From contig NC_135669.1 of the NCBI RefSeq assembly GCF_964188315.1, positions 4,464,001 through 4,528,000 on the forward strand: 64,000 nt of DNA, read 5' to 3'. The notes under the pieces were generated by a model that made no database searches, was not told the DNA's origin, and saw only the letters and a list, made by a program, of their open reading frames with translations. Positions 1 to 64,000 of the stretch are shown here, piece after piece. The stretch comes from Podarcis muralis. Taxonomy: Eukaryota. Each line of letters begins with the position of its first letter. Position 1 is the first letter of the stretch. Made by a program: the position numbers and the translations under genes.

Positions 1-132
1 AGGATTTATGAATGAACACATGTGACACTGAAATGGATCAGTAACCCACTTTACAAAAAAATTAACTATTGTCACTTTCTTAAATTGTCTCAACCTACAT
101 AGGAGATGCATTAAAGGGATATTCAGATTAAA

Positions 133-254
133 TAATGGTAGCAAATGTGGGTAGCAGAAACCAAATGTTTTGGACTACATATCCCATTATCCCTGGCTGG
201 CACTGATGGGAGCTGCAGTCCACAGCATCTGGAGAGCATCATGTTGCCCATGCT
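133..254. mobile_element. Degenerate palindromic hAT-type MITE (ggactacaactcccatcatccct family)
   Basis: Internal inverted core ggactacatatccc...gggagctgcagtcc; flanked by the direct repeat agattaaata (125-134 and 255-264). Confidence 0.6.
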
Positions 255-1865
255 AGATTAAATAAACAATGTTTAAAATCCACCCAGATTCTAAATCTCC
301 TTTATCCCATAGTTTAGGACAGATTTGTGTTTTTTTAAAAGGAGTTCTTTTTATTACTAAAGAATTCTTAATAAATACGTTATTTTCTATTTGAAAAAAA
401 TGATCCTTGGATGCATAGGACATAAATCACTCCAAATTGCTACTTTGATAAATGTGGACAAAATAATAAAATTTGTCACCAACCTAATATTACCATCAAT
501 GTTTTGTCTAGCTACATTCCTTCCAATTTAAAAACAGTTCAATACCTCTTTTACCTTCAAGTAGCAGCACTTAATAAACAGTGATGGATGCTTTTTATTT
601 CCAGCCCCCGCTATCCCTCCCCTTCTCCCACCTCCCTGTGTTTCAGACTTCCCTATCTATGTTACAAGGGGATTGTTTAGCTTGGGGAAAATGTAGATCT
701 TCCATCCTTCTTCCATTGACATGCATCCCTCAAGGAATGACGGCCATATTTAATTCATAATCCCCGTTGGCTACACAAACATACAACTTCCCATCAATTA
801 GGCAACACAGAGATGCTGTTAAAAATCAATGAGCTTATTATTAAATATATTTTCTTTTCATGTAACAATCAGAGTTATCGGTGTGGCTGCAATGTCAGTG
901 CTTTAAATGCTTTTAAAAGGCAGCAGATTTGCTGTATAATAGGAAAACATTTGAAAAACAAAACAACAAAATGAAAACTCAACATTACATTTGCTGAACT
1001 ACCCAAACCATTTAGGGAAGAACTTGGCTGATACATTGCTTTTAACATTTATTGTAAATGTTGGAAGTAAGGGATTGCTGATTGTATATTTTATCTCCAT
1101 ACTGTAAATTAGCAATGATCTATATAAACCAGTTAAGAAGAGCTGTTGCTGATTAGATCTATTTAAAAATATGGTCTGTGCATATTTGTGTTTTCATTGT
1201 GGCATGTTTATTGGAAATTATTTGGATATTTTGACACATGCCACTGGAGTGGTTTTTCCATTCCTACAAACAGAGGCGTTAATTCAGTTCCAACTCATTC
1301 AAAGGTTCCCCCACCCCCACCCCACCCCCCAAACCACGCATGCACACACTCCAAAGATTTTGGCACGGGTCTCTTCTGCTGTCTGGCCACAGCTGATCTG
1401 AAGTGAGTCCCCTGTAATTATAGAAGAAGGAGGAACAGGTTTCCTGCTAATTGGAAAATTCTGCAAATGGCACCACTGAAGTAAATTGACAGTCGTTAGA
1501 ATATTAGCAAAATGAGAAAACTGATTAGGAAAAGCTCAGATGTTAACTCTCTTTTTAAAATATACCCACACCAAACAGCTTGATTTTAACCAAGCAAATT
1601 GAGAATAAAAGTTTAGTGTAATAGAAGTTGTGATTTAACTGGGTAAGATATATGATGTATTCAGTAAACAGAAACCCTTTCAGTTGAACATGTGTTAAGG
1701 GCTTTCCATGCTCACTCAAGCTCCAAAATGCCAGGAAAGAACATCTGCTAATGGACACACCCTTAACATGCGCTATGTAGGCAATATTGTGGTCCTTGTG
1801 TCTGAGAATTAGGTGCACGGCTTGTTCTGGGAGGGGCTGCCCTCCCTCCAAAGGAGCATGTTTGC

Positions 1866-2010
1866 AGATCATAGAATCACAGTTGAAAGGGACCCTGAGG
1901 GTCATCTAGTCCAACCCCCTGCGATGTCGGAATATGCAGCTGTCTCATACAGGGATCAAACCTGAAACCTTGGCATTATCAGAAACATGCTCTAACCAAC
2001 TACTGAGCTA
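1866..2010 (-). mobile_element. tRNA-derived SINE with CR1-type tail
   Basis: Minus strand reads tagctcagtagttggttagagcatg (A-box-like), ggtttgatccc (B-box-like), then the CR1 3' end ggggttggactagatgaccctcagggtccc...attctatgat. Confidence 0.75.
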
Positions 2011-2924
2011 GTACTCCTGGATTCCAATGTGTCACTGGAGTTTCAAGTGACTTGTGTGTCTAAGAGCACTTATTTGCAGCTGGGGGTGATTTACCAGTAA
2101 GGTCATTCCTAGATAGTGATAGCCTGGCCTCAGTCGTGGGGGAGCTACCACTGGGGGTTGTCAAGTTGGTGGTGACCCATGAGAAGGAATGCTCTCCCTA
2201 GTGAGCTGTGTCTTCCTTCTTCGTGACGGACTTTCAGGAGAAATTTCAAAACCAGTGGCTGAGAATATAATATTTTAAACTGTGTTTATAATGTTTCAAA
2301 ACTACTTTTAAAATTGTTTTATCATTGCTGTGTCTGCTGCCCTGGGTTCCTTTGGGAGGAAGGGTGGGACATAAATCAAACCAATAAATAAGAAATAATT
2401 GCCATGATATGGTATGCTCTGTTGTCCTGCACTTAGTTGCAGCTTCCCCACTGCCTTGAGCTGGTGGGGTAGTCCAAGATTGGTCTGTTCCCATGGAGTC
2501 TGTGTAACTGAAGCTTTTATGCAACTGGAGCTCCCATTCCACATTCCGCAACTGGGAATCTATATCATCCACCCAGACTGAACAATGCTAACTTCTGGTT
2601 GAGTTGGGATACAACATGATGGCCAGACTGCACTTGCAGCAAGCAAACAAACTGCTTATGTAAAAGGAAGAATCTGCTACTGCCACTGCTGTTCGTGAGC
2701 CCCACTTCTGTTCTCCTCTCCCTGGAGAAAACAGTTGCTCCCCTCCCCATATACTCTGGCCATGAGTAGAGTAGAGTAGAGAGTTGCAGGAGGCCATTTG
2801 CACACAGCAATAATCCAGTCCCTGGCATTTGCAGTTAAAAGGATTGGGCGACAGGGGACATTAATGACCCATCCCCTTTGCCCCGAAGAGCGGCTGCCAG
2901 TCAGAGTAGACAGGAAAGGGGGGA

Positions 2925-4135
2925 AACTGATGAGATAATTGGTGACTTCCATTATCCTAACTTTGACTGAGTAAATGCACATGCAGGTCATGACAGAGAG
3001 CTTCAGAATAGTAAAGTCATGGAACTGTCAAGAGGGGAGTTGGCCTTTGATTTAATACTGAGTGGTGCCTAGGATCTGATAAGAGATGTAAGTGTTGCTG
3101 AACCAATTGGGAATAGCGGCCCAAACACTACCAAATTCAGTGTGTGTGTGCGTGTGTCACTGGAAAATTGCCCAGAAAAATCTAATACAGTTGCATTTAA
3201 CTTTAGAAGAGGGAATATCTCCAAAATGAGGGGATTACTTAAAAGGAAGCTGAGGGGCAGAGTCGGGAGGTTTAAAAATCCCTTCAGGAAGCAGGCAGGT
3301 TATTTAAAACCACTATAAGAAAGTTTCAGATAAAACACATGCTGCAAACTAGAAGGAGCACAAACAAGTCCATGAAGATGCCAACATGGTTAGATAGCAG
3401 TGTCAAGGAAATGCTAGAAAGCTTCCTTTGAAAAGAGCACATTCTGATAAGGAACAGAAAACAAGCTAAGTAAATTGTAGAGCTTTCGAACTATAAGAGA
3501 GTAAAAGGGGGGAAGGGAAATTGCAGAGAGGACCAACAAACTCTTTGCATCAGTCTTTATTCTAAATTATAACCACATTGAATTATAACCACTTCCTGAA
3601 ACACAACCACATTGAAACCATGGTTACCACAGAGGGTGTCTGAAAAGTATATCAAGCAGAGAATGAAGTTTTACAGGTAAATGACAAATTGCAAATTGAT
3701 AACTCCACTAGACCAGGTAGCATTCAGTTGAAAGTCCTTAAAGAATCTGCATGTAAAACGTCTGGTCTTTAAGCAACTCATCATTAAATTGTAGAGGATA
3801 GGCAATATAGCCAATGTATCACCCATTTTCAAAACAAGTTCCAGGGGGAATTCAGGAAACAATAGACCTGTCAGCCTAAGTTCAGTCCTAGATAAATTGA
3901 TTGAAGAATTAATGAAGCTAAAATTGTGAAATACATACAGTAGAAGAACAAGCTTTGCTGAGGATGAATCAGTATAACTTTTGCAAAGTGTGCTACTGCC
4001 TTATCACCTTTGCATAAATTTTTGAGAGTACCAACAGATTGTAACGGGCAATGTGGAAAACGTTATAATACTTGTACTCACAAAAAGCCTTTGCCATCTT
4101 AACCATAAAGAATATTTGAGATGCAACATGGGAAA
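2925..4135 (+). mobile_element. Degraded CR1 LINE ORF2 fragment (endonuclease end to RT)
   Basis: Broken motifs IIGDFHYP, FDLILSG, FNFRRGN, PGSIQLKVLKE (GPDGIHPRVLKE-like), NRPVSLS, LYSQKAF (YLDFQKAF-like); many stops and frameshifts. Confidence 0.8.
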
Positions 4136-4619
4136 AGTTATATTTATTAACTATAACAAATTACAGGATCTGCACAAACCAATCAACCAGATCAGCCAAA
4201 TCAAAGCAGCCCAAGCAGCCCTCTCATCTCCTGGGCACATGCACAGCCATCATCTGTAGCCATGCAGCAAAAGATTGGAGGAAATTCTCCTTCCTTCCTA
4301 CATGAACCTTGGGTATGGGAACCTCACCTGCAGACTGTGGTCCTGCTGTCCAGCATTCCAAGCCTTAAGGGCATCTCCCCCTGCCAGACCAACAGCAGTG
4401 AAAGGTGAATAAACCCAATAATGCCTCAGGTGTTTAACCAAACACTTCTTAAATTCTCTCACTTAAATGCAAATTAAACAAAATACACAAACTGTCACTC
4501 CAGCAGCAAGGAAAAGCACCTAGCTGTGTGAAGAGTGTATACAAGAGGAGTTGCAATCAGGCCAATCAATGCTAGGAATTGGCCTAGCATGTGCAATGGA
4601 GACTTGGGCCTGTTCTTGC

Positions 4620-5820
4620 CACTGCTTGCCCACTAGGTTTCTCTTTTGCACAGCAACCCAATCATATGGGCAGGGAGCGGGAGTTGCAGTGATTTTTAGG
4701 AAGTCATTAGCCTGTACCAGGCATCCTATTAGGGAGATCCAGTTTTCTGAGTGCATGTTCTGGAAGTTGGGCAATAGGGGCAGTGCAGGATTCCTATTGG
4801 TGTACCAAGGATTCCCTGCCCAAACTGCTTCAGTTCGTGGAGCATGTTCTCCTGGAGACACCTAGTTTGGCAGTGCTAGGGGATTTTAACATCCATGCCA
4901 ACACAACCTTACAAGGGGCTGCTCGGGACTTCGTGGAAAGCATGGCTTCCATGGGGTTGTCCTGTGTAAATGTCTGGAGGTGGTTGGCAGATGGATGGCA
5001 GCTAACAGACTGAGGTTGAATCCTGACAAGACAGAAGTACTGTTCTTGGGGAAAAGGGGGTGGGTGGGTATGGGGGACTCCCTGGTCCTGAATGGGGTAA
5101 CCGTGCCCCTGAAAGACTAGGTGCGCAGCCTGGGAGTCATTCTGGACTCACAGCTGTCCATGGAGGCACAGATCAATTCTGTGTCCAGGACAGCTGTTTA
5201 CCAGCTCCTTCTGGTATGCAGGCTGAGACCCTACATGCCCACAGACTGTCTCGCTAAACTGGTGCATGCCCTGGTTATCTCTCACTTGGACTACTGCAAT
5301 GTGCTCTATGTGGAGCTACCTTTGAAGGTGACCTGAAAACTACAATTAATCCAGAATGTGGCAGCTAGACTGGTGACTGGGAGTGGCCACCGGAACAATA
5401 TAACACCTGTCCTATATGATCTTCTTCACTGGCTCCCAATATGTTTCCGGGCACAATTCAAAGTGTTGGAGCTGACCTTTAAAGCCCTAAACGGCCTTAG
5501 CCCAGTATACCTGAAGGAGCATCTCTATCTCCACCACTCAGCCCAGACACTGAGGTCCTCCTCCAAGGGTCTTCTGCCGGTTCCCACACTGCAAGAAGCG
5601 AAGTTACAGGGAACCAGGCAGGGGGCCTTCTTGGTAGTGGTGACCTCCCTGTGGAACACCCTCCCCTCAGATGTCAAGGAAATAAACAACTATCAGACTT
5701 TTAGAAGACATCTGAAGGCAGCCCTGTTTAGGGAAGATTTTAAGGATTGATGTTTTTATTATGTTTTAAGATATGTTGTAAGCAGCCCAGCCAGGGAAAC
5801 ACAGACAGATGGGTGGGATA
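4620..5820 (+). mobile_element. L2 LINE, internally deleted (EN fragment joined to RT C-terminus and 3' UTR)
   Basis: GAGVAVIFRK and LAVLGDFNIH (APE endonuclease); then RLNPDKTEVL, LGVILDSQLSM, HALVISHLDYCN, AARLVTG, HWLPICFRAQFKVL, LWNTLP; AT-rich tail near 5820. Confidence 0.9.
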
Positions 5821-7060
5821 TAATTAATAATTTTTTTTAATTATGAATCAGGGTCTCCCCCCCCCCAAAAAAAATAAATAAATTACTCAGCCTCACAAAA
5901 TGAGTGACAGCCGAAGCCCACACTGCAATGGGAGCAGCAATGAAGGAGGGGGCAGAATGTGGGGTGGAGCCAACTGAGGAAGCTGGGCCACTGCCCCTTT
6001 CTGACTGAGCCAAAGAGCCCGAGTTCTGACCCCCAATCCTCCCCACAAGCCCCAATCCTTGGGGTTGTGGGGTGTGACAAGTTTGCCCCTACTTGGGGGT
6101 GGGAGGGCATTGACCAACTTCTCCACCAATTATTTCTAAGTAAAAGTTTACTAAGTAAACCATCACAGGTCAGGGGAATAGATCCTCTTCAGAATCCATA
6201 TATGGGTAAATATGGGAAAGCAAATTGTAAGGGGAGAGGAGAGAGAAGTTCTTCCTCCTTGCTCCTAATATTAGAATTGAGATCAGCCAGTGAATAGACC
6301 AATGAAAGTACTATGGCACACAACACACAGTATCCATTCAAGTGCTATGCCTGAATTGGGCACGTAAAGCCAAGTAACAAGCCCAAACAAACCAATGTTG
6401 TGTTGGGGAAGTGCCATAGCTCAACTGTATTGTAATTTAAGCATTAACACCACTGGTGAAGAATTTCGTAATCATCAGGGTGTTTCCCATTCTTGACTTC
6501 TAACAGTTAGGAAGCTGCCATGTACCGAGTTGGACCACTGGTTAGTCCATCCTCAGGAGTGAAGAACCTGTGCCCTCTAGTTGTTTCAGGACTACAACTC
6601 CCAGAATTCCTGTCAATTGGCCATGCTGGCTTCCAGAGTTTCTGAAAGAGATCTTTCTCAGTTGTACTCTGCCACTGAGCTATGGCCCCTTTGCTTCACC
6701 AGCACAAAGTGGACACTCCACAGGCCCAGAACTTTTTTAAAAAATGAAAGTAATTTCTTAAGCAGTGAACGTCTTACAGATAGGAGAAAGGAACAGATGG
6801 TTGCATATATAGGCACAGAGAGCTCCCTCTGGCTGCATTTTGGGTTTTGTGTCCCCCTCCCCTGGCTCTTTATACCCTCTTCCTGAAGGGGTGGAGAGTT
6901 ACTGGGCAGCTCCATGTATGGTTTTCAACACAGTGCTTTCTGTTCTGAAGACTTTCCCCTAAATAGCTTCTCAGAAATTTGTATTGCACATAAGCTTTTG
7001 ATCTGGAGCATAATAACATCAAGATTACTTTAGTCATCTAATTGAAAAAAATCTAATCAA

Positions 7061-7065
<5 letters not shown>

Positions 7066-7113
<48 letters not shown>
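7066..7113. repeat. (GT)n microsatellite
   Basis: About 24 uninterrupted GT units. Confidence 0.98.
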
Positions 7114-7115
<2 letters not shown>

Positions 7116-7624
7116 AGGGGTGGGGGACAGCAGCTGGGGTGAAGGGTGGTTCAGATCAAGGAGATGGCAGATGGTAACAGGGTAAAGCTCCTCTTCCCTG
7201 CCCCCAGATGGCACTTTTACAATCCTGAGGGCCTCTCAGAAACTGTTTTCCTGTCTTAAAAAAGTCGGCTAATGTTACACCCTTCTGTGTGTAACCCACC
7301 AGTTTGAACCTAACTCTACATGCTATCAAGATATACATCTCTCTCTAACTGAAATCAAATAGATTTTTGAAAACCCTTGTCTTTGATTTGGTTATATGCA
7401 GTGTTTTTAGCTTTTCATTGCTCAGGGAGTATCTATACTGCAGATATCAGTTTTATTACCATTTAATTCACACAGCTGTTCTCCCCTCCCCCCCCCCCAA
7501 AAAAAAATTCTAAATATGATGATCTGGTGAGTTTGACTGTGAATTATCCCTAGGACTACAGTTCGTAAATTTTCCTGGGGAGAAAGAATTTTAGATTTAA
7601 ATCACCTTATATCTTCGCTGTAGT

Positions 7625-7986
7625 GGGATGCGGGTGGCGCTGTGGTCTAAACCACAGAGCTTAGGGCTTGCTGATCAAAAGGTTGGCGGTTCAAATCCCT
7701 GCGACGGGGTGAGCTCCCATTGCTCAGTCCCAGCTCCTGCCCACCTAGCAGTTCAAAAGCACGTCAAAGTGCAAGTAGATAAATAAGTATCACTCCGGAG
7801 GGAAGGTAAACGGCATTTCCGTGCACTGCTCTGGTTCGCCAGAAGCGGCTTAGTCATGCTGGCCACATGACCTGGAAAAACTGTCTGTGGACAAACGCCG
7901 GCTTCCTTGGCCTATAGAGCGAGATGAGCGCACAACGCCAGAGTCGTCCATGACTGGACCTAACGGTCAGGGGTACCTTTGCCTTT
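7625..7986 (+). mobile_element. Sauria SINE, full length
   Basis: Head gggatgcgggtggcgctgtggtctaaacc, B-box ggttcaaatccc, body tagcagttcaaaagcac...gtgcaagtagataaata, tail ggtacctttgccttt; TSD ttatatctt(c/t)gctgtag at 7607-7623 and 7985-8001. Confidence 0.95.
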
Positions 7987-9630
7987 ATATCTTTGCTGTA
8001 GAATCTATTAATTAATTTGTGAGGCAACTTACAATCAAGTTTAAAATCTTTTCAAATACCATAAATTGCCCAGGTGAAGATGAGAGTCAATGGGCTTTAT
8101 TCGGGGGGGGGGGGACAACTGAAAAGACCCTCCCCCTTGTTGCCACTCTTTGCACCTCTCTCGTAGGAGACACAAGGAGAAGAGCCTCGAATAACACTTG
8201 TTGGGTACATTCCAACATAAATTCAGGATCAAACTAGATTAGCCACATAAGTTGCTCTTACATAGATTTTTTTTTTAAAAAAACTAGATAGTTGGCAGGA
8301 GGTGATTGCGAGTACAATGGCACGGGGAGGGTGTTAGCTCTATACCTCTGCCGTGTCATGATCTGAACCCCACACACCTGTTGTTCACAGTTGGAGAAAA
8401 GCTCACATTGGCTGCAGGGGGAGCTTTCCTCCCATTGACCACCAAGGGAGCTTTCCTCCCATTGCAAATAATAGATACTGTGAGTTGATTTCTATTAGGA
8501 TCATGATGAAGGCAAGGATTAAAAATCTCCCTCTGCACCACAGTCTTGATATCTCTCCCCCACCCTATGCCAGCTTTTTTTTATAAAAAAAAGGGCTTTC
8601 AGTGGGAAAGGATGACAAAATAGCATTATCAATCCAAATGAAATTTGAAGCATTAGTAGTCCGTAACATTCTCAATTCTGTATTGCAGTTACACCTGTCT
8701 GATTATAATCTTGGGGATTTAACTGGCAAAATTGAAATAACTAGATTTTGATATTTCAGATAAATCATAGAATCATAGAATGGTAGAGTTGAAGATTGGG
8801 CTATATCAGTGCAATGTCCCCTTCCTCTATTCTCCCTCTGTAGCCCCCAAATCTATTCTGCACTTTCCCCCAGATTTTGGGAGGTGCAGATTTTGGGAGG
8901 TGCAGGGGGAAGGAGGGGGAGGGGAAGTTCATTGTGCTAGTGGAAGACTTTGGATTCAACTCAAAGTGTGGTGTTAACCTTCTGTGCATGCATACATAAA
9001 AGCACCCAATAATTTAATGTATTTATTACATAGAATTATATTTGAAAAGTACACAATCACATTTACAATTAAAATCCAAAGATTATTAAAATCTCTTCCA
9101 CAGTCACAACTCTAGAATGCCACAAAGCTAAAGATTCAGATGATTTCGTAAGGAACTCTTTTCAGCAAAGATGTCTGTTTCCCAATGAGCTTGCACATCT
9201 CTTGTCACCATACTTTCCCAGGGTCCTGCAGTGTCTGGGGTGTCAGGCAGGGCCACTGGTCTCCCACTCCCTCCTTTCATCGCAAAAAAGGAAGTCCAGG
9301 TTAAAACCTTAGTGTGTTTCTAGTTAATGGATCTCAGGCAGCAATACTTGGCAATCAGAGCTTCAAGGGTAGTCTCTTCACACATTGCCAAGAAAGAGGG
9401 CAAAGGAGGACAGAGATCTGCATAAAATTTGCATATCACAATAGATGCAAATTTAGAAATATTTGCTATAATTTAAATAGAAATACAATATATTTCACCA
9501 AGGAAGACTGTGACCAGGTAGTCTATGTAGCTGCTTAGTCTGCTGCAGAGATGCTGATCCAATGATACTTGTACTCAGAATAGACCCATTAAAAATGACA
9601 GACAGGGTAAACTTAGCTCCATTGATTTTA

Positions 9631-9961
9631 CAGTGGTGCCTCGCAAGACGAAATTAATCCATTCTGCGAGTCTCTTCATCTTGCGGTTTTTTCATCTTGC
9701 GAAGCACGGCTATTAGCGGCTTAGCTGCTATTAGCGGCTTAGTGGCTATTAACGGCTTAGCGGCTTAGCGGCTATTAACGGCTTAGCGGCTTAGCGGCTT
9801 TAAGAAAAAGGAAACAAACTCGCAAGAACTCGCAAGACGTTTCGTCTTGCGAAGCAAGCCCATAGGGAAATCCGTCTTGCGGAACGACTCAAAAAACAGA
9901 AAACCCTTTCATCTAGCGAGTTTTTCGTCTTGCAAGGCATTCATCTTGCGGGGCACCACTG
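9631..9961. mobile_element. Tc1/mariner-type MITE with internal TTAGCGGC tandem array
   Basis: TIRs cagtggtgcctcgcaagacg / catcttgcggggcaccactg; TA on both flanks; internal array at about 9709-9799. Confidence 0.85.
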
Positions 9962-10089
9962 TAATTGGTCTACTATGGGTAGATGTGATTTAGATACACA
10001 CCTAACTGGGGAAACCCAGCCAGATGGGTGGGTTATAAATAAAAAAAAATATTACTATTACAGTATGGGCAAATCCAAGACACTACTTC

Positions 10090-11163
10090 CCACTTTTCAT
10101 TTTTTTTCCTTTTTTCCTTTTTTCCTTTTTTTTTTTTTTTTTTTTTGCTTTTCTGTTCTATCTTATCATCAACACATTCTATGTTACACAGGATAATAAG
10201 AAAGAAAAATAACACACACACACGAGAATATTAATGGTAACATAACTTTTCCCTCCAGTTTATTTGTCTCTTATAAACCTTCACTTTAGCTTCCACTCTT
10301 TCCCTGGTTTCCGATCTGCTCTTTTCAACTGTGTTTTCTTACTCTGCTAAGTTGTTTTCATTACCTTACCACGTTGTAACATCTACTGCTAAATATTTTT
10401 TGTCAGCCTGTTATGATTATTTTCTTTTTATAATATTTTTCTGTATGATCTATATACAATCTCCACTCCTCTTTTAAATCCTTATCATCTTTATATCTCA
10501 ATCTATTTGTCATGCTGGCAAGTTCTATATATTCTAATATTCTAAGGTGCCACTCTTCTCTCCACTTTTGTGCTACCAAATTCGGGCAGCTTTGGTCACA
10601 TACACCCATAGAGTAATTTGATTGGGGGGGGGTTCTTATGTTATTATTCCCAGAATAAAGCTTCTGAGGTTTTGGGAAATGTCCTTCTAAACACTTTCTT
10701 AAGTTCCTTATACACCATCTCCCAAAATTCTTTTATTATTCCACAAGACCACCATGAATGATAAAATGTGCCGGTTGTTTCTTTGCACTTCCAACATAGG
10801 TCTCTTTTTGATCTAAACATTTTGGCTAGTTCACTTGGTGTCAAATACCACCTATGGATCATTTTTAAGAAGTTGTCTTTTAACGCATAACTAGCAGTAA
10901 ATTTTAGATTTGTTTTCCACAATTGTTCCCACAAATTCAAATCAATATTTTGACCCACATCTTGTGCCCATTTGATCATAGATGATTTCACAAGTTCTTC
11001 ATTCGTTTCCTGGTCAAGTAATATCCTATACATTTTAGATAAATTTTTAACTCTAGATCTTAATATTGCTTTTTTGAATTTTTATGGTTTTTCTGCAAAT
11101 CCCAAATTCTTATCTGCCTTAAATTTTGAGTTTATTTGGTGATAGCCAATCCAACACATATTC

Positions 11164-11215
<52 letters not shown>

Positions 11216-11640
11216 GGTTTTGGTGTCCTCGGGTGTCTTCCCGTGTAAAAGTTGGGGTGTCTAGGCGACGTTTCAACGAGGTCTCACTCGTCATCTTCAG
11301 GCTGGTGCTTTCGGCTTCTTGTTACTGTTCCAGTAACAAGAAGCCGAAAGCACCAGCCTGAAGATGACGAGTGAGACCTCGTTGAAACGTCGCCTAGACA
11401 CCCCAACTTTTACACGGGAAGACACCCGAGGACACCAAAACCTGCATTCCTGTACCCGTGAAAATCTACGAAAGCAAATATATATATATATATATATATT
11501 CATTATATATTCATATTCATTATAGGTTCCCCAGTTGCCATTTTTTTCCTTGTCTCTGTTTCTATTGAGGATAGCCACCTTGGTGTTTTGCTCTCTATTT
11601 TTTAATATATTTTTCCCATACCCTATTTTTTTCCTCTCCT
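10090..11640 (-). mobile_element. 5'-truncated L1-clade LINE (ORF2 C-terminus and 3' UTR), interrupted by a Penelope-like insertion
   Basis: ORF 10644-11033 has RWYLTPSELAKM...CWKCKETTGTFYHSWWSC (L1 ORF2 CCHC-type C-terminus); the T-rich tract at 10095-10146 corresponds to an A-rich tail. Confidence 0.85.
11211..11477 (+). mobile_element. Penelope-like element remnant forming a perfect inverted repeat
   Basis: 11211-11327 is the exact reverse complement of 11331-11447 (3-nt loop); contains ctgaagatgacgagtgagacctcgttgaaacgtc; ends cccgtgaaaatctacgaaagc; flanked by (TA)n on both sides. Confidence 0.8.
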
Positions 11641-11972
11641 AATAACATGCATGGCGAAGCTTTTATGTATTCCAACTTTGCTGTACCAAATACAAGCATG
11701 CCAGCCATATTTGACATCATGACCCTCCAAATCCAGCAGCTGTGTATTTTCTAGCAATAGCCAGTCTTTTATCCAACAAAGGCAGGCAGCTTCAAAATAC
11801 AGTTCTAAGTCTGGGATTGTGAAACCTCCTCTGTCTTTTCATTCTTATGGACCTTTATGCTAGACTAAAGACGGGGGAGCCCTAAAAGCAGAGGATGCCT
11901 TCAAATACAGGAATGGCCTCTGTAGAGTAGGACACACCACAACCATAAGAGTTTCTGACAATTATAGTAAAT

Positions 11973-12109
11973 CAAGGGTCGGGGACTTTTGCTTGCCATA
12001 TGTTCCTGAACTACAACTCCCATCTACCCCTGCAAGCATGGCCAGTGGCCAGGGATGGATGGCAGTTGTAGTCCCACAACATCTGAAGGACCAAAGGTTC
12101 CCACCCCTG
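11973..12109. mobile_element. Palindromic hAT MITE
   Basis: Termini caagggtcgggga / ttcccacccctg; internal actacaactccc / gcagttgtagt; 8-bp TSD (t/c)agtaaat. Confidence 0.75.
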
Positions 12110-12298
12110 CAGTAAATAGTACCAGGTGGCATAGACAACTGCTTTGATACTGCTATGTACTGTAGGCATGTTCATAAGTTGGCCTGAACTCACAAAGGTT
12201 CACAAAGTATGGATGGGGGCTGGGGATAAGGGGCACATCATCATGCATGTTGTGCCCCTTACATTCCATTACTTTCCTCATATTTTCCTGCATAGAAG

Positions 12299-12418
12299 GG
12301 GTTGTAACCAATGCTAGTCCCACTCAGAGTAGGTCCACTGAAATTAATGACCACAGCTAACTTAGCTTCATTAATTTCAAAGGGTCTCCTGTGAAAAGAA
12401 CTCAGTTACATGCAACCC
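12299..12418. repeat. Short (~115 bp) palindromic dispersed repeat; other copies at 34097-34208 and split by a MITE at 9553-9997
   Basis: ggttgtaaccaatgctagtcccactcagagtag...tgaaattaatga / tcattaatttca...gcaacc imperfect inverted structure shared among three loci. Confidence 0.65.
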
Positions 12419-12544
12419 AAGGTGACTTCCACATGCAATCACTTGAACCTGAGAAGAACCGTCTACCCTCTGGTACAGCAAGGTCCCCAGTCATGCAAAG
12501 CAGTCATCACAAATAAAAGACCACTGCAGACCTTCTTTCCTCAA

Positions 12545-12546
<2 letters not shown>

Positions 12547-12588
<42 letters not shown>
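12547..12588. repeat. (GT)n microsatellite
   Basis: Uninterrupted GT run. Confidence 0.98.
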
Positions 12589-12592
<4 letters not shown>

Positions 12593-24745: not shown

Positions 24746-25265
24746 GAACACCCAGATATTTGCTCCAGGAAACTGAAGGACAAAAGTAAGGAATCACCTA
24801 CACCAAATCTGTGGCTCTCCAGAAGCTGGTGGAACCCCAACACCAATCAGCCCAAGCCAGCATGGCCAATGGTCAGTGATGATGGAGGCTGTAGCCCACA
24901 AGTTTCTCATCACTCACCTAATCTGAGGGAAGTTGATTTTGCATGAATTGCATACATATGAATATATTCAGAGCCAGGCAGGGGCTGCAAGCAGTTGTAC
25001 CCAAGTCTTATTTTCCAGAATGCTCATGGTCAGGAAGTGGATCTGGAGGATAAAGGAAGTGGAAGCTGAAATATTACAAGCAAGGGTGTGTGTGTGGTAA
25101 GAGTCAATGGCAGGTCTTAGCATCTAGCTCAGGAGTGGGGAATCTGGAGTCCTCCAGTTATAATTGGACTACAAATCCCATCATCCCTAACCATTGGCTA
25201 TGTTGACAGAGACTGATAGGAATGGGAGTTCCATCAACATCTGGAGGTCACAGCCCCCCTCCATT

Positions 25266-25268
<3 letters not shown>

Positions 25269-25312
<44 letters not shown>
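25269..25312. repeat. (GT)n microsatellite
   Basis: Uninterrupted GT run adjacent to a palindromic hAT-type MITE at ~25130-25262. Confidence 0.97.
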
Positions 25313-25313
<1 letters not shown>

Positions 25314-26530
25314 CTTATCCAGAGGTTCTTTCCTGCTTCCCAGTGGTGGGGAGCTGCCCTTTGTGCTTTGAGTGGGTACAGAGGCCTGAGCACATAGAGA
25401 CCAGCCTCAGACTCTGAGATCTTCCCTTAAAAAGCAACAACCAAGGCTGTGCATATGTGTAATAAACAGCAAAACATGATAGAAAGCTGAGCTTGTCATT
25501 TCCACCCAGGATCATGGACAGAGCAGTTTCCAGAAAAGCACCTCCACTTGACGTGATTCCCCCCCCCCTTGATTCTTTTTTGTTCAATCCCCCCCCACCC
25601 TGCTTTTTTGCTCTCTACATCTGTACTTTATTCAATGAACACATCTGCATTCTTTCTTTCTGTTTTCAGCCAGAAACTCTATCCAGCCCTTATCACTGAC
25701 ACCTCTCTGCAGTTTCAAATTCCGACCTTGTGCCAAATCCCCATTTCCTGCTGCTTAATTTCCATTCATTTACTCTTGTTTTTGCTTCTACTGCCATTCC
25801 CAGCATGGGCCAGCTCCAGCCCAGCTTCTTCTAATTTTTTAAGGAAGGCTCCCTATTGAGTGCTATTGGAATCCGATCCTCTCTTCTGTGCCAATGGCAG
25901 CCCATTGTTTATACTACCTAACAACAGTTGCCAATATTACAGCTTTTTTCCTTCTCTTTGTTTCACTCTTTAAGTGTATATGCTAAGGCCCAAGAGGATG
26001 GCTCTCCACATATGGTGACCCATTAGGTCCAGCTTTATTATTACTTCTGCAGAATCTGAAGTAGCAGAAAGAGAGAGAGAGAGAGAGAAAGGGAGAGAGA
26101 GAGAGAAATAGAAAGCCTGAGACGTCTTATTTACACAGCTCTTGTTGATCTGGCCTCTATCCCTTCTCCTGGAATCAACAAAAAAACCCTTAAAAGTCTT
26201 TTTAGTGGCCCAATTAAAAAATCCACTGCATAAATAGGATTCCCACCCCCCACCCCACAAAACAACACACCAAGGCACATTAGAACTTACGTTATGTTGG
26301 TGCATAATGGTGGCTGAAGCAAGGATATTTCACCATTTCTAAGACAATGTTCAAACAATTTGCACTGTTGTAAATATTTTCCACCCCTCCCAGTTGATAC
26401 CTTGCCAGATCTATCCCATTAAATCAGGCTGTGATTCTTTACATATTTATCTGAGAGTAGGGGTGGGAAGAAATTCAATTTTCTTAGAATTTAATGAGAA
26501 TTACTTGACTAACACTTCTCAAACCAAATG

Positions 26531-26781
26531 CAGTCATACCTCTTGTTACGTTAGCTTCAGGTTATGTCTTTTCAGGTTGTATCCCGCGGAGTACCAGAAA
26601 GGGTTACTTCTGGGTTTTGCCACTTGCACATGCGCAGATGCGCAAAATGACGTCACGCGCAAGCACAGAAGTGGTGAATTGCAACTGGCACATGCGCACA
26701 TGCGCAGATGCAGGTTGCGTTCCTTTCAGGTTGTGAACGGGGCTCCAGAAGGGATCCCGTTCGCAACCAGAGGTACCACTG
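26531..26781. mobile_element. Tc1/mariner-type MITE nested in an AT-rich repeat
   Basis: Ends cagtcatacctcttgtt / caaccagaggtaccactg followed by TA; CpG-rich interior. Confidence 0.75.
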
Positions 26782-27169
26782 TATGCAAACTGAAACACAA
26801 TCTGCACATCTCTGAATTTTGCAATGCAGTTCTCCAACAATATATGTCCAAAAATCCATGTAGTAGGAGAATGTGTGTCTAGCAAAATGTCCATTAATAA
26901 ACATAGCATACAAAAATGCATTCCATTGATGAACATTCGTTGCAAAAATGTGTGTATCAGTAAAAAATGCATCTACCAAAATGCGTATTTTAGTAGAATG
27001 GTGCATGAGAATGCTTCAAAAATGTGGAGAACTAAATTGAAAACTGACACTGAAACTGACAGATTCATCCATCTCCCTACTGGAGAGTAACACTCATTGA
27101 ACATGGTTGAACATGTTGCGAAGTATGCATGCAGACAACTGGGTTGCATGAGACATAGGACAATAAATA

Positions 27170-27411
27170 CAGTGGTACCTCGAGTTACAGACACTTCAAG
27201 TTATAGACACTTCAGGTTACAGACTCCGTTAACCCAGAAATAGTACCTCGGGTTAAAAAATTTGCTTCAGTATGAGAACAGAAATCACACGGCGGCGGCA
27301 CGGCATCAGCAGGAGGCCCCATTAGCTAAAGTGGTACCTCAGGTTAAGAACAGTTTCAGGTTAAGAACGGACCTCCGGAACAAATTAAGTTCTTAACCCG
27401 AGGTACCACTA
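27170..27411. mobile_element. Tc1/mariner-type MITE (cagtggtacctc family)
   Basis: TIR cagtggtacctcgagtta / taacccgaggtaccact, TA flanks; near-identical family member at 35208-35449. Confidence 0.88.
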
Positions 27412-30400
27412 TATGTCTCCTTCAAGAGCAGGGGAAAGAAGACACTGTCCAACCAAAGGTTTTTCTCTAGACAGAGTTTAACCTGGTCGATCCCTGGAAC
27501 TGGAAGTAACATTAAATCCTAAATTAACCATTTAACTGGGCAACTCACACCTTGGCCAAGCTGTGGCAGGTTGTGATGGAGTGGCAGAATCATTGCTGCA
27601 TCGACAGCCCTGAGATTCATGCCAGCCAGGGTGGAAGGAAGAGTGCAAGCAAATCTGCTGTCAAGTGATAGCAGATAGGGAAACAGCAGATACCAGGCCA
27701 TTTTAGCCCAAGACCCCTCATTTGGGGGCTTTCCAAAAGTATATTTCCACCCACCTAATCTCTCGGTGAGTGGAACAGGGAACTCCGCGCCAGTGTAGTG
27801 ATGTTGGTGTCACTGTGCATGTGGGGGACAGAGCCCTGTGCAGTTGGGCAGGGGGACATCTCTGCCCAGTTCAACCTCCCTACCTCAGTCTGATGCAAAA
27901 GAGGTTTGGATTGCAAGTACAAGTCACAAACCATTAAAACACAAAAAATGACAAGCAAAGAATACACCAAATCAGCAGCGTAAAACTTATACAATAGAAC
28001 AGTTGTCTACAAAGCAAACATCTTTAAGAGGAAGGTTTTGACTAGTTTCTGGAAGACTGTTAAAGACGCGTCAAGGCATACCCTGGGAGGGACTTTCAGA
28101 GCCTGGGTGAGAACAAGGACAAGCCAGTTCCTTGGTCCCAACCAAGTGCATTTCAGGGGATGCTACCACACGTAGCAGGGGCTATGGTTTCAGGTTTAAG
28201 TGGAAGAAGACAGCCTTCAAATATGCCCATCCTAAACCATCTAGGACTTCTTCACCAGAACTTTGCATTGTGCCTAGAAATTTGCCTACTCTGAAGCAAG
28301 ATCCACCAAGTTAAGCATATTTAGCATATTTAGTGGGAACCCTCTGGCCAACAGGCCTAATGAAACCCATCAGGCCTCCTAATTTGGCCCTGAGGTTGTT
28401 TCCCCCTGGCCATAACCATCTGCTACTCACATGACATTGTAGAAAATCACCTGTGGGCAGGTAGATCCATGGATGCAAAGGAACAACCAGGAGCCTTAGA
28501 GTGTGCTCCGAATTGTTCTTTTGGAACACTGCTCACATTACATAACATCACAAAACTTACTGTTTTAATTTGGCACCAAATAAAAACACACTGCCAAGAT
28601 TCAGTCTAGCTAGGAACCTCTGATCAGAGTTCACAAGTGGATCTGTTGTCTGTTGAAAGCATTGTATGATGGGCAGTTTCACTGGAATTTCAAATCCATC
28701 TAGGTTTCTCAGGTAAGATGCACAATCAGGATAACCTAAGAAATACAGGATAATTTGCTGGTTCTCAAATTGTTCTCATATATAGAGAGAACATATATAT
28801 GGGGGTTTCATATCTCCCTCCATCCCACCCAACCCCGTGCTGCAACTCTTCCATGCTCCCATAATTTTATGGGGATTTGGTGGCAGACCTGAATCAGTCC
28901 ATGGGTCTGCTGCCGTCATGTCTAGTTTGGCCCTGTCATAGTGTTTTCTATCCATAATCCTCTATGGGAATCCTTTTCAATGCACTCCCAATGTTATGTT
29001 GGAAGTAGCCCAATATCAATATTCAATTTTAACCCCAGTTCTCTGGCCTACACTATTTTCTCACTCACTCTCCCTCCCCTCCTCCCCCGGCTGCAAATTC
29101 CACCCTCCTCCCTCTCCATGCAAAGTCCAAGAGGAAATTTCATCCCACAAAGTCCAAGTGATTTTTCCAGTGTGCTGAAGCAAATTCTCTCGTTCCTGGC
29201 TTACATAGCAATGATGTAACATTTCAATGTATCAAAAGGAAATGTACTTGCTTGTAAGATTTTATGACCCACTTGTGTTGTACGTTCTCCTGATAGTCTA
29301 TTTTATGGGTTTTTTATTTGCATTTGAAGATAATAATAATAGATAAGAGTAATAATAATGTGTTATGCACCTTTCCCTTCACAGCTTTTGTCTGTTTCTC
29401 AGTTTCTTATGGTCTTCCTGCATTCCTCATGGGCTACATCACTGCAGTCCTAAGCTTTTCCCTACAACCAGCCCAATAACATCACCAAACTGCTATTGAA
29501 CGCAGCAACTTATTTCACCTGCTGCTACAGTCCAAAGAGCAGTATTGACTAGGCCACAGATAGCTGACACAGTGGCCTTCAGATATTGTCTCCAGCGTTC
29601 GAAACTCCCATTGTTCTAGGAGCATTTTGCGACAGGGAATTTCATTACAGCGAGCAGTTGTAAGTGGAAGGAAAGGAGGACCTTTTTCTGCCTCTCCACT
29701 TTTAGCTACTCTCTGAAGACTGGAGAAGAGACCTAGACATTCCATTGCTGTGCCCATTACCTAGGTTTAAGGTGCCCTTTAGCTCCTAGCTTTCACATCT
29801 CAGTTTCTAACACTGATTGCCTCCCATCATCCTTGATTACCGGCGATGCCAGATGGGTCTGTTGGGCATTGTTGTCCAGAACATCTGGAGCTCCACCACA
29901 TTCACTACCTCTGGGCTAGGCAATGACATTGCTTTTCAGTGGTTTTGTACTGTTTTGCAGTTCTATACAATAGTCACCCTGGACAGTTTCAGAGAGAAAG
30001 GAGGGGCATAAATGTGCTAATAAATAAATGCACAGCTGTGAACTGGGACACCAAATTCAGAGTATGGGATGCTCCCTGGTAGACATACCTTGAGGCCTCA
30101 GGTTGCTGAGATAGCAACCTTTCACCAACCCACCCAGCTGCCTTCAGTCTTATCAGACCCAGGGCCCAGTTTAATCCTGATTGAACCATGAATACCATTT
30201 CAATTGTTTTCTCCATTTGTCTGCCTTTCTCTCTCTCTCGTTTTTGTTTTTTAAAAGAACACACGCACCCAAAGATAGTTGTGATGCTGATGCTGCTAGT
30301 TTAATCCATTTTAGACTGGGTGGTAGGCCAATTTTATGTGCTTAAGCCACCAATACATAAAATAGGTGCATGGAAACTTCAGCCCTATGTCAGGTGTGGG

Positions 30401-33400
30401 GAGACTTTGGGTCTTCCAGATGTTGCTGAGCTACAACTTTCTGTTCTCCTGGCAGCCAAAATATAAATGGCACAGACAGAAGAACAAGACTAATGATGGA
30501 TGTCAAACCAGAACAATAGTTTGACGGTGTTATTTAAAAAAAAAAACTTCTACAAGATCCACGTTAAATTGATTTAAAGGCACAAATCAACATCAGATGT
30601 GAGTTGGTGTCTTACTGGAGACAAGCCAGCATCATTCAGCAGAAATTCACTGCAACAAGTTTCTGTCATTAACCAGAATCTGTATATCACCAAGACACTT
30701 CTCTCTCCTCTTCCTCCTCCATTTGAGTGATGTTAATGCATTCCATAGCCAAATTGGGGGGGGGGGGGGAGCATGCCATTAACAAGTAGCTGCACATGTC
30801 TGCTTGAAGCTCCTGTGACAAGGGGCCACATTCAAAGGTCCACATTCCTTTCTGGGTAATTTTCCAAGGGCCACATAACAGTGGTGGACAGAGCCTGGGC
30901 AAAAGTGGACAGTGCAATGAATATAACTTTTGGCTAATTTCCCCCAAACGCTCACTCTTCTCTACCCTCCCGCTTAGCAAGTCTTTTACGCCACATGGAT
31001 GAGCATCATTGTTTGCTCATAGCTGCAGCTCAAAGCGCTCTTAAAGGCACAGCAGCATGGGCCGGGGGGGGGGGGGAGCAGCTATCAGCCATCGTTTCTC
31101 TGGATAAGTCACAACTAGTATGCATGTCTGCCTTGTAGCATTCAGAGGAACAGAAGGGAATATGGGAGGAAGTGATAAAATAGAGAACAATTGTGACAGA
31201 GTAGCAATAGTTAAACTGCATAAGGGGGAAACACTCCTAGAGTGGTTTAATGACAAAGTTGCCTATTAGATTTGTCACTCTGATACCTTCTGGGATTTGG
31301 TAGGCCTTTCAGATCTATGTGTCCAGAAGCCAAACAAGATTAGAAGTTGGAGCACTGGAGATGTCTGATCAGATAAATAGATAGAAAGGTTATTTATTTT
31401 TAAAGCAGCATCGTGGGGCTTGTAATAAAAAAAATCTGGATATAAAATGATGTAACTTCTGTAGATAAAGCCAGAAATTTTTTTTGCTTAATGGACAAAT
31501 AGTTGCTTGTGGGTAGGGATAGACAGGTGAATTCATTTCCATTTGTTTCAGTTTTGGATGTATTTGGATTAATTTGTCGGCAGAGATAGAGAAATCTGTC
31601 AATTTCAGTTTCTCACTATTCCAGTTTAAACCAACTTCTCTATATTTGTGCAGCAATGTGCAATTTCTTTTTAAATCCTCAGAAAAATTCATCAGCATTT
31701 TTGTCCACAACTTTGACTAATAAATGCACTTTTGCAAGCAATTTTCCCTTAAAATAATGCAATTTTGTACGCTATTTTCACTAATATATGCATTTTTACA
31801 CACCCGTTTCCCCATGTACAATTTTGTACACCTTGTTTGGTGCAAAATGCAGAGATCTGTAACTTGTGAAAGATGGCTGCATTTCAGTTCATATATTGGG
31901 GGTCATTTAACTGGCCCACAAACCACCCCTGAACTGAGCCACCCTCTTGGTGAGTCCCACCGGAAATTGTGTCTGCACAGACACAGACGCTGGAAATGGT
32001 GGGTGCGCGTGCGTGCAATCCGGCCCACGGAGGGATCTCCGCTGGAGTGAACAGGCCCAGGTGAGGTAAACCTTGCCGACCCCTGCCTTACACTGAGTCA
32101 GACCTGGGGTCCATCTAGCTCTGTACCGTCTACACGGACTGGCAGCTTATTTCAGAGTTTCAGGCAGAGGTCTCTCCCAACCTTACCTGCAGATGCCAGG
32201 GATTGAACATGGGACATTCTGCATGCAAAACAGGTGTGCTACTACTGAGCTACATAGAAGGGTGTTTCTGAAAAATATTTGATCAACAGATAGACCTATG
32301 TTTTACGTAATATAATGCCTTCAAAAGCTTCTACCTTTGAATGTTATTTTTTGTCAAGGAGCTTCCATGCAAGCTCTAGTGAAATAGTTGTGCAAAAACA
32401 CCACCACATTTTCGTGCTGCTCTTGAACATGTCAATGGTGGTTGGGCAGGAGAACTGAGAGATGATGTCCCTGGATTCATATTTCCTTGTGATATCATGC
32501 TGTCTGCTATTTTGCCATCCCCCTGCCTCATGAGTGCCTCTGGTGCTGTGCACCAATAGCAACCTGTGCATTTCATACGGGCTTCTGATCTGCACCCCAA
32601 GACAAGGGAGGGGAGCTTCCCCTCTCCTCTGCCTCCTGCATATCTCCTCTACTGAAGCCTCAGGGAAGAAAACTGCTTTCAGTTCACTATAGCGTGCGCA
32701 AATGAAACACAAGCTACTTTTCCAGCTCACTGATATTTCATAAATACCATTTGTTGTCGTGTGGTTAAATTAAAAACTCAAGCTATCAAACATCAAACGG
32801 TATGTTAATGTCAAGTATGCTTGAATAAATACTAAAGAGTTCAACCAACTGAAGTGTGTGGACTACTTGCTAATTAGCAAGAGGCAGGTGTGGAAAAAAC
32901 TCTTAATTTAAGCAATTTTTATAATTAATAATGTTTACTTCTAGTATCCCTTATAATAAGGCTGCGGTTTTAACCTCTTGTGAATTGTTCACTGTAATCC
33001 AGCATTTAAAAAAATAATAATCCAACAGGGGCATTAAAAAAAATGAGATCAGTTTTCAGACCAAAATAATCTGCCATGTGTATATTCAGAAGAACTACTA
33101 TTTTGTAGCAGTTGGTTCAGTCACCCTTTGTTTAGTTCATCAATTAAAAACAAAGGGCAATCAACTTTAGCAGCCGTAATCTGCATTCCTTCTAACAGTC
33201 AGGAAGTAACAAATTATTATGACAAAGGCATTTGGTATAACAGCTTCAGAATTGAGCTTGATAAGTAGGTTTCTTAAAGTTCTCAAAGTGATATTGCATA
33301 TGTCACACTACAATAGAACAGTTTCATAAGTGATCAAGACTGTTCCAAGATTGCTGCTTCCCCTGCACTTTCATCCCAAACTATAGGTAGAAATAACACT

Positions 33401-34249
33401 ATTTTCTTTAGCTGCAGAATGATATCCAACATTGCTAGAAAGATCCACAACTTATTCGCCTGAGTTTTTTGTCCACCCTCTTTTTGTTCACCCTGTTCAC
33501 TGTCAATTCAGTTCACTGGCCAACCAAAAAGGTTTTAGCCACTTACATTAAAACAGTGTGACACACAGCATAACATAAGATGACAAGAAAATATAAAACA
33601 GATCAAGTATCAGTATATTATCAGAAACATTGGTATTACCACTACCAGCACACTCCTAATCTGAATAAAGAATTCACCAAGCAGTTTCTTCCATAGGAAG
33701 TCATAGGTAGAACAGTGAAATAATGAATGGTGGGTGTATTTTAAAAAATATTTTATTTGCATAAATGTGTATTTTAACCTGCTTTAAAGTTATCTTGAGG
33801 GCTGCTGGCTGACAAGCAGCTTTTAAATAACAGGAACAGAACACCTACAATTTCAGTCATACATTTTTTTTCCAATGTGGCCCTCCTAAAAAACCTGAGT
33901 GGACACAATTTGAAACTATTGCCATAAATGTCCAACAGAAAAATGTCACTTGCAGCCAATTTCGACATTCAAGTAATTGACCAGCCAATGCAGTGGTGGG
34001 ACGACAACTTCTGCCCTTAGAGCAATGCGTTGTGCATGGAACTTCTCTTGGAGATTCCTTCTAGTTGAACAGTTGTCCAAACTAGTTAAATCTTAGGATT
34101 GTATCCAATGCTATTCCTACTCAAGAATAGATGATTCACTGAAACCAATGAACTTGAGTCAAGCACGCACATTTACTCAATTGGGTCTACTCTGAGTAGG
34201 ACTAGCAAGGTATGATTGATGTCATTGCCAGGGCCGGCCCACCCATGAA

Positions 34250-34330
34250 TAGGGCTGCCATACTTTGAGCTTGTCTGAAAAAAGCTCAACAATTTCAGTG
34301 GTTTCCTGGTTTTGAAATATGGGAACCCTA
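34250..34330. mobile_element. 81-bp hAT MITE (tagggctgcca family)
   Basis: TIRs tagggctgccata / tatgggaacccta; perfect 8-bp TSD cccatgaa (34242-34249 and 34331-34338). Confidence 0.75.
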
Positions 34331-34342
34331 CCCATGAAGCAA

Positions 34343-34704
34343 GGGGACGCGGGTGGCGCTGTGGGTAAAAGCCTCAGTGCCTAGGACTTGCCGATCGAAA
34401 GGTCGGCGGTTTGAATCCCCGTGGCGGGGTGCGCTCCCGTTGCTCGGTCCCAGCGCCTGCCAACCTAGCAGTTCGAAAGCACCCCCAGGTGCAAGTAGAT
34501 AAATAGGGACCGCTTACTGGCGGGAAGGTAAACGGCGTCCCATGTGCTGCGCTGGCTCACCAGATGCAGCTTGTCACGCTGGCCACGTGACCCGGAAGTG
34601 TCTCTGGACAGCGCTGGCCCCCGGCCTCTTGAGTGAGATGAGCACGCAACCCCAGAGTCGGACACGACTGGCCCATACGGGCAGGGGTACCTTTACCTTT
34701 ACCT
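34343..34704 (+). mobile_element. Sauria SINE, full length
   Basis: ggggacgcgggtggcgctgtgggtaaaag head; (accttt)n tail; 16-bp TSD tacccatgaagcaagg (34329-34344 and 34705-34720). Confidence 0.95.
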
Positions 34705-35207
34705 TACCCATGAAGCAAGGTGAGATGACTGCTTTGGGTGGCAGGGTCCACCAGAGCAGCAGGTCCTGCTATTGATCTTTCGTCATCCTTTGCTCCTGAT
34801 GTAGATCATCCCTCACACCTTCTTCCTTGGTGGTGGTGGGGAGGACAGCATTTTGTGGTCTGTCTCCTGTACCAAATTGTCTTGGGCTTGCCCTAGTCAT
34901 TGTCAATTACTCCCTTTACTTCTTCTCAATTACTTATTTGTCATTTGAACAGCACCTAGCCCATTGTTGATGGTAAATTAATATTATATACAGGCAAATG
35001 TTATGAAGTACATGCAAGTTTCCCAGACCTGTGGTTGTCTCATAACACCGATGTTGAGTGAGGGTGAAATTTATGGAGGAGAACTGACAGGTGGCAAGTG
35101 GTGCTGAACCTGCACGACACATGTCATTTCTTCCCTGAAATGCTCCTCTGCTCATTTATTTCCTTCTTAGGTATATACATGGGACCACTGGCAATGGCAG
35201 TATAGTA

Positions 35208-35449
35208 CAGTGGTACCTCAGGTTACATACGCTTCAGGTTACATACGCTTCAGGTTACAGACTCCGCTAACCCAGAAATAGTGCTTCAGGTTAAGAACTT
35301 TGCTTCAGGGTGAGAACAGAAATTGTGCTCCAGCGGCGCGGTGGCAGCAGGAGGCCCCATTAGCTAAAGTGGTGCTTCAGGTTAAGAACAGTTTCAGGTT
35401 AAGAACGGACCTCCGGAACGAATTAAGTACTTAACCCGAGGTACCACTG
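35208..35449. mobile_element. Tc1/mariner-type MITE (cagtggtacctc family)
   Basis: TIR cagtggtacctcaggtta / taacccgaggtaccactg; TA TSD. Confidence 0.9.
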
Positions 35450-36809
35450 TATTTACATGTGAGAAATGGTGGCAACAGTGTGGCATTGTCAGTGTGGCAT
35501 TTACCTGAGAGAATGGGCAATAAGGTGTTTACATGGAAGGGTTGATGGCAGCTGAAAGGATCAAGTACACACCTGGTAGTGTAGTAAGTGTTTACACTGG
35601 AGAAATGGCAGTGGCAGGAAGGGTTTAAGTACACAACAGAAATTACAGAGGAAAATTGGCAGCAGAAGGGAGAGTTAAAAATACATTTGCCAGAGTAGCA
35701 GTTGCAAGGGAAAACTGATGGTGGCAGGAAGGGTTAAGCACATTTTTATTTTTATATTTTTGTTTTTGCAGTATAACATATAGTAGCTCCATCTTACACA
35801 GCAGTAGTATCATTTAGTTTTGCACTGATGCAAGCCAAGTCTGCATCCCTCATTCTCTGGGAACCAAAACAGCGATTGCACCCTTTACAAACTTCATTTC
35901 ATATGGGGGGGGGGGACCAAACAAACACATGCACACACAAAACCCAAATCCCCAACATTAAGATTTTGATTTGAGCTGTTTTGGCAGCACATCCAGAGCC
36001 AATCATCTAATCCAAGGCTGCACTGAATGTCGAACTTTCTTTCCAAGAAGCCAAATGGAAGGAGAGGAGAAGAAAATGGCTACAGATGTAAAAACAGACC
36101 TGGAATATTTCACTGACATGACATATCTACTGCATTTAATTAAATGAAGAATGTATGGGAACAATGCATCCTACTCAATCCAGGTCGAAGGAACAAAATA
36201 GGCCTGGATTAGATAGGACAAGTCAACCTCCCCCGAGAGAATTCCAAATTTAATGGGAGCTCCACATGTTTGATATGGAGGGAATAAAGTGGGTGTTCCT
36301 GGACACCGTCCACTATTCATCATAATACCACAGCCTTGTTCATTCCCAGTGAGGAAGCTTAAAACCATGAAACCATATGTGAAATATTAAAAATCATTTA
36401 ACGTTAAAATGAACATTATGAAACCATGTGCCCCATCTGAGGCTCAGGGCCAAAAGCCTTCAGTGCACTCTCCATTCATGGCTATCCTCACGGTGGGAAG
36501 ACTAAACAAGACGATACACAAATCTCAACACACACACAAATACAGCACCATTTTGGTGGCTATTTATGATATAATGCAGACGATACCGAATGCAGAAAAA
36601 TAAGAGAGAGAGCCTCCGGGGGCACAGAAGTATGTACACAGAGTCCAACGTGTTTTGCAGGTGAAATTCTTTTTATAGGTTATATCCTGATTCATTTTTC
36701 TTAAAGCACAACCAGCTTGAGTCTTAGAGGTGCAAAAGGTGTTGGGTTAGAGATCAAAGACACAAGTTATTTGCCCTGAAGAAGGATTAATATTCAAAAC
36801 CCATAATAT

Positions 36810-37203
36810 GAGAACTGTGGGAGACCCAGTGAAGCTGAATGCTGGGAAATTCAGGGAAGACAAAAGAAAAGTACTTCTTTGCACAACACATAGTCAAGCT
36901 ATGGAATTAGCTTCCATAACAGGTAATGGTGGCCACCAAGGTGAATGGCTTTAAAAGAGGATTAGAGAAATTCATGGACGATAAGGCTGTCAGTGGCTAC
37001 TAGCCATGGTGACTCTGTTCCACCTCCACTGTGGGTGGCTGTATGCCTTTGAATATCAGTTGCTGGGAACTGCAAGTGGGGAGAGTGCTGCTGTGCTCTG
37101 GTCCTGCTTTTAGGCTTTCCATTAGCATCTGGTTGGCAACCGTGAGAACCAACTGCTGGATCTTTGGTCTGATCCAGCAGGCTCTTCCTGTGCTCTTATG
37201 TTA
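36810..37203 (+). mobile_element. CR1 LINE 3' end and UTR
   Basis: KL..GKFREDKR, YFFAQHIVKLWN, GFKRGLEKFMD, then a UTR ending ggtctgatccagcaggctcttcctgtgctcttatg. Confidence 0.85.
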
Positions 37204-37994
37204 AAACTTCTTGAGCACAGTAAGCATACCTGGAGGCTTCTTCCATTATTATTTCCCTGATGCATCCAACTGATAAGGTTAACATTTCTGCTAGTCCACT
37301 AGTCCCTAATGCAATAGCCACATGTCACACTGGTATGGAAAGTCACTGGCTAGAGTACCAGACCAAGACCATTAAGATCCGGCTCCAGATGCAGCCACTA
37401 AGCTCCCTGGGAAATCTTGGGTCCGTCACCATCTCTCAGCTTAACCTCCCACACAGGTTTTCTGTGAGGCCCAAAGAGAGGGAGGAAGAACTATATACAA
37501 CATATTGCAATACTTCAAGTTTGGGTGTGATACAAAAGAACTGGAGATGGATGACAGCATCAAGAGAATCCTAGCTGGCCTTTCGACCTTTATAGCAGGA
37601 ATCAGAAACCTTTTCTTTTGGCCTGAGGTCTGCATTCTCTCATGTGCAAATTTCCAGCGACTGTGAGCCAGAGTGGCTGGGGCCAGAGGTTCAAGTGGGC
37701 AGGGTCACAGATAATAGTGGGTGGAGCAACATGTTTGTGGCAAATCTCAACTGCTTCTGATGCCCCGACACATTTCTCCATCCAGGTAAACAAGTTTTAC
37801 TTACAGACAAAGGCACCTGATGAAGACTAGTAGAGCAGTGCTATTGAGTTGCGCTGCTGGTGAGAGGTGTGACTTGGGGGGAGCTTCTGTGTGCAAAGCA
37901 CATGTTCTGTCATTTATCTATGGCCCTTCCCCATAAAGTCCAGCATCTAAAATTTCCTAACTGCACCACTACCAAGAGCAGCTTAAATTGTTTA

Positions 37995-38252
37995 CCGTAT
38001 TTTTTGCTCTATAAGACTCACTTTTCCCTCCTAAAAGGTAAGGGGAAATGTGTGTGCGTCTTATGGAGCGAATGCAGGCTGCGCAGCTATCCCAGAAGCC
38101 AGAACAGCAAGAGGGATTGCTGCTTTCACTGCACAGCGATCCCTCTTGCTGTTCTGGCTTCTGGGATTCAGAATATTTTTTTTCTTATTTTCCTCCTCCA
38201 AAAACTAGGTGCGTCTTATGGTCTGATGTGTCTTATTGAGTGAAAAATACAG
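37995..38252. mobile_element. Tigger/pogo-like (Tc1 superfamily) MITE with internal hairpin
   Basis: TIR ccgtatttttt / aaaaatacag with TA flanks; repeated gcgtcttatgg; internal 34-bp inverted repeat. Confidence 0.75.
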
Positions 38253-39169
38253 TAATTATAGCCACATTTGCTTCGTTGTTCATGTGAATTTCTTTGCTGA
38301 GGGCAGAATAGGCATTACATCAGGAAAGTGAAATTAAGGAGGCAAAATTAGAAAAATAGAAGTCAAGCTTTGATTATTTCTTTCCTACATCTATGAGGAC
38401 TGGAAACTTAGAGAGAGAAAAGCTGCAAATATCAGGATACTGTCATGCAAACCATTTAATTTCTTGGACAAAAGTTTTAATTACCCAAAGCTCCTTTGAA
38501 CTCCACGGCACCAAAACCATCAGTGACCCCAAGCCTGTCATTTCCCACAATTTCATTATCTAGAGCATTTTTTTTCTTTCTTTCTGGCTATCAAATTGTT
38601 TCTCAGATGCAATGGATGCATTTACTCTGTTTCCATTGTCGCTGAATTAATCATAGTCCTGCCCTAACCACATGGAATTTAATTTCCCATAAGAGAAATG
38701 TTTGCTTTGGTTTAACTTTGTTGGAACTCAGTGTACTCATACAGTCTATAAAGATTTACTGTAACATATTTCACTAAGCAACATTAAAGCCAGTGATGAC
38801 AGATCGTGTCTTACATTACTTTCCTTCAACACAGGGCCATAATGCCTTTGCAACAGACAGTCGCTCCAATCAAGCACTGCAGACTGCACACGCCTTTATG
38901 CCACAATAGCTTATGAGCTGAGGCAACTCTAGATCCTAAAGTATGTCACAAATTACACACAGTTAAGGAATGAAAACCAATTGGCTTTGCATGGGCCACT
39001 GACTTGGAGGATCTGGGTTCAAATTCCTGCCCAGCCATGAAGGCAGCATGTGACATTTGACAAGGCAACTGCAATGCATTATATGTGGGGCTGCCTTTGG
39101 CAGTGGTCTAGAAGCTTCAGAATATGACTGCTATAATGTAACCCAGGACAGGATGTTGTTGGTGTTGTT

Positions 39170-40060
39170 GTTACTGTTCTTAATATTTATCAGGCATATT
39201 TTTTTGTGCTCAATGGCCTCAACATGACTAAAACAGTAAAAAAACAAAAACAAAGACATTAAAAGCAGAAAAAACATCAAACAACAAAAACTAAAATACT
39301 CACCCAACAATATATCCTACCCACTCCATTTAAAAGAAGAGCACAATGAAGGTCACTGGTGTATCTAACTACCATCCCAGTTAAAAACCAGAAGCCTGGA
39401 TAAATATAAATGTTTTTGCCTGACAACTAAAAAGAGACAGTGATGGTAAGTGGCGTGCTTCTCCGGGGAAAGCATTCTACAAATGGAGAGCCACCACTGA
39501 AAAGTCTCATTCTGGTGTCAGAACCCTCGACAGCTCCCTCAGAGAAGGCACATAAAGAAGGGCATCAAATGATCAGTGCAGTGTCTGGATTGCTTCATGT
39601 GGGGAGAGGCTGTCCTTGAGGTATTGTGGTCCTGAGCTGCATCAGGCTTTCTTGCAGCACATCATGCTAGTTCTTTACCGTCTTTGCTGACTCCATGTCC
39701 ATTTCTGGACCCAGTACAAGGTACTGGTTTTGATTTTTATAAGGCCCTTTGTGGCCTTAACAGAGAAGCTGAAGGACTAACTCTTTCCATATGTACCTGA
39801 ATCTAGAGCTCTTCTTTGAAGACTCTTCTCCAAGTGTGCCAAGCTAAGTGTTGCTATAGGAAAGAAAGTCTTTTCGGTGGTGGCATCCTGGCTCACCCAG
39901 CCCCTACTTTGGTATGATTTCAGGATCTATTTCTCAAGGCTTTTTAAGCTGCCTTAACTTTAAACTGTTTTTACTGTCTGCGGTGAGTATTTTTTATTAA
40001 TACTTTACTATGCTACACCATTTATCGTTGTTATTTTTACTCATGCACCTCCTAGAAAAC
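39170..40060. mobile_element. Two old L2 3' fragments, head-to-head (39170-39650 minus; 39690-40060 plus)
   Basis: The plus part encodes degenerate ISFWTQYKVLVLI..ALCGL; the minus part has the L2 tail and the typical ttgaggtattgtggtcctgagc segment. Confidence 0.6.
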
Positions 40061-41273
40061 TCTGTTTTAAAATACTGCAAAAGAAGCAGGTAAATAACTA
40101 AATAGCACATGATTCTTTTTCCTCAAGGGTTCTTACCTCACCTATTGAACTTGACTCTGGTCATAGGAACATAGGAAATGGCCTTATTCTATGTTGAACC
40201 AATGTTCAACTAGATTAGTAATGTTTATACTGCCTGGCAATGTCTCCCCGGAGTTTTGCATGTACACAATTTTTCAAAACAAATCTCCTTAACACAATGC
40301 AGGTTTGTATCTTACCTTCATTAATAAATGCATTTCAATGGACAGTATGAATACTCTATTATGTGTATTTCAGTACATGTTATTTGGCTGGAGAATATCA
40401 TTGCAAAATTTGGAAAAGAGCGCATCTCAAAGGATAGTTGTGTTTTGGTTCCTGTATTGATTCAGAAAGTGCAAATTTTGGAGATTCACCTTTAAATATG
40501 AACTTAACTATCTCCCCCATATTTGACTGTTCCTCTTCCCAACAATTGTTCCCGCTTGCTTGATTACTAGGCTGAGAGACAATGTGCAAGCAGGAAGTGG
40601 CCCCTGTCTACAGGCCTTCCTTCCCATCACCTCTATTATCTGGCTAGAGTGAGCATGCCTCCAGATTGTCACTATTTTCCAAGAGGGACTGGGGCAGATC
40701 CTGGTGTATATATCTGTACTATTGAAGTGGATTAAAGTGCTCTGTCCCCCAGCAAAACAGATCCTCATTTTTTAAAACAGAAATGGATGTTTTGAAGTTA
40801 GGAAAGTGGCCAAGGAATGCACTGAAAAAATGTAGGATGAATGAATGAGTAATATGAGTATGTGTAAATACCCTACAAGCAAATCAAAATCAATGCAGGG
40901 TGATTGCTCATCACCATGCAACTGCCTCATTAACACACAAAAAATGATATAATCTGGGCAGGATTTGTAAAAGCAAGTCAGGAAGAAGGCTCAACAAACA
41001 AGTCACCCGGATGTACACTGAGAGGGTGAACAAGTAAGGTGAAATAGTGGGCATGGAGGAGCAGTTCCAGGAGTCTTCTCAATGGACTCCTTGCTGGGCA
41101 TCAGCAGATACTCAACCAAGCCTGTTTTAATTCTCAGAACCTACAGTTCTCCAGATTCCATTAAATCATTGGTTTTCAACCAGGGTGCTGTGGCACCTTG
41201 GGATGACTTGAGGAGCGTTCAGGGTTGCCCAGGCAGACTGTCCTTTCATTAATTTGCAGGCCATAACTTCCTG

Positions 41274-41276
<3 letters not shown>

Positions 41277-41319
<43 letters not shown>

Positions 41320-41327
41320 GTCTCTCA
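41277..41327. repeat. (CT)n microsatellite
   Basis: CT run with a few interruptions. Confidence 0.95.
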
Positions 41328-42310
41328 GGAACATTCAGGGGAGCCAGCAGCTTTAACTTGCATTATCTTCCCAAAATAAAACAGCAGCAAAAAGTGGGGA
41401 AACACTTTTGCATAACTGTTTATCTTCTTAAAATCTCTTCCCACCCTCCAACAAAAATCATTCCCAGCTTCAGTAACTAACAGTTCCAATCCCTATACAG
41501 AGGGATTGAAAAATGCAAGAAAATGGCAAAGTAGTCTGATGGTGTGTGTGCCTGGATGTGTGAGTGCTCTCTAAGAACGGATTTAAAAATAAGCTTGAAA
41601 GTGGGGGGTGTCTTCAGTGTTTCTCTTTCCTTCTATCCCCAACATCCCTCTCCCCTCTACTTCTCCCTCCAGGCAACCCCCCTCCTCCTTAACAGTCACC
41701 CAGCTTTATGGGGAAAGGGAGAATGTTGCAGGAAAGGACCATATCTGCAAGTTTGTCCTGTGCTGTGTGTTTCTTGCTTTCCTTCCCTGCAATAACAAAA
41801 TATTTCTGTTTCTCATCTTAATCTTGTTTTGCCCTCTCCAACCCACCCACCCCCATGTGCACATTAATTTCAGGAAAGGCAGGCTGGGGCTGCCATGCTG
41901 AGTGGTGCCAAAAAGGGGTGGGTCAGAATGGGGGCAGGGGCGGAACAGAGAAATCCCCACTTCCTGTAATGGAACCCCTGCGTAAGTGGCTTCCACAGGG
42001 AAGCTGCAGAAATAATGTGGTTGGTCAAGCGAGCCGTGAACTCCAAAAGGTTGAAAGCCAATGCCTTAAATGAAAGGTGTGGCTATGATAATTATTTCAT
42101 ATTGTTTTAGGAACACCCCTTCGATAATTATTTTATTTAAGAAAAAAGTTTGTATACGTTTTTCTAAGGGAAAAAAAAAACAAATGCCAGCCCTGTCTCA
42201 ATATGCTGAATGGATCAGCTGCCAATATACTTCATATGGCTCTGTAAGTTTCTTTTTAGAGTTTTGTGTGGTTTTTTTAAAAAAGTCACAATATAAAATG
42301 GAGTAAGCTG

Positions 42311-42603
42311 ATGGTAAAGGACCCCTGGATGGTTAAGTCCAGTTGAATTTGACTATGGGGTGCAGTGCTTATCTCCACTTTCAGGCCGAGGGAGCCATCG
42401 TTTCTCCTCAGACAGCTTTTCCGGGTCACGTGGCCAGCATGACTAAACCGCTTCTGATTCATGGAACGCCGTGACGAGTGCCAGAGCACATGGAAATGCC
42501 ATTTACCTTTCCACCACAGCGGCACCTATTTATGTACTTGCAGTGGTATGCTTTTGAACTGCTAGGTTGGCAGGAGCTGGGACAGAGCAATAGGAGCTCA
42601 CCA
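42311..42603 (-). mobile_element. Sauria SINE, 5'-truncated
   Basis: Reverse complement of the body (cttttgaactgctaggttggcaggagctgggac) and tail ggtaaaggacccc; short TSD agtaagct. Confidence 0.88.
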
Positions 42604-44122
42604 AGTAAGCTATCATTTGACTGTATTTGATTGCCTGAAAGGAGTTTGTTATTCTTTCCAGTGTCTGAAGAAGATCAGTACAGCTGATCTTACAGTACAG
42701 CTTCCTCTAACCCCACACGCCCACCTTCCTCTGGGGAAAGACTGCCATGCCTCTTCAATGCATAAGAAACAAAATGATGACATCACTTTCCAGCTGCATG
42801 GTTTGGAATCAGCCCTCCACTCTGATCCCATACAGTAACCACAATCCAACACAGCATCTAAATCAGTTGGCTTAAAGGCTTTGGGGCATTTCAGCTGGTG
42901 TTGGATTGTGGCCATTCAATGCATTAGACCAATACATCTCTTGGTTGCACAGGATCTAGATTTCTTTCCTCAAAGGCACAAACACTTTTGCCACAGGAAT
43001 TGTAACTTCCCAACACTCAAACATCATATTGTTTCATTACCCCTTTGGATAGCCATCAATTGTGTTTGTTAATGTGGTGTGAAATGTGGTTGCATTTATA
43101 TTAGGAGGGAATCTATTGGACAGGGCCTGTTAATTCTCTAGGGGCAAGAGATTCAATGCTTCTCCAAGCATATACCTTTTGAGATAGATGGTGATGGCAA
43201 TGATGACAATGATGTCCTTTTTCTTCATTTTGCAGTTGGATATACTATATACTGTACTGTCTACAATGGTCTTACTTGCTATAGCTTCTTATCTTCCTAA
43301 CTTCCCTCCTCTTCTCTGGATCCAAGCCCATAGCAACACTAGCATGGAACATCACCTCTACAAATGCCAACAACTTGGAGCTCACAGCCTTGGAATATGC
43401 TGTCAGGCTCCTAATCCACATGAACTGCCGGATCTGGGAGGTGAAAGAAAGAGAAGACTAAGTAAATGATATCCTGCATGGCTCTAGCATAAGGATTTGT
43501 TGCCCATAAGCCATTAATATTCTTAGGCACCCTGTGCCAAAAATGTAACTGTTATCCAAGGATAAGTTGCATCCAACTACAGGGAAGTAATGAAAAGGCT
43601 GAGAGTGTGGGAGTTAATGAGAAAAAGGCATGACGTCTTTCCGCTGATCACAGCGACCACAGCATCTGTAGGAGAATACAGTGCATACACACATCAGGCA
43701 TGGGAGCCTGAAGCTGGGTGGAGAACAGCTGGGAGGGCAGGGATTTTTTACACATATTTATTGAATGATTCTTCAGGGTAGAAGAGGAATGCGCCTGAGA
43801 AAGTGTGCTGCTGAAAACAGGGGCAGGGTGGAAGGAAGCGGACAATGTCCTACTAATTGAAAAGGGATGGAATTGTCATTTAGAATAGCCTAAGCCCTCA
43901 GATTCTTGCCAGTCGTCTGGCTGAAGGTGGAGGTGTCACAAAACAAGCAGCCTGGATCCCATTATTGCTTGCTATGGAATCCAGACGTTAAGCATGGGGA
44001 TGAAATCTCTTTTTTTTTCCTGCTCTCTGGGAAAACTTGTGAAGTTACAACTGTGCCATGCATTCTCTGATTTCATGGCCTGCCTCAAAAGTTCCATATG
44101 CTCTCTTCCTCTTTTTTTTTAT

Positions 44123-44412
44123 ATTTTATTACTACTACTACTACTACTACTACTATACCCCACTCTTCTTGATTGGTTTCTCCAACTACTCTGGGTGGCT
44201 TACAATGCATATAAAAACATAGTAAAACTTCAAACATTAAAAACTACAGGTGTCTTCTAAAAGTTGTGTAGTTCTTTCTCTCCTTGACATCCTCTGGGAG
44301 GGTTTTCCACAGGGAGGGCACCACTGCCAAGAAGGCCTTCTGCCTGGTTCTCAGTAACTTCACTTCTCGCAGTGAGGGAACCACCAGAAGACCCTCAGAG
44401 GAGGCCCTCAGT
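44123..44412 (-). mobile_element. L2 3' end with (TAG)n tail
   Basis: Reverse complement of the same family as 4620-5820 (gaaggccttctgcctggttc, ggtgtcttctaaaag); (cta)n run at 44129-44156. Confidence 0.8.
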
Positions 44413-47400
44413 TTGAATTATGTTTGAATTACCTGACATATCATATCACATGACCCACCCAGAGGTAGAGCAGCCCATGCACTTGATATCTATATTCATT
44501 GGATCCTGGGATCCACACTGCACAAGATTCTAGGACCCAGGAAAACCTATGTGTGCAGGCTTTTATACCTCAGATGTCCATGCTGCACCCGGACAACAGC
44601 AGCCTGTTGGAGGAGGCAGTAGCTTAGGTCCATGTCCTCTTTGAAAGCTTTTAATAGGTTGGAATATGTCCTTGGGTTGTAATGGTGCCTCTTGTTCAAC
44701 TGGATGGAGGGGTATATGTCTAACCTCTAGCTTCTGTGTGGCTGAAATGTAGCCTACTGTACAGCATTAAGACTCGCATCCATTGTTCTGCCTGCATTTG
44801 AATCTGGCCCTGCCCATCATTGGTATTCAACCCCTAAAAGGAATGTGGGTCTCAGGCTGGAAATGGTTCCCAACTTCTGTTGTAAGATATAAAGAAGAAA
44901 ATTATCACCCTCGGCTCCTTGGGAAAAAAGGATGTAACCCAAAGCTGGGGAAGCTTTTTCAGCCTGAGGGCCATATTTCCTTCTGGGGGCCACATGGCAG
45001 AGGTGAGTGTGGCCAGAGGCAATAGGAGGTGGAGCAGTTAATTTTAATTTAACCTTTGTATAGTAGGTGTGCTTCAATACACACTCGCACATCCTCCATC
45101 CACAGCTCCTCATTTAGATTGAAAATGGCAACATGTATTTGACTGAAGTCACACCGAGCATAAACTGAAGAGTTCAAAATAATCAATTACTTCTGTACTT
45201 CTTGGCTTGCAAGGCTCTCCTAATTCTAAAGACTACTCCCTCTGCTGATCAATTTCAATGGAACGTGCCAACCCATGCAGTGTTTATTTTTTAAAAACCT
45301 TTCCATCCTGCCTTTCCTCAAAAGAGCTCAAGGCAGCTAGTGATAAGAAATGAAACTGGCACAAATGAACCATTAAAAAAATCACTTACAATCTAACACA
45401 AAAATACTAAATCACTAAAAACAGAGGGAGGAAATGACACAGCAGAGCAGCTTGCTTTTTTTTTTTACATGAGTATTCGAAAAGACAGATAAAAACTGAC
45501 ATCATAAAACAGTCATTTAGCTAACGACTTCCTAAAAAGGATGGTTTTCCCAACTTGTGAAGGCCATTAAAGAGAGGGCAATAGATGCCACCATCAGGAG
45601 AGTTTCAAGGTCAAGGATAAGAAACCTGTGACCCTCCAGATGTTGTTGAACTACAACACTCAGTGCCCATTAGCACTGGCCATGCTTGATGGGGCTGCTG
45701 GGAGCACAATCCTAACCATGCCTACTCAGCAATAAATGCCTGTTAAATTTAATAGGACTTGCTCCCAGGTAAGGCTTGGGATTGAGGTTTATGGATCTAT
45801 GGACCTCTAAGGGAGATTTGGATCTGTGCTTCTCCAGTACCAATCTCAGTGTAGTCGGCATTTTAGTCTTCTTCTTGGGGTCTCTGCAGGAAGAAGTGCA
45901 TTTGGGAGGACTATACAGTAGCTCAATGGCAGAGCATGTGCTTTGCATGCAGAAGGTCCCAGGCTCAATCCCTTGTAGTTCCAGAGCAGAAATATTCAGA
46001 TAACAGGTGATATGGAATATCTGTACCCAACAGCTGCTTGCAGAGGTACCTAACAGAATAGATTAGACCTCATGTCTACCCCAGCTGGCATAGCAATGGT
46101 CAGTGATGGTAGATGTTATGGTCAAAAACATCTGGAGGACACCAAGTTGGGAAAGGTTAGAACAGACAATAGATGGGAAAATAGTATTCTGTGTAAGTTC
46201 GCAAGGTGTTGGTCCAGAATTAAGAAGGGGGCTATTTTGTGAAGGCTTAAGTACATCTGCTGTTTGATGCATCTCTTAATGTCATCATGTCCCACAGCCA
46301 GTTCTTCTACAGACCCACCAAGCACCAATGGGCTCCATTCCATCCTATGAGACTTCACCATTTGTGGTGTTAGGAATCATCCCCATCATTTTAGGATCTG
46401 GTCCCCAAGACACCTGACAACTGCAACATGGCTGTTTTGATGCTAGGTCATTTAGCTGGTGTGAAACACTCTGTCTTGTTTCTTCGTAGCATTGCATTAA
46501 GATGGATGGGATGCAAAGTCAATTTTACAAAAAAGACATTTGATCAGTCCTTAGAACTGAGCTCATTACTCAATTAACAAGATCAGCATGATTAATTGGT
46601 TAATCCTTGTAAATTGGATTTTAGTTGGATTATAATCAGAGTTGTCGCCTGTCAGAGGGTTTTTGGTGTTGGTGGGTTTGGTGTAAATAACAGCCGGATC
46701 CACAGACCCATGTAATTTCCAATGGCACTCATGAATACTGAAGAAAGTAGATATAGACACACAACAGACAAAAAGTATGAACAATTCACAGTAAATAAAC
46801 TAAAATCTCTAAATAAAAATAAAAAAGAATATTGTGAAAGAGCTGCCCTGGCTATTTCAATTGAGATAGCAGATGCACACAAGGAAATGAAAACACCCCT
46901 GGATCAGTTGCCTCCATTGAAACAAATGGGGAAATATTTGCCAGTCAGGAATACAACCTACCTCTCCACATATTTAAAATTCATTGTAGTGAAAGCTATA
47001 CTGATATTTCATTTGCTTCTGTGTTTGTCTGAATTGGATTGGACTGCTTTGTGTTTTTAGGCCCTGGGATTATTCATTGATGGTGGGCACATTACAAAAT
47101 TGAATTAGCAAATAAATACTTAACTCCAGAAGTGCTTTGCCAGGTGGGGTGAAGCCTCCACACTAGAACCCCAGCAGGTGGCTTGCTTGCTGGGATGGAG
47201 AGGGGATGGGGAGGCAGGTGCAGTGCAAATACTCCAGCAGGAGCACCAGATTGATCCTACCAGTGCATTTGCACCATGCCGACCTCCCATCTCCCCCCGG
47301 TAAGCAACAGTGACCCACCTGCTAGGAAGCTAACATGCTGGCTGCGCTCCACCCAGTGAGCCACTTCTGCTTATTTAAACCCACATTATGTGAAGATACC

Positions 47401-47414
47401 TATGGGCACAATCT

Positions 47415-48460
47415 TCTAAGCAGGCCCCATTGTAACCTGTTACCTCTGAGGATGTGGACAGGCTGCTTGAATGAGTGAAACTGTCCACCTGCCTTCTTGA
47501 TCCTTGCCTATCCTGGCTCAAAAAAGTGAGCTGGGTAACGCACTCTGTGGGGTGGTGAATGCTTCCCTCTGTTAGGGAGTCTTCCCAGACCCGCTTAAAG
47601 AAGCAGTTATTAAACCACTTCTTTAAAAACCATATTTGGATCTAGCCATTATGGCCAATTATCGTTTAGTCTCAAATCTTCCATTCCTGAGCAAGGTGGT
47701 CGCTGTACAACTCTGGGCATGTCTGGAGTATGTGGACCACTTGAATCCCTTCCAATCGGGATTCAGGCCTCATCATGGACTGAAACTGATTTGGCTGCAT
47801 TGGTTGATGATCTCCATTGGGCTAAGACAGAGGTGAAATCTATTTCCTGGTTCTGTTGGATCTCTCAAAAGCTTTTGACACCAATGACTGTGACATCCTT
47901 CTAGACCGTCTAGAGGAGTTGGGAGCTGGGGACACAGTTATGCAGTTGTTCCGCTCCTTCCTCCTGGGCTGTGTCCAGAAACTGGTGTTGGGGTGAGGCT
48001 TTGTACTCCCCCCCATGCTTTTTAACATCTATACTAAGCTGATGGGAGAGATCACCAGGGGGTTTGGGCTGGGTGCTCACCAGTATGCAGATAATATGCA
48101 GCTCTACCTCTCTTTTAAATCAGAACCAGTGATGACAGTGGGTGTCCTGTGTGAGTGTTTGAAGGTGGTTGGAAGATGGTTGGTGGTTAATGGGTTGATG
48201 TTGAATCCCAACAAGACGTACTGTTTCTGGGTGACAGGGATGGGCAGGTGTGAGGGACTCCCTGGTCCTGAATGGGGCAACTGTGCCTCTGAAGGTATGC
48301 AGCCTAGGAGTCATTTTAGACTCCTGTCCATGGAGGTCAATTCTGTGTCCAGCGCAGCTCCATCTGGCAGCTCCATGTGGCACACTGGCTGAGACCCAGA
48401 GTGGCTGGGACAAACCATCCAGATGGGTGTGGTATAAATAATAAAATTATTATTAGTAGT
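47415..48460 (+). mobile_element. L2 LINE RT region, degraded, with internal deletions
   Basis: STCLLDPCLSW, NYRLVSNLPFLSKV, QSGFRPHHG, LDLSKAFDT, HQYADNMQLYL, LNPNKT, LGVILD, then 3' tail. Confidence 0.9.
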
Positions 48461-49639
48461 AGTATTTTTAGTGTCATTAGCTTTATTATTATTCACATGT
48501 TATTAAAACTAATGACCATCAATTGACTAAAAAACCTATTGCTGCCCTTAATGTTATTCACACAGAAATTATCATTTAAATGTGGGTTTTAATGCCACAT
48601 TATTTTGAGCTTCTCAAATTGTAGGGGTGTGGGGAGGATAGTATAAAATTGATTAAGGAAAAGAAGAAAGGGAAGAGGGGGAAAATAAAAAAATCTACAG
48701 TTAACTTAAGGTTGGCTTCAGAACACCTGAAATAGGATGCAGTTCACAACCTGTAGATCAGATGGAACAAAACAGTTGTGTTGCCCTGCTAATTCCTCCC
48801 CGTATTTCTGATCTTATGGGAGCAGGAGTCTCTCAAAGTCCCACAGAAGCAGGTGTGGGTATATTTTAAGTCACAGCAATTCAGTTTAATTAAGTACTCC
48901 TCCAACTTGCAAAGCTTCCCATTTAAGTAATAAAATAAAAACACAACAAATGGTGCTGCACTTGGGGAACTAGATAAACAAATGCCACAGAATGGCATGG
49001 AAAACTGAATTTGCTTTGGAGGGGGGGGGGAATTGCTCTTCATTTACTCATATAGTCCAAATAATATAGAGACATTTGGCAGCCTTGTGGACTGCTGAAT
49101 ATTGAAAATAGCAGATGTGTCACTGGTCCTTGCAGTTTCCTTTATCTTTTAGGTGAGGAATGTGGAACCTATGACCCTCCAGACCTAACTGGACTCCAAC
49201 TCCTGTCAGCCCCAGTTAGCATGGACAAAAGTTGTGGATGATGGGAGCTGTAATCCAGCAGCCTGTGGTTGTCCAACAGATTCTCCAACCCTGTTTAAAG
49301 TGAGGATGTGGGATGAAGTCCACAAAAGTTTATGCCATAATAAATGTGATGGTCATTGTGAATCTACAGGAATCTTGTTTCACTAGAAACTAATGTGACT
49401 TCCTCTCGCAAAACTGTACTGGGTTCTTCAATGCTTTATTCAGCTGTTCCTAATGGCCATGCTCAACTCAAGCACCGCTAATACTACTGTTTGGACAACA
49501 CAACTAGAAGAAGCCAAGCATTCCCTGTCAAATGTCCAAATGCTATTGCTTCACAACAATGTGGAGGGGAGAGATACAGCAGACTCTTCAGCAGGACACC
49601 ATTGGGGTGGGAAACCTTTTCAGCTCATAAGTCATATTC

Positions 49640-50005
49640 TCATATTCTCAGACCAACTTTGCATTATAAAGATGTCTGCAAACATAATATGAAAGCTGGC
49701 AGCATTAACCCCGCCATATGAGAATCCCTTGCAGACGACTGCAGTGCGCAGAGACAGAAAGCCAGGTTGTGTATCCACACCAGTGACCAGAGGAGAAATG
49801 ACCACTGGGAGGAGCACAGAAAGAAGAAACACCATGGTACACCTATAGCAGCAAAACCCGACACCTTCATCTGCCCCACCTGCAATAAAACATGTCTCTC
49901 CCATATTGCTCTATGCAGCCACAGCAGACACTGTAACCCTCCAATGGTTTAACTTTACCCCCAAAGGTACACTCTTCCATTTTCTCCTGAAACAGATGCC
50001 AACAA
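49640..50005 (+). mobile_element. RTE-clade LINE 3' end
   Basis: RPTLHYKDVCKHNMKAGSINPAI*ESLADD and FICPTCNKTCLSHIALCSHSRHC (C2H2-like RTE ORF terminus). Confidence 0.8.
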
Positions 50006-50189
50006 TGGTAAACTAGTTTCTATCCATACCCCTCTCTATCTTCCATTCCATTGTAGGCATTATCAGAGTTCAAGGGCATATTCCAGCCACGTAAAAATGC
50101 TCAAAGAGGGTATGAAGTAGGGCTGTTAAAGCATTTGGCCTGGAGACAGAGCGTGTGGCTCAGAATGTGTGTGGCCTGGGCTAGGGGTA

Positions 50190-50564
50190 AAGGTAAAGGT
50201 AAAGGTAAAAGGTAAAGGTACCCCTGCCCGTACGGGCCAGTCTTGACAGACTCTAGGGTTGTGCGCTCATCTCACTCTATAGGCCGGGAGCCAGCGCTGT
50301 CCGCAGACACTTCCGGGTCACATGGCCAGCGTGACAAGCTGCATCTGGCGAGCCAGCGCAGCACACGGAATGCCATTTACCTTCCCGCTGGTAAGCAGTC
50401 CCTATTTATCTACTTGCACCCGGGGGTGCTTTCGAACTGCTAGGTTGGCAGGCGTTGGGACTGAACGACGGGAGCGCACCCCGCCGCGGGGATTCGAACC
50501 GCCATCCTTTCGATCAGCAAGTCCTAGGCGCTGAGGCTTTAACCCACAGCGCCATCCACGTCCT
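50190..50564 (-). mobile_element. Sauria SINE, full length
   Basis: (aaggta)n at the left end, head reverse complement at the right; 12-bp TSD gggctaggggta (50178-50189 and 50567-50578). Confidence 0.95.
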
Positions 50565-50702
50565 AGGGGCTAGGGGTAGATTTTGGTAATCTTTTGTAAC
50601 ATGGTGTCTGTGTGAAGCCAAATTTTGGCACCCCCAAACGGATATTCTAACTTATGGATCTTCTCAATTTTGCTCCCCTTTGGCTCAGCAACCTGTGTAG
50701 GG

Positions 50703-50913
50703 TAGGGTTGCCATACGTCTGCAATTTCCCAGACATAGCCAAGATTCGGCCATTGGAAGCAGTGTCTGGACGGAAATCACTGGAATATCCGGGAAAATCC
50801 AGACGTATGGCAACCCAGGTCGGAAGTGTAGATTTTGGCAAATTCCCTTTAAAAAAAAAAAAAAGCCCAAGTTTTGCGTCCAAATTTTCACTTTTTGAAA
50901 TATGGCAGCCCTA
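50703..50913. mobile_element. hAT MITE (tagggttgcca family) with an extra internal TIR copy
   Basis: tagggttgccatacgtctg; internal cagacgtatggcaaccc (50800-50816); terminal tatggcagcccta; 8-bp TSD gtgtag(g/a)g. Confidence 0.75.
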
Positions 50914-52246
50914 GTGTAGAGGAACCACCCCACCAACCTAAAACCAGTGCTGCCTGGGCACAGTCCAGATGCAGAGTCGTGGAGGGTCACATTTGCTCCC
51001 GGACCTAAGATTTATTCACCTTTATTCACATGTGTGAAAACAAAGTCACCACACAATACATAGCCTGCCATTTCACCCACAGCAGAGGCTGCAATGCATT
51101 TTGAAATGTTAACATCCTGTGGAACAATTACAATGACATTTCCAAGTATAGTTTTATGCACCTGGTGGCAGCATGGCTGTGGGAACTCTGGGGTTTGTAG
51201 AAGGACCAATAAATATTTAGGAGGGGGGGAATTGGGTTTGGAGTGTGAATTGCATGGTTATTCTCAATAAGGATGCTATAAACATGTCCCTATGCCCACT
51301 TATCTGTTGGGCTTCACAGCTCCCCATCCAGAGCCAATGTAAGTGTAGCAGTGTGAATTTTGGATTACCACAGGGGTCCCCACTCAGCTGCATAAAGCAG
51401 GCTGGCTGACCTTGAATCACTCACTAACATTAAACCTGGCCTGCCTGATAAGGCTGTTGTGAAGATAATGGGGAATGTATGAGCCAACTGAAAAGACAAC
51501 AAGCCACACTGTCAGAAAACGTTGGATAAGCACGTAATAAAATGAGCAAGTTCCAGCTTGCAATGTGAAGTTTTGCATTCCAACAACTCCTTAACTCTGC
51601 TTTGAGGGGTTGAGGTTAAATCTGTTCCACAATGGTTTGGCCTGGGATCAAAATATGTTGGGAATGGTGAGTTTCTATCTGGACACCTTGCTGTTCTGAG
51701 ATCGATTTTTATACTTTTGCCTTTTAAATTGTTGCCACTGATCTGGAACATCTAGGATCGGGTGGGATTGCAGACACAAATAATTGAAAGGCTATTACCT
51801 GCATAGCAAAGTTATTCTAGAGACCTAGCAACAGGAATTTAATAGCAAAGAGATCCTTGCTATCATTTGTTCTCTCGATCTATCCATCTAACACCATCTC
51901 AAATGAAGAGGGTGGAGAGACATTGGAAGACTGCAACTCTAATAAATTCAAGAAAAGTCTGAAGCACAACAGAAGCAACACACTTGTGATCTCTGAATTA
52001 TACAGTGGGATGAGCCAGGCAAAGCAGTTTATAACAAGCAAATGCCAGTTGAGATTTTAAATCATTTTCCAATAGCTTAACATACAACACTCTTTCTCTC
52101 ACAGACATACAAAACACCTACACATTCTACTTATTACTGGGTTTTCCTGCTAATGGTGCATACTTCCTTCCACTCCTTTCAGAGGGACAAACTGTAATTT
52201 TTACAGTCCTTTGATTCATTCGTTTTGATTCAGCATCTTTTTTTTT

Positions 52247-52315
52247 CTTCTTCTTCTTCTTCTTCCTCTTCTTTTTTTTTTGAAGAAGAACAACAACAAC
52301 AACAACAACAACAAC
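52247..52315. repeat. Compound (CTT)n / polyT / (CAA)n simple repeat
   Basis: Directly visible. Confidence 0.9.
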
Positions 52316-52983
52316 TTTTGCTTTTCTCCCATTTTTTGGTGGGGGTAGTTTCTTTCCAATGTGTTTGAAGATGTTTACAACACAATCTTATGGTTATTCC
52401 AAAGAAAGTTCCACTATATTCAAGAGACTTGAGGTGGCAATCCTAACCCCACTTCCTTTCAAGCTAGTCCCACTGAATTCAATAAAGTTACTTCTGAGTA
52501 GATATAGTTAGGCTTGTGCTGTTACTCCCATGTAAGTGTGCAGATGATTATGGACTTTACAGAGATTTCTTTGAACACATTGTCAGATTTATTGGGTCAT
52601 ATTATTACTACTACTTTCCATTCCAAAAAGCAAAGTGGAGGAAAATATATTTAAAATAACGGTCATATGAGATCTATGGTCCCATTGGAAGATAGGTAAA
52701 TTATTATTCACATGATTATACATAGTTTGCATTTTTTAAAAGTTTTATTCTTCCATTCGGCATCCAAGGTGGCTAATAAAATACTAAGCTGCATGATAAA
52801 GTATTAAAAATAGTACTCAAACTGCAAAAACATCAAAATAAATTGAGCAGCAGGAATGATTGACAGAGAAACAAGAAAAATCCACTGCAATATTAAAAGA
52901 GAATGCTTAAAACAGAGCCAGAGCTAGGGGGGGGGGGTTGTCCTGTGTGAATCACCCAGAGAGGCACCACTGAGGCTTCTAGC

Positions 52984-53024
<41 letters not shown>

Positions 53025-53439
53025 TGTGTGTGCAAATGCTCATGGGGGGGGGGTGCCAAACTGAGTCTTTGACCCAGGTGAAATAAAGCCTAAAAGCTTA
53101 AAATGGAGTTTCTTTACCATGTATTAGAAAACCAGCAAAGTCAGAGGGGAGTGGATCATCTTCATTTTTTAATTTATTAGACAAATTTATAGACCACTTC
53201 ACAGAATAAAGCCATTGAAGTGCTATGGTAAAACCAGAATAAAACACAGAAACATCAGCTCTAAGAACAATAAAATCAAACCAAAAAACTCTAAAACAGT
53301 AAAACCATCAATACAAACTTTTTTTAAAACTGAAACAAATTCGTCTGATATAATGGGACTACACCTCAGGGAAAGCCTTTTTTTTTAAGGCTTCAGTGAG
53401 TGCCTCAACATCATACTAGGTGCCTGTCTTATTTCAGCT

Positions 53440-53810
53440 GGTAACGCAGGTGGCACTGTGGGTTAAACCACAGAGCCTAGGGCTTGCCAATCAGAAGGTT
53501 GGCAGTTCGAATCCCCGCAACAGGGTTAGCTCCCGTTGCTCGGTCCCTGCTCCTGCCAACCTAGCAGTTCAAAAGCACACAGTGCAAGTAGATAAATAGG
53601 TACCACTCTGGCAGGAAGGTAAACAGCATTTCCGTGTGCTGCTCTGGTTCGCCAGAAGTGGCTTAGACATGCTGGCCAAATGACCCAGAAGCTGTCTGCG
53701 GACAAACACTGGCTCCCTCTGCCAGTAAAGTCAGATGAGCGCCGCAACCCCCGAGTCGTCTGTGACTAGACCTAACAGTCAGAGGTCCATTTACCTTTAT
53801 CTTTACCTTT
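53440..53810 (+). mobile_element. Sauria SINE, full length, more diverged
   Basis: gtaacgcaggtggcactgtgggttaaaccacagagcctagggc head; tttacctttatctttaccttt tail. Confidence 0.92.
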
Positions 53811-54807
53811 AATCAATTCCAGAGAGCTGGAGCTGCAACACTAAAAGTCTATTTTCTAGTACAGGCTAAGCACATTGCTGGGCCATATGGTACCATCAGC
53901 AGTGCACAATCTGAGGAGCACAGTTGCTTATAGTGAACAAGATGGTTCATCAGATATCCTGATCCCATAACCTTGGGACCACTGTAGAAAACTTCCCATC
54001 TTGGGTATCTAGCTAGTGGAGAACATCCCTGGGTCCCACAACCTCTGAGGAAGATTAGGAGCCTATTTTGGCATTCAACGCTGTATTAATAATACTTCCA
54101 TCTTTATAAAAATGTGCAATTCTTCAGACACATGTACTAAAATGTCTGAAACTAGACATTACATATGAGGGCATTTAGCAAGCAATTTTCTTTTTCTTTA
54201 CTTTTCGTTTTAAAATGAAAATAGCATCAGCTGTGGGAGGGGGGTGAGAGACAACCACTGATCTTTAGGATCAAGGCAGACATGGAGAGGGAATTTTACC
54301 CTTTCCTTGCTGCAGTCCCACAGTAAATCCCTCCTCTGAAGCAATGAATTACAATGAACAGTAATTCCCTATTGACACCAATGGAGGGGATTCCCTTCCC
54401 CCAAGCAAATACCATCTTCAGAAGTAGGCTTTGATTGCAGCAGGGTTACATTCCCTGTTCTGACCTAATTACAAGTGCCACCCCAGCTGATGACGTGCAT
54501 TTTGCCCATTAAATACAAGAACGCATTTATGAAATTTGGACTGAGGAGGAAGGACCCAGGCACAAATGAAGGTGCATACGTGCACAAGATACCTCTGTAT
54601 AGCCTTTTCTTTTGATCAACCTATAAATGTGTATCCGGACAACCAGTTATCCTAATTCAGAACCATTTCTGGACTGGCTACTGCAGAGTCAAGGAACTGC
54701 GAACAGAGGAGAGTCTCTGGCAATACATAATAATGAGTGGTAGGATGGAGAGGCATTACTAGTATACAAGAGTTGTCCCTATTTTAGCTCTGAACAATAT
54801 TAGAAGA

Positions 54808-54925
54808 AACAAAGAAAATTCCTTCCAGTAGCACCTTAGCACCTTTAGTTGATCTTTAAGGTGCTACTGGAAGGAATTTTCTTTGTTTTGACTATGGCAG
54901 ACCAACACGGCTACCTATCTGTAAC
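54808..54925 (+). mobile_element. Minimal Penelope-like insertion with inverted terminal segment
   Basis: Arms 54807-54838 and 54857-54888 are perfect reverse complements; ends ggcagaccaacacggctacctatctgtaac; 13-bp TSD caatattagaaga (54795-54807 and 54926-54938). Confidence 0.75.
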
Positions 54926-55531
54926 CAATATTAGAAGATCATGGTGCACATGAAAAAAAGCTTTGCCCCACATGAAGAAAGAATGCAGGTGGAGGGGAGG
55001 CAAAAGGAGGAAAGATGTGCAACTGATAATTAAAATAAAAAGTGTATGAAACCTATAACGTTAGCACATTGATGCAGCCTGGTTTTTAAGGTAGTTTCCC
55101 AAGAAATGCATTTTCACCCTGACATTGTGCGCCTCCCGAGGTCTGCAGAGATTTTATGTTTGCCACACTCAGCAATTTGAAGGTCAAAGGGGTCAAGGTA
55201 CCAGTATTCCCGATGGATGTCTGATAGTTCATCCAGAACAATCAAGCTACTGGTGGCCCCTCCCTGCTCGTTATCAGGCTGACACTGAGGTAAGAGAATT
55301 AGCCCTTGTGTCTTTAAAGGAGAGATCCAAAGGCAGAAAGATTAATTAGGGAGATTAGGCTGCTCTAATAATTTGGTGTTCTAAATCTTTTAAACTGTGG
55401 CCTTCTCCTCTTTGAATGAAGGAGTGGGAGGAAAACACGCTAAAAGTGTGCATCAATTTTCAATTAGGGCCCTTCTGCACTATGTAGGTTTAGCTGGCTC
55501 ATATAATAAATTAATCTCCTCTATAGTGAGG

Positions 55532-55532
<1 letters not shown>

Positions 55533-55590
<58 letters not shown>
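55533..55590. repeat. (TTTC)n microsatellite
   Basis: About 14 tetranucleotide units. Confidence 0.97.
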
Positions 55591-57008
55591 AGCATGCTCC
55601 ATTATCCTTAGCTACATCATCTGGCAAGGCAGATCAGTTTATAGGTGAGCTACAATGACTTTACGATAGCAACATCTTATAGGCCAGCCATTGACTTACC
55701 AGCTCAGCAACAAATTTGATCCCTAAAAGGGTCTAAGATGTGGGTTGCCACATCTCCTAAATGAATCTAAATCCTTAATGAATCTAAAAATAGGAAATGC
55801 ATTAGCCAAAAAGTGGAGATATATTTTCACAAAAATGCATCTTATTCAAGGAAATTGCTTTACAAAAATTCACACTAAAATGCTGGTAGTTTTTCATTAG
55901 GACTTTGGGTTTTATTTTTTATAAAAATCACAAACTGGATTGAAAATATGAGAAACTGAATTTGAGATTAGAAAAATATGAAACCAAAGATGGCAGATTC
56001 ACCCATGGCTATGGTGGGCTAAGCACTCTACCTTCCTCCAACCAGACGTGGCCCAATGGCCTGCAGTTGCTGATTCCTTATTATATTATGACTGTATTTA
56101 TGGGCTATTAATCTAGTGTCCAGATCACCCACAAATATTAACATGGAAATTGTGAATGCTTGGCCCAACATTACCATATGCTGTTGGAGCCTTTCCAAAA
56201 AGAAATCATCCTAATTGAAAATAAAAAAACCAAAAAACAAAATAGCTTCTAGAAAGGAACAACACCAAGAACAAGTTGCATAAAGTATCATTGTCAATGT
56301 TGATAAATTGTACGGAAAGGAATTGCACTGTGAAAATAAGAAATGGGGGGGGGGGAGGATTTTGTCCTTGCTCAGGGCACCATATGTGGGTGTGTGATTG
56401 ACCACTAGGACAGCTGATTGACCACTAGGAGAGAAGGACAGTGCTTGATTGGAAGTAGTTTATAAAATATAAAAGAAAACATTCATATTATCAATTTTTA
56501 AAAAATAGAAAGAGGCATTTAAAAATATTCAAAAGGTCATTAAAACCAACAGCACTTTTTTAAAAAAATGCATGTAACTTCTACATTTCTGAGTAGGCTT
56601 GCGTGAACAAAAATGTTTCTGATGTCAATAGGCAGGGAGTTCCCAAGTGAAGATGCAGCCATGACTATTATGTTGAATTTGTAACAGTGCATGTGCTGCT
56701 GACTGAAGCAGTGGAGTGCTCATGCATGGGGCAAGACATTGCACAAGTCAAAGTCTTCTACAGAAATGCATAATCTCTGGAATTTCCCAGTGTAGCGGGA
56801 ATAGGGAGCCATCCATCATCAAATCTGACACACGCACAACACCTAAAAGAGGCACATTTAAATGTTTGCTATCTCCTTCCCACCTTTTGCCTTAAGATGC
56901 TTATCAGAGGCAGCCAAGTGGCATGTGTGAAATTGGTCATGCCTTAGGCATGACTCTGGACTCAGCTACATTAGTAAAAATAAAACATTATAAATGCATT
57001 ATAGCACT

Positions 57009-57027
57009 ATGACACCAGATGGCGCTG
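57009..57027 (+). promoter_or_regulatory. Candidate CTCF binding site
   Basis: ACACCAGATGGCGCTG matches the CTCF core CCASYAGRKGGCRS at 13 of 14 positions, in non-repeat sequence. Confidence 0.55.
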
Positions 57028-57152
57028 TAGAGCTGAAATCAGAACTCTACAAAAAATTTCCTTTGTGAGCTTTAAAACCTTTTTTCCAGAGCGTTTTTTT
57101 AATAGCTGTGTAGATGCAGCCTCTCTTACTCTCAGCCCCCATTTGCAACAAT

Positions 57153-59249
57153 GGGACATCCGACTTCAGGTTAAGATGGCGACAGGCCAGGCAGCCAGCT
57201 CCAGAACTTCACAGATCTTAATTGAGTTTTAATTGATTTTAACTTGTTTTAAACCAAGTATTTTATCCACTATCACCTGTTCTTTTAACCTGGAAGCTGG
57301 AGAGCAGAAGAATGCAGAGCTGTGAGATAAACAGTAATTAACCAGCCTGGAGCTTATCTGTCTTGTCAGCATCCCTTTTATTGAGTGGAATTGCGGAAGG
57401 TGGCTGAAACCGACACTGTAACTATTGAGATTTTAACTTGGTTTTAACACAGTTGTTAATTAGACTTAACTTGGACTTGTTTTATCAACTCCCCATTATT
57501 CTGGAGACCTGAGAACTTGGGAAATGTGTGGTTCACCAGTCTAGGCAGCCTGTTCCCTTCAAATAATTTCACTGTGTAGTTAACAAAGAAGTGTTTTAAG
57601 TTGCTACATATAAATCACCTGGGAGAGGAGACTGTGAATCAACCTCTATGAGAAACTGACCGGCCCACCTGGAAGGAAGCTGGCCACAAGAAGAACTCTT
57701 ATATATTTATATACTGTAAGGAATTGCAATTATTTTCTTTATCTTCTTGGTTTACAAAAGGCTTACAATTGGGAAGGATGGTACTCACCCATGTCAAAGC
57801 TACTAGGGTTCCCTCTCCCCAAGGAAAGCTGAAGGACGTGCGCAGCAACAGAAAACCATCCTGGACTTTTACAGGACAGACAGCAACATACTAATGGGGA
57901 CTAATATTGCAAATACAAGGAGCCTGGATGCAATTCAGCCTCTTGAGAATCATGAAAGCATCTCCCCACAGAAGGCAGACCTGGTATTGTCACTGCTGAA
58001 GAGACTGGCTCATTGACCCAGCATTCTATGATGACGTCTTCAGTGAACCTGGGCAACACCAAGCCTCACAGGTTAAAACTACACAGCCAACAGGCAAAGA
58101 TGTCTCCACCACAGAAACACAGCGACCAGGTGAGAGTGGGAGATCCTATGGGACCACTGTCTTCTATCCCACCACACTGTGGAAGGAAAAAACCCAAAGA
58201 CTCCACTCCCCACTTGAGGCCCCAAACCAGCCCACAAGTGATCATCCACAAGTGGCTACTAAGGAATCCCAAATGGCGTCCTACTATATGAGGCAAAAAT
58301 CCAGGCAGACATTCAAGACACCTTGGGGACGTCCCTGATACTTGGGGAGAGTTTTCACTGTGAACGAATGGGCACACAGAGCCCACGTGGTGGCACTGAA
58401 CTGAACTTCTCAGACTCACTGACCCAAGATATGTTCTGGTCACTGATTCACCTCTTCACAGAGAGGTGCTCCTTGAGCTAAAAGGCCGCCAAAATTACAC
58501 AGGCAGCCACTTAGCCACTTACCCAGAAGAAGACCAGAAACAAACGGCACAGGCATGGACGAGTGGACTTGGGTTTAAATAATCAGACTTAGGAGGATGC
58601 TGGTTAAATTTGGAGAGCCGGATTTTGGGTCTTTCCTGCAGGATATCAGCAGCCTCCCCTTGCTAGCAGCCAGAATTGATCTAGCCTGTTTAAGATACTG
58701 GCACAGGCTAAATGCCTTCAAGAATCATACCCTTACTAAGCTCAGCTGATTGGAGCAACTAGGTACAGGGGGCTGGGCACAAAAGTGCCAAGATAAGCTT
58801 AGGGCTTATAATCTTCAAATGGAGAACTATTTAGCCCTTAGCCCACATGATTTTTGATCAGGGTGCCAACCAAGACAGAGCATCCATCATTGTCACCCAT
58901 TACTCTACTTAGCACCCCCAAATTAAGACCAATCACTCAAGGTCCCAATACCTTGAGACCCTGACCTTCCCACAACTATGCAGGGCCTTTGTAGAACTGA
59001 GATTCCAACAGATGTTCTCAGCATATTTAGGGGGGAGATATCGGGAAATTCTCTATTTGGATCACAAATGTATATGGATGCCATCAGGTAGAGGACATCA
59101 CACACACTCTGGTGATTTGCCCCTGTAGACAATGGCCAGAGAGAAATTTATATTGCCAATTCTTAATTGGCTTCCAGGTTGATCCGCACAGGAAGTGACA
59201 GTTGAATTCCTAGCAGATAAGCATCTATATATTACACACCAGGTAACCC
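57153..59249 (+). mobile_element. Internally deleted RTE-X-like LINE (5' leader, ORF1 remnants, ORF2 C-terminus; no EN or RT recognised)
   Basis: 5' end gggacatccgacttcaggttaagatggcg; ORF2 C-terminal remnants LAARIDLACLRYWHRL, QYLETLTFPQLCRAFVELRFQQMFSAYLGGRYREI, C..GCHQVEDITHTLVICP (CCHC), REKFILPIL, EFLADKHLYITHQV; truncated before its stop codon. Confidence 0.65.
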
Positions 59250-59265
59250 ACACACTAGGTAACCC

Positions 59266-59830
59266 TCTGAGCTCCCCACTTTGCAGCAGCCAGAACCCCC
59301 ACTGGCACTCCGGATCCTCTCCGCTCCTCTGTTCTTCTCCTCCCCGGATCCAGACACATGGAACTGCTGTGCGTGGAGCGGGTGATCTGGGCCAAGTGGG
59401 GTCTGCAGCTGCTAAGGGACTGCCAGGTCCTGCAGAACCTCCTGAGTCAGCAAGAGCACTCTGGCCCCCAGGTCTCCTATTTCCAGTGTGTGCAGAAGGA
59501 GATCCAGCCCTACATGTGGAAGATGTTGGCTTTTTGGATGTTGGGGGTCTGTGCCGGGATCCCGTTCCTCCCCCCTCCCCCTCATACCCTGCTGCTCACG
59601 GGATCAGATCCTGGCTCGCACGACACCCTGTCCCCCCTCCTGCCTCTTCTTGTTCTTTTTCCCACCGCCTGAGAGCTCTTTCCCTATTTTTCCATCCCAA
59701 GTTTCTTCTCTCTTTCTCCTCCTTCCTCTCTCCCTTCCTTTGCTTATTCAGGTCTGCTTTCTGTCTTGGGCTTTTCCCTCCTGTTGCTGATGCTGTTCAT
59801 GCAGGGGCCCTGATTTACGTTTGTTAGATA
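59266..59830 (+). pseudogene. CCND3: Cyclin D3-like 5' fragment: GC-rich leader, exon 1 (ATG 59358 to 59546) and probable intron-1 sequence; no exon 2 or later in the window
   Basis: [62 protein letters not shown] matches the D-cyclin N-terminus (LxCxE; YFQCVQ.EI.P.MRKMLA.WMLE, where KML favours D3 over D1/D2). Homology stops at the conserved intron-1 position. Many Arg codons are altered by CpG transitions. Confidence 0.85.
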
Positions 59831-59879
59831 AAGCTTGGAATATGACTTAAATATGAACAGCAACATAGGCTTTAGTTTG

Positions 59880-60328
59880 GGGAAGTTGTTAACAAACACA
59901 CATTAAAAGTAACCTCCAAAAGCATGCTCTTTTTTATGTACATTACGAATAATATTTTGTAAAAATATTTTTTCTACACATACACACAGTATGTTTGTGC
60001 ATATGTATGTGTCATAAACTGTAGATTATGACACATACATATGCACAAACATAGTCTGTGTGTATGTGTGAGTTTGTAGAAAAAAATATTATTTTTACAA
60101 AATATTTGTAATGTACATAAAAAAAGCTTATAATTTTATGTTGATTAAAATCATTTTACATTTTAAATATTGTATTGTGTTTCCTGTTTTTTTGTGCACT
60201 ACAAATAAAATATGTGCAGTGTGCATAGGAATTTGTTCATATTTTTTTCAAACTATATAGTCTGGCTCTTAACAGTGTCTGAGGAACAGTGAACCGGCCC
60301 CCTGTTTAAAAAGTTTGAGGACCCTTGC
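59880..60328 (+). mobile_element. hAT element 3' portion containing a ~200-bp palindrome
   Basis: Terminal cagtgaaccggccccctgtttaaaaagtttgaggacccttg (hAT-type end); palindrome at 59926-60126. Confidence 0.6.
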
Positions 60329-62444
60329 TTTAGGAGCACATTCCAAAACACAGCTTTAGCTGTACCCATTTATAAATTGTCAATTCTCACATTTAAACAA
60401 GCAAACAAAAGAAAGCCTTCTGGCCTTGTTATGTAGACTTTGCCAGATGCCACTAGGCACAATCCCAGTTCATAATCTCCATCCCATGGTTGGGGAACGG
60501 AGGCCAGCGGCAGAAATGTTCAGGTCGAAACCTAACATCTGGGAAGCCTGCTGGTAATGTTGTGCATTCTCAAAACAACTGAAAAACTTCAAAAGGCCGG
60601 GGATGGCGACTCCGTGATAGCCCCGCTGCATGCCCTCAAATGAAGGCACCCAGAGTCAACCGCTCCCCCTCTCCTCATTCTCGGTTCCTTTCACTGTCAC
60701 TTTAGAAGCATGAAAAAATGACCCTTTGTCACTTTGAAGAGGAAAAGTGAAGCACCATGAACCCCGTCTGTCCAGCAGAAAAGTCGCTCGTCACAGACTG
60801 GTGGGCAGGTTGGCCTCAGCCCCTGAGCCCATCAGAAGTGTCTGTCAGGGAGGTCTTGTCACTTTGTGCAAATGGGAAGGGACCATTACACATGCACGGG
60901 TTATCCTTCAAACCCCATCGCTCGCTGAGGAAGGAAAGAAGACCAAAAGGGGGAAGGACACATTTATACACACACAGAGAGAGAACATAAAATTAAGAAC
61001 CTTGCTTGCTTGCTTTGTCCCTCTCTCAAATAACGTGTTTTGTGTTTTCTTTAAACCAAGACTTGAGCCTACTGCAGAAGTTCTCTCTCTTTGTTGTTGT
61101 TGTTTTTTTAATTCAAGGCTTCGCTTCAGCTTCCTAAAAACAACAACAACCACCCTTTAGGATTCCACCCTCCCACTTAATATATATTCCTCTCTCCCCT
61201 TCCACTGCCAGAAGTACAAAACAAAACCCAGCCATTGTTTCACTCAGCAACAGTCAGCTCTTCCTCCCCCCTGCCCAGTACATGCTACATGACTGGCTGT
61301 GTCCCTTAAGCAATTTGCAAAGCAGCCACACATCAAGATGGCTGGCGGTTAAAACGGCGAGGCGCCAAGTTCCTCAAATTAGATCAGGGACTCCATTGGC
61401 AGATGCCTGCGGAATTTGCTTGGGTCATAATTCCCTTGTAATATAGCAGGGAAGGAGGCTGCTTGTGAGTGTATAAATATAGAGACAAGTTCCTCTTGAC
61501 AAGGTCTGTGGAAAAATAAGTAGGGCAATTTTATGCATACCTAGAAACATAGTTTCTGTGTGCGCACATGTCCTTATTGCTACCATTGCCACTCTGCACC
61601 AGAGGGAGAAAGTACAGGGAGAGCAAGTCAGCAGTGGCAATAATCAACAGCAGGCCTGCTTCAAGATATGAGCCTCAGCAGGTGTGACTAATGAGATCAG
61701 CCGCTGATGCTCTGGAGATCTGAATCAGAAACGCCATTCACTCCTTAAGTGGCCTTAGGAAAGAGTCTGGTGTAGCAGAGAGAGGACTGGATGAGTACTG
61801 TGGGGCAGGAGGGTTTGATCCAGTTTACATTTCCAGGAGAAACTGCTTAGTTCATACTTCCTGAAATAACGCACAAATAATACATACACTTCTCCAGATT
61901 TTGCAACATGCAATGTGTACAAATGATGCACACATTCAAATGTTAAAAAGTCCTCCAAGAATGGCAGTGCCTGTTTCTCAGGCCAGAGGCTCATCTGACA
62001 CCAGTGCTTCTAGGAGTGGCCCTGCAAGGTTTTCTTCTTCTGGCTTGGAGTCCTCAGCTCCATTGCCTGAAGAAGAGGAACCTGACTCTTGGTCCTTGAC
62101 AACACCCAGTAGGGAGCCAAGCTCTCCCTCGTCCTGCTATTGCTGCCTGCTCTCTTGTTGTCTACAAGTGAGCAAGCAGCGAGAGGAGCAACAAAGAGTA
62201 GTAAATATATTCACACTTTGTGCTCTCTCTGGGAAATGGTGCCAAGTGGAGCAAAAGGGGGAGGATGAATAAATGGGCCTCAGCAGCAAAGAGGAGATTC
62301 CACTCAGGTTAGGGGTCCCACTGAGAGCATCATGCCCATAGCTTTCCCCAAACCAGGAACCAGCCCTGCCTCTTGCCAAGCTATATAAACAGTTGGCAAT
62401 TGACAAATAGGAGGTGAGTGGGGGAAATACAGAAGGGTTAAATG

Positions 62445-62580
62445 CAGGCATAGGCAAACTTGGCCCTCCAGCTGTTTTGGGACTACAACTCCCATCATCC
62501 CTAGCTAACAGGACCAGTGCTCGGGGATGATGGGAGTTGTAGTCCCAAAACAGCTGGAGGGCCAAGTTTGCCCGTGCCTT
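62445..62580. mobile_element. Young palindromic hAT MITE
   Basis: TIRs caggcataggcaaactt / aagtttgcccgtgcct; long near-perfect arms; perfect 8-bp TSD gttaaatg (62437-62444 and 62581-62588). Confidence 0.9.
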
Positions 62581-63711
62581 GTTAAATGTCTCACTAAGGA
62601 TGAGGGATGAAATTGATGGATGTGCCCATTTTGGTTGCTCTCAGTCTCTCATTCTTTCCAATCTTAATTTCAGCTCTTCACATTTCCACATCAGTTTGCG
62701 ATTTATTTGTTTTCTAAGAAAAAGTCCTCATGGAAATTCATCAGCATTTTTGTGTACATTTTTCCTAATACACACATTTTGCAGGCAATTCTGCCTAATT
62801 TATGCATTTCTGCAAGCCAGTGCCCCAATACAATGCATGTATATGTGTCATTTTCATTAATATGTATATTTCTATGCAAACCTTCCCCTAATATATGCAT
62901 TTTCACCCACTTTTTTGGGAGGGGGGATGCTGAATGACTGCCTTGCAAAATTCATAGATGTGTGAATTTTTAAGGATAACTATTTCACTTTTGCATATTG
63001 TTCGCTTTTGCATGTTGCATATTGCAAAATAAAAGGTTCATAATGAAATGTGATCAAAACTGAATTTCTCACCCCGCCCCCACCCCTCCAAGATTTATGC
63101 AGCTGGTAAGTGGTGCACCTCTCAACAGCCAGGCTCAATGTTCTACCAGCACCTTATCTCATCTTTCCACTTCCGAAAGTCAGAATTCCCAAAAGTCACC
63201 TTCTTAGCCTGCAAGGTTCTTCTCACTTTCTGACAGATGAAAGCTCAGGTAGACATATTGTCCCTTTCAACCCCTGACTGATGCTCTCCGCTGGGCAAAT
63301 TAAAGCACAATGGTTCATCTTGTTTTATGATACGTATGATGAACCATATGTTGCCAAAAATAAACTGTCAGAGCGTGGAGGGGAAGAACAATAACACAAA
63401 ACGCAACAGGAGATGAGATTTTCTACAGAGAGGCCACCGTCAAAGTCAATTTAGGAGCAGGCAGAAAAATCTCCAGAAAGAAAAAGCCATCACCATAATC
63501 ACTTGGGGCCACACTCCAGCCAAATTTAAGCACCTTTAAATCTCTCTGTTCAGAACTCATCGCAGACAACCACCCAAAAAGTGGGTCTTTGCTGTTATCC
63601 TCATTTCTCCTTACACAGCTTCACGGGAGTAGGAGAAGTTGATCAGGACTTTGATGTCAAGGGAGAGGACACCTCACTGTGCCATATTCCTGATGTAAAT
63701 TTCCAAAGCTG

Positions 63712-63849
63712 NNNNNNNNNNNNNNNNNNNNNNNNNNNNNNNNNNNNNNNNNNNNNNNNNNNNNNNNNNNNNNNNNNNNNNNNNNNNNNNNNNNNNNNNN
63801 NNNNNNNNNNNNNNNNNNNNNNNNNNNNNNNNNNNNNNNNNNNNNNNNN
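63712..63849. other. Assembly gap (138 N)
   Basis: Run of N. Confidence 1.
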
Positions 63850-64000
63850 TCAAAAGAATGTACAAAAGCAAACTTTAATAATAAGATAAATAAGAGTGAA
63901 AACAATCTAAAATGCACCAATATGACATAGGTAAAAGAGAAGATCCAACTCAACCCTAACTCACCAAAAGATAAGTAGAAAATAAGTCCAAAGGCCTCAA

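What the first reader, a model, noticed from the sequence alone, without database searches (positions are those of the whole stretch)
57153..59830. LINE-host gene chimera: RTE-X-like element fused to the 5' end of cyclin D3
Seen: the LINE ORF2 C-terminus stops at ...HLYITHQV, short of its normal stop and 3' UTR. A 16-bp tandem duplication follows (acacaccaggtaaccc 59234-59249 / acacactaggtaaccc 59250-59265), then the CCND3-like leader, exon 1 and downstream sequence, all on the same strand. I found no poly(A) tail or flanking TSD. Inference: gene-fragment capture by RT template switching between CCND3 (pre-)mRNA and LINE RNA, or by microhomology-mediated DNA repair. The LINE 5' leader (with a YY1-like aagatggcg) could drive a chimeric transcript. 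If multi-copy, this would be a non-autonomous retroelement carrying a cell-cycle gene fragment.
Basis: partly seen in the sequence, partly recalled or inferred. Interest (0 to 1): 0.75.

Follow-up and report, generated by a model that had tools for sequence, protein, structure and literature searches.

The report
Dead cyclin D3 fragment beside LINE remnant
A decayed, silent copy of the first exon of the lizard cyclin D3 gene sits directly behind a broken-off 0.65 kb piece of a LINE retrotransposon; the pairing is real but looks like an ordinary DNA-level rearrangement, not a mobile gene-carrying element.

Summary
The core observation holds. A LINE ORF2 C-terminal remnant ends at ...HLYITHQVT (59248), short of its normal end. 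A 16-bp tandem duplication follows (59234-59265). Then come a cyclin D3 leader, exon 1 (59358-59546) and unspliced intron 1, all on the + strand, with no poly(A) and no target-site duplication.

Three parts of the finding do not hold:
- The LINE is only about 0.65 kb (about 58600-59248) and is truncated at both ends.
- No reverse transcriptase, endonuclease or 5' leader lies in 57153-58600, which is single-copy or belongs to another repeat. There is therefore no LINE promoter.
- "RTE-X" could not be tested.

The exon is a dead copy: 17 of 63 residues are changed, including R>W three times, and CpG observed/expected is 0.13. RNA reads over it come from a paralogue that differs at 7-13 positions per read. 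The junction is single-copy and is shared with a relative about 3% diverged. The locus matches a Podarcis muralis 80-aa annotated "uncharacterized protein". A second partial copy exists in that genome.

Best reading: an unprocessed CCND3 pseudogene fragment joined to a LINE remnant by DNA-level repair or duplication. RT template switching is not excluded, but it fails the known hallmarks.

The parts
57153..58599 (.). It is not LINE: part of a different, moderately repeated element (57041-57485) followed by single-copy sequence.
   Evidence: Depth 178>49 over 57041-57481, then 12-19 (single copy) over 57482-58510. No RT/APE tblastn hit. No Pfam hit on its ORFs.
58600..59248 (+). 5'- and 3'-truncated remnant of a squamate LINE ORF2 C-terminal region. 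It has several frameshifts and stops, includes a CX3CX7HX4C-type motif region, and has a roughly 21-nt internal deletion near 58651-58654.
   Evidence: tblastn with P0017: residues 92-156 = 58651-58845 and residues 161-298 = 58838-59248, joint E 1.5e-42. phmmer E 7e-12. P0025 'QILGLSKGTPAA' resembles 58619-58654 in another frame. Multi-copy depth 287-413 over 58658-59245.
59234..59265 (+). 16-bp tandem duplication ACACACCAGGTAACCC / ACACACTAGGTAACCC at the point where LINE homology stops.
   Evidence: family D16, 94%.
59266..59300 (+). Junction zone of uncertain origin. It may be the last LINE codons (HFAAAR compared with LFALAAK of homologues), a filler templated from 58654-58675, or the start of the CCND3 leader.
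   Evidence: Local alignment of 59272-59295 to 58654-58675 scores 15; 6 of 2000 shuffles reach that. Homologue C-termini. BLASTP to a lizard CCND3 leader does not reach this far.
59301..59357 (+). Cyclin D3 5' leader (untranslated).
   Evidence: Reads of the expressed paralogue's mRNA cover part of bin 59246-59392 at depth 1.4-2.1. My estimate of their reach is about 59300-59320. BLASTP to P0004 includes LPGSRH before the Met.
59358..59546 (+). Cyclin D3 exon 1 pseudo-exon: 63 open codons, 17 replaced relative to other lizards, including R11W, R14W, R54W, R22C, R23Q, R35H and E63G.
   Evidence: CpG observed/expected 0.13. RNA reads stop at 59546 and carry the paralogue's letters.
59547..59830 (+). 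Unspliced 5' part of cyclin D3 intron 1. The 3' limit is approximate; homology to paralogues is seen to at least 59757 and perhaps to about 59980.
   Evidence: Read-through translation matches P0002 up to the shared stop at 59672, and matches the start of P0003 and P0004. A paralogue contig in X20 covers 59464-59757, and extra depth runs to about 59980.
60509..60560 (+). Second exon of the Podarcis muralis gene model (UniRef A0A670JH82, 80 aa) that starts with the pseudo-exon. Donor at 59553|59554, acceptor at 60508|60509.
   Evidence: The AEMFRSKPNIWEACW* peptide was located. No RNA reads lie there in X23 or X24.

Best explanation
This is an old, silent, unprocessed pseudogene fragment of cyclin D3. 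It comprises the leader, exon 1 and the first few hundred bases of intron 1. It lies immediately 3' of a doubly truncated 0.65 kb remnant of a squamate LINE ORF2 tail.

The two pieces were most likely joined at the DNA level. A genomic piece of the CCND3 5' region was copied to, or duplicated within, this region. It was then ligated to a broken LINE copy by non-homologous or microhomology-mediated repair, or by replication template switching. That event left the 16-bp tandem duplication and possibly a short templated filler.

Shown: both pieces are present, both LINE ends are truncated, the intron is retained, the exon has decayed and is silent, the junction is single-copy and shared with a related species, and a second partial copy exists.

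Inferred: the joining mechanism.
For: - The LINE piece corresponds to residues 92-298 of P0017 only. Nothing from the RT or APE domains is present, and the natural C-terminus and 3' UTR are missing. A LINE that lacks its 3' end cannot be a simple target-primed insertion.
- The intron is retained. ORF read-through matches P0002, P0003 and P0004, and mRNA reads of the expressed gene stop exactly at 59546. The copy is therefore not a processed retrocopy.
- There is no poly(A) and no flanking direct repeat.
- The junction carries a 16-bp tandem copy. It also has a 24-nt patch resembling 58654-58675, with about p = 0.003 by shuffling. Both fit templated insertions at repair junctions.
- Depth across 59246-59392 is single-copy.
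- A second Podarcis muralis copy (P0002) shares derived residues W14, L16, R20, D21 and Q23 but has a different 5' end. This suggests repeated DNA duplications with arbitrary breakpoints.
- Exon decay: 17 of 63 residues are changed, six of them Arg-codon CpG changes, and CpG observed/expected is 0.13.
Against: - The parental CCND3 locus and other copies of the LINE could not be read as DNA. The CCND3 breakpoint relative to the transcription start is therefore unknown.
- The collinear orientation, and a gene fragment that may begin near its mRNA 5' end, are what an RT jump at the cap would also give.
- The 16-bp duplication could be later slippage unrelated to the joining.
- P0002's 5' end comes from a gene model and may reflect splicing rather than a breakpoint.
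Confidence: 0.6

Rival explanations
1. Two-step adjacency. The LINE inserted normally next to an already resident CCND3 fragment, or the same arrangement already exists upstream of the real CCND3 gene and was copied as a block. A later deletion then removed the LINE 3' end together with upstream flank, bringing the two pieces together.
For: The LINE piece is 5'-truncated like ordinary insertions. Its divergence from other copies is mostly 80-95% identity, broadly similar to the divergence of the exon from the expressed gene at 7-13 differences per 150-nt read. Small deletions and tandem slippage are common in decaying DNA, and this LINE piece itself has a roughly 21-nt internal deletion.
Against: It needs more events than a single joining. 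Nothing identifies a deletion scar. The LINE remainder is not found downstream: no multi-copy LINE depth appears in 59250-60127.
Confidence: 0.22
2. RT-mediated chimera. A LINE reverse transcriptase primed inside CCND3 intron 1 of a pre-mRNA and copied to its 5' end. It then jumped to an internal point near the end of ORF2 in a LINE RNA and stopped after about 0.65 kb.
For: Both parts are on one strand in the order this model predicts. The LINE is truncated on both sides. The gene part contains only transcribed-looking sequence (leader, exon, intron) as far as can be seen. Real mRNA reads reach upstream of the ATG. Short duplications can arise at template jumps.
Against: Described template-switch chimeras carry the LINE 3'-terminal fragment at the 3' side, because synthesis starts on LINE RNA, and are flanked by 10-20 bp direct repeats (PMC2104539). 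Here the LINE is at the 5' side, lacks its 3' terminus, and no direct repeats are found. Priming in an intron without the LINE 3' tail is unexpected for LINEs that recognise their own 3' end. The junction is single-copy.
Confidence: 0.12
3. This is the original CCND3 locus. The LINE remnant merely lies in its promoter, and the gene is still used.
For: Exon 1 keeps an open frame, an intact LxCxE-like MELLCVE start and a GT after codon 63. Ensembl-derived UniRef entry A0A670JH82 models a two-exon 80-aa product here.
Against: No other cyclin D exon lies in the 4.4 kb downstream. Invariant residues are lost, including R54W and E63G. No RNA read at 95% identity or more lies on the exon in X23, and all exon-1 reads listed in either run carry the paralogue's letters with 7-13 further differences. 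CpG observed/expected is 0.13.
Confidence: 0.04

Closest known systems
Unprocessed (duplicated) pseudogene fragments / gene-fragment duplicates created by segmental duplication or ectopic DNA repair
   Same: The intron and leader are retained. There is no poly(A) and no TSD. Conserved residues and CpGs have decayed. The copy is silent. More than one copy exists in the genome.
   Different: The 5' breakpoint abuts a LINE remnant that is itself cut off at its 3' end, with a 16-bp tandem copy at the seam. The source locus has not been seen.
LINE template-switch chimeric retrogenes (U6/L1 chimeras in mammals; WEIRD-MGL 'MINE' chimeras in Magnaporthe, PMC2104539)
   Same: Two unrelated transcribed sequences are fused head to tail on one strand, and one of them is a truncated LINE.
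   Different: In the known cases the LINE 3'-terminal fragment is the 3' part and the insert is flanked by 10-20 bp direct repeats. Here the LINE is the 5' part, lacks its 3' terminus, and no direct repeats exist.
LINE 3' transduction (read-through of a LINE into downstream host DNA, then retrotransposition; known for L1, from my own knowledge)
   Same: LINE sequence is followed by host gene sequence on the same strand.
   Different: Transduction keeps the complete LINE 3' end before the flank and ends in a new poly(A) plus TSD. None of these is present here.

Membership tests
Cyclin D3 (CCND3) exon 1 copy | Sequence closer to cyclin D3 than to D1/D2 over the N-terminal 63 residues (MELLC...YFQCVQ...KMLA.WML) | tested here: met
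   PDB phmmer: D3 at 4e-13, D1 at 3e-9. Hits named cyclin-D3-like in birds, with Pfam Cyclin_N on relatives.
Functional cyclin D3 gene | Conserved residues kept, further exons downstream, and transcripts matching the locus | tested here: not met
   17 of 63 residues changed, including R54W and E63G. No other exons in the window. No RNA read at 95% identity or more on the exon in X23, and all exon-1 reads listed in either run carry the paralogue's letters.
Processed retrocopy | Introns removed, poly(A) tail, target-site duplication | tested here: not met
   Intron 1 is retained. No poly(A) or TSD.
LINE (non-LTR retrotransposon) ORF2 remnant | Homology to ORF2 proteins that carry an RT domain, and multi-copy in the genome | tested here: met
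   P0017 at E 7e-12. P0019 carries the end of RVT_1, E 1e-7. tblastn joint E 1.5e-42. Depth 287-413 against about 10.
RTE-X (RTEX) clade LINE | Phylogenetic placement of the RT domain within RTEX | not testable with these tools
   No RT domain is present in the window copy and no reference clade sequences are at hand. Relatives are unnamed squamate proteins. The best PDB RT match is R2, E 0.47, which is not significant.
Full-length or promoter-bearing LINE | 5' UTR, ORF1, APE and RT upstream of the ORF2 tail | tested here: not met
   No hits in 57000-58600. That stretch is single-copy or another repeat.
Template-switch chimeric retrogene | LINE 3'-terminal fragment forms the 3' part of the chimera | tested here: not met
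   The LINE is the 5' part and lacks its last 9-40 or more codons and its 3' UTR. Rule taken from PMC2104539.
Template-switch chimeric retrogene | Flanking 10-20 bp direct repeats (TSD) | tested here: not met
   No 10-mer exact match, no 12-mer with 1 mismatch and no 14-mer with 2 mismatches between 58500-58660 and 59249-60200. Decay could hide a short one.
Multi-copy non-autonomous retroelement carrying the gene fragment | The same LINE/CCND3 junction present in many copies | tested here: not met
   Bin 59246-59392 has depth 23 in X1 and 23.2 in X20. In X20 that equals the one orthologous contig.

The most novel reading that the evidence does not exclude
The composite is a 'reverse-order' RT product. 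A squamate LINE reverse transcriptase primed inside an intron of CCND3 pre-mRNA, ran to the cap and then jumped onto LINE RNA. This would give a chimera with the LINE at the 5' side, a class not described for template-switch chimeras.
Probability: 0.1. Interest if true: 0.45.

Novelty: new member of a known kind. Interest (0 to 1): 0.17.

Why it matters
It matters little for biology at large. It is one more decayed gene fragment next to a transposon remnant.

It is useful as an annotation warning. The Podarcis muralis 80-aa 'uncharacterized protein' A0A670JH82 and the 107-aa 'cyclin N-terminal domain-containing protein' A0A670K678 are probably pseudogene fragments of CCND3.

It is also a small, datable example of CpG-island decay after relocation, and of a complex repair junction. 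If the RT-mediated reading were shown to be right, it would extend the known geometry of LINE chimeras.

Tried and rejected
I could not fetch the DNA of the parental CCND3 locus, the P0002 locus or other LINE copies.
- The search for homologous proteins with the 71-aa LINE piece found no candidate.
- Pfam on the LINE pieces and on ORFs in 58013-58443 gave nothing.
- The ESM Atlas gave only sub-threshold bacterial look-alikes, which I disregarded.
- No other copy of the LINE tail, the CCND3 fragment or the flanks exists inside the window (blastn).
- No other cyclin D exons are in the window.
- The TSD searches were negative.
- A PDB search with the LINE relative P0019 gave no significant RT match, so no clade could be assigned.
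- Names of LINE relatives are uninformative.
- The search of earlier findings by sequence and by words found nothing.
- Read laying hid the loose ends at 59246-59265 (647 rows not shown). I therefore could not see directly what other LINE copies carry after ...CAGGTAACC.
- I first read the repeat between 58654-58675 and 59272-59295 as a possible target-site duplication. I rejected that because 58654-58675 is LINE coding sequence: LAARIDLA is identical in P0025.
The N run 63712-63849 was left alone.

Full report
WHAT IS THERE

The + strand at 59358-59546 encodes 63 codons beginning MELLCVE... and ending ...KMLAFWMLG. Against all PDB chains the best matches are cyclin D3 (E 4e-13), ahead of cyclin D1 (3e-9). 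After codon 63 the sequence runs on as GTCTGT..., which is an unspliced intron. Its read-through translation ([13 protein letters not shown]...LFPTA*) matches the read-through of other lizard cyclin D3 exon-1 ORFs (P0002, P0003, P0004). No other cyclin D exon motif occurs anywhere in the 64 kb window.

WHOSE GENOME

The best protein hit is UniRef A0A670JH82 (P0001), an 80-aa 'uncharacterized protein' of Podarcis muralis. It is identical at 62 of 63 exon-1 residues. Its last 16 residues are encoded at 60509-60560 of the window. The window is therefore from Podarcis muralis or a very close relative, and this locus is already annotated there as a two-exon gene model.

THE EXON IS A DEAD COPY

Relative to other lizards' exon 1 (P0003 and P0004: [63 protein letters not shown]), the window copy has 17 of 63 replacements. 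These include R11W, R14W, R54W, R22C, R23Q, R35H and E63G, at positions invariant in D cyclins. CpG observed/expected is 0.13 at 57% G+C, with a TpG excess.

Stranded RNA reads from two runs of the same species lie on the leader and exon, with the first mate on the minus strand, so the RNA is on the + strand. They stop at 59546. They carry other letters: 59401 G>A gives Asp15, 59463 G>A gives Ser36, and 59470 A>G gives Arg38. Each read has 7-13 further differences. Run X23 has no read at 95% identity or more anywhere on the laid stretch. The reads therefore come from the functional CCND3 gene elsewhere, and this copy is silent in those samples.

A second partial copy exists in P. muralis (P0002, UniRef A0A670K678). 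It shares W14, L16, R20, D21 and Q23 with the window copy but keeps R54 and E63 and has a different N-terminal part.

THE LINE PART

phmmer against 1.8 billion representative proteins was run with the 71-aa stop-free piece 58913-59125. It found seven proteins; the six I fetched and read are C-terminal fragments of squamate LINE ORF2s. They include P0017 (Phrynocephalus, E 7e-12) and P0019 and P0021 (Rhineura). P0019 carries the end of an RVT_1 domain.

tblastn places P0017 residues 92-156 on 58651-58845 and residues 161-298 on 58838-59248, with joint E 1.5e-42 and several frameshifts and stops. A further motif, QILGLSKGTPAA of P0025, matches 58619-58654 in another frame. Together with the loose end of RNA reads at 58654, this indicates a roughly 21-nt internal deletion and a 5' limit near 58600.

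Upstream of that nothing is LINE-like:
- None of the 72 RT-bearing relatives hits 57000-58600.
- Pfam finds nothing there.
- Depth is single-copy over 57482-58510.
- 57041-57481, which holds the 'aagatggcg' motif, is a different, moderately repeated element.

The clade (RTE-X) could not be tested. The homologues show a CX3CX7HX4C motif before the C-terminus. No named relatives were found, and no significant PDB RT match.

THE 3' TRUNCATION IS REAL

All homologues continue beyond ...VTHSVT:
- P0017 continues with LFALAAKKL.
- P0019 continues with ...FALAAKKLRASYVKKL.
- P0021 continues with ...YALAAQKLRANFLKDIGLQE.

The window alignment ends at 59248, and multi-copy depth falls from 413 to 23 between the bins that meet at 59245/59246. 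The copy therefore lacks at least the last 9-40 codons and the 3' UTR. A normal target-primed insertion cannot produce that.

THE SEAM

The 16-bp unit ACACACCAGGTAACCC (59234-59249) is repeated once with one change (59250-59265). If that second unit is skipped, the reading continues [10 protein letters not shown]. This resembles the homologues' T-L-F-A-L-A-A-K, so the LINE may run on to about 59295, with the duplication internal to it.

Alternatively, 59272-59295 is a 21/24 match with two gaps to 58654-58675 of the same LINE piece. Six of 2000 shuffles reach that score. It could be a templated filler.

A lizard CCND3 leader (P0004) aligns only from LPGSRH before the Met. By my estimate from bin depths, reads of the real mRNA reach about 59300-59320. 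I therefore place the breakpoint somewhere in 59249-59300.

IS THE JUNCTION REAL, AND HOW MANY COPIES?

A 677-nt contig from an independent short-read run covers 59197-59873 without a difference. In a related species (organism B, about 3% diverged) a 287-nt contig covers 59230-59516 with 9 differences. That contig has the ancestral Asp15, Ser36 and Arg38. The arrangement therefore predates the split of the two species.

Depth in the junction bin equals that of the single orthologous contig in organism B. The exon and intron bins hold one or two extra copies. The junction is single-copy, whereas the gene fragment has a few paralogues.

MECHANISM

- Processed retrocopy is excluded: the intron is kept, and there is no poly(A).
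- 3' transduction is excluded: the LINE 3' end is absent.
- Template-switch chimeras as described have the LINE 3'-terminal fragment at the 3' side and 10-20 bp flanking direct repeats (PMC2104539). Here the order is reversed, the LINE 3' terminus is missing, and no direct repeats are found.

This leaves DNA-level joining as the most economical reading. A duplicated genomic piece of the CCND3 5' region was joined to a broken LINE copy, with a short tandem or templated copy at the seam. I give this about 0.6. A two-step history, adjacency followed by a deletion, gets about 0.2. An unusual RT event with the LINE at the 5' side gets about 0.1.

VERDICT

The sequence observation is largely right, but the element is far smaller than described. 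The interpretation as a chimeric, possibly mobile or promoter-bearing element is not supported. This is an ordinary pseudogene fragment beside a LINE remnant, of low general interest.

Noticed in passing
window 59930-60124: A roughly 195-nt near-perfect palindrome: TG/CA-rich inner arms 59976-60020 / 60023-60067 at 89%, and AT-rich outer arms 59930-59973 / 60081-60124 at 82%. It lies just downstream of the CCND3 fragment and is at single-copy depth. Rfam gives only sub-threshold miRNA-family hits (best 49.6 bits against a gathering score of 101).
   Followed up: partly
window 60128-60421 and 56619-56661: In both species one short-read contig joins 60410 to 56619 through 31 other letters (AGCTTTGAGCAGGTACAGTGAAGGTGAGTGC). 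The high-copy repeat piece downstream of the finding and a 43-nt high-copy piece 3.75 kb upstream are thus consecutive parts of one repeat family, but in permuted order here. No copy of the first part lies upstream of 56619. It is probably another genomic copy of a very abundant repeat. I did not resolve it.
   Followed up: partly
window 59358-59553 + 60509-60560: The Podarcis muralis annotation (UniRef A0A670JH82, 80 aa) splices the pseudo-exon to a 52-nt second exon, using a donor 7 nt beyond the ancestral one. The product would keep the N-terminal LxCxE-like MELLCVE motif. No RNA support was seen in the two runs examined.
   Followed up: partly
protein P0024 (Rhineura floridana, not in window): A RefSeq protein named '3 beta-hydroxysteroid dehydrogenase type 7 isoform X1' contains a segment 62% identical to this LINE family's ORF2. 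It is probably a gene model that swallowed a LINE fragment.
   Followed up: no
window 5358-5750, 47850-48392, 10644-11033, 23559-23927: Other LINE remnants of different kinds are present: RTE/BovB-like RT pieces (YADNMQLY motif) and L1-type C-terminal zinc-knuckle pieces (CWKCKE...H..W.C). None is related to the LINE tail of the finding.
   Followed up: no
window 57041-57485: A moderately repeated element (depth 178 falling to 49) with internal direct and inverted 'TTTTAACTTG' repeats. Its family was not identified.
   Followed up: no
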